Positions 1 to 64,000 of a stretch of 64,000 nucleotides of DNA are shown here, piece by piece. The number at the start of each line of letters is the position of its first letter. The first letter of the stretch is position 1. The stretch is taken from NCBI GenBank assembly GCA_041690595.1, contig JAWLHB010000025.1, forward strand, positions 1 through 64,000, in the 5' to 3' direction. The notes under the pieces were generated by a model. The model was not told the origin of the DNA. It did not search any database and saw nothing but the letters and a program-made list of their open reading frames with translations. Source of the stretch: Lentisphaeria bacterium. GTDB taxonomy: Bacteria > Verrucomicrobiota > Lentisphaeria > JABSQK01 > JAWLHB01. A program made the translations under genes and the position numbers.

Positions 1-91
1 GAAAAGTATTCGGAGGATCACGGAGATCCAAAAGTGAGGTGAACTTATTTCCGCAGAAATGCCCACAAGCGGCAAATTTTTAACACGCCAG

Positions 92-133
92 GTCTGACGT
101 GGCTGACGGGTCGGACGAGGTCTGACGGGTCTG
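92..133. repeat. Short ~9-10-nt periodic tract (gtctgacg/gtcggacg units)
   Basis: gtctgacgt-ggctgacgg-gtcggacga-ggtctgacgg-gtctg read directly. Confidence 0.6.
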
Positions 134-148
134 TGACTGGTGAACTGG

Positions 149-200
149 AAGTGCCTGTCCCCGAGGTGAGGGAAAAGTACCTGTCCCCGGGGTGAGGGAA
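149..200. repeat. 26-bp tandem repeat x2 (aagtRcctgtccccgRggtgagggaa), REP-like
   Basis: Copies at 149-174 and 175-200 differ at 2 positions. Confidence 0.85.
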
Positions 201-217
201 GACTTCCGGCGGGGGTA

Positions 218-1240
218 CTATGCGGTAGTGGGCTCGGGCAATGTGGCGAGGGCAGGGGCACCGACGCGGAGGAAGGTGCGGTAGGCCCAGTCATCCCATT
301 CGGGGGTGACGCCAATGCCATGGAGATCGCCATAGTTTTTGGCGATGAAGCCGCCGCGGAAGGTCTCCACCAGGCGTGTCGTTTCGCGCTCGATCAGGTC
401 GCGATCGCCAGTCGGCAGTACCTTCTGGATGTCGCATGGGGAGTAGAGACCCACGCCGTGGCGGCGCAGGGTGGCGGCAAGGGCGGGCTGATCATAGACG
501 GCGGGTTGATCGAACTGCAGGCAATCGATACCGGCCTCGCAGAGATCGTCGATCAGGTCGGCATTGTAGCCACAGGAGTGCTGGAGGACCTTCATGCCGT
601 ACTGGTGGGCTCGCGAGGTGAGGCGTTCATAAAGGGGACGATACAGGCGCCGCCACATGGGCGGGCCGATGAGCAGCCTGTCCTGCGTACCCAGATCCTC
701 ACAGAACATGATGCCATCGAGCCCCGCTTCGCCAAAACGATCGATGACCTTCTCCAGCAGCGAGGTTACCCGATCGTGAAGAATGGCGATCCGCTCCGGC
801 TCGGTAACGACGTCCATGAAGTAGATCTCCATCCGGCGCATGTAGCGGCAGATGGAAAAGGGCCAGCCGGGGAGGAAGCCGCAGCGGAACTTGTCGGTGT
901 CGGCCTTGCCCAGCTCGCGTGCGGCGGTGAAGAATTCGGGCGTATCGAGGGCGGGGAGTTCGAGGCTGTCGAGGGCATTCCAATCTTCGAGGACCGGCTT
1001 GCAGACTTCGCCTCCCTGCGACATGCCGAGCTTGCGATGCCAGAGGTTGCCCCAGATATCCGTGTGGAACTCGACATCGCCTTCGGTCCAGATCCTGGTC
1101 TCGATGGTGTGCTGGACACCGCAACCGGCAAAGTCGTTGACGCGAGTGTCGCCGCTGAAGTTGAGTCCAATCCGGTCGTCGCAGCGGAACTCGATATTGG
1201 CGATGATGACTTCTCTTGGCGTCATGAGCTTGTTCTCCAT
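218..1240 (-). CDS. Uroporphyrinogen decarboxylase / MtaA-CmuA-like family protein
   Basis: 340 aa; TDIWG, EDLGTQDRLLIGP, HSCG (H-x-C metal motif), DIQKVLPTG. Confidence 0.85.
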   Translation of the reverse strand: MENKLMTPREVIIANIEFRCDDRIGLNFSGDTRVNDFAGCGVQHTIETRIWTEGDVEFHTDIWGNLWHRKLGMSQGGEVCKPVLEDWNALDSLELPALDTPEFFTAARELGKADTDKFRCGFLPGWPFSICRYMRRMEIYFMDVVTEPERIAILHDRVTSLLEKVIDRFGEAGLDGIMFCEDLGTQDRLLIGPPMWRRLYRPLYERLTSRAHQYGMKVLQHSCGYNADLIDDLCEAGIDCLQFDQPAVYDQPALAATLRRHGVGLYSPCDIQKVLPTGDRDLIERETTRLVETFRGGFIAKNYGDLHGIGVTPEWDDWAYRTFLRVGAPALATLPEPTTA

Positions 1241-1252
1241 GGCGGGCTTGAG

Positions 1253-3196
1253 TTATTGCTTGCGTGGAAGATAAATGACGAACTCGGTGCCGACTCCTTC
1301 GGTGGTGTCAACATGGATCCAGCCACCATGGTTTTCGACACAGCCGTAGGCCATGGCCAACCCCATGCCTGTTCCTTTGGATTGCTTGGTCGTATAAAAC
1401 GGTTCGAAAATACGGCGTTTGACGTCGTCACTCATGCCGCAGCCGTTGTCGCGAATGCGGATGACGACATAGTCTTCGGGACGACGGTCCGTCCAGGCCT
1501 TGTTCCAGCCGGGGGTGAACTCGGTGGCGGGTTCACCGCGGAAGATGATACGGCCGTCATCCTCCGCCAGGGCATCCTGGGCGTTGAGCAACAGGTTGAA
1601 GAGCATCTGCTGCAACTGGGTGAAGTCGCCTTCCAGAACCATGGGGTCGGGGTGGAGGACGACCCGCAGCTTGGAGTTCTTGCCGAGCAGGGGGCGAAAG
1701 AGTTCTTCGGTCTGCTTGATCAGGTTCATGATCTCGATGCTTTCCACGTGGTACTTGCCGCCACGGGCGAAGCCGAGGAGCTGGTCGGTGAGTGTCGAGG
1801 CACGTTCGGTGGCGGTGGCGATATTGGAGACCATCTGGCGGCTCTTGTCGTCCCGTCGCACCTGCTTCTCGAGAATATCGAGGCTGCCCTGGATGGCATG
1901 CAGCAGATTGTTGAAGTCGTGGGCGATGCCACCTGCAAGCTTGCCGACAGCCTCCATGCGTTGAGAATGCAGTAATTGCTCCTGAAGTTCCTGGCGCTCG
2001 CTTTCCAGGCGCTTGCGCTGCGTGATGTCGCGCGCGACGACCAGGCCGCCTTCCGTTTCCTGCAGGAAGAGAGGCGAGATGACGGCATCGAGGATGAGGT
2101 CCTGTCCCGTCCGGGTGACCATGTGCAGCTCGTGCACGGCAACATGCAGGCGCTGTTCGCTCTGGGTTTCGTCAGGATTCGGATAGATCTGCTTCCAGAC
2201 GCCTTCCCAGTCAAAGGGGCGACCATCGCCAGTCCGGCAGAAGGATTGAAGTTTGAGTTTGAGGAGGTGGTCGATGAAGTAGCCGGACGAATCGATAGCG
2301 GTGCGATTGGCGTCCAGGATGATGCCGTTTCTGCCCAGGAGAAAGATAAGGTCATTGCTGTTTTCCACCACCATGCGGTAACGGCCTTCCCATTCGCGCA
2401 CGTTGGCGTGGAGGCGTTGCGCATGGCCATAGGCGCCGAGAAAGGCAACCAGAATGTCCAGCGGGCGGCGGGGCGAGGTTTCGTGGGTGCGCGGTGCATC
2501 GCGCATCTTGAGATAGACAGTGGTCAGCAGGCTGACCCAAAGCATCGCGCTGGCGCGGGAGAGGTAGGAGCTGCGCAGCCCGTCCCACCAGTCCGCGGCT
2601 GGGAAGCGGATGACCAACTCGTAGAAGAAGGCGTCAAGCACCTCGACGAAGATGAGGGCGCCGGTCACCGAGACGCCCAGGCGGCAGTTGCGGCCGCGCA
2701 GGATCTCGTAGACAACAGGCAGGGCGAAGAACTGGATGAGGATGGAGAGCAGGGAGGCGAGCATGAAGGTGCGGCTGGTCGAGAAGAGGTTCTGCATGAA
2801 GGAGGAGTTCAGTTCCAGCTCGTAGGCGGGGAAATCGGTGCTGACCTGCTTTTCGGAAAGGAAGGTGATGTAGATGAAGATGCCGAGAATGGCGAGCATA
2901 CCGAGCATGAGACGCTGGGTCTCGAGCGTTCCATCGACGATGTAGATGATCAGCAGGGCGGCCATGAAGGGGGTGAAGAAGACAGTGCTGCCGATGCTGA
3001 TCTCGAAACCGAGGTAGATACCGGTCAGCTTGATGCCCGCTGCCGTGATGAACTGGGTAAGGACCATTAGGGCGCCGAGGGCCAGGTAGAAGGCCGCGGA
3101 ACCGATGGCGAACTTCAGGCGATGCAGGAGCATGATGGAGACCAGAATGAAGGTCAGCTCGAGCAGGGCCAATCCGTATGCAGGCAACAGGGTCAT
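1253..3196 (-). CDS. Membrane-bound PAS sensor histidine kinase with VUT/YhhQ-like N-terminal membrane domain
   Basis: Start taken at ATG 3196 (MTLLPAY); about 8 hydrophobic segments, PAS (YRMVVENSNDLIF), HisKA (LAGGIAHDFNNLL), N box (NLLLNAQDA), G1/F/G2 boxes (DNGCG, FEPFYTTK, GTGMGL); no receiver domain. Confidence 0.9.
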   Translation of the reverse strand: MTLLPAYGLALLELTFILVSIMLLHRLKFAIGSAAFYLALGALMVLTQFITAAGIKLTGIYLGFEISIGSTVFFTPFMAALLIIYIVDGTLETQRLMLGMLAILGIFIYITFLSEKQVSTDFPAYELELNSSFMQNLFSTSRTFMLASLLSILIQFFALPVVYEILRGRNCRLGVSVTGALIFVEVLDAFFYELVIRFPAADWWDGLRSSYLSRASAMLWVSLLTTVYLKMRDAPRTHETSPRRPLDILVAFLGAYGHAQRLHANVREWEGRYRMVVENSNDLIFLLGRNGIILDANRTAIDSSGYFIDHLLKLKLQSFCRTGDGRPFDWEGVWKQIYPNPDETQSEQRLHVAVHELHMVTRTGQDLILDAVISPLFLQETEGGLVVARDITQRKRLESERQELQEQLLHSQRMEAVGKLAGGIAHDFNNLLHAIQGSLDILEKQVRRDDKSRQMVSNIATATERASTLTDQLLGFARGGKYHVESIEIMNLIKQTEELFRPLLGKNSKLRVVLHPDPMVLEGDFTQLQQMLFNLLLNAQDALAEDDGRIIFRGEPATEFTPGWNKAWTDRRPEDYVVIRIRDNGCGMSDDVKRRIFEPFYTTKQSKGTGMGLAMAYGCVENHGGWIHVDTTEGVGTEFVIYLPRKQ

Positions 3197-3449
3197 GGCG
3201 CGAGGTCCGCGGCGGTATCTGGGGGGGGAGTGGTGGTGGGACAATGGTCCAGAGTGATCAGGTGTCAACTTACACTGTGAACTGGCGCTGTCATGCGCAG
3301 TTGCAGAGATTGAAGGCGGTAGCCGGTGAGTTGCCGGTAAAATAAAAGGTGCGTGTTGATAAGTGTATGCCGGTGGAGTAATTTGTAGAGGGTCGTAACG
3401 TGCAGGGTCTACGCTAAGCGCAAAACGTGAAAGCTTGAGGGAGAGAAAG

Positions 3450-4493
3450 ATGATGTCTCCGATACTGATCATTCGACGTCTGCGAGCACAGGGGATAGCC
3501 TTTGCCGTTGTTGCCTGCTGCATATGGGGTATGCCACACGAGGTAAATGCGGCGCCCAGTGAGCCTCTGCCACCCTCGGCTTCTCTGCGGGCTCAGAGGC
3601 CGGTCATCGAGAAAGAGCTTGCCTTGTTGGAGAAGGAGCTGAGCGCGGAGCAGCAGTACCTGAGTGAGCTTCAGATGCAACGCGAGGATTTACGGCAGGA
3701 ATTGGCAGAGACGATCGTAGCAGTAGAAACCGGCACCATGGCTGCCGAGCCGAAGGCACGCCAAGGGCTCTTTGGCAGGATCTTCAGCAAGAAGCCGAAG
3801 ACACCGGAGCAGAAGCTGCGGGCAATTCAGGACGAAATCGAAAACATCGGCTACGAAATCGATGATCAGGAATCGGCCATCGGCCACCTGCGTACGAAGC
3901 TGGAGACGCAGCAGCAGATGCTGGCGCGGCTCGATGCGCAGATCAACTATGTGGATGCCAAGATAGCCGCGGAGTCGGGGAGCCGAAATACGAATTATCA
4001 TGGCAACCTTGCCGTGCAACTGGCGCAGGATAAGAAGGCGGCTTTCGCCCAGGTGCGTGACCTTTCGCGGGGGCTTGCCAGCCTTCGCGCTTCGGATGCT
4101 CCTCTTGACGAGATTGCGGCTGCCGAGGCAGAGTTGCGTGCCGCGGAAAAGGAAGCCGTACGCATCGATCGCGCGCTGGACCATCATCAGTACGAACAGA
4201 TGCGGGCGGCAAAATCGGCTGAAAGCAGCCAGAGCGAGCTTCAAGCTGCCTATGTGCGGTTGCAGCAATTGGGAATCAGTATGAGCGATGCGGAAGTTGC
4301 TGCCATAGTCGAGCAGTCAAAGAAGCCAGAGAGCCGGATGGATGTATATTTTCTCTCGCCATTGCGCAAGTATGTGGCGCAGCCTCTGGAGCGTGGCGCC
4401 AGCCGCGTGGGTGAGAGTTTCAACAGCTGGTTCGGTAGCGATAATGATGGAACAGACGCGGAGCAGCCTGAGGATGCGACTGGGAGAAACTGA
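3450..4493 (+). CDS. Exported long coiled-coil protein, function unknown
   Basis: Basic plus hydrophobic N-terminus ending near VNA-AP; E/Q/L/A-rich heptad pattern; GAGGGAG upstream of ATG 3450. Confidence 0.75.
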   Translation: MMSPILIIRRLRAQGIAFAVVACCIWGMPHEVNAAPSEPLPPSASLRAQRPVIEKELALLEKELSAEQQYLSELQMQREDLRQELAETIVAVETGTMAAEPKARQGLFGRIFSKKPKTPEQKLRAIQDEIENIGYEIDDQESAIGHLRTKLETQQQMLARLDAQINYVDAKIAAESGSRNTNYHGNLAVQLAQDKKAAFAQVRDLSRGLASLRASDAPLDEIAAAEAELRAAEKEAVRIDRALDHHQYEQMRAAKSAESSQSELQAAYVRLQQLGISMSDAEVAAIVEQSKKPESRMDVYFLSPLRKYVAQPLERGASRVGESFNSWFGSDNDGTDAEQPEDATGRN

Positions 4494-5109
4494 TCTGCGT
4501 TTTCCTGGTTGTTTCCGCGAATGGTCAGGCAAGCTGGTGCTCCTCCTGCTGATTCTTGGTGTCGCGATCATACCCCCGGGTATGGCGCAGGCAACGACTG
4601 GCGCGGTGGGGAGCGAGAATACGCCGGAAATGCAGGTGCATTACCTACTGCTTGCACGTGAGACGGCTGCCATGGCCGCGGCAAACCGGGAGAAGCTTCA
4701 GCAGGCGGTTGTCTTCCACGAAGAACGGCGCGATCTGTTGCAGCAGCGGCTGCTCTTTGCCCGGGTAGAAGTAGACGTTCGAACTCGCCAGGCGGGGGTG
4801 GCACTGGAAGCGACGGACGGTGGCGACGCGGGAACTGAAGCGATGCTGACCCTGCGCGAAGCGGAGCAGCGCGTCATTCAGCTCTTTCAGCTGCACGAAC
4901 GGGCGCAGCGTCAGGTGGAGCTGGCAAAGGCAAATCTAACGCAGGCGCAGGAAGAGGCTGCCGACGCTCGGAAGAAGCTGCAGGTCCTGGAGGATCAGGT
5001 CAAAGCGGGTGGACACGAGCAGCTGCTGGAACTGATTCCTCAGGTGCAGAGCGACGAGCTTCGCCATGTGGATATCTGCCCCTATTGCCGTGATCGCGCG
5101 CAGCCGTGA
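4474..5109 (+). CDS. Exported coiled-coil protein with C-terminal CPYC motif
   Basis: Hydrophobic signal (KLVLLLLILGVAII..MAQ), heptad-rich body, VDICPYC; overlaps previous stop; start uncertain. Confidence 0.65.
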   Translation: MRLGETDLRFPGCFREWSGKLVLLLLILGVAIIPPGMAQATTGAVGSENTPEMQVHYLLLARETAAMAAANREKLQQAVVFHEERRDLLQQRLLFARVEVDVRTRQAGVALEATDGGDAGTEAMLTLREAEQRVIQLFQLHERAQRQVELAKANLTQAQEEAADARKKLQVLEDQVKAGGHEQLLELIPQVQSDELRHVDICPYCRDRAQP

Positions 5110-5196
5110 CCGCATAGTCTTTGCTGACGGAGACTTGCTTTTCTGGCGGAAGAAGCGCACGTTATTGCCTTTTCAGCTTTTTCCTGGAGGCGAATC

Positions 5197-5862
5197 ATGT
5201 ATCGAAGCTGCTTTGCTGCTCTGTTGATGACGACGGTTTGGTGTGCCGGTGCACTGGAGTGGGAGAAGAGCTCCCTGGAGTTCGAGCTGCCAACCGGAGT
5301 ACTGACGGCAAAAGGATCGTTTCAGTTCACCAATACGGGTGAGGAGATGATTACCATCACCGATATCAAGACCAATTGCGGGTGCACGACGGCGACCCTT
5401 ACCAAACGCGCGTATGCGCCAGGGGAAAGGGGGATGATCGAGGCGGAGCTGACGCTGCAACAGGGAGAGACGCATCGTAGTCGCTTCATCACCGTCTTCT
5501 CGACGGATCGTCCGAAAGGGCACGTGCTGACTATTGCGGCCCGGGCACCGAAACTCGTCGATGTCAGCCCACGAATGCTCATCTGGTCGCATGCTGAAGG
5601 CAATGTGCGGAAGAGCGTGGTGGTCAGCGTGGAAGCCGATCAACCGATCCACATTACAGATGCCGAATCCACGTCGAGCAGCTTTCAAGTGAAGATCGAG
5701 ACCGTGAAGAAAGGTCGCCTTTACCATATTCACATCACCCCTACCACGACAGAAGTAAAGGCTACCGCGCGGATATCCCTTATGACTGATTTTCCCGAAG
5801 AGAGCCCGATCGTTTACTCGTGCTATGCGCGGGTCTTGGAAACGCTGGGCACGAAGCCATGA
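5197..5862 (+). CDS. DUF1573-domain (Ig-like) exported protein
   Basis: Signal peptide; F.FTNTG...I.DIKTNCGCT....PGE.G.I signature; GGAGG RBS. Confidence 0.85.
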   Translation: MYRSCFAALLMTTVWCAGALEWEKSSLEFELPTGVLTAKGSFQFTNTGEEMITITDIKTNCGCTTATLTKRAYAPGERGMIEAELTLQQGETHRSRFITVFSTDRPKGHVLTIAARAPKLVDVSPRMLIWSHAEGNVRKSVVVSVEADQPIHITDAESTSSSFQVKIETVKKGRLYHIHITPTTTEVKATARISLMTDFPEESPIVYSCYARVLETLGTKP

Positions 5863-6581
5863 AGCTGGCCCTGAGGCTCTGGCTGTGTCTCGTCTTCAGC
5901 CTTCCGCTACAGGCGAAGCTGGTCTGGGAAGAAACTGCGATCACCCGCACCGTACCACCTAACGTGGACGAAGTCGGCGCCCAATTCGTTTTTCGCAATA
6001 GCGGCGGAGATACGATCGAGATCGTGGATGTCAAGACCTCCTGTGGCTGCACGACTGCCGTTTCCGGCAAACATGAATACAAGCCCGGTGAAGAGGGCAG
6101 CATTGACGCCACCCTCAGCGTTGGGAGCCTCGCCGGCGACACCATGACCAAAAAGATCTACGTGCGGTATCGCGAAAAAGGCGAGACGAAGGTGGACGAA
6201 TTGAGCATCAGTGCTTACGCGCCAGAGTATGTGCGCCAGTCACGCAAGGCGTTGTCATGGGATCATGGCATGCTGGTGCTGCCGCAGCGCGTTATCTTCA
6301 GCGTGGTACACCATGAGCCGATTCACCTGCGCGAGGTGGTCGCTTCGCGGAGTGGTTTCACCTTCGAACTCAAGACCATCGCGCCCGGACGCAAGTACGA
6401 GTTGATCGTGGCGCCTGAGCCGAATGCCACAAGCCCCAGTTACGCGACACTTGAGGTGCTTGCCGACTTTCCCCCAGAGAAGCCCTTTGTGTACCAGGTT
6501 CAGGCGCGCCTCCAGCCCAATCGCCAGCACAGCGCGCTCTGGTATGCCTGGCGGCAACGCCTGGTACATCTGCTCTTCTGA
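5859..6581 (+). CDS. DUF1573-domain exported protein (paralogue)
   Basis: ATGA overlap with previous gene; signal peptide; FRNSG...DVKTSCGCT...PGEEGSI. Confidence 0.85.
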   Translation: MKLALRLWLCLVFSLPLQAKLVWEETAITRTVPPNVDEVGAQFVFRNSGGDTIEIVDVKTSCGCTTAVSGKHEYKPGEEGSIDATLSVGSLAGDTMTKKIYVRYREKGETKVDELSISAYAPEYVRQSRKALSWDHGMLVLPQRVIFSVVHHEPIHLREVVASRSGFTFELKTIAPGRKYELIVAPEPNATSPSYATLEVLADFPPEKPFVYQVQARLQPNRQHSALWYAWRQRLVHLLF

Positions 6582-6587
6582 AGGCGG

Positions 6588-9044
6588 CTACGTATAGGTC
6601 TCCCGCAGATGCTTGACCGACAAGGCCTTGCGCAGCTGAGTCACACTTACTTTCTCCTTGGGGTGGAAGAGCAGTTCGCGCGTCTCTCCAGGCAGCAGGC
6701 CAATGCAATTGTCGGAGAACTCACCGCGCAGGCCGTCGGCATTGAGGGTGACGAAAAAGGCCGGCTTGTCCGTGCTGACGCTGATCCGATAGCTCTTCCC
6801 TTCGCTTGTCACCACGGTCTTCACCTTTGCCTTGGCCAAATAGCAGGACTTGAACTGGGTGAAGAGATGCTCCACCGTGGTTATTTCCGAGCCAAGGGTC
6901 ATGGTCAAACGCAGGAAGTGCTGATTACGGACGGGAGAGAGATCGTCCAGTTTGTAGGTGCGCATCGTGCTGGCACTTTCACCGGCAACCTTCTGCTTCC
7001 AACTATCGCTCCATGATTCCTCGCCTTCGAAGGAGAAGAGCTGGAGCTTGAAAGCGGCCCGGCAGCTGTCGGCGCGGTCGCTGACAACGCGGATCTGCAG
7101 GGACTCCTGGTCGAGCTGCAGGACGACCGGAAGGACGGGAGCATAAAAGCGCCGTGCAAGGTAGTGCAGGAGTTTCCACTTACCGCCGTACTCGAGGCTG
7201 GCCCAGGAACAGACGGGCCAGTTGTCGTTGAGTTGCCAGTAGAGGGTTCCCATGCAGGTCGGCCGCAGTGTGCGCCAGTACTCCACCGCCATGCGGATGG
7301 CCAGTGCCTGCTGCACCTGGCTGAGGTAGATAAAGTTGTCGAAGCCTTCCGGCACCCGGAAGAGACGGGTGAACATTTCGGTGATCAGGGAGTTGCCGCG
7401 ATTGTTCTTCTGGTGATGCTCCATGACGGGAGCCGTGACGTTGAACTCCTCTTCGGGCGCATAGCTCCGGATGGTATCCATCGAGGGGAACGATTGATAG
7501 CCGAATTCGGAGCAGAAGCGCGGGGTCACCTGGTAATAGGCATCGAACGACTTTCCCTCATGCCAGACGCTCCAGTAGTGCATGTCGCCGCGCGAGTCGT
7601 CATGCCAGCAGTCGCTGTAGTCGCCACGACCACCGCAGGGTGAGGATGGCCAGAATCGACGAGTCGGATCATGGGCATCCACAACATGGCCGAGCACGCC
7701 TTCGTTGAGCCGGTCGTAGTCGACCAGATACCGGTCACGGTTCTTGCGTGCCTCCGGGAACCAGTTCAAGGCGCCGACGTTCTCGTTGTTGCCGCACCAG
7801 AGGGCGATGCAGGCATGGTCCCGCAGGCGTTTCACCTGGTGCTCGGCTTCTCGGCGGACGCTGGCAAGGAACTCCGGGTTGGCCGGATACAGAGAGCATG
7901 AGAACATGAAGTCGTGCCAGATGAGGAGCCCCTTCTCATCGCAAAGCTGGTAGAAGGCTTCACGTTCGTATTGCCCGCCGCCCCAGACGCGCAGCATGTT
8001 CATGTTGGCGGCCGCGGCGCTGGTCAGCAGCTCATCGTAGACGTCGTCGGTGTGGCGTTGCGGGAGAGCATCCACGGGAATCCAGTTGGCGCCCTTACAG
8101 AAGATGGGGCGTCCGTTGACGCGGAACCAGAGCGAGCGGCCAGTCTCGTCATTCTCGTCGATCACCTCGATCGTGCGCAGGCCGAGGCGTTTCTCGACCA
8201 GTTCGCCGGCCAGAGAGACACGCAGATCGACCAGATGCTGTTCACCCATGCCATTGGGCCACCAGAGCTTGGGCTTGGTGAGCTTGACGCTTGCATGCAC
8301 CAGATTGTAGCCCGGCTGCAGCGTCACCTCGTTGACGACGCTGGTGCCGTCCACGCTCACGTCAAAAGGAACCGTGACGGCGGCGACGGCAAAGGCCTCC
8401 GCGGTTACCAGAACCTCGCAGCTGCCGCGCGCATGCTTTTGTTCGGTGTAGACGTACTCGATGCGAGCTTGCGAGGTGGCGCCAAGCCAGATATCGCCAT
8501 AGATGCCGGATACCATGAGGCAGGGACCCCAGTCCCATCCCGCATGGCAGGGCACTTTGCGAAGGAGATTGCGGTGAGGCGAAAAGACAGGGGCGCTGCT
8601 GGTGGGCACAGGGTAGGGGAGCTTCTCGTTGGCGGCAAGGGCCGCCTTCTCCGGTGACGTAAAGCGAATGCGAATCTCGTTTTCGCCTGCATGCAGATAC
8701 TCTTTCACCTCAATCCGGCAGCGGACGAACATGTTGTCCGAGGTGGTGACATGGCGGCCATTGATGGAGATGGCGGCAACCGTGTCGAGGCTGTCGGCAT
8801 TCAGATAGACCGAGGTGTGCTGGAGAAGGTCGTCAGTGACCGCAAAGGTTCGGGAATACTCCCAGTCGCGCTGCCCAACCCACTGGACCTGCAGCTCGTT
8901 CGTGCCCCAGTACGGGTGGGGAATGCGCTCGGCGGCAAGCAAGGCGCTGTAGGTGTCACCTGGGACGCGAGCGGGGATAGGCTGCCCGTCGGCGGCTGTC
9001 GCCTCGCGCAGTTGCCACTGTCCAGACAAATCGAGAGCTTTCAT
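6588..9044 (-). CDS. Glycoside hydrolase family 2, beta-mannosidase type
   Basis: 818 aa; GWDWGP, KGANWIP, NMLRVWGGG, WCGNNE, GDMHYW, SEFG, YWQLNDNWP motifs. Confidence 0.93.
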   Translation of the reverse strand: MKALDLSGQWQLREATAADGQPIPARVPGDTYSALLAAERIPHPYWGTNELQVQWVGQRDWEYSRTFAVTDDLLQHTSVYLNADSLDTVAAISINGRHVTTSDNMFVRCRIEVKEYLHAGENEIRIRFTSPEKAALAANEKLPYPVPTSSAPVFSPHRNLLRKVPCHAGWDWGPCLMVSGIYGDIWLGATSQARIEYVYTEQKHARGSCEVLVTAEAFAVAAVTVPFDVSVDGTSVVNEVTLQPGYNLVHASVKLTKPKLWWPNGMGEQHLVDLRVSLAGELVEKRLGLRTIEVIDENDETGRSLWFRVNGRPIFCKGANWIPVDALPQRHTDDVYDELLTSAAAANMNMLRVWGGGQYEREAFYQLCDEKGLLIWHDFMFSCSLYPANPEFLASVRREAEHQVKRLRDHACIALWCGNNENVGALNWFPEARKNRDRYLVDYDRLNEGVLGHVVDAHDPTRRFWPSSPCGGRGDYSDCWHDDSRGDMHYWSVWHEGKSFDAYYQVTPRFCSEFGYQSFPSMDTIRSYAPEEEFNVTAPVMEHHQKNNRGNSLITEMFTRLFRVPEGFDNFIYLSQVQQALAIRMAVEYWRTLRPTCMGTLYWQLNDNWPVCSWASLEYGGKWKLLHYLARRFYAPVLPVVLQLDQESLQIRVVSDRADSCRAAFKLQLFSFEGEESWSDSWKQKVAGESASTMRTYKLDDLSPVRNQHFLRLTMTLGSEITTVEHLFTQFKSCYLAKAKVKTVVTSEGKSYRISVSTDKPAFFVTLNADGLRGEFSDNCIGLLPGETRELLFHPKEKVSVTQLRKALSVKHLRETYT

Positions 9045-9146
9045 AGGGGGAACTCCTGCACCGGGTTAATTGAAATGCACCTACAGTACACTCGCTTGCC
9101 GACGCGTCTATTGCGCTGGTGCTGTAAATAAAATCAGAAACGATTA

Positions 9147-9155
9147 TGGTATAAC
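9147..9155 (+). promoter_or_regulatory. Candidate extended -10 promoter (TGnTATAAC) for the 9170 gene
   Basis: tggtataac in an AT-rich divergent spacer just upstream of the start. Confidence 0.45.
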
Positions 9156-9169
9156 CATGCAACCTGGGG

Positions 9170-11944
9170 GTGATCGTGAAGGAGAAGCTTCCACCCGATA
9201 CCGACATCAAGAGTCAGATGGCGGCAGGGTCGGTGCTGATATGTCGCCAAGTTCGGGCCGATTCCGCGGAGGTGGTAGGCAGCAAAGCCGCCCGTCTGGC
9301 CGCGCTTCAGGAAACGGTTGGCTGTCTGCCGCCGTGGTACGTGGTGACCGCCCCCGCCTTCGAAAAGGTCCTGCGCGATAACGGACTTCTGGAGTTGCTC
9401 GGCGATGTGATGCGATATGAGATCAGCGACGCCGCGTGGCATCAGGCGGCAAGGGAACTGAACCGCCGAATCATGGGCATCAGTTTCTCCGCCGATCTTC
9501 GCCAGGCTCTGGTGGCGGCGCATGATCAGCTCTTCTCGCCCAACGCCTGGGTGGCGGTGCGGTCGAGCGCCACTCCACCCATGAAGAGCGGATTGTGCAA
9601 AACTTTTGTTTTCATCCGGCGACGCGCTGAGATCGACGAGCACATCCTGAAGGTGTGGGCATCGGCTTTTTCGCCCGAAGCGGTGGCCTGGCGACGGCGG
9701 CACCATCTGCCGGCCGCCCGGCCGCATCTGGCGGTGCTGGTGCAGGAGATGGTGGACGCCACGACCAGCGGGGTTGTCTATACGGCGCACCCGGAGAGTG
9801 GCGATCCTCGCCAGCTCGTCATTCGCTCGCTCCTGGGCAATGGCAAGGCTTTGGGTGATCCCGCTTTCGGCACCGATGAATTCCGTGTCGACAAAGAGGA
9901 TATGGAAATCTACTCGACCGTGGGAGTAAAGAACAAGCGACTCATTCTCGAGCCTGAAAACGGCGGTCTGCGCGAAGTGCCGGTCGGACAAGCGCTGCAG
10001 ACCTCCAGCAGCCTGCGCGTCGACGATGTGGTGGACCTGGCGAGGCTGGGCATTCTGGTCGAGAACCATTTTGGACGTCCCCAGACGGTGAACTTCGCCT
10101 TGGATGCGCAGGAGCAGCTGGCTGTGCTGGAGGTGGTCGATATGGGCGATGTGCGCGAATACGGACCTGCTGCCGGCAACCCGTGCCAGTGGGACACGGC
10201 GGAGCTCTTCATCGACCGGGTCGGCCGCCTGACGCCCCTGCAATTCAGTGTCTGTCGTCGCCTCAACGAACTGGCTGGGCAAGCCTTCGCCCTGGCGCTG
10301 GGCGTCAGCGCGGAGGAACTCAACCGCCAGCGGCGCAGTGTCGCCGACATGCGCGGGCGGGTGCATGGGCATCTTTATGCCAATCTGGATGCATGTCGCA
10401 GCTATCTCGAAAGCTGTGCTACGGCGGACGCGGATCGCGAGAGTGTGGCCGCTTTTCTGGGTCTTTCCCGGCTTCCGGCAATGGAGTTGTTGCTCGCATC
10501 ATCGCCGAGCGCGGGGACGCTGGATCTCTGGACTACCGTGCGCACGCCCCCGCAGCTTGCCGGCATCATACATCAGGCAGACGACTTTCAGGGGCGTGTA
10601 CGCGAGCGGCTGGCCAGTTGGCGGGAGCTGCCACTGCGCCTCTTGCCACCGTCCCGGCTGATCAGCTTGCTGTATCAGGTCGAGGATGAGATTCTGGGTG
10701 CCTGGGCACCTGCCTGGTGCAATGACTATCATGCCTTCTGCGGGGCGCAGCAGGTGGCGGCCATGGGGCAGGAGGCGGGGCTGCGCGCCATGGATATCTC
10801 GCACTGGCATGTTCTGCTGGACGACGAGTTCGGAGCCGGGATTCGAGCGGCCCTCGACTTGATGGATCTTGCCGACATCATCCGCCGCTCTCATGATCTG
10901 CTGCAGATTCTCATGCAGACCGCGGCGCATGAGTGGTTTGACATTCAGGCTGCGCTTCCGCGGGGGCAGACCGGATATGTTGCCACGCGCGCCTGGATGA
11001 AGCGTCATGGACATCTGCCCACCTCCGGCTATGGACCTGACGGCGTGGCGTGGCTTCGCCATCCGGCTGCACTTGCCCGTCTCCTGCGCGCCTACGTCGT
11101 GCGGATGGATGAGGCGGAGTTGGATCCGGTGGCGCTGCTGCAGGCGCGTCGTGCCAGGCGCTCACGGGCTGAAGAGGCGTTCGCCCAGAGTCTGAGCGGC
11201 GCCTGGCTGACCCGGCCCAGGGCTGTCCTCCAGCGCACCTATGTCGATCGCACACGCGAAGCGCTGCGTTGCGCTCAGGCAGGGCGCATGCTGCTCTGCG
11301 AGGTGTGGGGCTGGCAGCGCGATTTACTGGAGGCGCTGGGGTACTGCCTGGCGCGTGAAGCCCTGCTGGCCAGCCCAGGCAGCGTGACTTACCTGACGCT
11401 CGAAGAGGTGAAGGCGTTGTTCAACGGCTCTGCCACTACCACCGATCTGGAAGGGCTGATCGATCTGCGGCGCCGAGAGGGAAGCAGCGGCGAGCATTCC
11501 CCGCCACCTGCCGAGCGCGCCTTCTATACCTATGGCATCGTTCACCATCGCAATCGTTTTGCCCAGGCGCAGGAGGCGGCGCCTGCCGACAGTCTGCGCG
11601 GAATCGGTTGCGAGTGCGGCAGCGTCACGGGCAGGGTGCGGTGGATGAGTTCGCCGCTCGATGCGCTTCCCGAACGGGGGGAGATCATCGCTGCCGAATC
11701 GCTGGATGCGGGGTGGGTTCCGCTTCTGCCGCTGGCGGCAGGAGTTCTGGTTCAACGCGGGCATGATTACTCCTTCCCGGCGATCATGGCCAGGGAGCTG
11801 GGGGTGCCGATGATCATGGGCATTCGCCAGTTGACCCGTCAGCGGATTCATGGCTGGCAGGTCGACATGAATGGCACCAACGGTATGGTTCACCTGCGTC
11901 GGGAACCGATCGACGCGGATCGTCACCCTGGGAAAGGCGGCTGA
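9170..11944 (+). CDS. PEP synthase / rifampin-phosphotransferase-like protein (ATP-grasp + central + swivel domain), catalytic motifs degenerate
   Basis: VGSKA, AVRSSA, VWASAFS, AVLVQEMV..SGV.YTA.P, C-terminal LRGIG....VTGRV and AIMARELGVP; start codon uncertain. Confidence 0.85.
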   Translation: MIVKEKLPPDTDIKSQMAAGSVLICRQVRADSAEVVGSKAARLAALQETVGCLPPWYVVTAPAFEKVLRDNGLLELLGDVMRYEISDAAWHQAARELNRRIMGISFSADLRQALVAAHDQLFSPNAWVAVRSSATPPMKSGLCKTFVFIRRRAEIDEHILKVWASAFSPEAVAWRRRHHLPAARPHLAVLVQEMVDATTSGVVYTAHPESGDPRQLVIRSLLGNGKALGDPAFGTDEFRVDKEDMEIYSTVGVKNKRLILEPENGGLREVPVGQALQTSSSLRVDDVVDLARLGILVENHFGRPQTVNFALDAQEQLAVLEVVDMGDVREYGPAAGNPCQWDTAELFIDRVGRLTPLQFSVCRRLNELAGQAFALALGVSAEELNRQRRSVADMRGRVHGHLYANLDACRSYLESCATADADRESVAAFLGLSRLPAMELLLASSPSAGTLDLWTTVRTPPQLAGIIHQADDFQGRVRERLASWRELPLRLLPPSRLISLLYQVEDEILGAWAPAWCNDYHAFCGAQQVAAMGQEAGLRAMDISHWHVLLDDEFGAGIRAALDLMDLADIIRRSHDLLQILMQTAAHEWFDIQAALPRGQTGYVATRAWMKRHGHLPTSGYGPDGVAWLRHPAALARLLRAYVVRMDEAELDPVALLQARRARRSRAEEAFAQSLSGAWLTRPRAVLQRTYVDRTREALRCAQAGRMLLCEVWGWQRDLLEALGYCLAREALLASPGSVTYLTLEEVKALFNGSATTTDLEGLIDLRRREGSSGEHSPPPAERAFYTYGIVHHRNRFAQAQEAAPADSLRGIGCECGSVTGRVRWMSSPLDALPERGEIIAAESLDAGWVPLLPLAAGVLVQRGHDYSFPAIMARELGVPMIMGIRQLTRQRIHGWQVDMNGTNGMVHLRREPIDADRHPGKGG

Positions 11945-12621
11945 CGGCGCTTGTCGGCTCCCGGAGCATCATCTCGCATTGCATCGATCACCTGATAGCA
12001 AATCCCGTGCGCATAGCCGCGTGCCGCGAGAAAGCGCAGGATCTTCTGCTTGCGTTTCTGTGGATCCTCTTCGCGATCCCATGTGCGCTGACGCTGCTTT
12101 GCCAGCCGCAAGGCCTGCTCGAGGACGGCATCCGGGGCGAAAGCCTGCGACTGCTCGTCGATCGCGGCGGCGATCAGTGTCGAGTCCACGCCGCGTCGAC
12201 GCAGATCGGCCATCATGCGTCGCTCGGAGGTCTTGCCGCCCCGCACCTTCTCCTCGACATAGATGCGGGCGAAGCGGGCGTCGTCGATCAGCCCCATAGG
12301 CGTGGCGCGGGCGATCGCCTTGTCAATGGCGGGTCGCGGAAACTTGCGCTGATAGAGCTTTCGTCGCAGCTCTGCCTCGGCATGAAAGCGCTGGTCGAGC
12401 AAGGTCAACAGCTTCTCATAGCAGTCGAGATCTTCAGCCTCGCGAAGCAGTTTCCACCACTCCTGGCGGGACATGGCCTGGCCCGCGTGCAGCCGCCACA
12501 TGAGGACGGTCTCCTGAGGAAGGGAAAGCAGCTCTGCCTCGCCCCGCAACTTGACCCGGAAACGCCGTCGATACGCCTTCACTTCCTCGATGACGATCCC
12601 GTACTCGGTTGGTGTAGTCAC
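11923..12621 (-). CDS. recX: Regulatory protein RecX (long form)
   Basis: R.H.E.ELRRKL, GLIDDARFA, LRRRGV, RFLAARGY; GTG 12621 overlaps upstream TGA. Confidence 0.88.
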   Translation of the reverse strand: MTTPTEYGIVIEEVKAYRRRFRVKLRGEAELLSLPQETVLMWRLHAGQAMSRQEWWKLLREAEDLDCYEKLLTLLDQRFHAEAELRRKLYQRKFPRPAIDKAIARATPMGLIDDARFARIYVEEKVRGGKTSERRMMADLRRRGVDSTLIAAAIDEQSQAFAPDAVLEQALRLAKQRQRTWDREEDPQKRKQKILRFLAARGYAHGICYQVIDAMRDDAPGADKRRQPPFPG

Positions 12622-12899
12622 AACTCCATGCCTTCGACTTTGCACATGACGAAGAACTCGGCGTCCCGCAGCATCTTGGTGCCGTCGTTGGGCATGATTC
12701 GGGTGTAGCAGCTGGCTGGAACCGTGAAGCGCCCGCCTTCATGTTCGAGGTGCAGGATACGGGATTGTTCGATGTTCGCCTGCCCATGCAGGCAGCGAAC
12801 CTGATAGTTCACCGGCTTCTCGGTATCCTCTTCCTCATTCACTTTCACAAAGACAACACAGAACTTCTTGCCTTCGTACTGGTCAAGATTCATCCCCAT
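12618..12899 (-). CDS. Small hypothetical protein coupled to recX
   Basis: 93-aa globular-looking ORF, GGAGG RBS, GTGA overlap with recX. Confidence 0.7.
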   Translation of the reverse strand: MGMNLDQYEGKKFCVVFVKVNEEEDTEKPVNYQVRCLHGQANIEQSRILHLEHEGGRFTVPASCYTRIMPNDGTKMLRDAEFFVMCKVEGMEL

Positions 12900-13035
12900 G
12901 GGCGCCCTCCAGTGGGTTCGACTAATGCTCGGTAAGCACTATAGTACAACTCTTTCCAGAGAAGTAAACGTCATCTCGAGCTCCTGCTCCGGCGCATGCC
13001 GTCGGCAGCAAAACCTTCGCTTTCCCCCACTGACC

Positions 13036-14868
<1,833 letters not shown>

Positions 14869-14875
14869 GCCGGGC

Positions 14876-15556
14876 TCACTCGACGCCGGCAGGCAGGATG
14901 CGCATCATCTCGTCATTTCCGCTGCCCGAGTAGCTCCAGGGCGTTTCCAGACGATGGAAAAGACCGTACTTCACCGGGATTGGATCCTCGCTCATGACGT
15001 ACTGCTGGAATTCCCGCGAGGGGGGATTGTCCTGCACCGTCGAGGTCTTTCCTGTGAACCAGACCGTGGCGATGTGCCGCCGACCATGCATGAAGGTTGC
15101 CTTGCCAAGGATCCGCTCGTCCGGCAGGTCGTCGCCAAAGCGCTTGATGATCTCAGGTGGAATGAAAATGATTGCCCAGTGCGTCGTTCCTCCGCCGCTG
15201 GTCAGGACATTGACGTACTTCACCTGACGAGAGAGGCGGATCGAGGTGTTGGGACGTGGCCGATCCCGTACCTCCGGGCCACGCGCCAGAACGATGTCCC
15301 ACGTGACATTCAATTCGTCGATCCAAACATCATCTCGTCGATCGGCCCTGCCATCACCAAGTTCGAAGCGGATCGATATTCGCCCCCAGTCGCCTCCTCT
15401 GGAGCCGACGCGCGGAAGGTTCAAGGGGGGATAGATGTCATCCCAGGTCGCAATGCTGTACTCGAATCGATCGACCGCGAGCTTCAGGTCCATGCGGTCC
15501 TGGGCGAAGGTGGAGAGGCCAACGAAAAAGGCCAGGATAATCAGTGTGCGGTACAT
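14876..15556 (-). CDS. Exported protein, Amuc_1102-like (pilus-associated) family candidate
   Basis: Signal peptide; W..I.I.F..WIDEL.V...VL..V.YVNV..H....IPP..I.RFG and ETPW pattern recalled from PVC Amuc_1102-type proteins. Confidence 0.6.
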   Translation of the reverse strand: MYRTLIILAFFVGLSTFAQDRMDLKLAVDRFEYSIATWDDIYPPLNLPRVGSRGGDWGRISIRFELGDGRADRRDDVWIDELNVTWDIVLARGPEVRDRPRPNTSIRLSRQVKYVNVLTSGGGTTHWAIIFIPPEIIKRFGDDLPDERILGKATFMHGRRHIATVWFTGKTSTVQDNPPSREFQQYVMSEDPIPVKYGLFHRLETPWSYSGSGNDEMMRILPAGVE

Positions 15557-15703
15557 GCTTGGCTCCTGTAGTAGAGAATAGAAGTATGGGGTACCCTACC
15601 ATGTTTTGTGGCCAAAGTACAAGATTGACTTGTCAGAAGCTTTGACCAACGCATATTTGGACATCTTCATGTTGTCTTTTATTCAAAAGGAAGGTCAAGA
15701 TTC

Positions 15704-17308
15704 ATGTCCAGTAGTCGTCCCAACATTCTGTGGATCTCCTTCGAAGATACCAACCCCTTTTACGGCTGCTACGGTGACAAGGTTGCCCGCACGCCGAACG
15801 TCGATGCGCTGGCGGCAAGCGGATGTCGCTATACCCATGCCTTCTCCACCGCCGGCGTCTGTGCCCCCGCGCGCTCGGCGATCATCACCGGCATGTACCC
15901 GACCTCGATTGGCTCGCATCACATGCGCACCACCCATCGGAATCGCGACACGCCGGAGATGCCCACCCCCTACGACACCTGCCCTCCGCACTACGTCAAG
16001 TGCTTCACCGAGTACCTGCGGGCCGCCGGCTACTTCTGTACCAACAACGTCAAGACCGATTACCAGTTCGCCCCGCCGATCACGGCATGGGATGAACTCA
16101 GTGAAGAGGCCCACTGGCGCCATCGCCCCGATCCCGATCAGCCCTTCTTCGCCGTCTTTAACCCCACCGTGACGCACGAGAGTGGCATGTGGGAACATGA
16201 CCGGCCGCTGGCCTTCGATCCCGATGCGATCGAGTTGCCACCTTATTTTCCGGACACGCCGAAGGTCCGCCAGGCCATGGCCCGCATGTACACCAACATC
16301 GAAACCGCGGATGGGGTCATGGGCCGGCTTCTGCGCGAGTTGGAGGAGGATGGGCTGGCGGAGAACACCATCGTCATGCACTGGAGCGATCATGGCCCAT
16401 TGCCGCGCGGCAAGCGTTGGCCGTACGACTCCGGCATTCACGTGCCCCTGATCGTCCGCTGGCCGGGCAAGACTTCCCCCGGCTCCGTCCGTGATCGCAT
16501 GGTCAGCACGGTCGACCTCGGGCCCACCGTCCTTTCCCTGGCCGGCATTCCTGTTCCCCATCACATGCAGGGAATTCCCTTCCTGGGAGAGCAGGAGCAA
16601 GTTCCGCGAGTCCGCATCTATGCCGCCCGCGATCGACACGACGAAGCTTACGACATGGTGCGCGCCGTCCGCGACAAGCGATTCAAGTACATACTCCACT
16701 TCCGGCCGGATCTCCCTTACCTCCAGTGGATTCCCTATCGCAACACCCATCCTATCCTCCAGGAGATGTGGCGACTACACCTCGCCGATGAACTCGAGGG
16801 GCCACAAAAGCTGATGTTCCAGCCACGCCCCGTCGAGGAGCTTTACGATACGCTCAACGACCCGTGGGAAATCGACAACCTGGCCGACAATATCGAGTTT
16901 GCCGACACGCTGGACACCATGCGCCAGGCTCTCGACTTGTGGCGCTTCGAGACGGGCGATATGGGCGAAATGACCGAATGGCAGATGAAGCGCATGTGGT
17001 ATCCCGACGGCGAACAGCCGGTCACCGCAGCTCCCATCATCGTGCCGATCTCAGCCGCCGACTATGGCCGTCAACCCGTTACCGAAGCCAATCTGCCTTC
17101 GCCATGCCTCGTGCAGTTGCACAGCGCCACGCAGGGCGCCTCGATTGCCTATACGCTCGAAGAAGGCGAGGCGGTCCACTGGCAGCTCTATTCACAGCCG
17201 CTGCGCCTGCCGCCGGGAACCCATGTGCTCCGTGCGCGCGCCATTCGCATTGGCTTTGCCGAGAGCGCGGAAAGCCGGGCCACCCTCACCATCGCGCCCC
17301 CCGAATGA
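15704..17308 (+). CDS. Sulfatase (Cys-type formylglycine) with C-terminal FN3-associated/chitobiase-like domain
   Basis: RPNILWISFED, CAPARSAIITG, SDHG, EELYD; C-terminal ATQGASIAYTL...ARAIRIG. Confidence 0.93.
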   Translation: MSSSRPNILWISFEDTNPFYGCYGDKVARTPNVDALAASGCRYTHAFSTAGVCAPARSAIITGMYPTSIGSHHMRTTHRNRDTPEMPTPYDTCPPHYVKCFTEYLRAAGYFCTNNVKTDYQFAPPITAWDELSEEAHWRHRPDPDQPFFAVFNPTVTHESGMWEHDRPLAFDPDAIELPPYFPDTPKVRQAMARMYTNIETADGVMGRLLRELEEDGLAENTIVMHWSDHGPLPRGKRWPYDSGIHVPLIVRWPGKTSPGSVRDRMVSTVDLGPTVLSLAGIPVPHHMQGIPFLGEQEQVPRVRIYAARDRHDEAYDMVRAVRDKRFKYILHFRPDLPYLQWIPYRNTHPILQEMWRLHLADELEGPQKLMFQPRPVEELYDTLNDPWEIDNLADNIEFADTLDTMRQALDLWRFETGDMGEMTEWQMKRMWYPDGEQPVTAAPIIVPISAADYGRQPVTEANLPSPCLVQLHSATQGASIAYTLEEGEAVHWQLYSQPLRLPPGTHVLRARAIRIGFAESAESRATLTIAPPE

Positions 17309-17314
17309 TCACCG

Positions 17315-18418
17315 TCAGGCGATCAGCCGGTGATGCAGCGCGAGGAGCAGGTCGCGGTTGTCGATACTCAGGTAGCGCATCGACCCACCCATGCGGCTGA
17401 AGGTCTTGTTGTAGCGCAGGTAGTAATCCGGGTTCTCCGGCGGCGGTTCACCCTGGCTCCAGTCCCAGCGCGACTCCGCCAGGTCGGCCACCAGGATGTA
17501 GTGCCGGTCAATATGGTCGCCGGCCTGAATGGCCAGATTCTGCGCCAGCGACATCGACTTTTCGAAGACCATCGGCGACATCACCGCTGACCCGATCGAA
17601 AGATAGACGCCGTCATTGAGGCGGCTCACGCTCTGGGCGAAAGTGAGGAAGTCGCGTTCCGCCGCTCGGCCGATCGCTGCCCCGCAGCTCATCGGGTGCG
17701 TGTAGATGATGTCATGGCCGATCATCGGATGGCCGGTCAGCGGGATGCCCAGCCGTGCCGCGGCTGCCTGGACGCTGAAGCGTTTGCAGGGGTGGGGCAC
17801 CTCCATCGCCCCGTCTTGCAGGTCGAACTCCTGCATCTTCGCCAGCAGGTCCGCGGCGCCCGCGGCATCGGCGGGCGAATCCCCGAGTCGAGCCACGATA
17901 CGCTCCCGCAACTGCTCCCGGTCGGGAAGCTCAAGCCTTTCGCTGTTGATAAAGCTTCCGACCGCCTCGCCATATCCCTTTCCCTCCGCGGCCCCTGCCA
18001 CGATCGCCAGGTTGATGAAGAAGCCGGTTTCGTGCCAGATACCGAACTGGCCGCGATCCACGTAATAGGCGACATCCTCGCTGCTCTTGCCCTGATAGGC
18101 ATACTCCCAGTCGTGGATGATGCCCGCGCCATTCGTCGCCAGGTGTGTCAGCCACCCTCCTTCCATCAGCGCGATCAGCACCGGCCCAAGCCCGTTCTTG
18201 ATCGTATGCGCGCCAAAGGTCAGCATGACCGGCCTGCCCGCCTGCCGCGCCGCCCGTATGCGCTCCACGGTATGATCGATCACACACGCCTGCCCGTCAT
18301 CCAACGGACCGGGCTGGCGATCGAGCGGCACGTGATCGCGCTCGATCTCCAGCTTGTTGTGACGCTCCGCCAGCGGACGCAGGTTGATCCTGAAACGATC
18401 GAGTTGAGGAAACGGCAT
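17315..18418 (-). CDS. Deoxyhypusine-synthase-like fold hypothetical protein
   Basis: GAHTIKNGLGP, HLATNGAGIIHDWE, SEDV...GQFG...ETG, GSAVMSPMVFEK. Confidence 0.7.
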   Translation of the reverse strand: MPFPQLDRFRINLRPLAERHNKLEIERDHVPLDRQPGPLDDGQACVIDHTVERIRAARQAGRPVMLTFGAHTIKNGLGPVLIALMEGGWLTHLATNGAGIIHDWEYAYQGKSSEDVAYYVDRGQFGIWHETGFFINLAIVAGAAEGKGYGEAVGSFINSERLELPDREQLRERIVARLGDSPADAAGAADLLAKMQEFDLQDGAMEVPHPCKRFSVQAAAARLGIPLTGHPMIGHDIIYTHPMSCGAAIGRAAERDFLTFAQSVSRLNDGVYLSIGSAVMSPMVFEKSMSLAQNLAIQAGDHIDRHYILVADLAESRWDWSQGEPPPENPDYYLRYNKTFSRMGGSMRYLSIDNRDLLLALHHRLIA

Positions 18419-18446
18419 CAGTCAGTCCTTTTCAAAGAAATATGCT

Positions 18447-21050
18447 CTACATGATGATTTCGAGGGTTTCGCCGGCCTCGATGGTGACGGTGCTCGCGAG
18501 TCGCAGCACCATCCCCACCTCCGTCGGGAAGGCCTCATAGTCGATGTGGCTGTCGCGGAGGGAGATCATCGGCTCTGTCGCTCTCAGCCCAACCTGCAGA
18601 TTGGCCAGCGTCAGCTTGCCGCGCAGCATCCGTACCTGCACCTTGTACCCCTCATCCTCGAACGCCTTCTGCCGCAGCATGCCCCACCCGGAATCCACCG
18701 AAAAGAAGCAGGCGAAGTTCTCCTTGTACACCTTCGGCGAAAACGAAAGCGACTGCGCGGGCGCCGAGTAGAAGAAGTCGGAAACCGCAAGCAGCAGCGC
18801 GTACGAGGCCAGCGAGCGGGCATAGTGATTCCCGCACTCGAACTCGTTCCATGGGTTTCGTCGGCTGCCGTCATGGCGGTCCCGCACCCCCTTCACGATG
18901 GCCAGCCCTTCCTCGACAAAGCCCTCGAAGATGAGGTGACTCGCCACCTGGTATTCGATCCCGCACCAGACCTCATCTGAATAGACGAAGGGCAGTCCCG
19001 GGCGATTGCCGCGTGGCCACGTACACAGCAGCAGCCCCGCCTCGTCATTCAGCGCATAGATCCGCTGCGGATTCGCATGCTCCCGCATGCTCGCCTTCCA
19101 GTTATTCGCGAAGATCGAGGTCAGCGTCTGGCGCATGTTGTCCGCATCCAGGAAGTCGCCAAGCCGCAACATCCGACCGTACCATTGGCCGATCAACTGA
19201 TCGCTCAGGCAGCCATCGCCGTACTGATAGGCGGGATTCTCTGGGAAGCGGGTGTCGCTCGGCGTGCAGGTCGCTCCATGGCAACCCTGCTTGTCGCAAT
19301 CCTCTCCCCGGCGCACATCCTGCACATAGTAATCGCCATTGAAGAGCAACGCATCGTAGAGAGCCTGCCCCTGCTCGAACAACCGCCGATACTCCTCCGC
19401 TGCCGGAAGATCGTCCAGCTGCATCGCCATCTCTTCCGCCGCGCGCAGGGCGCCCAGATAGAAGGTCCCCAGCATGGTGTTCGGACCGTGAAACTCGATA
19501 TCGTAGGTGTTGTGCTGGACACCCTCCATGCAGCCATCCTTGTCCTTGTCCCACTGCTGCCAGGCATACTCCAGCGCCTTCTTCACCCTTGGCCAGTGGC
19601 CCGCCAGCCACGCGTCATCTCCGTGAATCAACCACTCGCGGTATACCTTCATCACGCAGCCAAGCTGCCCATCCGTAGCGGCGTGGAAGGTGCCGTCAGG
19701 CTTTCGCCCTATCGGCAGTGGCAGGCGGAAGGTCATGTGCCCATCCTCTCCCAGGCAGATCGTGAACTCCGCGTCGCGCACCGTGCGCTCCAGCGCCGGA
19801 AAAAGGTAAGGCAGTGCCTGCGCGTAGTTCCAGACATGCGTACATGTCCCTTCGCAACAGCCACCCTTTGTCGAGCAACCCTCGTAGCCGTAGAAGGTTC
19901 CATCCTCCAGACGAAGGCAGGTCGTGCTCTTCAGAATCGACAACTGCGACGTCACCGCGTCCATCACCGGGGTCGGCAGCGTCGATGCGAAGAGGCTGTC
20001 GGCGAAGAGCCGGGTTTCCTCCTCCAGCCGCTGATGATGCTGACCCAGATAACCAGCCACCGCGCCGGCATCCGCATGCAGCGTCGCATAGTAGTTACGC
20101 CAGATGGGCTTATCCTCGCCCTTCTCCCACTCCTTCCGGAAGTTCGGCGTATGCCAGACGTACCAGATGGGCACCTGCCGCGTTTCACCCGCGGGGATTT
20201 CCATCTCGAAGGCCAGCGAGCCAACGTCGAAGCCATCCTCGTTCACGGTCGCCCCGCGTTCATCGCGCAGCTCACCCTCCTTCGCCTGATCCCAGAAGTC
20301 GTGCAAGCTGTCGAACCAAGTGCCGCGCCGCCAGTTGGCCAGCACCTTGCAAGGACGCAGCGGCGAGACCAGCGCCATGCTCCCATAACGCGGCGATTCC
20401 GGCTCATGCCGGGTCGTCGACATCACCAGACCGTAGGCACCATCGCGCTCGACATACTCCGTACGCCCACCCTTGGCTTCCGGATAGCCGGCCAGGTTTG
20501 GACAATTCGCATAGAGCACGGCCTTCACCGACTCGTTTCCGCCGTTCTTCAGGGCGATCGTGAACATGGCCGCGGGCAGTCCCGAATCGTCCGCATTCCC
20601 CGGAATAAATGGATTGTATGCTTCGACCGTCACCTCCAGAGGAACCTGCGGATCGCGCAGGCGCAGCTCCGCATATGGAAACCTGCCCACAAACTCCGCC
20701 TCGGCGAAGTGGGGCAGCCCAGCTCCATTCCGGCGGTCCACGCCACTCCCGCTGCCCGTGAAGTCGGAACTCCCCACCGGTCCCTGCAGCAGCTTGGTGA
20801 CGGACGGGCCGTCGGTCGTGCGGGCATTGAGCGTGAACCATGCATACGGCAGCGGCTCGCCCTTGTTCGGCAGGTTCCAGATCTCCGCATCTCGAAACTG
20901 CCCCCATCCCCCAAATGAGATGCAGCCGGTGCCGATGCCCCCCAGTGGAAACGCGATGTTATCCAGTTGCCGACCCGTGTAGACCATCGGGCGGCCACGT
21001 TGAAAAAGATCCTGATAGCTATAGGGGATCTCACTGTTCTGCAGCTTCAT
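18447..21050 (-). CDS. Glycoside hydrolase family 116 (GBA2-like beta-glycosidase)
   Basis: IAFPLGGIGTG, GTCTHVWNYAQA, DGQLG, QHNTYDIEF, DGCLSDQLIGQW, NPWNEFECGNHYARSLAS. Confidence 0.92.
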   Translation of the reverse strand: MKLQNSEIPYSYQDLFQRGRPMVYTGRQLDNIAFPLGGIGTGCISFGGWGQFRDAEIWNLPNKGEPLPYAWFTLNARTTDGPSVTKLLQGPVGSSDFTGSGSGVDRRNGAGLPHFAEAEFVGRFPYAELRLRDPQVPLEVTVEAYNPFIPGNADDSGLPAAMFTIALKNGGNESVKAVLYANCPNLAGYPEAKGGRTEYVERDGAYGLVMSTTRHEPESPRYGSMALVSPLRPCKVLANWRRGTWFDSLHDFWDQAKEGELRDERGATVNEDGFDVGSLAFEMEIPAGETRQVPIWYVWHTPNFRKEWEKGEDKPIWRNYYATLHADAGAVAGYLGQHHQRLEEETRLFADSLFASTLPTPVMDAVTSQLSILKSTTCLRLEDGTFYGYEGCSTKGGCCEGTCTHVWNYAQALPYLFPALERTVRDAEFTICLGEDGHMTFRLPLPIGRKPDGTFHAATDGQLGCVMKVYREWLIHGDDAWLAGHWPRVKKALEYAWQQWDKDKDGCMEGVQHNTYDIEFHGPNTMLGTFYLGALRAAEEMAMQLDDLPAAEEYRRLFEQGQALYDALLFNGDYYVQDVRRGEDCDKQGCHGATCTPSDTRFPENPAYQYGDGCLSDQLIGQWYGRMLRLGDFLDADNMRQTLTSIFANNWKASMREHANPQRIYALNDEAGLLLCTWPRGNRPGLPFVYSDEVWCGIEYQVASHLIFEGFVEEGLAIVKGVRDRHDGSRRNPWNEFECGNHYARSLASYALLLAVSDFFYSAPAQSLSFSPKVYKENFACFFSVDSGWGMLRQKAFEDEGYKVQVRMLRGKLTLANLQVGLRATEPMISLRDSHIDYEAFPTEVGMVLRLASTVTIEAGETLEIIM

Positions 21051-21224
21051 AAAGCCTCGTTATCTGATGCCGGTAAATAAGCAGGTACGTGCAATTCGAG
21101 AGTCAAACGTACTCTAACAACCACGGAATGAAAGCTGCAAACCTCCACTCCCCCCCAACTCCAAAACCTCGATCCCCTTGACCGTCCGCCCCCACGGCTC
21201 GTCCCCAATACCTCGGTCCAAACC

Positions 21225-21301
21225 TCGGTCCCGCAGAGCCACCCATTCGCGTCCGTGTATGTCCGCTCGTCCGTGTTCCCGCAAAACCTCGGTCGAAATA
21301 T
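21225..21301. repeat. Degenerate, shortened copy of the 110-bp repeat unit
   Basis: Shares gcagagccacccattcgcgtccg and caaaacctcggtcgaaatat with 21666-21917. Confidence 0.8.
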
Positions 21302-21303
21302 AC

Positions 21304-21562
21304 CTCACACTTTCAAGGGCCTTCTATGGCCTGTATCCCATGAATTTAAACACGATGATGATGGGTGGTACCGTCAGGGTGGCATGGTAGGGGGGGCCTT
21401 GGGGTGGAGAGAGGGCTCGGGCAACGACCGGCAATTCTGGCTCACACTTCAAGGGCCTTCTATGGCCTGCATCTCATGGGGTTAAACATGATGTGGGCAG
21501 TCAGGGTGACATGGCAGGGGGCCTTTGGGGTAGAGAGGGGCGCGGGGAATCGGCGACCGGCA
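21304..21562. repeat. Imperfect ~137-bp tandem repeat x2, G-rich
   Basis: ctcacact(t)tcaagggccttctatggcctg...gtcagggtg.catgg.agggg...cgaccggca starting at 21304 and 21441. Confidence 0.85.
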
Positions 21563-21665
21563 CCCGGCGATTATACCAGCAGTTCGGTGAGTAGCTCCTG
21601 ACGGAGCCCTCCGATCATGCTTTATAGGCCGTGATGACGGCACCCCTGGCTGGATGTTTGTAGTG

Positions 21666-21917
21666 TCGGTCCGGCAGTGCCACCCATTCGCGTCCGTTTC
21701 GTCCGTTTTGTCCGTTTCGTCCGTGTATGTCCGTGCTTCCCCCCCGACCGATCCCCCAAAACCTCGGTCGAAATATCGGTCTGGCAGAGCCACCCATTCG
21801 CGTCCGTTTCGTCCGTTTTGTCCGTTTCGTCCGTGTATGTCCGTGCTTCCCCCCCGACCGTTCCCCCAAAACCTCGGTCGAAATATCGGTCTGGCAGTGC
21901 CACCCATTCGCGTCCGT
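21666..21917. repeat. 110-bp tandem repeat x2.3 with internal 9-nt gtccgtttY periodicity
   Basis: Units start at 21666, 21776, 21886 and are nearly identical. Confidence 0.95.
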
Positions 21918-22166
21918 CGACGTTGCCTCCGCACCCAACGCACAGGCACGCCACTCGCCCTCCTGGGCACGCCACTCGCCTGAGTGGCTCCGGCGTTCGA
22001 CGTTGCCTCTGCACCAAGGCGCAGGCACGCCACTCGCCTTCCTGGGCACGCCACTCGCCTGAGTGGCTCCGGCGTTGGACGTTGCCTCCGCACCCAACGC
22101 GCAGGCACGCCACTCGCCCTCCTGGGCACGCCACTCGCCTGAGTGGCTCCGGCGTTCGACGTTGCC
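21918..22166. repeat. ~80-bp tandem repeat x3 carrying REP-like hairpin GCCACTC-gcct-GAGTGGC
   Basis: gggcacgccactcgcctgagtggc at 21965, 22044, 22124, each preceded by a half-copy. Confidence 0.95.
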
Positions 22167-22216
22167 CCTTCCCAACCTCCAATCGCCATTCACTTCCCAC
22201 CCCCCCCCTCGCTTCC

Positions 22217-22247
22217 TCTTTGCGCTCTTTGCGTTCTTTGTGGTTAA
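22217..22247. repeat. 9-nt periodic tract (tctttgcgN)n-tggttaa
   Basis: tctttgcgc-tctttgcgt-tctttgtgg-ttaa; sister copy at about 33625-33656. Confidence 0.8.
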
Positions 22248-22658
22248 ACAATCTGCCCTGCCCAACCTCCCATCGCCATTCCCGCGCCCTCCCGCGAACG
22301 CCACTCGCCCGAGTGCCCCTCTCGCCACGCCCCATCCAAAAACCTCGGTCCAATCCTCGGTCCTGCCACCCGACAAATCTGTGTGGCAACGACCTCCAGA
22401 AAACCATACGCCTGCGCCTTTGAAAACATAGTCTGAGTAACTCGCTCTGTCTCCCGATCCCCAAGACATGGTCGCATCTCGCTTCCCTTACGGCGTTAGC
22501 TACCAGAAAAAATACACCCATGAACTATATCACTAATAACTCAAAAGTAAAGTCCAGATAAAAAATATTCATTGCCGCCCGCCTTGTCCACGCAGCATTT
22601 CTCTGCTCCTGAGCGACTAATCTGTCGGCCCTTTGCCTCACTTTTTTGCATAAAGGCG

Positions 22659-22687
22659 TTGCACCGGCGCCCAGGCGGCGCTATAAG
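22659..22687 (+). promoter_or_regulatory. Candidate sigma70 promoter for tRNA-Cys
   Basis: TTGCAC-17 nt-TATAAG about 22 nt upstream of the tRNA. Confidence 0.55.
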
Positions 22688-22709
22688 TATAGCCCTCTTC
22701 GTTTTTAGA

Positions 22710-22783
22710 GGCGTGGTAGCCAAGTGGTTAGGCGTCGGTCTGCAAAACCGATCACATGGGTTCGATTCCCATCCACGCCTCCA
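22710..22783 (+). tRNA. tRNA-Cys (GCA)
   Basis: Acceptor GGCGTGG/CCACGCC, anticodon arm TCGGT-CTGCAAA-ACCGA, GGTTCGATTCC T-arm, encoded CCA. Confidence 0.97.
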
Positions 22784-22905
22784 TTTTTTTGCCCGGATCA
22801 CGCGCCCCGTCCCCGCCGGTCAACCCGATGGCCGCCTTTCCATGTAACCTTTGGCGACGTTCCATGGTATGGGATATATAGTATCCGCTCAAGGGGGAGA
22901 TGGTC

Positions 22906-23439
22906 ATGGACGCATTGGCGAAGCGCAGGCGCATACAGATCGGCAGCATCATCGGCCTGGTGGCGGTGTTGATACTTGCTATTGCCTACAACGCATGGCG
23001 CCCGGCTGAGACCGATGCGGATCGCGTTCGCGCCCTGGGCACGATGATCATCGACACCAGAATGGACCATGCCACGGCGCAGCAGCGGGAAGAGTTTCGC
23101 GAGCAGTGGGAGTCTCTCTCTCCGCAGGCTCGGCAGGAGGTCTTCAACATGGTCGCGCGCCATCGGATCCAGGAGATGCGACAGCAGTTCCATCAGCTCG
23201 ATGCCAACGAGCGGCCGCGGAAGATTCGCGAGACCCTCGACCGCATGCGCGAGCGGCGACAGGCGATGCCCCAGGCCGAACGCGAAGAGGTGCGGGCACG
23301 GCTCAATACCGAAGAAGGACGCATGATGGTGAAAACGGCGATGAACCTCTACCTGAGCGAGTTCACCGCCAGAGAGCGAGCCGAGATGGACCCGCTCATG
23401 CACGAGTGGCTCTTCCAGATCCAGGAGCTGGCACGATGA
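22906..23439 (+). CDS. Single-pass membrane-anchored alpha-helical protein
   Basis: One N-terminal TM, then R/E/Q-rich helical repeats (LSPQARQE, MPQAEREE, FTARERAE); GGAG RBS. Confidence 0.75.
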   Translation: MDALAKRRRIQIGSIIGLVAVLILAIAYNAWRPAETDADRVRALGTMIIDTRMDHATAQQREEFREQWESLSPQARQEVFNMVARHRIQEMRQQFHQLDANERPRKIRETLDRMRERRQAMPQAEREEVRARLNTEEGRMMVKTAMNLYLSEFTARERAEMDPLMHEWLFQIQELAR

Positions 23440-23948
23440 GGCAACGCTTCACCCTGGTCGAGATGCTGGTGGTCATGGCGATTGTCGGGGTGCTTTCCGC
23501 CATCCTCCTTGGTGTCGTCGCCCAGGCGCGCGCCAAGGGACGGCAAAGTGCCTGCCTCGGCCAGTTACGCCAGCTCGGCATCGCCATCCATCTCTATGTC
23601 CAGGATCACGACGACAAGCTGCCCATGGTCGCCCGTCTCGGGCCGGACAGCCTCTACCAGTTGCCCAGTTTGCGCCAGGCACTGGACGGCTACGGCGCCA
23701 CCGCCGAACTCTTCCACTGCCCGGCCGATCACGACGATCTGCCTCTCTTCCAGGATGTCGGCACCAGCTACGAATGGAACACCCTGCTGAGCGGGCGCAA
23801 GATCGATCGCACCACCCTCTCCATCATCGGGATGCAGTTGCGGACGCCGATGCTTGGGGACGCCGAATCCTGGCACCCCAACGACACCCGCAACCTGCTC
23901 TGGCCCGACGGCCATGTGGCGTCATCGCTGGAGGGGCTGATCGAGTGA
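23436..23948 (+). CDS. Short prepilin-type N-terminal cleavage/methylation protein with H-X9/10-DG tail
   Basis: MRQRFTLVEMLVVMAIVGVL, C..QLRQLG.A..LY..D, FHCPAD, H...RNLLWPDGHV; ATGA overlap. Confidence 0.9.
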   Translation: MRQRFTLVEMLVVMAIVGVLSAILLGVVAQARAKGRQSACLGQLRQLGIAIHLYVQDHDDKLPMVARLGPDSLYQLPSLRQALDGYGATAELFHCPADHDDLPLFQDVGTSYEWNTLLSGRKIDRTTLSIIGMQLRTPMLGDAESWHPNDTRNLLWPDGHVASSLEGLIE

Positions 23949-24910
23949 GCGACCCCACCTGCGTGATCAGCGCGCGCCAGGTCACCAAGCGCTATGGCCG
24001 CCAAATCGCTCTCGACGCCTTCGACCTGGATGTCCGCGAAGGCGAGATCTTCGGACTCCTCGGCCCGAACGGCGCCGGCAAAACGACCTTTATCAAGATC
24101 CTGGTCGGGCTCGCCACCCCCAACTCCGGCAGCATCGAGCTTTTCGGGCAGGATCTCTTTGCCCGCCGCCGCCAGGCTGCCCGCCAGTTTGGCGCCGTGG
24201 TCGAAGCCCCGATCTTCTTCGAGTACATGAGCGGCTATGACAACCTGCGCTTCCTGGCCTCGCTGAGCGGCGGCGCCGGCCGGGCCGAAATCGACCGGGT
24301 GCTGAGAATCGTCGGCCTGAAGGATGCCGCCGCGAAAGTGGTCAAGGCATACTCCTATGGCATGAAACAGCGACTCGGCATCGCCCAGGCCCTCCTCCCC
24401 CGCAATCGCTTTCTGATCCTCGACGAACCCACCAACGGCCTCGATCCACACGGCATTGCCGGCGTGCGCGATCTCATCCGGGTCCTGGTGCGCGACTACG
24501 GCATTACCGTCTTCCTGTCGAGTCACTTGCTGACCGAGGTCGAGCAGATCTGCGACCGCGTCTCGATCATCGATCATGGCCGCACCGTTCTGGAAGGCTC
24601 CATCACCGCACTGAAAGCGGCAGAGACGATCGTGGTGGTGCGCGTGCGGGTCACCGAGGGCGCCATCGCCCTGCTCGAAGCGCTGCAGCCCATGCTCTTG
24701 CAGCCTGAACACGAGATCATCGAAGCCCACTTTTCCTGCCTCGACTCGGATATCCCGGACCTCGTCCGCTCTCTGGTGCAGGGTGGGGCGCAGCTTCTCG
24801 AAGTGCGGCGGCGCGAACGCACCCTCGAAGACATCTTTCTCAAGCACACCCTGGGTTCCGATCCCGTCGACGCGCGCCACCTGCGGGACGAGGAGACATC
24901 CCCCTCATGA
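23945..24910 (+). CDS. ABC transporter ATP-binding protein (BcrA/ABC-2 type)
   Basis: GPNGAGKT, YSYGMKQR, LILDEPTNGLD, SSHLL; GTGA overlap. Confidence 0.95.
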   Translation: MSDPTCVISARQVTKRYGRQIALDAFDLDVREGEIFGLLGPNGAGKTTFIKILVGLATPNSGSIELFGQDLFARRRQAARQFGAVVEAPIFFEYMSGYDNLRFLASLSGGAGRAEIDRVLRIVGLKDAAAKVVKAYSYGMKQRLGIAQALLPRNRFLILDEPTNGLDPHGIAGVRDLIRVLVRDYGITVFLSSHLLTEVEQICDRVSIIDHGRTVLEGSITALKAAETIVVVRVRVTEGAIALLEALQPMLLQPEHEIIEAHFSCLDSDIPDLVRSLVQGGAQLLEVRRRERTLEDIFLKHTLGSDPVDARHLRDEETSPS

Positions 24911-25746
24911 TTGCCCTCATCCATTTCGAGATCAGGAAGCTGCTGGCCGAACGCAAGAGCCTGCTCGGGCTGGTCAACATCGTGATCATCAATGTCCTCT
25001 TCTCGCTGGCCTTCTATCTGCGCAACCGCAGCCACGCCGATCGCCCCCACCACCTGGACCAAAGCGTTCTGGTGGGCGAGCTGGTCAACGCCTACATGTA
25101 TACTCTGGGCATCCTCGCACCCTGCGTCTTCATGCTCTTCCCCATGGTCCTTTCAGTCATGGGCGCCTTCATCCTGGCCGGCGAGATCGAGAATGGCAGC
25201 ATCCGCATGATGCTCTTTCGGCCGGTGGCGCGCTGGCAGCTCCTCGTGGGTAAATTCGTGGCGCTGAGCGCCTACTCGATGGTGATGCTCCTTCTCCTGG
25301 GCGTGCTCAGCTATCTGGCCGCGCTGCTGCAGTTCGACCCGAGCGGCAAGGTGCTGGTCCCGGGCCCCATGTTCATGCTGCGCAATTCGCACCTTCTGAT
25401 GCCGGATCAGGCGTTGCCGCGCATCTTTCTGGCCTACACCCTGGCCCTGCCGATGCTCATGAGCGTCTCGGCGATGTCGCTGATGCTGGCGCTCGTCATG
25501 CGCCACTTCACCTCCGCCACCATCCTCACCTCGACCGTCTACTTCGCCAGCTACATCATCGGCAGCCTGCCCATGCTCTCCGGTATTCATCCTTATCTCC
25601 CGACCCGCTACTGGCCCTTCTGGAAGTTCGCCCTCATGGAGCAGATCCCCTGGGACACCATCGTTCAGTACGGTTGCTGGACCGGTGTCTACACCCTCGT
25701 CTTTCTGGGCCTTGGCTGCGCGCTCTTCAGCATGAAGGACGTCTGA
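24907..25746 (+). CDS. ABC-2 type transporter permease
   Basis: About 6 TM; AGEIENGSIR...PVARWQLLVGKF; C-terminal KDV. Confidence 0.92.
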   Translation: MIALIHFEIRKLLAERKSLLGLVNIVIINVLFSLAFYLRNRSHADRPHHLDQSVLVGELVNAYMYTLGILAPCVFMLFPMVLSVMGAFILAGEIENGSIRMMLFRPVARWQLLVGKFVALSAYSMVMLLLLGVLSYLAALLQFDPSGKVLVPGPMFMLRNSHLLMPDQALPRIFLAYTLALPMLMSVSAMSLMLALVMRHFTSATILTSTVYFASYIIGSLPMLSGIHPYLPTRYWPFWKFALMEQIPWDTIVQYGCWTGVYTLVFLGLGCALFSMKDV

Positions 25747-25765
25747 CCGGCCGGGATACACGAGC

Positions 25766-25793
25766 TTGACTTCCGGGGTAGGGCGGGTAGTGT
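25766..25793 (+). promoter_or_regulatory. Candidate sigma70 promoter for the helicase-nuclease pair, possibly a near-leaderless transcript
   Basis: TTGACT-16 nt-TAGTGT ending 8 nt before ATG 25802. Confidence 0.4.
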
Positions 25794-25801
25794 CAGGACG
25801 C

Positions 25802-27175
25802 ATGGTGACGATCGATTTTCAACATGGTACTCTCGTACTCGACGCGACCGAAGAGGAGATGGAGCCCCTGGCGGAGTTCTGCACCTGGGATCCCCGCGTG
25901 AAGCGTTTTCGCGCGGAAGCTCGCCACTACGCCCCCATCGTCACATTCCTCCATGCCAGCGGCGCCGCCTACGATGATCGTGCCCGCGCCTTCGACCCGC
26001 TTGACCTCTCCTTTCAGACGCCACTGACCCCGCGCCCGTATCAGCTGGAGGCCTTGCGCGCCTGGCAGCAGGCCGACCGCCAGGGCGTCGTCGTGCTTCC
26101 CACCGGTACCGGCAAATCCTTTCTCGCCCAGTTGGCCATTGCCGCCACCAAGCGTCCCACCCTGATCGTAGCCCCCACCATCGACCTCATGCAGCAGTGG
26201 GCAAGCCAGCTCGAGCCGGCCTTCGGCGTCCAGGTCGGCATGCTCGGCGGCGGCAGCAAGGATGTCCTGCCGATCACGGCCTCCACTTACGATTCCGCCG
26301 CCATGTTGATGGAGTTCATCGGGAACCGCTTCGGCCTCCTCATCGTGGACGAGGCGCACCACCTGCCGGGCCCCAGCTACCGCCAGATCGCTACCATGTC
26401 CATCGCCCCCTTCCGACTCGGGCTCACGGCCACCCCCGAACGCGACGACGGCGGCCACTCGGTCATCTACGACCTGGTCGGCGATATCTGCTACCAGATG
26501 CATATCGACGAGGTGGAGGGATCCGTCCTCGCTCCCTACCGCACGGAACGCCTGGAACTGGAACTCGATGATGACGAGGCGGAGGCCTATCAGCGGGAGC
26601 GTGCCATCTACGTCGATTTCATCCGCGCCAACAACATCAACTTCAGTGGTCCGGGGGGGTGGACGCAGTTTGTGGCCCTGGCGGCCCGCCTCGCCGGCGG
26701 GCGGCGGGCCTTTCAGGCCTACCTCGCCCAGAAGCGCATCGCGCGCACCTCCCGCGCCAAGTTCCGCACCATCTGGGAGCTTTTGCGCCAGCACGCCGGC
26801 GAACGCGCCCTCATCTTCACGGCCGACAACGATACCGCGTATGCCATCGGCCGGCGCTTCCTCCTGCCGGTGCTGACCCACCATACCAAGGCCAGAGAGC
26901 GCAAGGACTTCCTCGACGGCTTTCGGGCCGGCACCTTCCCCGTTCTGGTGACCAGCAAGGTCCTCAACGAAGGCATCGACGTCCCGGAAGCGAGCCTTGG
27001 CATCATTGTCTCCGGCAGCGGCAGCACCCGCGAGCACGTTCAGCGCCTTGGCAGAATCCTGCGTCCCGTTGCCGGCAAGCAGGCCATGCTCTACGAACTG
27101 GTCAGCATGGGCACCAGCGAGTTCTACGTCAGCGATCGAAGGAGGCAGCATCGTGCTTACCAAAGATCTCGTTAG
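25802..27175 (+). CDS. XPB/Ssl2-like SF2 DEAH helicase
   Basis: RPYQLEA, LPTGTGKS, VDEAHH, LGLTATPER, LNEGIDVPEA, QRLGRILR. Confidence 0.93.
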   Translation: MVTIDFQHGTLVLDATEEEMEPLAEFCTWDPRVKRFRAEARHYAPIVTFLHASGAAYDDRARAFDPLDLSFQTPLTPRPYQLEALRAWQQADRQGVVVLPTGTGKSFLAQLAIAATKRPTLIVAPTIDLMQQWASQLEPAFGVQVGMLGGGSKDVLPITASTYDSAAMLMEFIGNRFGLLIVDEAHHLPGPSYRQIATMSIAPFRLGLTATPERDDGGHSVIYDLVGDICYQMHIDEVEGSVLAPYRTERLELELDDDEAEAYQRERAIYVDFIRANNINFSGPGGWTQFVALAARLAGGRRAFQAYLAQKRIARTSRAKFRTIWELLRQHAGERALIFTADNDTAYAIGRRFLLPVLTHHTKARERKDFLDGFRAGTFPVLVTSKVLNEGIDVPEASLGIIVSGSGSTREHVQRLGRILRPVAGKQAMLYELVSMGTSEFYVSDRRRQHRAYQRSR

Positions 27176-28397
27176 GGCAAGTGTCGTTCGGGGCTACCTC
27201 AAGCCACAGTTCGTCGATACGACCCAGGCCGGCCTGCTGGCTCTGGCGGAGCAGTTGCTCACCCTCTACGAACAGGAGCGTCCCACGCGGGGGGAGATCG
27301 ACGACGCGGTCAGTCCGCTGGTCAATGCGCAGAGCGACGTCCGCCTCGCCAAGGGACTCAACAAGCTCCTCCAGGATCGCAGCGACTTCAGCCATGCCTG
27401 CGACCTGGACTATCACCGTTTGCGCCGCGAACTCTTTACCGCCGGAGCGGCAAAGCTGACCAGCCCGGGGGAACTGGAGTACGAGGCGTACGCCGAGGAT
27501 GTCTTGGCCAGCCTCTCCTTGCCCCCCGAGTTTGTCGAGCGGGGGATCTACGCGGATCTGCCGGAGAACGAGGAGCTCATTCGCTTCCGTTCCCTCTCCG
27601 CGGAACAACTGCTGCAGCGGTACAACGTCGCTCTCGTCCAGGCGCTGCTGCTGCGAGCGGACAAGCTGGAGTTGATCGTCGAGTCGCCGGAACCGGCCAG
27701 GATGCGGCGTCTCTTCAAGTACCTCAAGTTCTTCCGGCTGTTGGGGCGTCTCTTTCGTCATGATGAGAAGGAGAACACCATCCGTCTCGACGTGGACGGC
27801 CCCGCCAGCATCCTCGAGCAAAGCCGCAAGTACGGTATGCAGCTGGCTTCCTTCTTTCCGGCCGTCTGTTCCCTCGACAAGTGGCAACTGAAGACGACGG
27901 TGGAGTGGAAGGATCGGCGGCGCGAGCTGCGGCTCGGCGATGCCCAGGGGCTCGTCTCCCACTATCGCAACTTCAGTGCTTACGTGCCGGAAGAGATTCG
28001 CCTCTTTCACGGCTATTTCCAAGGAAGCGTGGAGCACTGGGCCATCGTCGGCGAGACCCCTTTCCTCGATGGCGGCAACCAGGAACTCATCTTCCCCGAT
28101 CTGAGCTTCCGCCATGAATCCGGCGGCGTGCTCCACCTCGAACTCTTCCATCGTTGGCATGCCGGTCAGCTCCAGGCGCGCCTGGAATATGGCGAGGCCC
28201 ATCCCCAGATCCCTCTCATCATCGGTGTCGACCGTTTCCTGACCAACGATCCCGGCATGGCTGCGCAGTTGGAGTCAAGCCCATGGTTTCAGAGCCATGG
28301 CTTTCTCTTCCGCGACTATCCCACCGCCAATCGCGTCGTCGCCACCCTCGATTCCGTCCTCTCCACCGCCCGCTCCCCGGGCACGCCACTCGCCTGA
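27153..28397 (+). CDS. DUF790 / Bax1-like endonuclease
   Basis: LTKDL start (GTG), IYADL, LLQRYNVALVQALL, LFKYLKFFRL, DGPASI...KYG.QLA.FFPA, IFPD; overlaps helicase end. Confidence 0.88.
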   Translation: MLTKDLVRASVVRGYLKPQFVDTTQAGLLALAEQLLTLYEQERPTRGEIDDAVSPLVNAQSDVRLAKGLNKLLQDRSDFSHACDLDYHRLRRELFTAGAAKLTSPGELEYEAYAEDVLASLSLPPEFVERGIYADLPENEELIRFRSLSAEQLLQRYNVALVQALLLRADKLELIVESPEPARMRRLFKYLKFFRLLGRLFRHDEKENTIRLDVDGPASILEQSRKYGMQLASFFPAVCSLDKWQLKTTVEWKDRRRELRLGDAQGLVSHYRNFSAYVPEEIRLFHGYFQGSVEHWAIVGETPFLDGGNQELIFPDLSFRHESGGVLHLELFHRWHAGQLQARLEYGEAHPQIPLIIGVDRFLTNDPGMAAQLESSPWFQSHGFLFRDYPTANRVVATLDSVLSTARSPGTPLA

Positions 28398-28650
28398 GTG
28401 GCCGCCCCCTGGGCACGCCACTCTCCTGAGTGGCCCCGGCGTTGTTCGTTGCCCCTTCCCCAACCTCAATCACCCCTCCCGCGCTCCCTGGGCACGCCAC
28501 TCTCCTGAGTGGCACCGGCGTTCGCCGTTGCCCCTTCCCCAACCTCCATCACCCCTCCCGCGCCCCGCCGTCCGCCCCCTGGGCACGCCACTCTCCTGAG
28601 TGGCCCCGGCGTTCGCCGTTGCCACTTCCCCAACCTCAATCACCCCTCAC
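28379..28650. repeat. Cluster of four REP-like hairpins (gggcacGCCACTC-N4-GAGTGGC), three in ~80-90-bp units
   Basis: Copies at 28379, 28411, 28490, 28581; same family and same tail (cgttgccccttcc(c)aacctc) as 21918-22180. Confidence 0.95.
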
Positions 28651-28687
28651 TCGCCCCGTCCGACCCCGTCCGACCCCGCATATCATC

Positions 28688-29104
28688 TCACAGCACAGGC
28701 GGCTTCGGCGGAGGCCCTTGTGGGACAAAGGGCGCCACAAAGGCATCATCGAAGGTGTAGGCATCTTCGAAATCGGTAATGGCGTCGCTTTCGCGGGCAC
28801 CGAGAAGGTGCGCACCGACCATGTTGAAGACAATGTCGCCGAAGTCGCGGGTCTTGTAGATTCCCCAGTCGTTGAAGACCGTTTTGGCCAGCGGGCCAAA
28901 CTCCTCCAGCGCATACTCCCGAATTCCCTGGAGCAGCTCATGGCCGTCGATATGACGGCTCTTCCGCTCGCTCTTCTCCCGGTTCATCCGTTCCTGAGTG
29001 AAAAGCACCGCCGATTGCACGAAGGTATAGGCCGCCAGGGCATAGCGATTGTCACGCCGGCAGATCTGGCGAAGTCGGTCACGAATCTCTTCTTCACTGT
29101 TCAT
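28688..29104 (-). CDS. Verrucomicrobia/Planctomycetes-restricted conserved protein (TIGR04138/Minf_1886 type)
   Basis: D.RY...AY.FV, RHIDG.ELL.G....A..EFGPLA..V...WGI..T.DFG.IVFNMV. Confidence 0.88.
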   Translation of the reverse strand: MNSEEEIRDRLRQICRRDNRYALAAYTFVQSAVLFTQERMNREKSERKSRHIDGHELLQGIREYALEEFGPLAKTVFNDWGIYKTRDFGDIVFNMVGAHLLGARESDAITDFEDAYTFDDAFVAPFVPQGPPPKPPVL

Positions 29105-29529
29105 GGCGTCTCTTGCCCCAGGCGACGAATCACCTTGTCGGCAATGGCCTGCCTGGTGGCATCGTCCGTCTGGCCGGCTCGCCAGCCCCAGGAAAAGCCG
29201 TCGGCCGGGCTGCGTGGAATGACGTGCAGGTGGGTGTGCATCACCACCTGACCGGCAACTTCACCATTTGCCAGGAAGAGGTTGAAGCCGGCCACCCCAT
29301 CGATCGACCGCAGCAGGGCCTGCCCAAGGCGCGGGGCCAGGCTCATCATGCGTTCAAGCACCTCCGGCGGTACCGTCGTGAGGCTGTTATGATGCTTCCG
29401 GGGGATGATCAGCGTATGACCGGGATGTATCGGGGCAATATCGAGAAAGGCGAGAACCAGTTCGTCAGCATAAAGCTGAACGCATGGTTGCTCGCCTGAA
29501 ACGATCTTGCAGAAAACGCAGGAGTGCAT
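29101..29529 (-). CDS. HIT family nucleotide hydrolase
   Basis: CVFCKI, AFLDI.P..PGHTLIIP, AGQVVMHTHLHVIPR. Confidence 0.95.
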   Translation of the reverse strand: MHSCVFCKIVSGEQPCVQLYADELVLAFLDIAPIHPGHTLIIPRKHHNSLTTVPPEVLERMMSLAPRLGQALLRSIDGVAGFNLFLANGEVAGQVVMHTHLHVIPRSPADGFSWGWRAGQTDDATRQAIADKVIRRLGQETP

Positions 29530-29543
29530 GACGGAGGCCGTAC

Positions 29544-29921
29544 TTATTCGGCGCTCTCGGCTTCCACTCCTTCCGTCTCGCTCGCCGCCGCACCCGTGAG
29601 GCTCTTCCCGTCGATGATGAAATCGACGATGCGAAGCTTCGTCAGTTCCTGACGGTGCCCCTGACGACGATGCAGCCCTTTGCGGCGCTTCATCTTGAAG
29701 ACGATGATCTTCTTGCCGCGCAGGTGATCCTCGATCTCGGCTACGACCTGTGCATTGGTCACCAGCGGGGTGCCAACCTGAATCTTCTCGTCGTCATGGA
29801 TGGCGAGGACCTGGCCGATTTCGATCTGAGAGGCGGGGTCGGCATCGAGACGCTCGACTTGGATGACGTCGCCGGGAGAGACGCGGAATTGCTTGCCGCC
29901 AGTTTCAATGATAGCGTACAT
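29544..29921 (-). CDS. rplU: 50S ribosomal protein L21
   Basis: MYAIIETGGKQFRV, KIIVFKMKRRK, GHRQELT. Confidence 0.98.
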   Translation of the reverse strand: MYAIIETGGKQFRVSPGDVIQVERLDADPASQIEIGQVLAIHDDEKIQVGTPLVTNAQVVAEIEDHLRGKKIIVFKMKRRKGLHRRQGHRQELTKLRIVDFIIDGKSLTGAAASETEGVEAESAE

Positions 29922-30071
29922 GTGTAGGGGCTCCTGGGTGAAATCTGCATGACCGGTGGATGAGGTAGTGCCCTACCGGCCGACTTATGCCTGGGCAAAG
30001 CCAATGGAAAAAGCTGAAAAGTTGGAAATATACGGCAACGCCGCGCGAAAACAAGGGCACAAGGCCAAAAT

Positions 30072-31148
30072 TCAGGAGAGTATGGTGGAGCTGGCGACTG
30101 CCTGGATTCGCTCCAGCCACGCCTTGCCCTCGTCGATCGACGACACCGTGTGCTTGAAGATGAAGCGCGTTCCTTCCGGCGCCGCGCGCATGAGCTCCGC
30201 CTCCTCCTCTTCCGAGAGCCAGCAAAGAACATGAACCGGCGCCTCGGGTCCGCCGAAATGCTCCAGAAGGGGAAGGTACCCCTGCTTCGACTTGACCCGA
30301 TTGAACCCATAAAAGTTGGGGATCTTGCGGAAGCTTCCAAACTGATGCTCCGCAGCCGCGCAGCAATGCATGCCGAGGCTCCCGAAGATGGTCGAGAGAT
30401 CGACCAGCTCCGGCAGGCAGAAACGCTCGAATAGCGCCGGACCGAAGGCCCCGCACTCGTCATTCGAAAGCCATGGACCAAGCTCCGGCGGCGCCCAGAC
30501 ACCCGGACAGTGGCACGGTTGACACCGCGGAAACTCCCGGCGAAAGGCTAGCAGGAAGCTCTTGAAGAGCCCAGCGCACTTGGCCACCAGCCGCTCGACC
30601 GCCCCCTGCTCCCGCTCGTCGAGCATCGCGCAGAGGAAGCTGGACTTGTCCCAGATGAGCGCCGCCGTATCGAATCCGCTCTGCATGTCGGGCGGCCCAA
30701 GCCAGACATCCTGCCCCAGCTCCTTGCGGGCCGCCTCCGCCAGTTCGAAGATGCGGTAGAGGGTAGGGCAACTCCAGATATCCGGCATCTCCAACCGGTC
30801 GGCCGCCTCCGCGGAATCGACCAGCGGCACCGCGCAGGGATTGTTGTCGTCGTAGCAGTGTACCTTGCATCCGAAAGCAGCCGCGTAGATGTGCGTCCCT
30901 GTACTCAGCTTGACAGTCGGCACCCCATCATCTCCAGTGGCGGTCGACATCTCTACCTCGCGACGATAGTTCTCCGCCAGCCAGGGCAGCCACGCCGTTA
31001 CCGGCTTGCTCGAGATGGTGAAGTCATAGTCCGGATGCTCGGCTATGCCGATGGCCGGCGCTCCGCAGACGAAGCCGAGCTTGGCTTCGCCTTCGCCACT
31101 GTAGATCTTGCGCAGGTGGATTTCGTTGCGGCTGAAGGCTGTCGACAT
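30072..31148 (-). CDS. Uroporphyrinogen-decarboxylase-fold (MtaA-like) protein, divergent
   Basis: Start ATG 31148 with GGAG RBS; AAAFGC, PDMQSGFDTAALI, SNDECG....FERFCLP, GMHCC. Confidence 0.7.
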   Translation of the reverse strand: MSTAFSRNEIHLRKIYSGEGEAKLGFVCGAPAIGIAEHPDYDFTISSKPVTAWLPWLAENYRREVEMSTATGDDGVPTVKLSTGTHIYAAAFGCKVHCYDDNNPCAVPLVDSAEAADRLEMPDIWSCPTLYRIFELAEAARKELGQDVWLGPPDMQSGFDTAALIWDKSSFLCAMLDEREQGAVERLVAKCAGLFKSFLLAFRREFPRCQPCHCPGVWAPPELGPWLSNDECGAFGPALFERFCLPELVDLSTIFGSLGMHCCAAAEHQFGSFRKIPNFYGFNRVKSKQGYLPLLEHFGGPEAPVHVLCWLSEEEEAELMRAAPEGTRFIFKHTVSSIDEGKAWLERIQAVASSTILS

Positions 31149-31161
31149 GGAATTCTCCGGA

Positions 31162-31905
31162 TCAGGTGGTGGATAGCTCGGGCAAGGCTTGAAAGCGTTG
31201 GTGCAGGTCGCGAGCCGGCATTCGCGTCGTGTCCTTGCGGCCGGTGTCGGCCGGGCGCGAATAAGCGGCCTGGTATTGCGCCGCGTAGGCATAACGAGGG
31301 CGCTCGCTCTCGTTGGTCAGCGAGCGATGATACGTGTTGCGATCGAAGATGACGGCATCCCCCTTCTTCATCGCCGCCAGCCTGATGCCATTCTCCGGTT
31401 CGACTACCGCCGTGCGATGTGCGCCGAAGCGGCCCCCGGCTTCCCGTGAAGGCTGACGGCCCAGCAGGTGAGAGCGCGGCGCCACCCAGAGCATCGCCAT
31501 CTCGAGCGAAATGTCGCAGCAGGCAATGAAGATGTTCAGCGCCGATGGAAGGATCAGGCTGTACTGATTGTCCTGGTGCCAGGGCAGACCGCTGCCACCC
31601 CCAGGCGGCACGATCGCCACCATCCCGTAATAGACATGTGCCGGCGCTTCGAAGATCTGCTCTGCCGCCCCAAATACCGACGGCTCCACCAGCAGGCGGT
31701 GCAACTCCGCGTCGCGCATCGGATCGTCGTGCTGGAAGACCATCGGCATCCATGTGCCTCCTCGGCTGGACGGGTCAGGCTCCGGCACATGCGCCAGCAT
31801 GGCGTCGATTGAAGAGGTGGGCACCAGGCCGGATGCCAGGGTGTAGCCTTCGCGATAATACTCGGCGATCTGCTCGTCGCTCAGGGGATGAGGGATGGTA
31901 AGCAT
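31162..31905 (-). CDS. Phytanoyl-CoA dioxygenase (PhyH) family Fe(II)/2OG enzyme
   Basis: YYREGY, PWHQD (HxD), L.VAPRSH, GDAVIF....HRS..N.S..R. Confidence 0.9.
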   Translation of the reverse strand: MLTIPHPLSDEQIAEYYREGYTLASGLVPTSSIDAMLAHVPEPDPSSRGGTWMPMVFQHDDPMRDAELHRLLVEPSVFGAAEQIFEAPAHVYYGMVAIVPPGGGSGLPWHQDNQYSLILPSALNIFIACCDISLEMAMLWVAPRSHLLGRQPSREAGGRFGAHRTAVVEPENGIRLAAMKKGDAVIFDRNTYHRSLTNESERPRYAYAAQYQAAYSRPADTGRKDTTRMPARDLHQRFQALPELSTT

Positions 31906-32016
31906 GTCAGACTCCTGTAGAGAGTGATGGTAATTCGATCATCAAGACCTTACCTTTAGCACCAACTCCACTCCATGAAAATGGACTTTGTAAACGAAAC
32001 CTTGTAGAAAACGATC

Positions 32017-32820
32017 ATGATCTACTTCGATGGTATTCACGTCGGTTCGATTGATCATGTTCCCAGTTGCCACGCCTGGGTTGACCGCGATTTCCCCGAC
32101 AACTGCGCCCTCAACTTTGCCCGTGCCGGGCGCATCCGCCATGGCGTCGATGGCTCCGCCCCGGTCGTGCTGACCGGCCCCGTTGCCTGGTGGACCTTTC
32201 CCGGGCCACGCTTCACTTACGGCGTTGCGCCGGACCAGAGCTGGGACCATTACTACGTCACCTTTCATGGTCCCCGGGTGGACCGAATGCTTGCCGAAGG
32301 CCTGATCCCGCGAAGCGGACCGCTCTGGCTCAGCATCCACCATGCGGAGCGCATGCAGAGCGTCTTCGACTCCTTGATCGATGCCCTTCGTGAACGGCCC
32401 GCCGGGAATCCCAGAGCGGTGCTGCTGCTCGAAGATCTCCTGCTGCAGCTCCATGAACAGGCACTGCCCGAGGAACGCCAGAGCCGACTCGAATGCGATA
32501 TACGGGCTCTCATGCAGCGCTTTCGCGATGATCCCGCCAGCCGCTGTGACCTCAAGCAGGAGGCAAAGCGCATCGGCGTCTCCGATGTCCATCTTCGTCG
32601 CGCCTTTCGCCTGATCGCCGGCCTGCCTCCAGGCCAGTTCCGCATTCACATCGCCCTCGACCACGCGGCAACCCTGTTGCGCACCACCCGTCTTCCCATC
32701 AAGGAGATCGCCGGCCGCATCGGCTATGACGACGTCTATCACTTCACCAAGCTCTTCAAGCAGCGCTTTCGCATTCCCCCCGGCGCCTATCGCGCCGAAA
32801 TGCAGCCCCGCTCCCGATGA
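32017..32820 (+). CDS. AraC family transcriptional regulator
   Basis: Cupin-like N-terminus; C-terminal HTH (IKEIA..IGYDDVYHFTKLFKQRF..PPGAYR). Confidence 0.95.
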   Translation: MIYFDGIHVGSIDHVPSCHAWVDRDFPDNCALNFARAGRIRHGVDGSAPVVLTGPVAWWTFPGPRFTYGVAPDQSWDHYYVTFHGPRVDRMLAEGLIPRSGPLWLSIHHAERMQSVFDSLIDALRERPAGNPRAVLLLEDLLLQLHEQALPEERQSRLECDIRALMQRFRDDPASRCDLKQEAKRIGVSDVHLRRAFRLIAGLPPGQFRIHIALDHAATLLRTTRLPIKEIAGRIGYDDVYHFTKLFKQRFRIPPGAYRAEMQPRSR

Positions 32821-32919
32821 CAGGATCCCCTGACTCCATGATGCGGCGCCCGCCGCAAGTTGCCCCATGCTCGCCAGCATCCTTCCCCTTATTCCTCTTA
32901 TTCCCATTCCTGCCCTTCA

Positions 32920-33054
32920 TTTTTCGATGATATCGTGGAACTGATGCGCGCCAACCTTATCGAACCGGATGACGCACTATTTCGCCGGCTCTGCGGCACG
33001 TACGGAACCGAGACAATCCATCAACGCCTTCGCGAGGCGATGCTTCATGACTGA
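32920..33054 (+). pseudogene. 3' remnant of a putative nucleotidyltransferase-like gene
   Basis: DDIVELMRAN.I....FRRLC..YGT..I reads as the C-terminus of a longer protein; upstream frame is repeat-derived; overlaps next ATG. Confidence 0.4.
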
Positions 33055-33250
33055 AGACGACCTGCCAGACCTGCCGATCGTGACAGGCGAGACGCTGAAA
33101 CCAAAGCTCTTGGGCGCCGAAGCCTATTACCGCCTGCTGCCGAAGCTCGTCCAGTCACTTCCCAATCTCGACCAGTTGCGCGAGCGACGGCTCGAACATC
33201 GACCCGTCCCGGTTCCCTTTGTCTGCCACGAGGATGACCCCGCCGACTGA
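33047..33250 (+). CDS. Small hypothetical protein (67 aa), possible partner in a two-gene TA-like module
   Basis: ATGACTGA overlap with the upstream remnant, GAGG upstream; MTEDDLPDLPIV...PVPF. Confidence 0.5.
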   Translation: MTEDDLPDLPIVTGETLKPKLLGAEAYYRLLPKLVQSLPNLDQLRERRLEHRPVPVPFVCHEDDPAD

Positions 33251-33305
33251 CTACTCCTGCGCGGCCGAACGCCTTCAGCAATCGTCCGACTGGCCCCGAC
33301 AACGT

Positions 33306-33466
33306 GGTTCTCCGAACCGCGACTTGGGTATTGCCATCCCCCCACGTGAACGAAGTTACGCAGTACTTAGCCTCCGCATGCCCGAAAATGTGGGAGGGGT
33401 TCTCCGAACCGCGACTTGGGTATTGCCATCCCCCCACGTGAACGTAGTTACGCAGTACTTAGCCTC
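33306..33466. repeat. 69-bp direct repeat x2 (1 mismatch) with GGTTC-tcc-GAACC hairpin
   Basis: 33306-33374 and 33398-33466, separated by 23 nt; second copy preceded by GTGGGAG. Confidence 0.95.
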
Positions 33467-33512
33467 GACAGGCCCGACAACCTGCTGCTCCTCTACAGGC
33501 GTGTCGAGGTGG

Positions 33513-33725
33513 TCGACCGAATCGAATTGATCGATTAAATCGATTCTGTCGAATCCTTCGAGATCGAGTCCCCTCGTTTGTCTGACCCTCCCGTGTCTCC
33601 GCGTTCCCCGCGTCCCCCTGCTCGTTCTTTGCGATCTCTGCGTTCTTTGTGGTTAATTCCTGCCGCCGCTTGTTCGTCCGTGTTTACCTCCACCGCGCCG
33701 CGTCCCCGCGTCCCCGCATCCACCC
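33513..33725. repeat. Stacked short periodic tracts (TCGA-periodic, ccgcgtcc 8-mers, tctttgcg 9-mers)
   Basis: tcgaattgatcgattaaatcgattctgtcgaatccttcgagatcgag; ccgtgtctccgcgttccccgcgtcccc; ttctttgcgatctctgcgttctttgtggttaa; ccgcgtccccgcgtccccgcatcc. Confidence 0.75.
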
Positions 33726-33741
33726 CGTCTGTTCCAAGCCA

Positions 33742-33754
33742 TGTAAACGTTTTG
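33742..33754. promoter_or_regulatory. Candidate LacI-family operator
   Basis: TGTAAACGTTTTG with perfect AAACGTTT core, just upstream of a -35 box. Confidence 0.5.
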
Positions 33755-33758
33755 AGGC

Positions 33759-33787
33759 TTGAAAATGGAGGCAGATTCTCCTATACT
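33759..33787 (+). promoter_or_regulatory. Sigma70 promoter for the 33848 prepilin-like gene
   Basis: TTGAAA-17 nt-TATACT. Confidence 0.7.
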
Positions 33788-33847
33788 AGCCTTAGTTCAT
33801 GGCAATTCTACAGTTTCGGGTGGTGAAATATCTGGAGGAAATCCATT

Positions 33848-34579
33848 ATGCATGCGAAGGCAGCGAAACGATTTACCTTGATTGAATTGCTTGTGGTCGT
33901 GGCGATTATTGCCATTCTTGCTTCGATGTTGCTTCCCGCGCTGTCACGAGCACGGGACAAGGCTCGCGGTACCGCCTGCATGAACAATCTCAAGCAGCTG
34001 GGCATGATCTTCGATCTCTACGGAAACGACACCGAATATCACATTGCCAGCTACGCCTATTTTCCCCATCCCACCATCAGGATCTGGTGGAACTTCCTCA
34101 CCTGGCACGGACTGCTGACGCCAGAGCTGGGTAGCTCGCTGGACTGCCCCACGCTGACGAAGAACACCTATGACCGCCCGTACGGTCAATACTGGGAGGA
34201 CCATCCCTCCCTCGTCAGTGGCACCAATCCAGAGCGCCTTTCACAGCCGCGCTACGTGTACAACAACTTCACCGCCTTCCTTGTGGATGGCGTCCGTTCC
34301 GGCTTCTATCGCTATGGCAGCATTACCAAGCCGAGCGACTACATTGCCGCTTCGGATCCCGAACCGGTCTGGGGATGGACGCCTCCTCGCTTACCCTATG
34401 CGCTCGATACGCACAGCCAGATGGGCAGGCGCCATGTAGGCAGGGCCAACGTCGTTTATTTCGATGGGCATGCAGGCACTTATACTCCTTTGACGGAATC
34501 CGGCCATCCCTACTGGCGCTACAACATCATGTGGCCGTGGATCGAGCACAACGTCTGGGGAGATGCCAAGCCCAATTGA
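33848..34579 (+). CDS. Prepilin-type N-terminal cleavage/methylation protein, DUF1559-like, H-X9-DG tail
   Basis: [63 protein letters not shown]. Confidence 0.92.
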
Positions 34580-36019
34580 TCAGGCGCGATAAAAGGCCGT
34601 GTACCCCTTGTAGGCCATGTAAATGTCGTACTTCCCGGCAACTTCCCACGGGGCATGCATGCTGAGCAGACCGATGCCGCAGTCGATGACGTCGATCTCA
34701 TAACGGGCGAGCATGTGCGAGATGGTTCCGCCGCCGCCCTGATCGACCTTGCCGATCTCTCCCGTCTGCCAGGTCACTTCCGCTTCGTCGAAGATGTGGC
34801 GGATCTCGGCCACATACTCGGCGCTCGCATCGTTGCTCCCGCTCTTGCCGCGGGAGCCGACATACTTCGTCAGCACCAGCCCGTGATTCAGGCGCGCCAT
34901 GTTGTTGTTCGGCGACGACACGTCGCTGTAGTTGGGATCATGCAGAGCGTTCACATCGGCGGAAAGCATCTTGCTGTTCCTCAGTGATCGGCGGCGCGCC
35001 AGATCCTCGTTGCCATCGACGCAAAGGTGAACGATCTCCGCCATGGCATTCTCGAAGAGCGCGGTATCCATGCCGGTGGAGCCGACCGAGCCGATCTCCT
35101 CCTTGTCGCAGAGCAGGCAGAGAGAGGTATGCGGCGGCGTCTTCTTCAGGTCAATGAGAGCGCGGGCGCACGTGTAGGCACTGACCCGGTCGTCCTGCCC
35201 ATAGCCGAGGATCATCGAGCGGTCGAGTCCGAGATCGCGTGCCGGTCCGGCAGGCACCAACGAGAGCTCCGCACTGGTGAAATCCGCTTCCGAGATGCCG
35301 TAGCGCTCATTCAGCAGCGCGAGCACCTGATGTTTGATCGCGGCCGTTTCGCTCTCGCCCTCTTTTTCGGGCATGCTCCCGATCAGCACATCGAGCCCTT
35401 CACCGGTGATCGCCTCGTTCAGCTTCTTTTCAGCCTGATCCTTGCCGAGATGCGGCAGCAGATCGGTGATCACCAGCACCGGATCGCTGGGATCTTCACC
35501 TATGGTGATGGTCATTCGCTCACCGGATTTCTTGACGATCACGCCATGCAGCGCGAGAGGGATGGTGACCCACTGGTACTTTTTGATCCCGCCATAGTAG
35601 TGCGTGTCGAGCAGCGCCATGCCGCCATCTTCGAAGAGGGGACGCGGCTTCAGATCGAGGCGCGGCGAATCCGTATGACCGCCGATGATGCGCAGACCGC
35701 TGGTGATCGGTTCGCTGCCGACGATGCCGAGGATGAGGGTCTTGCCGGCCGAACTGAGGTAGAATCGGTCGCCGGGCTGAAGGCGCTTCTCGGCAGCGAT
35801 GGCGTCGGCCAGATCCCGGAATCCATGCTGCGTCGCCAGGCCAAGCAGGTTGTCGTGTGCCTCGCGTTCCGTCTTCACCTCACTCAGAAAGCGTCGGTAC
35901 TCGTCGCAGAAGGTGAAGACCTTCTTCGCCTCCTTCTCCTTGATTGATTTCCAGCCCGAGGCATTCTTCATCGCCAGTTTGGCGGCTTCGGATTCAGGCT
36001 TCTTGGGCGTACTCGGCAT
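34580..36019 (-). CDS. M18 family aminopeptidase
   Basis: KTERE, HTDSPRLDLKP, HYYGGIKKYQW, GQDDR, DKEEIGS, GGGGTI, SMHAPWE. Confidence 0.93.
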   Translation of the reverse strand: MPSTPKKPESEAAKLAMKNASGWKSIKEKEAKKVFTFCDEYRRFLSEVKTEREAHDNLLGLATQHGFRDLADAIAAEKRLQPGDRFYLSSAGKTLILGIVGSEPITSGLRIIGGHTDSPRLDLKPRPLFEDGGMALLDTHYYGGIKKYQWVTIPLALHGVIVKKSGERMTITIGEDPSDPVLVITDLLPHLGKDQAEKKLNEAITGEGLDVLIGSMPEKEGESETAAIKHQVLALLNERYGISEADFTSAELSLVPAGPARDLGLDRSMILGYGQDDRVSAYTCARALIDLKKTPPHTSLCLLCDKEEIGSVGSTGMDTALFENAMAEIVHLCVDGNEDLARRRSLRNSKMLSADVNALHDPNYSDVSSPNNNMARLNHGLVLTKYVGSRGKSGSNDASAEYVAEIRHIFDEAEVTWQTGEIGKVDQGGGGTISHMLARYEIDVIDCGIGLLSMHAPWEVAGKYDIYMAYKGYTAFYRA

Positions 36020-36127
36020 CTATAAACTCCAGGTGTTTCAGCGAAATTGCGTCACTTCAACGCTTGTCGCGGTTGTGAGATTGCATAAAGCGTCTAATGT
36101 AACATGATTTTCAGCTGCGCATACGTT

Positions 36128-36212
36128 GCGAGAGTGGTGGAATTGGCAGACACGCGAGATTTAGGTTCTCGTGCCTCCGGGTGTGCGGGTTCGAGTCCCG
36201 CCTCTCGCACCA
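36128..36212 (+). tRNA. tRNA-Leu (TAG)
   Basis: GCGAGAG/CTCTCGC acceptor, GGAATTGGCAGAC D-arm, CGAGA-TTTAGGT-TCTCG anticodon arm, long variable arm, GGTTCGAGTCC, CCA. Confidence 0.97.
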
Positions 36213-36287
36213 GCGCATTTGAGGCTGAAGGCCTGGATCCAATTCTCCACATCCAGGGGCTGCATCTTTATCGACTGATGATGTACT

Positions 36288-36299
36288 TGTAACGTTAAA
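36288..36299. promoter_or_regulatory. Candidate LacI-family operator before the GH36-like operon
   Basis: TGTAACGTTAAA with perfect TAACGTTA core about 20 nt before ATG 36317. Confidence 0.45.
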
Positions 36300-36316
36300 C
36301 TTACGGGGCGGCGACG

Positions 36317-38323
36317 ATGGCGATCGAGAAGAGCGGAATGTGCCTGGCGGGCACCGATGGATCGTTCAGCTTGTGCAACCTGCGCCTGCGGTTGCGCACC
36401 AGCCGCGGTACGGCGGTTGTCGCGTATGAACGATCTGAAACGCAGGATACGCTCTCGCGCGGCGAAGCGACGGTCCTCAACCGGTTGCGCGTTTGCACCG
36501 AGGTGAAGCCGGTCGCCGGCGGTAAGGCCATCTCCCTCTTTCACACGCTTGAAAACATCGGCGAATCCCCGCTATGGATTCATGATGCGGCGACGGGCCA
36601 GTTTGGCGAGGACGCCGCGGTGCTCGCGGGCAACACCAATGGATTGGGCTGGGACCTGCGCTTCGCGCACACGGACAATCTTCGCACCGAACGCTATCCG
36701 CACTGCCAGATGGAATATCCCTTTCTGCGCATGCTGCCGGTAGTCCCCACGGTGCTGGGCGCCGGCGAAGATCAACCCTTTCCCGCCCTCTACCTCTGCG
36801 ACGAACGCAGCCGCAAGGGACTCGTCATCGCCGCCGCCAGTCAGGAACTGAACTATCTCGTCTTCGCCATGCAGAAGGGCGCATTCGTCCAGAAAGGGCT
36901 CTTCGACAGCTTCGAGATCCGCCACGATTTCGCACAGTCCGGCGGCCTGCAGATCGAAGCGGGCGCACGTGTCACTCTGGATGGTCTCTACCTGCAACTG
37001 ACCGATGGCGTGGATCTGAATGATCTGTACGTCGACTACTTCGCCTTCCTGGCCGAGCAGCACACCTTCCGCGGCCCGCGGACGCCCCTCCTGACCGAGG
37101 CCATGCATTGCACGTGGAACTATGGCGTCTTTGCCGATCAGCGCCAGGAACCCCTGCTGAAGACGGCACGCTTCATCGCCGACAACGTGCCGGGCATCAA
37201 ATGGTTCCTGATGGATGCCGGATACCTCACCGGAAAGAGCGCCGGCACCTTTCTTCACTGCTTCTATCCGGATCCCAACCAGCACGTCAGGGAGGAGAAC
37301 TTCCCCAACGGCATTGCCGGCTATGCGGCGGAGGTGCGGCGACTCGGCCTTCGGCCCGGCATCTGGTGGTCACCGACTGTCCATGTCGACAGCGACCTCT
37401 ATCGGGATCATCCAGACTGGTTCATGCGCTCCACCGACGGCAGCATCTACCTGATCGGCGAGAAGCACGCCTACCTCGATTATTCGCATCCCGCTGCGCT
37501 CGATTTCCTCGACCGCACCCTGGCGGTGATCCTTGGGGAATGGGGCATGGATGCCTGCAAGATGGACTTCTGGAGCCAGAATTTCGAAGACCGCGACATC
37601 CGTCTCCACGATCCGACCCAGTCGGTGATACAGGTGCGGACCCGCTTCTTCGAGACCATTCGCAAGCACTTGCCCGAGGACGGCATCTTCATGACCTGCG
37701 TCGCCGTCGGCATGGGCAATCCCTTCATCGGCCAGCACGCCGATACCTATCGGAACACCATCGACATCGGCGTCGGCGTCTGGAAAGAGCAGATCTACAA
37801 CTGCGCCTGGGCTCTGCCGACTCTCACCCTCGAAGGACGCAAGACCTTCCTGCTCAACAACGACAGCGTCGGCGCCAACCTCGAGGCCCCGGAGAATGAA
37901 AACCTCTTCCGCTTCACCTGGAGTTTCATGCATCAGGGCATGATCGAGACCGGTGGGCGCATGGAAGAATGGCCGGAAATCTACGTCGAGGCCATGCGGC
38001 GTTGCACCAGCCACATCGATCGCGGCCATCCCGTTCGCTGCATCGATCCGCGCGCCTTTACCGGCAAGCCCTTTCCCCAAGTGCTCATGATCGACTATCC
38101 TGCCGACAGCAGCACCCGTCGGCGTGGCGTCCGCAAGCACATCGCCCTCTTCAACTGGGATGACAGCAGTCAGGTCGTTGGCGCTGCCAACGACCAGCTC
38201 GGGCTGGAGCGTGAAACGCAAGCACGCGATTTCTGGACCGACGAGGTGCGCCGGTTCGGGGCCGACGGCATCTGCGAACTGCTGCCGCCGCGCAGCGCCC
38301 GCCTGTACGAGATCCTGTCATGA
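36317..38323 (+). CDS. GH36/GH27-clan alpha-galactosidase-like glycoside hydrolase
   Basis: CTWNY, WFLMDAGY, FPNGI, GLRPGIW, HPDWF, LDYSHP, KMDF nucleophile motif. Confidence 0.8.
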   Translation: MAIEKSGMCLAGTDGSFSLCNLRLRLRTSRGTAVVAYERSETQDTLSRGEATVLNRLRVCTEVKPVAGGKAISLFHTLENIGESPLWIHDAATGQFGEDAAVLAGNTNGLGWDLRFAHTDNLRTERYPHCQMEYPFLRMLPVVPTVLGAGEDQPFPALYLCDERSRKGLVIAAASQELNYLVFAMQKGAFVQKGLFDSFEIRHDFAQSGGLQIEAGARVTLDGLYLQLTDGVDLNDLYVDYFAFLAEQHTFRGPRTPLLTEAMHCTWNYGVFADQRQEPLLKTARFIADNVPGIKWFLMDAGYLTGKSAGTFLHCFYPDPNQHVREENFPNGIAGYAAEVRRLGLRPGIWWSPTVHVDSDLYRDHPDWFMRSTDGSIYLIGEKHAYLDYSHPAALDFLDRTLAVILGEWGMDACKMDFWSQNFEDRDIRLHDPTQSVIQVRTRFFETIRKHLPEDGIFMTCVAVGMGNPFIGQHADTYRNTIDIGVGVWKEQIYNCAWALPTLTLEGRKTFLLNNDSVGANLEAPENENLFRFTWSFMHQGMIETGGRMEEWPEIYVEAMRRCTSHIDRGHPVRCIDPRAFTGKPFPQVLMIDYPADSSTRRRGVRKHIALFNWDDSSQVVGAANDQLGLERETQARDFWTDEVRRFGADGICELLPPRSARLYEILS

Positions 38324-40206
38324 AGATGATGGCGGCCATGCCGTTTCGCGTGCGCCTGGCCGATGGCGACTTGCGGGACTGGTGCAAGGTGCCCGATGGC
38401 TACACCAGCCACTCCCACGGACTGCACATGATCGTCACCAGAACGCCTCGCGGTCAGGGCGAGGAGGTCTGCACCTTCATCGAGAATCTGCGTAACGAAC
38501 CATCGCCGCTCATCGTGGGTGTCTCCTTCTTTCGCGGTACGCTGGAGATTCCGGCCGAAGATGTGCCGGTGGTTCATCATGGCGGCGGCGGCGTGACGGA
38601 TGCAGTCTTTCCCAGCAAAGCGTGGCGGATCGAGCGCAGCGAGCTGGTGGATTGGGCCAAACTGACGCTGGAGGGGGCACGCGGTCGCAGCAGCAACCGA
38701 GATCTGCCCATCTTCATCGTCACCGACTTTGCGGATACCCATGGCGTGGCCTTCGTGGCTGGCTATTCCGGACACGTCGTCAACGCACTGCTGCGAGAAT
38801 CGGACTATTGCTCGATCGAGGTGGAGGGATCGGTGCAAGGCCTTCAACTCCAGCTCGGACCACACGAAACACTGCGTCTTGGCAGCATGCTGATCATCCC
38901 CTATACCGGTGACATTGCCGTCGGGCGTAACCTGTTGCGGCGCACCTTGCGCGATGAGATCTGCCCTCCGGCGCCGGAAGGCATCGTTCGGCCGGCGGTT
39001 ACTTACGTCCATTGGTTCGGGATCCAGGATAGCTACAATGCCGAGAGCCTGGAGCGCGAGGCCGAGTTGCAGGCGAGCCTGGGCACAGAGATCTTTGAAC
39101 TCGATGCCGCATGGGCGCTGCAAGGGACGCACAAACACTATGGCGCCGGCAACTGGGCGCGCGAGGACAGCGCCAAGTTCCCTGACGGCATTCGGGTATT
39201 TGCCGACCGCATCCGCGCACTCGGCATGCGCTTCGGCCTCTGGTTCGAGCCCGAGACCGTGGAGGAGGGGACCGCCATCCACCAGGAGCATCCAGAGTGG
39301 TTGATCCCCAAGCCAGCAGCCTATAGATACCTTCTCGACTTCGGCCAGAAGGCGGTTGTCGACTACATGATCGACCTGGTCGGTGGCCTCGTGCAAGCTT
39401 ATGGCGTCGAGTGGATCCGCATGGACAGCAACCTGGATATGAACGAATACTGGGCGACCATAGCCGATCCGGGCACGCGTGGCGCCTGCGAGTTGCGCCA
39501 CTGGCAGGGCTGGTACCGCTTTCTCGATGCCTTGCTGGCGCGATTCCCACGACTCCACGTGGAAGGATGCAGCTCGGGTGGCCGGCGAATCGATCTGGAG
39601 ATGCTCAAGCGCAGCCACAGCTTCTGGATCAGCGACAACACCAACTTCGAGGCTACCGTGCACCAGCACATCGGGGGCGCCAACCACTGGCTTCCATCGC
39701 ATCTGCTCAACATGGAGGCCGTCAAATACCCACTCTTCCCTCAGAAGATTCGCCCGTACGATAAGGTCGGAGACGAAACGTTCAGCGACTACTGGCTGCT
39801 CACCCTGTGCGGTGGACTCTTTGGACTTGGCGGGCCACATACCGCCTATCCAGATGCCATCAATGAAAAATTCCGTCGATTCATCGCACGGTACAAGGCC
39901 TTGCGCCATCTTCTGGCAGCTGATTTCTACCCTCTGCTGCCCCAGCCACGCTCCGTCGCCGACTGGGACGCATGGCAGTTTCACGATCCCGGCACCGGAA
40001 ATGGCATGATCATGGTCTTTCGCCACCGCGGCCAAGCTTCCACCATGCATATCCAGCCCCGCAATCTCGGTTCATGTCGTCCATATCAACTTGACTCGTT
40101 TCCAGAAGCGTTGCAGGTTGACCTTCAGAACGATCGAATGGTGATCAAGGTGACCCTGCCAGACGCGAATACCGCGGGCGTGATCGCGTATACGGTGGCC
40201 ACCTGA
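38320..40206 (+). CDS. GH36 alpha-galactosidase-like glycoside hydrolase
   Basis: LDAAW, KFPDGI, FGLWFEPE, HPEW, IRMDSN, EGCSSGGRRID, WISD. Confidence 0.88.
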   Translation: MKMMAAMPFRVRLADGDLRDWCKVPDGYTSHSHGLHMIVTRTPRGQGEEVCTFIENLRNEPSPLIVGVSFFRGTLEIPAEDVPVVHHGGGGVTDAVFPSKAWRIERSELVDWAKLTLEGARGRSSNRDLPIFIVTDFADTHGVAFVAGYSGHVVNALLRESDYCSIEVEGSVQGLQLQLGPHETLRLGSMLIIPYTGDIAVGRNLLRRTLRDEICPPAPEGIVRPAVTYVHWFGIQDSYNAESLEREAELQASLGTEIFELDAAWALQGTHKHYGAGNWAREDSAKFPDGIRVFADRIRALGMRFGLWFEPETVEEGTAIHQEHPEWLIPKPAAYRYLLDFGQKAVVDYMIDLVGGLVQAYGVEWIRMDSNLDMNEYWATIADPGTRGACELRHWQGWYRFLDALLARFPRLHVEGCSSGGRRIDLEMLKRSHSFWISDNTNFEATVHQHIGGANHWLPSHLLNMEAVKYPLFPQKIRPYDKVGDETFSDYWLLTLCGGLFGLGGPHTAYPDAINEKFRRFIARYKALRHLLAADFYPLLPQPRSVADWDAWQFHDPGTGNGMIMVFRHRGQASTMHIQPRNLGSCRPYQLDSFPEALQVDLQNDRMVIKVTLPDANTAGVIAYTVAT

Positions 40207-40224
40207 ACAGAGGGAAAAAAGGAT

Positions 40225-41580
40225 ATGGAATACTACGCGGACGCTGCAATACGCTTCGATGGTACTCGGGTGGTTGCCCAGCATGGCTGCGAGCTGAAGC
40301 GGGTACGAAACGGCTCCCTGCAGGCTTGGCCGGAGCCTGCACAGATTGCTGGTGGCGTCTTCAACGGCGCGCCCGCCGATGAGGTGATCGAACTGACGCT
40401 GGACGCCCCGACCGGCGCCCGGGGATGGATGGCTCTGGAACTCCTGACGCGCCGCGCCTACCTCAATGGTTCTGCTCAGGAGCCGGAGCTGGTGACGCTG
40501 GTTGAACTGCCCGACATTGGTCGACTCGTGCTTGGGCTGCCCGTCGATCAGGTGAGCGCCCTGATCCTCTGGCAGCGACTGGCGCCTGCTGGGCAGATCA
40601 GTCACCAGGCGATGGTCGTCCTGCCGGAGATCCCGGGACCGGAGCGCTATCACTTCCTCATCGCCTGGGATGCCGAGCGCGGCATCCTGACACTGCACAT
40701 GAACGGCGTCTGCATGGCTGAACCGGATGTCCAATGCACGCCGTGGAAAGCCGCGCCTGGGCGTACCGTACGACTTCGGCCTGCCTTCTTCGACTATCGT
40801 AGCCTCGAGGTCGGAGGCTGCTTTGTGCCCGCTTCCGCGGCGGGCGAATATTGCCCGGCGGAGCTTCGCCAACGGCGCTCGGAACTCCTTGGCAAGCGCG
40901 TGATTGCGCCAGTGATCGATGTTGAAGCGCGTGGCGGTGAGCTGCTCTACTCGTGCCCTCTGAACTGTCCCGAACATTTTTCGGAATGGCTGGTCGATTC
41001 GGGTCGGGTCAGTTTCGTCGATGGCTGGCTGCGGGTAGCATCGGAGGCTCCCGAAAGTCGTGATCCCAATGCCGGACATACGACCTTCTGGTGCCCCTTC
41101 GAAGCGCCCGATTCGTTTGTCGCGGAGTGGGACTTTCGCCTGGTCGAGGAGGGGTTGGCGATCACCTTCTTCGCCACCAGAGGGATTGCCGGCGAAAGCC
41201 CCTTCGATCCACGGCTACCGGAGCGTCACGGAGAGTTCATCTACTACATCAAGGATCGCCTGCTGAGCTACCATACCTCGTATTATTCATGCGGCCGAGG
41301 CATTACCAACCTGCGCAAGAACAACCGGTTCTGGCTGATCGGTACGGGCAAGGCGGGCATACCGCATCGATCGCGCGACGTGCACCGGCTCCGCCTGGTA
41401 AAGGATGAAGGGCATATCCAGGTGCTGGTTGACGATGGCCTGATCCTCGATTGTGTCGACCGGAACGAGGAGCGCTATGGCCCCCGCCATACTTCCGGAT
41501 GGCTCGGTTTCCGGCAGATGCGACCCGGCACGGCTGACTATCGCAACCTCACCATCCGCACCCTTCACCCGACACCATAA
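40225..41580 (+). CDS. DUF1961/YesU-like concanavalin-fold protein with N-terminal LamG-like region
   Basis: H..FWCP...PD....EWDF, GLAITFF, YHTSYY, NLRKN, G.LGFRQM. Confidence 0.8.
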   Translation: MEYYADAAIRFDGTRVVAQHGCELKRVRNGSLQAWPEPAQIAGGVFNGAPADEVIELTLDAPTGARGWMALELLTRRAYLNGSAQEPELVTLVELPDIGRLVLGLPVDQVSALILWQRLAPAGQISHQAMVVLPEIPGPERYHFLIAWDAERGILTLHMNGVCMAEPDVQCTPWKAAPGRTVRLRPAFFDYRSLEVGGCFVPASAAGEYCPAELRQRRSELLGKRVIAPVIDVEARGGELLYSCPLNCPEHFSEWLVDSGRVSFVDGWLRVASEAPESRDPNAGHTTFWCPFEAPDSFVAEWDFRLVEEGLAITFFATRGIAGESPFDPRLPERHGEFIYYIKDRLLSYHTSYYSCGRGITNLRKNNRFWLIGTGKAGIPHRSRDVHRLRLVKDEGHIQVLVDDGLILDCVDRNEERYGPRHTSGWLGFRQMRPGTADYRNLTIRTLHPTP

Positions 41581-41678
41581 AAGGCTTGCATTGAGCAAGA
41601 TGGTGGAACCATGAGGGGATGGCGTCGTCTGAAAGATGAAGCATATCGGTCTTGGACTTTTCCACCACTCAGGAGCCT

Positions 41679-43145
41679 ATGAGCAGCTTTGCCGAATCCA
41701 TACGTGACGCGGTTCGCGGTCAGCACCCGATCGTCTACCTGCAGACGGCTGAGGAAGACCGGGTTCTCGACCTCCTGCGAGAGCTCTCCCGTGAGCACTT
41801 TCAGCTTGAGACGATGACGATCTGGACCTGCACACGCGGCCTGGATGGCACACCGGATACGCGCGAGCCGACCGCGGCGATCAACGCCATGATCGACCAG
41901 GGGATGAAAGGCTTTGTCATCTTCAAGGACCTCTCCGGTTACATGAAAGAGCCGGCGGTTCTGCGGGCCATACGCGATGCCTATTATGCGATTCTGGCGC
42001 GAGGCGACGCGACGCTGGTGATTCTCTCTCCAGAAATGGTCGTGCCGCCGATCATCGAAAAGGAAGTCTACCTGGTGGAGGTGGAGCTGCCGCAGGCGCG
42101 CGAGTTGATGAGCGAGCTGTCGAGCTACGAGGCAAAGCACGCTCTGCAATTGCCGGAAGGCCTGGCGAGCGAACTGGCCCTGTCGCTCCGCGGACTGACT
42201 CTGAACGAGGTACGGCACATCCTTCATCGTGTCCGCCATGCCGGAGAGAACGATGCCGATGCGATTCGGGATCGGGTCTTTGCGGCGAAAGAGATGCTGG
42301 TGAAGAAGACGGGCTACCTCGAATATGTCCCCGTGCACCGCGATCTGGCGTCGATCGGAGGACAGGAAAGCCTCAAGGAGTGGATCGACAAGCGGCAGAA
42401 CATGTTCAACCAGGAAGCAATGGAATCGGGGTTGCCGATGCCGAAGGGGATCCTCTTGATGGGGGTGAGCGGCTGCGGCAAGAGCCTCGCGGCCAAGACG
42501 GTGGCAGCCCGCTGGCGCATCCCCCTCTTCCGCCTCGACTTCAACGTGATCTTTTCCGGGCTCTACGGCTCCCCCGAGGCAACTTTCCACAATGCCCTCA
42601 AGACCATCGAGTCTATCGCCCCGGCCATTGTCTGGATCGACGAGATCGAGAACGGACTCGGTGTCACCATCTCCGGCAGTCCAGACGCCAACCAGATCTT
42701 TTCCGCCTTCCTCACCTGGATGCAGGAGAAGCCGCCCCTGATCTTTGTCGCCGCAACTGCCAATAACATTCAGTTGCTGCCTGCGGAGATCATCCGCAAG
42801 GGACGTTTCGACCAGGTCTTCTTCTGCGATCTTCCCGACGAGAAGGAGCGCGAAGAGATTCTCAAGATCCATCTTGGCCGCCAGGGCGCCAACGTCGCGG
42901 ATTTTGACTTGAGTTACTTGACGGTGGCAACGGAAGGATGGAATGGCGCCGAAATCGAACAGGCGGTGATTGCCGCTCGCATCGATGCGCACCAGGAAGG
43001 ACGCACCATCACCACGCGCGACGTTACCCGGCATGCGCGCCAGATCGTACCCTTGAGCGAGACGATGAGCGAGCAGATCAAGGCGATCCGCGAGTGGGCA
43101 TGGGGACGCGCTACACCGGCATCAGGTAAGAAGAGTCGCTTGTAG
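41679..43145 (+). CDS. Ycf46-like AAA ATPase
   Basis: YLQTAEEDR N-domain, PKGILLMGVSGCGKS, WIDEIE, LTWMQEK, RKGRFDQVFF.DLP, VPLS.TM.EQI...REWA; AGGAG RBS. Confidence 0.9.
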   Translation: MSSFAESIRDAVRGQHPIVYLQTAEEDRVLDLLRELSREHFQLETMTIWTCTRGLDGTPDTREPTAAINAMIDQGMKGFVIFKDLSGYMKEPAVLRAIRDAYYAILARGDATLVILSPEMVVPPIIEKEVYLVEVELPQARELMSELSSYEAKHALQLPEGLASELALSLRGLTLNEVRHILHRVRHAGENDADAIRDRVFAAKEMLVKKTGYLEYVPVHRDLASIGGQESLKEWIDKRQNMFNQEAMESGLPMPKGILLMGVSGCGKSLAAKTVAARWRIPLFRLDFNVIFSGLYGSPEATFHNALKTIESIAPAIVWIDEIENGLGVTISGSPDANQIFSAFLTWMQEKPPLIFVAATANNIQLLPAEIIRKGRFDQVFFCDLPDEKEREEILKIHLGRQGANVADFDLSYLTVATEGWNGAEIEQAVIAARIDAHQEGRTITTRDVTRHARQIVPLSETMSEQIKAIREWAWGRATPASGKKSRL

Positions 43146-43196
43146 AGCCGTCAGGCGCATGGCGCCGTCACTTTCGAATGGATCGTTCCTCGCACC

Positions 43197-43225
43197 TTGT
43201 AAGCCAGGAGGCGAGCCCTTATAGT
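43197..43225 (+). promoter_or_regulatory. Sigma70 promoter for the DUF6901-like pair
   Basis: TTGTAA-17 nt-TATAGT. Confidence 0.6.
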
Positions 43226-43263
43226 TCGCCTTATTTTTCACAGCCAAGGTCAAGGAATGCTAA

Positions 43264-43995
43264 ATGAACGAATACGATGTCGAGTATTCGTTTTTCGTTC
43301 CGGGTGAACGGACGGAAACGTTCTTGCTGACGATCGATCCGGAGACGATGCTGGCGAACACGATGCTGGAGGATCAGTCGTTGCCCGAATGGTCTCGGCT
43401 GGAGTTTCACCAATGCTCGCACTGTCCGCTGTCGAGCGACGAGCACAGCCATTGTCCCCTGGCCCGGCGCCTGCGCGGTCTGGTCGATCGCTTCAAAGCC
43501 GTTGTCTCGCACGACCGATTGATGGTGCAGGTGCGCACGGCGGAACGGCTGGTGCGGCAGAATGTCAGCGCGCAGCAGGCGATCGGCTCCTTCATGGGGC
43601 TGTTGATGGCCACCTGCGACTGCCCTCACATGGCCTTCTTCCGCCCCATGGCCCGCTTTCACCTGGCTCTGGCCAACAACGAAGAGACCATCTACAGGGC
43701 CGCTTCGATGTTCCTGCTGGCGCAATACTTCCGCCACCGCAGGGGTGAGGATGTGGATCTGGACATGGATGGCTTGATCGAGATCTATCACAATGTCCAT
43801 ATTGTCAATGAGCATGTTGCCAAACGGTTGCGAGCTGGATGCACCGCCGATGCCTTGGTGAATGGTCTGGTCCTGCTGGACAGTTTTGCCCATCTGCTGC
43901 CCCTGAGCACCCGTCAGGATCTGCATCACATTGAGCATCTCTTCAGAAATTACGAACATGCATTCAAACCCGTGCAGCCAACACAACCCGCGTGA
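43264..43995 (+). CDS. DUF6901-like Cys-rich hypothetical protein, copy 1
   Basis: LPEW..LEF.QCSHCPL-x7-CPLA, MGLLMATC.CP...F.PMARFHL, ETIYRAASM. Confidence 0.8.
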   Translation: MNEYDVEYSFFVPGERTETFLLTIDPETMLANTMLEDQSLPEWSRLEFHQCSHCPLSSDEHSHCPLARRLRGLVDRFKAVVSHDRLMVQVRTAERLVRQNVSAQQAIGSFMGLLMATCDCPHMAFFRPMARFHLALANNEETIYRAASMFLLAQYFRHRRGEDVDLDMDGLIEIYHNVHIVNEHVAKRLRAGCTADALVNGLVLLDSFAHLLPLSTRQDLHHIEHLFRNYEHAFKPVQPTQPA

Positions 43996-44034
43996 TGGTG
44001 CCAGGAGGAAAGGTGGACGAGTGGAGCGTGACTC

Positions 44035-44763
44035 ATGAGTGATAGTTATACCGTTGAATATGCCTTCATCCTGCCGGACGGTCGCAGGGAAGAATTCGTT
44101 CTGGATATCGATCCCGATACGATGATGGCAATGACCCTGGTGGACGAGTATCTGCCGGAGTGGACGAAGCTGGAGTTCAACCAGTGCTCGCACTGTCCGC
44201 TCAACCCCGCCATCGATCCATACTGTCCGCTGGCCCGGCGGCTGCGCGGCTTGGTCAATCGCTTTCAGGCATTGGTTTCGCACGAGCGGCTGATTGTCGA
44301 AATCCGCAACGGCAGTCGCTTCATCCGCGAAGAAACCTCGGCGCAGCAAGGGCTTGGTGCATTCATGGGGCTGTTGATGGCGACCTGCGGCTGCCCCCAC
44401 ATGGCCTTCTTCAAACCGATGGCGCGCCATAATCTCTCGTCCTCTTCCCATGTCGAAACGATCTATCGCGCGGCCTCCATGTACCTGGTTGCCCAGTATT
44501 TTCGCCATGTCGACGGGAAAGCCGCGGATCTCGAGCTCGATGGCCTGCTGAGGATCTATGAGAACATCCATCTGGTGAACAAGTACATTGCGCAACGACT
44601 GCGCTCGGCCAGCGAAGCCGATGCGCTGGTGAATGCCATCGTGATACTCGACGGGTTCGCGCACATGCTCCCCCTCAGCATCAACCAGTCGCTGAAGCAC
44701 GTCCGCCCCATGTTTACCGAGTTTCTCCAGCGCCTCGATGATCTCGAAGCTGGCCTGCTCTAA
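44035..44763 (+). CDS. DUF6901-like Cys-rich hypothetical protein, copy 2 (tandem paralogue)
   Basis: Colinear with copy 1 over its full length, same Cys motifs. Confidence 0.8.
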   Translation: MSDSYTVEYAFILPDGRREEFVLDIDPDTMMAMTLVDEYLPEWTKLEFNQCSHCPLNPAIDPYCPLARRLRGLVNRFQALVSHERLIVEIRNGSRFIREETSAQQGLGAFMGLLMATCGCPHMAFFKPMARHNLSSSSHVETIYRAASMYLVAQYFRHVDGKAADLELDGLLRIYENIHLVNKYIAQRLRSASEADALVNAIVILDGFAHMLPLSINQSLKHVRPMFTEFLQRLDDLEAGLL

Positions 44764-44874
44764 CCCTGATGGCGGAACTCACTCCGCGTGACCATCGCAC
44801 TTCCTCCGTGGCGCGTCACGCCAGGAATTCCCTGAAGGGGTTGCGTCCGCCGCGCGGGGAACGTATATGGCACA

Positions 44875-45735
44875 TCAGCGGTGCTCGTCGGCCCACAGCC
44901 AGATCTTGCATTCCCAGCCGGCGAAGTAATTGCGGGAATAATAGGGCGCGTTGGTGTAGCTGCTGTGGGGTAACCACTCGAATGGCATGAGAGAGATATG
45001 CTTCGCATCGCCGCCGTAGTAGAGGACATTCGGGCGGCCCTGGTGGAGGTTATTCTCCGGCGAAATGTCGCCCTGCTCACACATCGCCAAGCCGCGCTGC
45101 ACTCGCCACATCGTTGACGCAGGGGTCGTTACAAAGGAGAGATTCTTGATCCCGCTGCCATCGTAAAGCTGCAGTTGGACAGTGCCCGTCTCCTGGCCAA
45201 GGTCCGCCAGCTTGAGGTAACCGTCCGCATAAGAGGAGGCGGAGAAGTAGTAGGTCGGGTTGGCGCCGGTGAACTTGCCGGCATTTCGGCATAGGTCGGT
45301 GAAGTGGTTCGTGCCGCCCATGAGGTAGATATCCGGAAGGCGCTTGATGAGGTAATCGCCCGACTGCCGCCCGGCAGGCGTGGAAGGGCAGTAGAGGTTG
45401 TGAATGGAGGCTTCCTGGCCAATCTCGCCACTGCTCAGGAGCTGCCCAAGACCGCTGGCGATCTTTCCGGAGCTGTCGGTATAGCCTGTCCTGCTGTTCG
45501 AGCGCATCAGCGACCCATTGTTGTTATCGGCGTAGGTGAAGATGTGCAGGCCGAGCTGCCGGATATTACCGAGGCACGCCGCCGTACGTCCCGCCTCACG
45601 GGCTCTGGTCAGGGCAGGCAGGAGCATGGAAGCCAGAATGGCAATGATCGATACCACGACCAGAAGCTCGATCAAGGTAAAGTGCGCAATATGCCGTGGA
45701 TGCTGAGTACTGGGAACTCTGCTGGGTGCGTTCAT
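44875..45735 (-). CDS. Prepilin-type N-terminal cleavage/methylation protein, DUF1559-like
   Basis: [60 protein letters not shown] overlap with regulator. Confidence 0.9.
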
Positions 45736-46778
45736 GAACTCGCTCCTGAGTTGATGGTAAGCGTTACTGGCAGATAGGTGACTTCGGCCGCGGCTGGCGT
45801 ACAGGCCCGCGACAGGGCCGCTTTCCAGAGGCGATCGAAGGGCAAATGTATAGATGGGAACTCCTGTTCGGGAACATGCGAGTGGCGCTGATCGAAGAAT
45901 CCGATCCGGTCAAGATCCTGTGCCCAGGCAAGGTAAGGGCGCCCAATGCATTCGAAGAAGAGCTTGACGATGTGATCGGAGTGGCCAAAGATGGCCGTGG
46001 GGCGAAGATCCTCGACTCGTCCTGCAAGGCACTCCCAGTCGCCGCCATCCATGTCCCCCAAGATGATTAACTCGTCCTCGAGGCGCAAACCCACCGCCGC
46101 CGCCGCCGCCGCGATGCGCGCCTGCAGATAGGGCTCCGGGCGCGGGTGATTGATCGGCAGCAGGATCCGCCGATGCCCCCGGTCACGGAGCCAGGTGAGC
46201 GCCTGAATGTAACCGTTGATATAATCGAAGAGGATGGCATTGCCGGGAGTGGCACTGTGCCATTCCCAGCGATTGACAAAGCAGACCGGAACCTCGCCGA
46301 TGATGTCGAGCAGCTCCTGCAAGGGAAAAAGGCGCGCTTCGACATCCACAAGCACCAGATCGGGCCGGCGCCCGAGCACCAGCCGCATCGTCTGCCGCCA
46401 ATCGCCATCTTCGGGAAGATGGCCGATCATCGGGATGACGTTGAGGCCGGCCGCCGCTTGGCAGAAGGGCTCGAAGTAGCCGTCGTAATGGTCCCGGCGA
46501 AAGCCGGTGAAGAGCGAGACCAGACGGTTGTCGAGTGGAGTGAAGTGGGGATTGACATAGGTGCCGCTGCGAGCCTGACGGACAATGAAGCCTTCGTCCT
46601 CGAGAACATCGTAGGCGGAATTGATGACGGCGAAGCTGGCGTCGAAGTGCTCTGCCAGTTCCCGCATGCTGGCCATTCTCTCCCCCGGCGAAAGCGTACC
46701 GGTCGTGATCGCTGCCTTCATGGCGGTGATCACGCGGTGGGTCTTCGTCGGCAAGGTGGCCAGTGAACTTCCCGGCAT
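45732..46778 (-). CDS. GntR-HTH transcriptional regulator with LacI-type effector domain
   Basis: [16 protein letters not shown].....[17 protein letters not shown]; later L.DRGHRRI and PTAIF..SD. Confidence 0.88.
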
Positions 46779-46949
46779 GATTCAACTCGTCTGGTTGAAG
46801 TGGGGAGGAGCATGACGGTCCTGACTGCAGTATAGATCACGATAGATCAGAAATCAACCCGATCTTTCTTACGTTTCGGATGACGATGGTGAGCTGAAAT
46901 ACGGGCAGCAAGCATTGAACTCGAAAGGTTCTGGGCTACTGTCGTCTAT

Positions 46950-48587
46950 ATGAAAACTATCCAGGTTCGAGCCAATACATCCATGCCCGAGTGTTACGAT
47001 TTCATCGAACTGACGGTTTCACCTTCTTCAATTCCGGAAGCCAATCCGTTCACATCGACGAGACTCGCTGCTCACGTCACGCCCCCTGAGGGAGAGCCAT
47101 TCACGGTCGAGGGGTTCTGCGATTCGGAGGATGGCTCCGCCTGCAGGATCAGGATCATGCCGAGACGGGCCGGCCGGCACACCTACCGCATCACTTACCG
47201 CGATGGCAAGACTCCCGAACTCTCGAAAGAGGGCTTCTTCGACGCTGTCGCCGGTTCACGCAAGGGTATCGTGAAGGCCGATCCGGACTTTCCCCGTCAC
47301 TTCATCTGGGAAGGCACGGGAGAGCATTACTTTCTCAACGGGACGACCTGCTATTACCTTCCTGGTTGGAAGGACGAGGGGATCATTCGAAGGGAGATTG
47401 ATCGGCTTGCCGATTTTGGTGTGAACCGCATCCGGGTACTCGTCTATGGCCGACAGTTCGACAATCCCTGGCAGCAGCCGGTGCGGAGCACGGATGAATT
47501 TTCCATGCTCCTCAACCCGTGGCAGGCTCTTTTTCCCGATGACCCCACCAATCCGGAGTACGATCTCACCCGATTCCGGCTCGAGCACTGGCGCAAGTAT
47601 GAGCGTCTGCTCGCTTACGCCAGAGAGCGCGACATCGTCGTCTCGGTTGTCATGTTCATCGGAGGCCAGGTGCTTCCCACCCCCTTCGGCGAGCTGTCGG
47701 AGGACGAGTATCGGTATTACCGCTATGCGGCGGCGCGTTTTTCCGCCTACGCCAACATTGCCTGGGATCTTGGGAATGAGCATGACTTCCACCGGACTGT
47801 GCCCTACTGGGCGAACAACATCGGTGGCCTCATGCGCAGGCTGGACCCATACGGTCACCTTGTGGGCGCGCACAACAAGTTCTATACAGGCGGCAGGAAG
47901 AGCTGGACTGGCGTACAGCTGCTGCAGAAGTGGGACGCTGGGCTCAATGCCTATCTCCTCGAACGGCTTCGCGAGCAGGAAGCCACCGGATACATCATCC
48001 CTCACGTGATTGACGAGTACGGGTACGAGGATCTCTGGGAGAGCTTCCCCGGACATCGTGCGGCGGATACTCGCAGGCGGTACGCCTGGGACGTGTATAT
48101 GGCCGGGGCCTACCAGACGAACGGTGAAACGGCGGAACGTGGCACTGGCGAGCGCGAGGACACAGGAGGAGGCTGGGTGAGCGGTCGCGGCGACAGCTCC
48201 ATGACGATGCTGCAGAGGTATCGTCACATCGTGGCCTTCTTCACCTCCTTCCAATGGTGGAAGGCCCTGCCGCTGAACGAACTCGTGATCCGCTACGATG
48301 TGTCGAGTTCGACCAGTTCCACAAGGTCTGCCCTCTGCTATGCCGAGGAAGGCAAAGCGTACGCGGTCTACCTGCCAAACGGCGGATCCGCGCTTCTTTC
48401 CGTAGCGAGTGGAGAGTACGCGATCGAGCGCTGGAATCCTCGCACCGGCGAGCGCATCGAGATTGGCAGATCAGACGGTCCGCGGGTTGAACTCGGCCCC
48501 TGCCCAGATGATGAGGATTGGGCTTTCCTTGTTCGCGCCTTGCGCGTCGATGAAGTGCCGGACGCCGAGACAGGTCAGTCGCGGTAA
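46950..48587 (+). CDS. DUF5060/DUF4038 (apiosidase-like) putative glycoside hydrolase with C-terminal collagen-binding-like domain
   Basis: NPF...VEGF.D, GVNRIR, WDLGNE, DPYGHL..H, DEYGYE, YAVYLP.GG, WNPRTGE, DWA. Confidence 0.82.
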   Translation: MKTIQVRANTSMPECYDFIELTVSPSSIPEANPFTSTRLAAHVTPPEGEPFTVEGFCDSEDGSACRIRIMPRRAGRHTYRITYRDGKTPELSKEGFFDAVAGSRKGIVKADPDFPRHFIWEGTGEHYFLNGTTCYYLPGWKDEGIIRREIDRLADFGVNRIRVLVYGRQFDNPWQQPVRSTDEFSMLLNPWQALFPDDPTNPEYDLTRFRLEHWRKYERLLAYARERDIVVSVVMFIGGQVLPTPFGELSEDEYRYYRYAAARFSAYANIAWDLGNEHDFHRTVPYWANNIGGLMRRLDPYGHLVGAHNKFYTGGRKSWTGVQLLQKWDAGLNAYLLERLREQEATGYIIPHVIDEYGYEDLWESFPGHRAADTRRRYAWDVYMAGAYQTNGETAERGTGEREDTGGGWVSGRGDSSMTMLQRYRHIVAFFTSFQWWKALPLNELVIRYDVSSSTSSTRSALCYAEEGKAYAVYLPNGGSALLSVASGEYAIERWNPRTGERIEIGRSDGPRVELGPCPDDEDWAFLVRALRVDEVPDAETGQSR

Positions 48588-48982
48588 TCGATGCCGGTGC
48601 GCTGGCGGCTCTCGCTGGTGTATTCCTGGACTTCGACCTTGATGCCGGTGGGATCGGTGATCCAGATCTGCCAGGAACGGTCCTTCCCGCGTTGCTTCTC
48701 GCTGACCTCGACCCCGGCGGCAACCAGCTTGGCGCGGAGGTCGTCGATGTTGTCGGTGGTGAGACAGAAGTGGCGGATGGGAGCGGAGAAGTTGGGATCG
48801 GCGGATTCCTGATAGAAAACTTCAAGGAACGTGCCGTCCTGGAGGGAGAGGTAGAAGCCTCGCTCGACGTCGCCATGGTAATAACTGAAGCGCTTCGTGA
48901 GGCCGAGAAGGTCGCAGTAAAAGTGTTCGCTGGATTTCAGATTGGTGGCGCCGATGCAGACGTGGGCAGTTCCGGTAATCAT
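48575..48982 (-). CDS. VOC/glyoxalase family protein
   Basis: AHVCI, FYCDLLG, LEVF, HFCL..D.ID, DPTGIKVE. Confidence 0.92.
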   Translation of the reverse strand: MITGTAHVCIGATNLKSSEHFYCDLLGLTKRFSYYHGDVERGFYLSLQDGTFLEVFYQESADPNFSAPIRHFCLTTDNIDDLRAKLVAAGVEVSEKQRGKDRSWQIWITDPTGIKVEVQEYTSESRQRTGIDYRD

Positions 48983-49011
48983 GTCGCAGGATCCCGTGAG
49001 CGTTTTGGCGT

Positions 49012-51348
49012 TCAGGTGAAGTGGAGGTCGCAGTTCGTCTCGCCTCTGGGCAGGAAAGTGTTGCGGGGGAGGCCGGCGCCGTTGGCGTGAAGGGTGGAGC
49101 CTCCGGCACGCAAGTTGAGGTTGCAGTCGCAGCCACGGAAGCGACGACGGACCTTCACGTTTTCATGCTCAGGAAGCAGGCAGGGAGCCACATGCAGCCC
49201 CTCGGGTGTCGGCTGAATGCCGAGCAGATAGTGGGTGACGGCGATGTACATCCAACTGGCGGTACCCGTCAGCCAACTGATGCCGGCCTTGCCCTCGCGA
49301 TCGCTCGGTGGGCCGGTGATGGTGGAGGCATAGACGTAGGGCTCCCGCTCGTAGTGGTCCGCACCGACTTTCGCTATCACCTCTTCGGGAAGAAGTTGCC
49401 GATAGTAGCGCCAGGCGAGCGGCGCATTGCCGAGCATGGCTTCCGCGATGATGGCCCAGGTGTTGGCATGGCAGAAGACGGCACCATTTTCGTTGGTGCC
49501 GGGACGGGAGCCCAGAGGGGGATCCTCGGGCTCGGGAATGCCCGTGTAGGGTGGGGCGAGGACGCGGAGGCCAAAGGGCGTGTCGAGCAGCTCCGCGGCG
49601 GCATCCATGGCCCGGCGCCCGCGTCCATCATGGTCGCCCACCTTGGAAATGACGGCCCAGGACTGCGGATTGAGGTAGATGCGCCCTTCCCGCCGACACG
49701 AGGTGCCAAGGACCTTGCCGGAACTGAGTATCAGGCGGCCATACCAGTCACCATCCCAGCACGGCTTGCCGTTGAGAATGGCCGAGAGTTCGTCGATAAC
49801 CGTTGCGCACCAGCGATGATCCTCCTCCCGCTGAACGTGACGGGCGGCTATCTGCATCTGCCGGCAGGCGTGGACGAGCTGCATGCCGAGCATGATCGAC
49901 TCGGCGGTCTCATCCATGAAGACGGCAAGCCCGTCGTTCCAATCCGCGTGAAAAAGAGTCGGCAGGCCGTGCGGACCGCGGCGCTCCCAGATGTAGTGCA
50001 AACCACGGAGGAGGTGATCGTAGGTGGTGCCGATGGAGCCGTCGCGGAAGGGCAGGGGGCGTTCGAACAATTCCCAGTCCCCGGTTTCCGCCACGAGGTT
50101 GAGCATGGTGTCGATCTGCCAGACCGTATTATCGGAGCGGCGGGGGGAATCGGAGACGGGGCGGGTATCGTGCGGATAAAAGGCGAAGCAACCGCCGCCG
50201 TCAGCCGTCTGTTGCGCGAAAACCTGGTCCATGCGCTCCAGAGCGAAGGCCGGATCGAGGTTGGCGACGGCGAGGGCATCCTGTGTGGTGTCGCGGTAGC
50301 GGAGGCCATCGAGCCCGGTATGGTCGGTGGAGACCGTGCGGGCCAGATCGAGGGTGATGAGGCAGTTGCACGGGTTCCAGGTGTTGATGAAGCGGTCCAC
50401 GCCGGGATCGCCGGTGGTGGCGGCGAAGGTATCGAGGCGACGGCGCCACCACGTGCGAGTCGCGGCGAGCGCGGTGGCCGCGGCGCCAGGCTGGTTGTAC
50501 CTCTCTGCAAGGTCGAAGGCACTCTCCCAGGTATCGGCGATGGCGAAGGACCAGGAGAGGTCGACGGCTGTGCCAGGCGCGAGCTGAAGCTCGGTGGCGA
50601 GGGCGCCGCAGCCATGCCCGCCAAGCGGAAGCTGGGAATTCGTGAAGCCGTTGGCAAGGAGAGCGCCCGGACGTTCAAGCGAACCGGTGCGTCCGCAGAA
50701 GGCGTCGCGTGAGCATTCGAAGCCGCTCACCGGAGCAGAGGTGGAGAAGAGCATGCGCGGCGTGAAGGGGGCCTCGAAGACGGCGTAATCATAGCAGATC
50801 GCGCGATGCGCCTCGTCATAAAAGAAGCGGTTGTGGCTGCGCAGGTAACACCAGCCAATGGCTTCGCGCATGAATTCGAGGAGGCCGAACTCCAGGTAGC
50901 TGCAGAGCGTGATCCGTGCTTCCGTGCTGCCGACGTTCCTGGCGGTGACCTGCCAGAGCATCACATCGTCGTCGGGTGGAATGACGTAGGCGACCTCGAT
51001 CTGAACACCGGCACGCGTGGCGGTGATGGTGGTGATACCCGGTTCATGGCGGCATGAGTAGGCGTCCAGCTTGGCAAAAGTCGGGCCCGCATGGGGATTC
51101 CACAGGCTCTGATCGCGATGGTCGAGCACATAAAGGTAGAAGCCGGGTTGATCGCCGGGCGCGGGAAGGTAGTGATAACGGGAAATGCGATGGCTGTGCG
51201 GCTCGAGGTGCCAGAGGAGTCCGCCGGCATTCTGGCTGATGAAGGCACGCAGGCGGCGATTGCCGAGATAGTTGATCCACGGCCGTGGCGGAGCAGGATT
51301 ATCGATCTCATAGCAACGTTCAGCATCCAGAAATTGACCGTATTGCAT
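49012..51348 (-). CDS. GH94 glycoside phosphorylase (cellobiose/chitobiose phosphorylase-like)
   Basis: PRPWINYLGN, YRDT.QD, ADWNDGL, NPQSWAVIS, ENGAVFCHANTW, SWLTGTASW. Confidence 0.9.
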   Translation of the reverse strand: MQYGQFLDAERCYEIDNPAPPRPWINYLGNRRLRAFISQNAGGLLWHLEPHSHRISRYHYLPAPGDQPGFYLYVLDHRDQSLWNPHAGPTFAKLDAYSCRHEPGITTITATRAGVQIEVAYVIPPDDDVMLWQVTARNVGSTEARITLCSYLEFGLLEFMREAIGWCYLRSHNRFFYDEAHRAICYDYAVFEAPFTPRMLFSTSAPVSGFECSRDAFCGRTGSLERPGALLANGFTNSQLPLGGHGCGALATELQLAPGTAVDLSWSFAIADTWESAFDLAERYNQPGAAATALAATRTWWRRRLDTFAATTGDPGVDRFINTWNPCNCLITLDLARTVSTDHTGLDGLRYRDTTQDALAVANLDPAFALERMDQVFAQQTADGGGCFAFYPHDTRPVSDSPRRSDNTVWQIDTMLNLVAETGDWELFERPLPFRDGSIGTTYDHLLRGLHYIWERRGPHGLPTLFHADWNDGLAVFMDETAESIMLGMQLVHACRQMQIAARHVQREEDHRWCATVIDELSAILNGKPCWDGDWYGRLILSSGKVLGTSCRREGRIYLNPQSWAVISKVGDHDGRGRRAMDAAAELLDTPFGLRVLAPPYTGIPEPEDPPLGSRPGTNENGAVFCHANTWAIIAEAMLGNAPLAWRYYRQLLPEEVIAKVGADHYEREPYVYASTITGPPSDREGKAGISWLTGTASWMYIAVTHYLLGIQPTPEGLHVAPCLLPEHENVKVRRRFRGCDCNLNLRAGGSTLHANGAGLPRNTFLPRGETNCDLHFT

Positions 51349-51558
51349 AGACCTTCCCAGGTTTGCCGGTGATTCGTCGGTATACCCCCAGAAGATGGCG
51401 GCAGAACTGTCTGCTTGCCAGCAGTGGCGTGGATTTCTCCTGGCGCTTTACGTAGATTTTCCGGAATATGCTTTTGACATTTGCATGGAACCCCCGCATG
51501 TTATCGGTTTTCACTGACCATGTACTCGGTTCGAGGAGGCGGTTCGCCCGTGGCACCC

Positions 51559-52434
51559 ATGCAGGATTTCATCGGAAAGGCAGCAGTGTTGATCGAAGCA
51601 CTGCCTTATATACAGAACTTGCGCGGCCAGTTGGTCGTCGTCAAGTTCGGCGGCAGCGCCATGGAGAGTGATGAATGTACGGAGAGCACGCTTCGTGACA
51701 TCGTCTTCATGGAATGCGTGGGCATGAAGCCGGTGGTGGTACATGGCGGCGGCAAGGAAATCAGTTCCCGCTTGAAAGAGCTGGGGATTGCGACCCGCTT
51801 CATCAATGGCCTGCGGTACACCTGTGAAGAGACGATCGGCGTGGTGGACGATGTCCTCCATCGGCAGGTGAACGCGCGCCTGGTGGAAGGCATCCAGAAG
51901 TTTGGCGGTCGTGCCAGGACCTTGTCCGGCAAGAGCTTCATCGGTGCCGAGAAATTGACGAGCCGGGATCGCGATACAGGCGAGGAGATCGACCTGGGCT
52001 TTGTCGGAGAAGCGGCACGGGTAAATTGCGAGGGGATCCATGAGATTCTCGCTCGGGACGAAGTGCCTGTCATCACGCCACTTGGGGTTGGCGAAGATGG
52101 GCAGACTTACAACATCAATGCGGATATCTGCGCCTGTCGCGTCGCGCAAGCTTTGAAAGCCCGGAAGCTGGTCTTTCTCAGCGACGTGCCAGGCTTATTA
52201 CGAGATCCGCGTGATGAAAGCACGTTGATCTCGACGGTGCGTATGGACGAGGTGGAGGGGCTGATCGCCAGTGGCGTGATATCCGGCGGCATGGTGCCGA
52301 AGATAACCAGCGCGGTAGCGGCCCTGGCAGCAGGCACCAACAAGGTGCACTTGATCGATGCCCGTCTGCAACACTCGCTGTTGCTCGAGATCTTTACCGA
52401 CCGTGGGGTCGGTACGCAGATAGTCCGAAGCTGA
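51559..52434 (+). CDS. argB: Acetylglutamate kinase
   Basis: LIEALPYIQ, VVKFGGSAM, VVHGGG, YNINAD, SDVPG, GGMVPK, LLEIFTD.G.GT. Confidence 0.97.
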   Translation: MQDFIGKAAVLIEALPYIQNLRGQLVVVKFGGSAMESDECTESTLRDIVFMECVGMKPVVVHGGGKEISSRLKELGIATRFINGLRYTCEETIGVVDDVLHRQVNARLVEGIQKFGGRARTLSGKSFIGAEKLTSRDRDTGEEIDLGFVGEAARVNCEGIHEILARDEVPVITPLGVGEDGQTYNINADICACRVAQALKARKLVFLSDVPGLLRDPRDESTLISTVRMDEVEGLIASGVISGGMVPKITSAVAALAAGTNKVHLIDARLQHSLLLEIFTDRGVGTQIVRS

Positions 52435-52487
52435 GGCGGGACGAACCCGCCGGTTTCGCAGTCGACCCGCGAGGCCTGTTTTGTTTT
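52435..52487 (+). terminator. Tandem hairpins with U-rich tail between argB and argD
   Basis: GGCGGG-acgaa-CCCGCC, then GGTTTCGC...GCGAGGCC followed by TGTTTTGTTTT. Confidence 0.45.
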
Positions 52488-52543
52488 CAGGCTCCAATCT
52501 CAGTTGCCACTACGATGTCAGACGCCGATAAGGAATCTTTCCG

Positions 52544-53722
52544 ATGACAAAATCCGACTTGATGGCTCTTCAGGACAAGTACGTTCTGGGTACGTATGCT
52601 CCAACTTTGATGCTTGTCCGGGGGCAGGGTGCCCGTGCCTGGGACGTGGACGGTAAGGAATATATCGACTTCACCACCGGAATCAGTGTCTGCAGTCTTG
52701 GCCACTGCCATCCGGCAGTGACGGAGGCCATTCAGCGCCAGGCAGCCAGACTGGTTCACGTCTCCAACCTCTTTTTCAACGAGTTTCAGCCCCAGTTGGC
52801 TGCCGCCATTTCGCGGCACAGCTTCGATGGACGCGTCTTCTTCGGCAACAGCGGAGCGGAGGCCAACGAAGGATTGATCAAGTTTGCGCGGATGCACGGC
52901 AGCAAGAACGGGCGGCATGAGATCGTCTGCATGCAGGGCTCTTTCCATGGGCGGACCCTGGCGACGCTGGCTGCCACCTCGCGGGCAAAGTACCGGGAGG
53001 GCTTTCAGCCCGACATGCCCGGCTTCTCCTTCATTCCCTTCAACGACGTCGAGAAACTGCGGGAAGCGGTGACCGATAAGACCGCGGCCATCCTGCTCGA
53101 ACCCATCCAGGGCGAAGGGGGCATTTACGCGGCCAGCCACGAGTTTCTCCTCGCGGCTCGGGAGTTGTGCGATCGGCACGGCATTCTGCTGATGTATGAC
53201 GAGGTGCAGTCCGGCATGGGGCGCAGCGGTCGCTTTTTTGCCTATCAGCATCATGCCATCGAGCCCGATGCGATGTCGATCGCCAAGGCACTCGGCAATG
53301 GCTACCCGATCGGCGCCTTCATTGTGCAGCGTAAGCACGAAAAGGTGCTGGGTGCGGGAAAGCATGCCAGCACCTTTGGCGGAACTCCGCTGGCGTGTGC
53401 CGCGGCGCTCGCCGTCATCGAGACCATCGATCGTCAGGATCTGCTGACGAACTGCCAGGAGATGGGTGAACACCTGCGCGGCGCGCTTGTCCAGCTTGCC
53501 TCGAAGTACCCGACAATCAAGGAAGTGCGGGGACGCGGCCTGATCGTGGGCGTCGAAATGACGGTCCCGGTGGCCGATGCCATCAAGAAGGCAGCCGAAC
53601 GGGGGCTGCTCATTCTCAACGCGGGCGACAACGTCTTCCGATTCCTGCCACCGCTCAACCTGACGAAGAAGGACCTCGATGAGGCCATGAGCATCTTCGA
53701 TACCGTACTAGGAGACTTGTGA
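52544..53722 (+). CDS. argD: Acetylornithine aminotransferase
   Basis: NSGAEANE, SFHGRT, EPIQGEGG, DEVQSGMGRSG, AKALGNG, HASTFGG; lies between argB and argF. Confidence 0.95.
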   Translation: MTKSDLMALQDKYVLGTYAPTLMLVRGQGARAWDVDGKEYIDFTTGISVCSLGHCHPAVTEAIQRQAARLVHVSNLFFNEFQPQLAAAISRHSFDGRVFFGNSGAEANEGLIKFARMHGSKNGRHEIVCMQGSFHGRTLATLAATSRAKYREGFQPDMPGFSFIPFNDVEKLREAVTDKTAAILLEPIQGEGGIYAASHEFLLAARELCDRHGILLMYDEVQSGMGRSGRFFAYQHHAIEPDAMSIAKALGNGYPIGAFIVQRKHEKVLGAGKHASTFGGTPLACAAALAVIETIDRQDLLTNCQEMGEHLRGALVQLASKYPTIKEVRGRGLIVGVEMTVPVADAIKKAAERGLLILNAGDNVFRFLPPLNLTKKDLDEAMSIFDTVLGDL

Positions 53723-54639
53723 TGAAAGGCAAACACCTGCTCAGTCTGCTCGATCTGAACGCCGCCGAATTGGCTGATCTGCTCAGCAGCGCCAGCCGCT
53801 TCAAAGAACAGCGCGGTCGTCCCGGCGCGCCCAAACCGCTGACGGACAAGACGGTGGCGATGATCTTCACGAAGTCGTCGACCCGAACGCGGGTATCGTT
53901 CGAGGTGGGAATCTACGAGCTGGGTGGGAACTGCCTCTTTCTGGAACCGAGCGTCCTGCAGGTGGGGCGCGGCGAGTCCCTGGCGGATACGGCCAAGGTG
54001 CTCAGCCGCTATGTGCATGGGGTGGTGATTCGCTGCCACAAGCAGGAGCAACTCGAGGAGTTCGCGAGCGTGGCGGAGGTGCCGGTGATCAACGCGCTCA
54101 CCGATCTCTACCATCCTTGCCAGCTTCTGGCTGATCTGCAGACGATCAATGAGGTGGCCGGCAAGGTAAATGGCATACGCGTGGCATACGTCGGCGACGG
54201 CGCCAGCAACATGGCCCGTTCGTGGGCCATTGCCGCCAGTCTCGCGGGCATCGACCTGGCTATCGGCGCGCCGAAGGGCTACCAGCTCGATGAAAGCTTC
54301 ATCGCGAAGCTGAGCGGCTCGGGAACCATCAGCCAGACAACCGATCCGTTGCAGGCCGCCGCCGGCGCTCACTTCATTTACACGGACGTGTGGGTCAGCA
54401 TGGGCTTCGAGGAAGAGGCTGGGCAACGCCTGGAAGCGCTGGCGCCATATCAGGTGAACCAGACTCTCGTGAACGCTGCCGCGCCCGGCGTGAAGGTGAT
54501 GCACTGCCTGCCGGCCTACCGCGGCAAGGAAATCACCAGCGAGGTGCTGGATGGTCCGGCTAGTATCATCTGGGATCAGGCCGAAAATCGCATGCACGCG
54601 CAGAAGGCCGTATTGGCGAGTTTGATCAAACCCTACTGA
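53722..54639 (+). CDS. argF: Ornithine carbamoyltransferase
   Basis: STRTR, HPCQ, YTDVWVSMG, HCLP, QAENR; alternative GTG start at 53719. Confidence 0.97.
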   Translation: MKGKHLLSLLDLNAAELADLLSSASRFKEQRGRPGAPKPLTDKTVAMIFTKSSTRTRVSFEVGIYELGGNCLFLEPSVLQVGRGESLADTAKVLSRYVHGVVIRCHKQEQLEEFASVAEVPVINALTDLYHPCQLLADLQTINEVAGKVNGIRVAYVGDGASNMARSWAIAASLAGIDLAIGAPKGYQLDESFIAKLSGSGTISQTTDPLQAAAGAHFIYTDVWVSMGFEEEAGQRLEALAPYQVNQTLVNAAAPGVKVMHCLPAYRGKEITSEVLDGPASIIWDQAENRMHAQKAVLASLIKPY

Positions 54640-54650
54640 GGCACGTTGCC

Positions 54651-55712
54651 ATGGACACCTTCAAGCGCGAGATGCGCGAGCTCGACAGACAGATCATCGA
54701 GCTGGTCAACCAGCGCTACCGGAAGGCCGTCGAGGCAGTGGCGGGTGGATTGCCCGTACCCGAGCTGACCACTGCCGATCTGGAGCAACGCGCCCTCTGC
54801 GAGTTGACGGAGATCAATCGCGGCCCGATGAGCGAACAGACGCTGCAGGCAGTCTACCGCGAGATCATCTCCGGCCAGTTTGCGCTGGTTCGGCCAGTCA
54901 AGGTGGCCTTCTTCGGCGCTGAAGGCTCCTTCACGCACCTGGCCACGTTGCGCAAGTTTGGCGAGAGTGTCGAAACGACCAGTCGGCAGGCGGTGGGCGA
55001 TGTCTTTGATGACGTGGCCAAGGGGACCGTTGATTTCGGCGTGGTGCCGGTGGAGAATTCCACCGAGGGAGCGGTGACGGTGACCTTCGACCTCTTTCAG
55101 GAGGCAAGCGTCAAGATCTATTCGGAGATCTACGTGCGCATCCACCACTACCTGCTGGCAAACTATCCGCGGGAAGAGTTGCGGGTGATCTACAGCCACC
55201 CGCAGGTCTTCGGTCAGTGCCGCAGGTGGATTCAGCAGAATCTGCCCAAATGCGACTTGGTGGAGGTGAGCAACACCACGGCCGGCGCGGAGCGGGCGGC
55301 GCGGGAAGAGCACGCGGGAGCCCTGGCGGGTATCCTGGCGGCAGAGAAGTACGGGCTCAAGGTCCTGGCGCGCAATGTCGAGGACTTCTCCGAGAACATC
55401 ACCCGTTTTCTCGTGCTCAGCCGACGAAGCCCGGAGCGGACGGAGGATGACAAAACCTCGGTGATGTTTGTCATCGAGGACAAGGTCGGCGCGCTCTATG
55501 ACTCGCTCCTGCCCTTCAAGACGCGCGGTGTCAACCTGAGCATGATCCAGAGTCGCCCCTCCAAGCGCAAGAGCTGGGACTACCTCTTCTTTGTGGACTG
55601 TCTCGGCCACTTCAGCGATGCAAAGCTGCAGGACGCGTTGAGCGAGCTGAGCAATCAATGCAAGTTCGTGAAGATACTCGGATCCTATCCCCGAGCGCAG
55701 GAACCGGTGTGA
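54651..55712 (+). CDS. pheA: P-protein: degenerate chorismate mutase + prephenate dehydratase + ACT
   Basis: VPVENSTEG, SHPQVFGQC, NITRF, GALY, QSRP, LGSYP. Confidence 0.93.
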   Translation: MDTFKREMRELDRQIIELVNQRYRKAVEAVAGGLPVPELTTADLEQRALCELTEINRGPMSEQTLQAVYREIISGQFALVRPVKVAFFGAEGSFTHLATLRKFGESVETTSRQAVGDVFDDVAKGTVDFGVVPVENSTEGAVTVTFDLFQEASVKIYSEIYVRIHHYLLANYPREELRVIYSHPQVFGQCRRWIQQNLPKCDLVEVSNTTAGAERAAREEHAGALAGILAAEKYGLKVLARNVEDFSENITRFLVLSRRSPERTEDDKTSVMFVIEDKVGALYDSLLPFKTRGVNLSMIQSRPSKRKSWDYLFFVDCLGHFSDAKLQDALSELSNQCKFVKILGSYPRAQEPV

Positions 55713-55718
55713 CGGCCA

Positions 55719-56681
55719 TCAGGTGTGAAAAGCCTGCCTTGGCAAGGACGGTTCCGGCGGTGGAGCCGGGCGCCAGTGTCGTGCCACTTGCCTGGCGGCA
55801 TGTCGCAGTTGACGAATCAGCTCTGGACGCGAGAGCCGTCGAATGTCGGCCGGTGATGGCGGCCCCAAATCCGGCTTCGGCTGAAAGCCCCTGGGCGTCA
55901 GGTAGAAGTTGTCGCCGGGTTTCACATCATTGAGCGGCATCTTCCTTTTCTGCATGTGCATGTAGGCATATTCGATCGTGCTGACCGTATCGCCCCGCAA
56001 GTGGTACCCAAGCAGTTTGCCGTTCTCCCAGGCAAAGAGCTGATGGCGTACATTGTTATTGCTGTAGAACATGCTGAAGCGCGGCAGCCCCGGCACGATG
56101 TCGACGTAGGTATAGTCGTGCGAGAAGTTGATGGCATTGCTCATCAGGAGCGCGGGTACGCCGCGCCACTCGTCAAACGCGAGGGCGTTTGAAATGGAAT
56201 AGGTCGTGCGATAGTCGACGCCCGGAGCCTTCAGCTTGAAGAAGCGCTTTGCTTCGGGAGTATTCTGGTAGAAGGCCAGGTGACCTTGTCCCTGCATGGC
56301 CGGATACTTCCCCATGCGTCCCTGGATGTTGAGCCGGTCGATATTGCCGAAGATCATGTCCGGATCGCAGAACCCCCAGTAGTCGTATCCTTCCAGGAGT
56401 TCCTCGAAGAGCAGCCCGTAGGTCACTTTGTAGTCGCACATCTTGTAGGGCATCATGCGCTCTGGGATGACGCCGACACGCTGGACGATCAGCTGCTTGC
56501 ACGCATCGAAGGTCATGGGGATGATCCGCACGTTGGCAGGGATCTGCCAGGCGCGTTCGTCATCCGTTACGACAAGCCAGTCGTAGTTGGGATTAGCTCC
56601 GGCGGAGAGAAGCCAATGCTGAAAGTGCGCGGGAAGGCGCCCAAAATAGGCCAGAACGATGCACGCGGTGTAGCGGGACAT
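55719..56681 (-). CDS. DUF6625-like protein (surface-polysaccharide associated, DxD)
   Basis: YFG.LP..F...L.S...NP, PYKMCDYK..YG..F, YDYWGFCDPD.IFG, FDE, Y.H.QKR. Confidence 0.78.
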   Translation of the reverse strand: MSRYTACIVLAYFGRLPAHFQHWLLSAGANPNYDWLVVTDDERAWQIPANVRIIPMTFDACKQLIVQRVGVIPERMMPYKMCDYKVTYGLLFEELLEGYDYWGFCDPDMIFGNIDRLNIQGRMGKYPAMQGQGHLAFYQNTPEAKRFFKLKAPGVDYRTTYSISNALAFDEWRGVPALLMSNAINFSHDYTYVDIVPGLPRFSMFYSNNNVRHQLFAWENGKLLGYHLRGDTVSTIEYAYMHMQKRKMPLNDVKPGDNFYLTPRGFQPKPDLGPPSPADIRRLSRPELIRQLRHAARQVARHWRPAPPPEPSLPRQAFHT

Positions 56682-56995
56682 ACGCACCTCTGTAGAATGT
56701 TGTGGAGAGCGATTGCATTGATTTCGGGAGTCGATTTGAACCTGATGAAGGAGCTTTGGCAGGTTGGCCAGCCTTCGTGTCTTGCACAGCGGCTTCTGCT
56801 ACGCTTACAGTAGAGTCATTGGCTCTCCGAGGGCCAGAAAGTTCTGGATTTCCTGCTCACCACGCTCGCTGAATACTGCAACTGTCGCGGCAACTTTTCT
56901 CGATGCGACCAAATGCTGCTGGTGCCGAAACAGCGAGTCAGACACAGATCTTGCCGTTCCGCGAGGGACGCTTACGACAAAGCGAAATATCTTCC

Positions 56996-58102
56996 ATGCG
57001 AACAGACGCTGAAGCGAGCGAACAACTGAAGGAATTCTACGAAGCCAAGAACGTTCTGGTGACAGGCGGGATGGGCTTTGTGGGCAGTCACATCACCAGA
57101 GAGCTTGTCAAGTTTGGCTCTCATGTCACAATCATCGATCTCGATACCTCCCCCGACAGGGCTTCGCTGATCAACGATCCCCTGCATGGATTGCGCGAAA
57201 AGATCGAGGTGCTCCAGGCGGATGTCACCGATCTGGAGGCCATGATCGACATGATCGGCCATGGCGAGTTCCACCTGATCTTCCATTTCGCGGCCTATGC
57301 CACCGTGATCGAACGCGCGGTGGAAGCGCCATACGAGACGATTCGCTCGAATACGATCGGCTTGGTGAACGTCCTCGAAGCGGTACGTCGGGCTCACCGT
57401 CCGCCCAATACCGTTTTCTTCTCCTCCACCGACAAGGTGTATGGAGAAATGGAGGAAGAAGCTTACCAGGAAGAGCAAACCCCTCTGCGCGGCATCGGCA
57501 TGTACGATGCAACAAAACTGGCCGCCGACGTCTTTGCCAGAACCTACCATGATGTCTTTCAGGTGCCGACGGTTGTGCTGCGCATGTGCAACCTCTTCGG
57601 CCCGCATGATTTCAACATCGACTTCCGCCTCGTGCCGAAAGCCATGCGCAACATGTTCGCGGAAGACGAGCCGCTGCCACCGGAGCTTTATTACGACTCG
57701 CTGGGGCACAGCCGCGACTATCTCTACATCGAGGATGCGGTTCGGGCCTGCCTGCTGCTGGCGTACTATCCGCGCTGCCGCGGCGATGTGTACAATCTGG
57801 CGGCCTGCGAATACATCTCCACGCCCGAGATGCTCAAGGCCATCGTCGATGCGGCGGTGGCGATAGAGGGCACTTATGACCCCGCTCGAGCCGAGAAGAT
57901 CCTGCGAAACGGCATCTCCATTCACGGATCGGTGCATGGTTCGAAGCTGATCACCATCAAGAATCAGCATCTAAATGGCGACAAAATCAGACGCGACACC
58001 GGATTCGTCCCTACCCACGAGTTCCATGAATCTCTCAAGCGAACAGCGGAGTTCTACCGCCTTCACTTCGAGCAACTGAGAAACCGGAGGGAGACCCCAT
58101 GA
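56996..58102 (+). CDS. NAD-dependent nucleotide-sugar epimerase/dehydratase (CDP/GDP-sugar 4,6-dehydratase-like)
   Basis: VTGGMGFVG, SSTDKVYG, YDATK, NLFGP.D, RDYLYIED. Confidence 0.9.
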   Translation: MRTDAEASEQLKEFYEAKNVLVTGGMGFVGSHITRELVKFGSHVTIIDLDTSPDRASLINDPLHGLREKIEVLQADVTDLEAMIDMIGHGEFHLIFHFAAYATVIERAVEAPYETIRSNTIGLVNVLEAVRRAHRPPNTVFFSSTDKVYGEMEEEAYQEEQTPLRGIGMYDATKLAADVFARTYHDVFQVPTVVLRMCNLFGPHDFNIDFRLVPKAMRNMFAEDEPLPPELYYDSLGHSRDYLYIEDAVRACLLLAYYPRCRGDVYNLAACEYISTPEMLKAIVDAAVAIEGTYDPARAEKILRNGISIHGSVHGSKLITIKNQHLNGDKIRRDTGFVPTHEFHESLKRTAEFYRLHFEQLRNRRETP

Positions 58103-59082
58103 GTGATTTCTGGCGTCAGCGAGCATGTCTGGTAACCGGCGGCGCCGGCTTTGGCGGTTCCCATCTGTGCGAGCTGCTTCTGGAACTTGGCGCCCGGGTC
58201 TACGTTCTGGACCGATGGCTTCCCGCCACCTCGTATCTCGTCCTCTCCGGGAATGCGGAGCGGGTCGATTATATCCAGGGCGACATTCGAGATCGGGACC
58301 TGCTCGCCATGACCATCGAGCGATTCCAGATCCGGTCCCTCTTCCACCTTGCCGCGCAGCCGATCGTCCCCACCAGTAATCTGTTGCCGTTCGAGACACT
58401 CAGCGTCAATGCCATGGGCACCTTCTGCGTACTGGAGACGGTGCGTGGCTCATCGTGTGTGGAGGAACTGATCGTCGCATCGAGCGGCGCGTACTATGGC
58501 ACAACGAGCGCTAGTGAACCACTGACTGAAGATGATCCGCCGCTGGTGGCGACCAACATCTACGCGACCAGCAAGGTCGCCGCCGATCATGCGGTGCGCT
58601 GCTATGCCGCCGTCTATGGTCTGCGGACCGCCGTATGCCGGTTCATGAATACCTATGGGCCTGGCGACACCAACTTCTCCCGTCTGGTGCCCAGGGCCAT
58701 ACGAAATCTGCTCGATGGCGAACCCTACGAATTCGGCGATCGGGACGATGGCTCCTCCCGGCTCGACTTCCTTCATATCCGCGATATGTGCAGAGCGTAC
58801 ATCGAGGTCACGGAGCAGCTCGACAAGGTGCGCGGCGAAGCCATCAACTTCGCCAGCGGCATGCCCACATCCACACGTGAACTCGCCGACATGATCAGTC
58901 GCCTCTTCGACGATGTGGAACGCGAGCCTGCCTTTAATGGCCCAAGCCGTCAGCGACCGCTCAGTAAGCAGCTGGCCATTCGCAAGGCCAAGGCGAGACT
59001 CAATTGGCAGCCTCAGACCAGCCTTGAGGACGGATTGCGCGAAACAATCGAATGGTATCGCCGCTTCATGGATGTCCTATGA
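58099..59082 (+). CDS. NAD-dependent nucleotide-sugar epimerase/dehydratase, second paralogue
   Basis: VTGGAGFGG, FHLAAQP, YATSK, NTYGPGD.N.SRLVP; ATGA overlap. Confidence 0.9.
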   Translation: MSDFWRQRACLVTGGAGFGGSHLCELLLELGARVYVLDRWLPATSYLVLSGNAERVDYIQGDIRDRDLLAMTIERFQIRSLFHLAAQPIVPTSNLLPFETLSVNAMGTFCVLETVRGSSCVEELIVASSGAYYGTTSASEPLTEDDPPLVATNIYATSKVAADHAVRCYAAVYGLRTAVCRFMNTYGPGDTNFSRLVPRAIRNLLDGEPYEFGDRDDGSSRLDFLHIRDMCRAYIEVTEQLDKVRGEAINFASGMPTSTRELADMISRLFDDVEREPAFNGPSRQRPLSKQLAIRKAKARLNWQPQTSLEDGLRETIEWYRRFMDVL

Positions 59083-60248
59083 CCACTGCCGATCGACTGC
59101 CGGCCCTCCTGGCCGATGAGGAACTGCGACATCGGTTGTTCCCGGTGACGCGCCAGAAGGTATTCCTGGCTCATGCGGCGGTCAGTCCGCTCCCTTCGGC
59201 CGTCATCAGCGCGGTCGGGGACTATCTGACGCGAGCAGGACGTCTCGGCCAGTTCGAGCATCTGCATCGAGAGGCCGAACAGGAGGCGAGGAAGCTGTCG
59301 GCCGAGCTGCTTGGCGCGCAGGTGGAGGAGATTGCTTTTGCATCGAGCACGTCGGCGGGGTTGAGCATGATCGCGGCGGGACTACCATGGAAGAGCGGTG
59401 ACGAAGTCGTTGTCGCGGAAGGGGATTTTCCCGCCAATCTCTATCCATGGCTCAGTCTTCAGGAGCGCGGGGTGCGCCTGCGGACGCTGGCTACTTCGCC
59501 AAGCGGCCGTATCGACGTGGCGCAGGTTGTCGCGCTGCTCAGCCGTCGCACGCGACTGGTCTCCCTCTCGAGCGCCCATTTCGCGACGGGAACGCCGCTC
59601 GATGTGGATCTCATCGGCAAGGCCTTGCAGGAGCGTGACATTCTTTTCTGCGTCGACGCCATTCAGACACTGGGGGCGATGCCATGCTCCATCAAGTATG
59701 TGGATTTCCTGGTCGCCGACGCCCACAAGTGGCTGCTTGGCCCCCAAGGCATCGCCATCCTGTACGTTGACCGCCGTCGCTTCGAGTCCCTGCAGCCGGT
59801 GCTCGTGGGCTGGAAGTCCGTCGATTGTCCGGGCGATTTCTACAGTGTGCAGCTCAAGTATGCCGATACAGCCCGCCGCTATGAACCGGGTAGCCTCAAC
59901 ATCCTCGGGCTGGTGGGACTTAGGGCGTCCCTGGCTTTACTCAGCTCCTTTGGCAGCAAACCGATCGAGGCGCGTCTGCTGCACCTGCGCCACCTGCTGC
60001 TCGACGGCCTGGCGCGGGGCGGCTACCGCATCGCGGGCGTTGCCGACGTGGATTCGCCGACGGGTATCGTCACCTGCCGTCATCCGTCCATGGACATGCA
60101 GAAGCTCTACCATCAGTTGGATCAGGGGGATCTGGTTCTCTCTCTGCGCCAAGATCTGGAAGGCCATCCCTGCCTGCGGATTGCCCCCCACTTCTACAAT
60201 ACCGAGGGCGAGATCGAGCGGCTGCTGACGGCCATGCGAACCGGCTGA
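59079..60248 (+). CDS. Class V PLP-dependent enzyme (cysteine desulfurase / C-S lyase / CefD-like)
   Basis: LAHAAVSP, FPAN.YPW, VDAIQTLG, HKWLLGPQG, RRYEPGS, RIAPHFYN; ATGA overlap. Confidence 0.9.
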   Translation: MTTADRLPALLADEELRHRLFPVTRQKVFLAHAAVSPLPSAVISAVGDYLTRAGRLGQFEHLHREAEQEARKLSAELLGAQVEEIAFASSTSAGLSMIAAGLPWKSGDEVVVAEGDFPANLYPWLSLQERGVRLRTLATSPSGRIDVAQVVALLSRRTRLVSLSSAHFATGTPLDVDLIGKALQERDILFCVDAIQTLGAMPCSIKYVDFLVADAHKWLLGPQGIAILYVDRRRFESLQPVLVGWKSVDCPGDFYSVQLKYADTARRYEPGSLNILGLVGLRASLALLSSFGSKPIEARLLHLRHLLLDGLARGGYRIAGVADVDSPTGIVTCRHPSMDMQKLYHQLDQGDLVLSLRQDLEGHPCLRIAPHFYNTEGEIERLLTAMRTG

Positions 60249-60254
60249 AGTCGC

Positions 60255-61127
60255 CTATTCGACGATCTTGTTGAGAGCGTACTCGACGATCCCTTCCACG
60301 CCCAGCTCTTTCAACTGGGGAATGAGATCGCGCACGATATGCTCGTCCACGATGGTGTTCAGTGCGACCCAGCGGTCGTCAACCAGCGGAGAGACCGTGG
60401 GATTGCGCAGGGCCGGGACTTTCTCCAGTACCTTCGCCATGATGCTCCGGGGGACGTTCATCATAAGCCCCACACGATTCTCGGCGGCAAGGACAGCCTG
60501 CAGAAGGAGTGCGATCCGCTCGATCTTGGTGCGCTTGAAGGGATCCGCCCACGCATCGCGATTGGCGATAAGGCGGGTAGTCGATGTGCAGACAGTGTCG
60601 AGGATACGCAGGTCGTTGGCCTTGAGGGATGAGCCCGTCTCGGTGATCTCCACGATGGCATCCGCCAGGCGCGGCGGTTTCACCTCGGTAGCTCCCCATG
60701 AAAACTCGACATTGGCCTCCACCCCGTGCGCGGCAAGATACCGCTCGGTCATCTTGACCGCTTCCGTGGCAATGCGCTTGCCCGCCAGATCCTGGGGGGA
60801 ATGGATGTCGGAGTTGTTGGGTACCGCCACGACCCAGCGCAGCGGCTTGCGCCCGACTTTTCCGTAGACCAGCTCGCAGACTTCATGGACGTCAACGCCG
60901 TTCTCCACCACCCAGTCGTGTCCCGTCAGCCCGGCGTCGAGCACGCCTTCGGCGATGTAGCGGGCCATCTCCTGAGCACGGATCAAGGTGCACTCGATCT
61001 CGTCGTCGTCGATGCTCGGATAGTAAGAGCGCGAGCTGATGGTGATTTTCCAGCCAGCCTTTTCGAACATGCTGACGGTGGTATCCTGAAGGCTTCCTTT
61101 CGGTATTCCCAATTGCAGGACTGGCAT
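60255..61127 (-). CDS. hisG: ATP phosphoribosyltransferase, long form
   Basis: [47 protein letters not shown]. Confidence 0.97.
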
Positions 61128-61144
61128 AGTGGCGCTCTCCTCTC

Positions 61145-61525
61145 TTACTTTCCGTAAACTTTTTTAGGGTCGAATACCTTCTCGCCGACAACGGTCGTAT
61201 CCTCGCCGTCGATGCGCCGGTAGAAGCAGGAGCGGTAACCCGTGTGGCAGGCGGCGTCACCTATCTGCTTGACCTTGTAGACAATGGCATCGTCATCGCA
61301 GTCGACCAGGATCTCCTTGACGATCTGCACATTTCCGCTGGTCAGCCCTTTCTCCCACAACTCGCTTCGCGAGCGTGACCAGTAGGTAGCATGGCCGGTC
61401 TTGAGCGTATGTTCCCATGCTTCCTGATTGACATAGGCCAGCATCAAGACCTCGCCGGTCTCGGCATCCTGTGCGACCGCCGGCAGCAGGCCGTCGGTAC
61501 TCTTCGAGAAATTCGGTTGGAACAT
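61145..61525 (-). CDS. hisI: Phosphoribosyl-AMP cyclohydrolase
   Basis: [39 protein letters not shown]. Confidence 0.97.
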
Positions 61526-61655
61526 GGCTCTTCCTTGGACTGTACGATCTGCGACTGATTGACGTGCGGAAGGGGCGTACTATGCCGTCATTTGTGCAAA
61601 AAGCAAAGCCTCTGCTCGCTTTCCTGGGCGCCTGCCAGGGGGCATGGCACGGGCT

Positions 61656-63089
61656 TCAGCGTACGGCGTCGAAGGCATCCAGAGCGCGGAGGCGCGCTTG
61701 CGCATGGTCGCCGATCGGGCCTGGATAGGAACTGCCCAGTTGTATGCCTGCCGAGCGCAAGGTCGCAACCGGTGCCAGCCACGGGGCATGCAGATGCTGG
61801 TCGGGCAGGTCGGCAAGCTCCGGCACCCAGCGTCGAATATAGGTCCCCAGTGGATCGAAGGTACGGCTTTGCGTCACGGGATTGAAGATGCGGAACCAGG
61901 GCGCTGCGTCCGCCCCGCAGCCTGCGACCCATTGCCAGCCAAGGGTATTGTTGGCCAGATCCGCATCGACGAGCGTACTCCAGAACCACGTGGCGCCTTC
62001 GAGCCAGTGGATCAGCAGATCTTTGACCAGGAAGGAGCCCACCAGCATGCGTACGCGATTGTGCATCCAGCCGGTGGTCCACAGCTCGCGCATCCCCGCA
62101 TCGATCAACGGGTAGCCAGTCTGCCCCCGCTGCCACGCCCGCAGTGCCGCCGGCTCGTCCCGCCAGGGAAGCTGCCGGTACTTCTCGTAGAGCGGCTGGT
62201 GATCCGTCTCCGGAAAATGGAGGAGCAGATGATGGGCAAACTCCCGCCATGCCAGTTGCCGCAGCCATGCTTCCTCGCCGCGTATCAGCCCCGGCCTCTC
62301 ATGAGCCAGCGTGTACGCTCGGGCGGCATGCCAGAGCTGATGGGGGCTCAGCTCCCCGAAGTGAAGGTGGGGAGAGAGTCTGGAGGTGCCCTGCTTGTCC
62401 GGACGATCCCGCGCCTCGGGGTATTCGCCAAGCGCTTCCTCAAGAAAACGCTCCAGCTTCTCGTTGGCCCCTGCTTCGCCAGGCTGCCAGTGCGTGCCGA
62501 ATTCATCTGCCCACGCTCGCTTCGGCAGCAGCTCCAGTGCGTCCAGCGAGAGCGAATCGGGCCATGTTTCCGGTGACAGCCACCGCGTCGGCGCCTCCTC
62601 GGGTTCCCGCGGCTCCGGCAGGCGACTGCATGCCTTGTACCAGGGGGTGAAGACCTTGTAGGGATTGCCATTCGCCGCGTGCACCAGCTCTGGGGGAAAG
62701 AGAAGGTCGGCGGAATGCTCGGATACCCGCTGTCCGGCCGCGCGCAATCGCTCGGCAACGTGGCGTTCCCGCTGCCGTGCCACCGGGTCGCAAGAGGTGT
62801 TCCAGGCCACCGCCGTGGCCCCGGTTGCTTTGGCAAGTTGCGAGAGCGCTTCCGGTGTCGGGCCACGGCGGAGTATCAACCTGCCGCCGAGGCGGCGCAG
62901 TTGCCCGTCCAGGGCTTTCAGAGAATGATGCAGCCACCAGTTCGAGGCGGGGCCGGGAGCCCATGGGGCCAGCTCCTCCGGTGCCTGAATAACGACGGGA
63001 ATCACCGGCTCTCCGCGGGCCAATGCCCACTGGAGAGCCGGATTGTCAGCCAGCCGCAATTCCCGTTTCAGCCAGAGGAGGGTCGCCAC
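61656..63089 (-). CDS. phrB: Deoxyribodipyrimidine (CPD) photolyase
   Basis: LRL.DNPAL, TSRLSPHLHFGE, GQTGYPLIDAGMREL, WMHNRVRM, DADLANN..GWQW, RIFNP. Confidence 0.95.
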   Translation of the reverse strand: MATLLWLKRELRLADNPALQWALARGEPVIPVVIQAPEELAPWAPGPASNWWLHHSLKALDGQLRRLGGRLILRRGPTPEALSQLAKATGATAVAWNTSCDPVARQRERHVAERLRAAGQRVSEHSADLLFPPELVHAANGNPYKVFTPWYKACSRLPEPREPEEAPTRWLSPETWPDSLSLDALELLPKRAWADEFGTHWQPGEAGANEKLERFLEEALGEYPEARDRPDKQGTSRLSPHLHFGELSPHQLWHAARAYTLAHERPGLIRGEEAWLRQLAWREFAHHLLLHFPETDHQPLYEKYRQLPWRDEPAALRAWQRGQTGYPLIDAGMRELWTTGWMHNRVRMLVGSFLVKDLLIHWLEGATWFWSTLVDADLANNTLGWQWVAGCGADAAPWFRIFNPVTQSRTFDPLGTYIRRWVPELADLPDQHLHAPWLAPVATLRSAGIQLGSSYPGPIGDHAQARLRALDAFDAVR

Positions 63090-63092
63090 GGC

Positions 63093-64000
63093 CTAGATCT
63101 GGTGCAGCGGGTCAGTTTGCAGATTCACCTTGACCTGCTTCTGGAAGGTCGACTCCCTCCGCTTGCGGGCGAGCAACGCGTCGTATTCGGCGCGATCGAT
63201 CGGCAGGTCGACCGACCGGCCAAGCTCCGCCGAAAGCCAGACGGCGTTGGCAATTTCGAGCGAATGGATGCCGTCTTCGCCGGGAGCGATGAGGGGCTCA
63301 CCATGCAGCAGGTGACGCGCGAAATTGCGAATAATGACGTAATGCCCCGTCTCCTGCTCGGGCAGGTCGATGGTTTCTTCGGTCATCTCGGGGTTCGCCC
63401 ACTTCGCCTCCGTCTCCCGGGTGAAGCGTGAGACTTCCGGGGTGAAGGTATACAGCTTGAGTTCGCCATTGCGCCAGCAGAGCTTGCCGCTGTCGCCATA
63501 GACCTCGATCATCTGTCCGGGGCCTGTCTCACAGGTCGAGCAGTAGAAGTAGCCGGTGCCCCCATCTTCGTAGGTGAGCATCGCTTCGGCGACATCTTCC
63601 ACTTCGATATGGTGCATGCGGATATCGACTCTGCCGAAGACGCTCCTGGGCTTTCCGCCGAGGAGCACGAAGAGGTCGAGAATGTGCGGCGACTGGTTCA
63701 TCATGACGCCACCACCTTCGCCCTGCCATGTCGCCCGCCAACCGCCGGAATCGTAATAGGCCTGCGTGCGGTATTCCGGCGAGATCATCGTGGTGCGCTG
63801 GATTTTTCCGAGTTTCCCGGAGCGGCAGATCTCGATCGCCTTGGCAAAGGCGGCCTCGGTGCGCCGCTGGAACATGATGCCGAAGCCGACGCCGGTTTCA
63901 CGCGCCGTGCGGATGATCTCGTCGGCGCTGGAGACGCGCTCCGACAAGGGCTTCTCGCAGAGACAATGCAGCCCCGCCTTCATGCAGTCGATGGCCACGT
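63093..64000 (-). CDS. Gfo/Idh/MocA family oxidoreductase (5' end outside the window)
   Basis: CEKP, YY....WR.TW..EGGG..MNQSPH.LD, IEVED. Confidence 0.9.
   Translation of the reverse strand, partial: VAIDCMKAGLHCLCEKPLSERVSSADEIIRTARETGVGFGIMFQRRTEAAFAKAIEICRSGKLGKIQRTTMISPEYRTQAYYDSGGWRATWQGEGGGVMMNQSPHILDLFVLLGGKPRSVFGRVDIRMHHIEVEDVAEAMLTYEDGGTGYFYCSTCETGPGQMIEVYGDSGKLCWRNGELKLYTFTPEVSRFTRETEAKWANPEMTEETIDLPEQETGHYVIIRNFARHLLHGEPLIAPGEDGIHSLEIANAVWLSAELGRSVDLPIDRAEYDALLARKRRESTFQKQVKVNLQTDPLHQI

What the first reader, a model, noticed from the sequence alone, without database searches (positions are those of the whole stretch)
1253..3196. Histidine kinase whose sensor looks like a VUT/YhhQ (queuosine-precursor) transporter: a possible transceptor
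Seen: about 230 aa of multi-TM sequence precede a PAS-HisKA-HATPase core. Three segments match, in order and spacing, my recollection of the VUT/YhhQ consensus. IGSTVFFTPFMAALLIIYIVDGTLETQRLMLG matches G...FP..F...D...E.YG...AR.....G. FSTSRTFMLASLLSILIQFFALPVVYEILR matches F...PRI.LAS..A....Q..D...F..L+. VSVTGALIFVEVLDAFFY matches R...ST..SQ..DT..F. Several polar transporter residues are replaced by hydrophobic ones. Inference: a transporter fold repurposed as a ligand sensor. The kinase has no receiver domain and no response regulator is in the window. It lies 12 bp upstream of a URO-D/MtaA-like gene and divergent from an exported-protein operon.
Basis: partly seen in the sequence, partly recalled or inferred. 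Interest (0 to 1): 0.72.

Follow-up and report, generated by a model that had tools for sequence, protein, structure and literature searches.

The report
Transporter-fold kinase with distant receiver partner
This membrane sensor kinase carries a sensing domain related to YhhQ-type vitamin and queuosine-precursor transporters, a design Pfam already lists as VUPS, and it likely signals through a separately encoded receiver protein that is present or absent together with it across the sampled genomes of one bacterial class.

Summary
Window 1253-3196(-) encodes a 647-aa sensor-PAS-HisKA-HATPase kinase without a receiver. Its sensor is Pfam VUPS (56.9 bits, cut-off 27), so the transporter-like sensor is already catalogued; this scan noted VUPS kinases in at least 9 other genomes. 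VUPS is homologous to Vut_1/YhhQ (profile E 9e-10). The predicted fold is an ECF S-component plus one N-terminal helix, like 5TMR-LYT kinases. The Asp/basic pocket pair is kept; inner-half polar residues are lost. Nothing ties it to queuosine precursors, and the URO-D neighbour is not conserved.

New here: the kinase is single-copy in 60 of 67 same-class (Lentisphaeria) genomes and has a likely partner on another contig, a dead kinase core fused to an intact receiver. Presence matches in 66 of 67 genomes (59 both, 7 neither). It is the only one of 22 HDFNN-type kinases in this genome without its own receiver. A 2.1-Mb relative has just two kinases and two receivers, which pairs them by elimination. 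The partner follows rodA in 15 of 15 same-order genomes. The joint absences are only about 2-4 independent events. Ligand, phosphotransfer and output are untested.

The parts
1253..3196 (-). Gene for the 647-aa VUPS-PAS-HisKA-HATPase sensor kinase (P0001); single copy, no receiver domain
3119..3190 (-). Extra N-terminal membrane helix H0 (residues 3-26); Leu9/Leu12/Phe16 and Glu13 (85 of 99 orthologues) conserved; likely dimer contact by analogy to 5TMR-LYT kinases
   Evidence: analogy from PMC11109136
2489..3121 (-). Six-helix core with predicted ECF S-component fold (residues 26-236); Pfam VUPS match is 2510-3142 (residues 19-229)
2633..2635 (-). Asp188 in helix 5, aligned to the invariant Asp of Vut_1; candidate pocket residue (65 of 99 orthologues)
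2555..2557 (-). Arg214 in helix 6, aligned to the invariant Lys of Vut_1; candidate pocket residue (82 of 99 orthologues)
2363..2458 (-). Helical linker (residues 247-278) from helix 6 to the PAS domain, with the invariant WEGR stretch; likely signal-transmission helix
2009..2383 (-). PAS domain (residues 272-396); Pfam hits below cut-off, PAS-type secondary structure in the model
1760..1945 (-). HisKA/DHp domain of HDFNN (CckA-like hybrid) type; His426 at 1919-1921; His433 invariant and Gln436 nearly invariant in 23 close homologues
1259..1630 (-). HATPase_c domain with N, G1, F and G2 boxes intact; the protein ends right after it
218..1240 (-). URO-D/MtaA-like gene 12 bp downstream; a neighbour, probably not part of the system

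Best explanation
The gene encodes a membrane histidine kinase whose input domain is a VUPS domain related to YhhQ transporters, predicted to fold like an ECF S-component, and it likely senses a small molecule without transporting it and would pass its phosphate to a receiver protein encoded on another contig. Shown here: the domain content, the Vut_1 homology, the lack of a receiver, class-wide single copy, and the matching presence of the partner (G000:C10:135639-136817, P0294; degenerate kinase core plus intact receiver). Inferred steps: (1) a small polar, probably heterocyclic ligand binds the outward pocket lined by Asp188 and Arg214; (2) helix H0, the cytoplasmic extension of helix 6 and the loss of inner polar residues stop translocation; (3) the movement passes through the linker and PAS domain to the dimeric DHp/ATPase core and sets His426 phosphorylation; (4) the phosphate goes in trans to the partner's receiver Asp, the pair behaving as a hybrid kinase split into two genes, with the dead core perhaps docking on the active kinase; (5) the receiver has no output domain and four small relatives have no Hpt, so it likely acts by binding a target protein, possibly in cell-wall growth control given its place behind rodA.
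For: Sensor: VUPS 56.9 bits vs cut-off 27; 29 of 29 orthologue domains hit VUPS. The top 13 of 48,161 PDB chains are ECF S-component-type proteins, Z 7.0-9.2, rmsd 4.2-5.0, 148-170 aligned, model residues 25/27-231/236. BFVD rank 2 is a 'putative vitamin uptake transporter', TM 0.53, E 2.5e-3. For homologue P0004, an Atlas Vut_1 cluster matches at TM 0.62/0.72 over 202 residues. VUPS also sits on GGDEF and adenylate-cyclase proteins, as a mobile sensor would. An AxxxA pair occurs at no helix-1 position in more than 10 of 99 orthologues, and an EcfT/CbiQ match occurs in only 7 of 41 genomes. Partner: in 67 same-class genomes at least 90% complete, 59 have both, 7 neither, 1 kinase only, 0 receiver only; 0 of 134 other-class genomes have the receiver at 1e-40. 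Genus g23: 11 both, 5 neither. Controls do not track the kinase: CpaB agrees in 43 of 67 and RodA is kept in all 7 kinase-less genomes. 21 of 22 HDFNN kinases in this genome carry their own receiver; this one does not. 17 of the 20 best paralogous matches to the partner's receiver are receivers of HDFNN hybrids, against 7 of the other 72. G134 has two receivers and two histidine kinases; the other two are an NtrB-like/NtrC-like pair that is adjacent in G004 and G072 and kept in kinase-less genomes. The partner's N-terminal part aligns to the kinase core (Prob 97.6, 233 columns), has His in 0 of 23 at the H-box site and degenerate N and G1 boxes, while its receiver DD, D, S and K are in 23 of 23.
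Against: No ligand, transport or phosphotransfer data exist here. Z of 7-9 is under the roughly 13 the tool advises for helical bundles; the support is that 13 related folds rank first. The 7 joint absences are related genomes: five belong to one genus, so there are about 2-4 independent events, and some may be lineages that never had the pair; the Fisher p-values overstate. In the 41-genome set 3 have the receiver without the kinase (G007, G014, G037; 81-91% complete), and G178 has the kinase without the receiver. The dead core matches an NtrB-like core almost as well (Prob 96.5), so common descent from this kinase is not shown, and pairwise BLAST finds nothing. Asp188 is missing in about a third of orthologues. 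The rodA link is absent in 14 of 14 wide loci outside the order. The Vut_1 reference set is narrow (Neff about 3), which inflates apparent invariance.
Confidence: 0.65

Rival explanations
1. The kinase is a 7-deazaguanine (preQ0/preQ1/queuine) or purine sensor that kept the YhhQ ligand. This is compatible with the best explanation and only fixes the ligand.
For: Homology to Vut_1 and retention of the Asp/basic pair. E. coli YhhQ transports preQ0 and the family may include other purine transporters (PMC5372724 passages). TGT is in 40 of 41 genomes. The 79%-identical relative has a nucleoside 2-deoxyribosyltransferase-like gene directly downstream, a single case.
Against: No Q-pathway gene was recognised among neighbours in 21 loci. 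The kinase is kept in 27 QueC-positive and 8 QueC-negative genomes. Family f6 has a separate stand-alone Vut_1 in 7 of 7 genomes. Several other conserved Vut_1 positions (S131, E/Q139, Q199, Y200) are not well kept.
Confidence: 0.25
2. The partner is a brake, not the output: a pseudokinase-receiver that docks on the kinase and drains its phosphate, as P. aeruginosa RetS does to GacS (recalled), while the real output is the NtrC-like regulator or another protein.
For: Dead kinase core plus intact receiver; no output domain; no Hpt in 4 of 4 small relatives; the NtrC-like regulator is in all 10 small genomes examined.
Against: The NtrC-like regulator has its own NtrB-like kinase and is kept when this kinase is absent. 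Families f7, f11, f13 and f15 have dropped the dead core and kept the receiver.
Confidence: 0.15
3. A true transceptor: the domain still imports its ligand while signalling.
For: YhhQ, some BioY proteins and BtuM work without an ECF module (PMC5372724; PMC11109136), so lack of EcfT does not exclude transport.
Against: Inner-half polar residues of the transporter are replaced in helices 2, 4, 5 and 6. H0 and the cytoplasmic tail are expected to block toppling (speculation in PMC11109136). f6 keeps a separate Vut_1.
Confidence: 0.07
4. The membrane domain no longer binds a small molecule and serves as an anchor or a sensor of membrane or cell-wall state; the kinase and receiver co-occur because both belong to one larger class-specific module, without direct transfer.
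For: Asp188 and Gln48 are lost in about a third of orthologues. The most invariant sensor residues (Tyr85, Gly89, Gln94, Pro160) lie on the inner side. MreD uses the same fold for a cell-shape role (PMC11109136). The receiver follows rodA in one order.
Against: Arg214, Gln117 and Glu13 stay in 82-85 of 99 orthologues, and the Asp/Lys pair in 88-95% of distant VUPS domains. Kinase type and receiver type match, and pairing by elimination holds in G134.
Confidence: 0.2

Closest known systems
Pfam PF20973 VUPS (vitamin uptake-like sensor) proteins, VUPS-PAS-HisKA-HATPase_c architecture
   Same: Over the curated cut-off across nearly the whole model; the same domain on kinases, hybrids, GGDEF and cyclase proteins.
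   Different: A divergent branch (57 bits against 120-218 for typical members), single-copy across one class, with a matching unlinked receiver. I could not read the paper behind the family.
Vut_1/YhhQ/QPTR (PF02592, COG1738) queuosine-precursor transporters
   Same: Homologous six-helix core with the Asp/basic pair kept.
   Different: P0001 has no Vut_1 hit, is fused to a kinase, has lost inner polar residues and shows no Q-gene context.
5TMR-LYT (PF07694) sensor kinases BtsS, YpdA, KinB with S-component fold (PMC11109136)
   Same: Seven helices (H0 plus S-component core), polar residue and leucines in H0, no conserved AxxxA, helix 6 running into cytoplasmic signalling domains.
   Different: No PF07694 hit. 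That paper's main text and searchable supplements do not mention VUPS, Vut or YhhQ.
CckA-type hybrid kinases and the CckA-ChpT-CpdR/DivL circuit of Alphaproteobacteria (circuit recalled)
   Same: HDFNN-type core (VirA/CckA models rank first, all under cut-off); a degenerate kinase and an output-less receiver take part.
   Different: The receiver is in trans; the dead core has no phospho-His, so it is not a ChpT-like phosphotransferase; no Hpt in four small relatives.
RetS-GacS of Pseudomonas aeruginosa (recalled, not checked here)
   Same: A catalytically dead kinase core with receiver acting on a separate active kinase.
   Different: The partner has no sensor or membrane part, and several families keep only its receiver.

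Membership tests
VUPS (PF20973) | Score over the Pfam gathering cut-off across the model | tested here: met
   56.9 bits vs 27, model positions 2-206 of 206
VUPS (PF20973) | N-terminal integral-membrane domain fused to a signalling output | tested here: met
   Seven helices, then PAS-HisKA-HATPase_c
VUPS (PF20973) | Ligand sensing by the domain | not testable with these tools
   Needs binding or kinase assays; none found in the papers searched
Vut_1/YhhQ transporters (PF02592) | Score over the Vut_1 cut-off | tested here: not met
   No hit for P0001 at E up to 1 or in the genome; 1 of 29 orthologue domains hits
Vut_1/YhhQ transporters (PF02592) | Homology of the six-helix core | tested here: met
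   Merged profile Prob 96.5, E 9e-10, controls Prob 0.2 or less; TM 0.62/0.72 for homologue P0004
Vut_1/YhhQ transporters (PF02592) | Stand-alone protein of about 220-240 aa with the inner polar residues (D70, D/N142, S166/T167, T211/P212 in L056 numbering) | tested here: not met
   647-aa fusion; most of these positions are hydrophobic
Vut_1/YhhQ transporters (PF02592) | Association with queuosine-pathway genes | tested here: not met
   None recognised in 21 neighbourhoods, which were read from clustered ORF lists, not profile-scanned; presence independent of QueC
Vut_1/YhhQ transporters (PF02592) | Transport of preQ0/preQ1/queuine | not testable with these tools
   Needs complementation or uptake assay
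ECF S-component fold | Six-helix S-component topology | tested here: met
   Top 13 of 48,161 chains are S-component-type, Z 7.0-9.2, rmsd 4.2-5.0, 148-170 aligned; predicted model, modest Z
ECF S-component (working with an ECF module) | Conserved AxxxA in helix 1 and an EcfT partner | tested here: not met
   AxxxA in at most 10 of 99 orthologues at any helix-1 position, though P0001 itself has Ala35/Ala39; EcfT/CbiQ match in 7 of 41 genomes, including this one
5TM-5TMR_LYT (PF07694) kinases | Pfam PF07694 match | tested here: not met
   No hit in P0001 or in 29 orthologue domains
Class I histidine kinase, HDFNN/CckA-like type | H-box His and N, G1, F, G2 boxes | tested here: met
   His426, Asn534/Asn538, Asp583, Gly585/587, Phe600, Gly608/610/612 invariant or nearly so in 23 homologues
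Hybrid histidine kinase | C-terminal receiver in the same chain | tested here: not met
   Ends at residue 647; the only one of 22 HDFNN kinases in the genome without a receiver
Cognate kinase-receiver pair with P0294 | Matching presence across genomes and matching kinase/receiver type | tested here: met
   66 of 67 concordant; type match and elimination; few independent events
Cognate kinase-receiver pair with P0294 | Preferential phosphotransfer in vitro | not testable with these tools
   Needs phosphotransfer profiling

The most novel reading that the evidence does not exclude
Lentisphaeria share an ancestral two-gene signalling module: a hybrid kinase split into a YhhQ-derived S-component-fold sensor kinase and an unlinked pseudokinase-receiver. 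It is one of only two two-component systems left in the smallest genomes that keep it, and it couples an external queuosine-precursor or purine-like cue to RodA-dependent cell-wall growth through a receiver that binds its target directly. VUPS would be a second large S-component-fold receptor family beside 5TMR-LYT.
Probability: 0.15. Interest if true: 0.75.

Novelty: new variant of a known kind. Interest (0 to 1): 0.48.

Why it matters
Two additions make an untested family testable. The predicted S-component fold points to a pocket and two residues to mutate, and links VUPS to the transporter-to-receptor story so far described for 5TMR-LYT kinases. The candidate partner gives an orphan kinase a read-out, so ligands can be screened by phosphotransfer. 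The pair is kept in 2.1-2.5 Mb relatives that have only two to four receivers, which suggests a core regulatory role in a little-studied class. I found no paper on it, but the library lacks the likely source paper of VUPS and most subscription journals.

Tried and rejected
URO-D link: rejected. It is next to the kinase only in this genome among 21 loci, the 79%-identical relative has another gene there, and the genome has 25 long URO-D matches, counting this gene. Divergent exported-protein operon: not conserved. Queuosine context: no dependence on QueC or stand-alone Vut_1. Tad pilus link, prompted by one neighbourhood: CpaB does not track the kinase. RodA co-loss: not seen. Complex prediction of kinase core 395-647 with full-length P0294 gave no verdict, scores 0.20 and 0.14 against a mark of 0.32, controls not folded; it is not counted either way. 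Foldseek of the full-length model returned only kinase cores among the rows shown. Sequence search of the PDB with the sensor profile found nothing significant. The genome-contig scan with A1 was swamped by unrelated kinases and not used. Direct orthologue-only profile comparisons with Vut_1 were weak. BLASTP of kinase against partner was not significant. The hybrid in kinase-less G172 is an ordinary PAS hybrid with a weakly matching receiver, not an unsplit form as far as the locus shows. Paper searches for VUPS or this system gave nothing relevant. The mSystems 2022 Shewanella algae paper, which I recall as the possible source of VUPS, is not held, so that attribution is unverified.
Full report
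The observation. Window 1253-3196(-) encodes a 647-aa protein. Pfam finds VUPS, 'vitamin uptake-like sensor', at residues 19-229 (56.9 bits, cut-off 27), weak PAS hits at 272-396, HisKA at 418-479, HATPase_c at 523-646 and no receiver. All catalytic boxes are conserved in 23 close homologues. The genome has 141 receiver matches, none in the window. The URO-D-like gene starts 12 bp downstream.

Relation to YhhQ. P0001 has no Vut_1 hit of its own, and the orthologue-only profile is weak against Vut_1. Three orthologues do hit Vut_1, one over the cut-off. A profile merging 99 orthologue domains and 63 more distant VUPS domains aligns to 127 Vut_1 proteins over 197 columns (Prob 96.5, E 9e-10); three reversed and five shuffled controls reach Prob 0.2 at most. 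Domains covering fewer than 190 profile positions were dropped before building these sets. The sensor model is confident (pLDDT 92.4, seven helices). Its top 13 matches among 48,161 solved chains are ECF S-component-type proteins, titled as folate, riboflavin, pantothenate, biotin, thiamin, cobalamin and metal transporters, covering residues about 26-236 with Z 7.0-9.2. These Z values are modest for helical bundles; the weight comes from their consistency. A phage 'vitamin uptake transporter' ranks second in BFVD, and the Atlas model of homologue P0004 matches a Vut_1 cluster at TM 0.62/0.72.

What changed in the sensor. Mapped through the profiles, the Vut_1 Asp in helix 5 and Lys in helix 6 survive as Asp188 (65 of 99 orthologues) and Arg214 (82 of 99). 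Polar residues in the inner halves of helices 2, 4, 5 and 6 are replaced (D70->L82 with low confidence, D/N142->L159, S166/T167->A180/L181, P212->L223). Sidedness is inferred from the cytoplasmic kinase and the basic loops, not from coordinates. An extra helix H0 carries a conserved Glu13 and leucines. Partipilo and Slotboom 2024 (PMC11109136; I read parts 1-4 of 8, abstract to methods) describe the same plan for 5TMR-LYT kinases: S-component core, H0, no AxxxA, outward pocket, and, as their speculation, a toppling motion cut short by H0 and the cytoplasmic tail. Their main text and searchable supplements never mention VUPS, Vut or YhhQ (one scanned file was not searchable). Zallot 2017 (PMC5372724, passages) notes that TCDB files YhhQ with ECF-type porters, so the fold link is not wholly unexpected.

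Distribution and context. Of 60 proteins I scanned from the 150 listed by the representative search, distant ones carry VUPS on kinases, hybrids, GGDEF proteins and adenylate cyclases. The orthologous kinase is found in 35 of 41 relatives and in 60 of 67 same-class genomes at least 90% complete, one match each, against 8 weaker matches in 134 other-class genomes. Source names on homologues point to Lentisphaeria. Its neighbours are not conserved in 21 loci. It is kept whether or not QueC is present (27 and 8 genomes), and family f6 has a separate Vut_1 as well. So nothing here selects a queuosine precursor as the ligand.

The partner. I listed receivers in five small genomes with the kinase and five without. 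All five with it have an orphan receiver of the CckA-hybrid type; none of the five without it does. The orthologue in this genome is G000:C10:135639-136817(+), P0294, 392 aa. Across the same 67 genomes, 59 have both genes, 7 neither, 1 the kinase only, none the receiver only; 0 of 134 other-class genomes have it at 1e-40. In genus g23, 11 have both and 5 neither. In the 41-genome set, 35 have both, 3 neither, and 3 fragmented assemblies the receiver only. CpaB agrees with the kinase in only 43 of 67 and RodA stays in all 7 kinase-less genomes. The absences are among kin, so they amount to about 2-4 events, and some may be primary absences.

Three further lines point the same way. This kinase is the only one of 22 HDFNN-type kinases in the genome without its own receiver. 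The partner's receiver most resembles receivers of HDFNN hybrids (17 of the top 20 paralogues, 7 of the other 72). G134 (2.1 Mb, 97% complete) has two receivers and two histidine kinases, and the other two form the NtrB-like/NtrC-like pair that is adjacent in G004 and G072 and survives in kinase-less genomes. The kinase also has invariant His433 and near-invariant Gln436 in DHp helix 1, unlike the 21 hybrids, and the receiver has an invariant Trp in helix 1; these are the usual specificity surfaces (general knowledge).

Anatomy of the partner. Its first 270 residues are a degenerate DHp/ATPase core (Prob 97.6 over 233 columns to this kinase's core, 96.5 to an NtrB-like core). None of 23 long forms has His at the H-box site and the N and G1 boxes have decayed, while all receiver catalytic residues are in 23 of 23. 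Families f7, f11, f13 and f15 keep only the roughly 135-150-aa receiver. No Hpt was found in 4 of 4 small relatives. The gene directly follows rodA in 15 of 15 same-order genomes, overlapping it here, with murD downstream in 6; it does not in 14 of 14 wide loci from other orders.

Mechanism. Most likely a small polar ligand binds the outward pocket, is not transported, and shifts the kinase dimer through helix 6, the linker and PAS; His426 then phosphorylates the partner's receiver in trans, and the receiver acts by binding a protein target. The pairing I put at about 0.8, the sensor-not-transporter reading at about 0.85, a deazaguanine or purine ligand at about 0.25, and a cell-wall target at about 0.2. 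Comparisons with CpdR, DivL, ChpT and RetS are recalled and were not checked in papers.

Literature and novelty. Searches for VUPS or for this system found nothing relevant (listings only). PMC11570991, PMC11130926 and bioRxiv 10.1101/2021.11.05.467447 (passages) gave no YhhQ pocket residues and no VUPS; from PMC10333796 I saw one reference entry. The mSystems 2022 paper I recall as the possible VUPS source is not held, so it or its supplements may already report the fold or the Vut_1 link. This scan has noted VUPS kinases in at least 9 other genomes and nothing like the partner. Verdict: the sensor is a new member of a catalogued family; the split kinase and pseudokinase-receiver module is a new variant and the reason for a middling score.

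Noticed in passing
G000:C10:135639-136817 (L184:8640-9818), outside the window: Pseudokinase-receiver gene P0294 overlapping the end of rodA; candidate partner of the kinase.
   Followed up: yes
   Followed up: partly
L142:1892-2308: The closest relative (79% identical) has a nucleoside 2-deoxyribosyltransferase-like gene right after the kinase; single case.
   Followed up: partly
L051-L057 and L026-L028: Family f6 lacks full-length QueC in 7 of 7 genomes, has a stand-alone Vut_1 in 7 of 7, and has among the most diverged sensors, with Asp188 lost in the three g12 domains aligned. One lineage only.
   Followed up: partly
L262, L270, L273: A Ser/Thr protein kinase gene lies directly next to the receiver gene in three genomes outside the order; in L273 a Tad pilus cluster follows.
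   Followed up: partly
window 1-100 and 147-201: Bases 1-100 recur at 98-99% identity at four other places, two at contig starts; 147-201 matches arrays of roughly 24-bp period on several contigs. Probably a mobile-element end and an intergenic repeat family.
   Followed up: no
window 9170-11944 (+): PPDK_N plus C-terminal PEP-utilizers domain, the layout of rifampin phosphotransferase-like proteins (recalled); convergent with recX.
   Followed up: no
window 5197-6581 (+): Two tandem DUF1573 Ig-like exported proteins; the first weakly matches the OS_HP2 (seleno)protein model, under cut-off.
   Followed up: no
G004 (L163, L165-L173): A 2.0-Mb relative has many decayed receiver genes with internal stops, yet keeps both the kinase and its candidate partner intact.
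   Followed up: no
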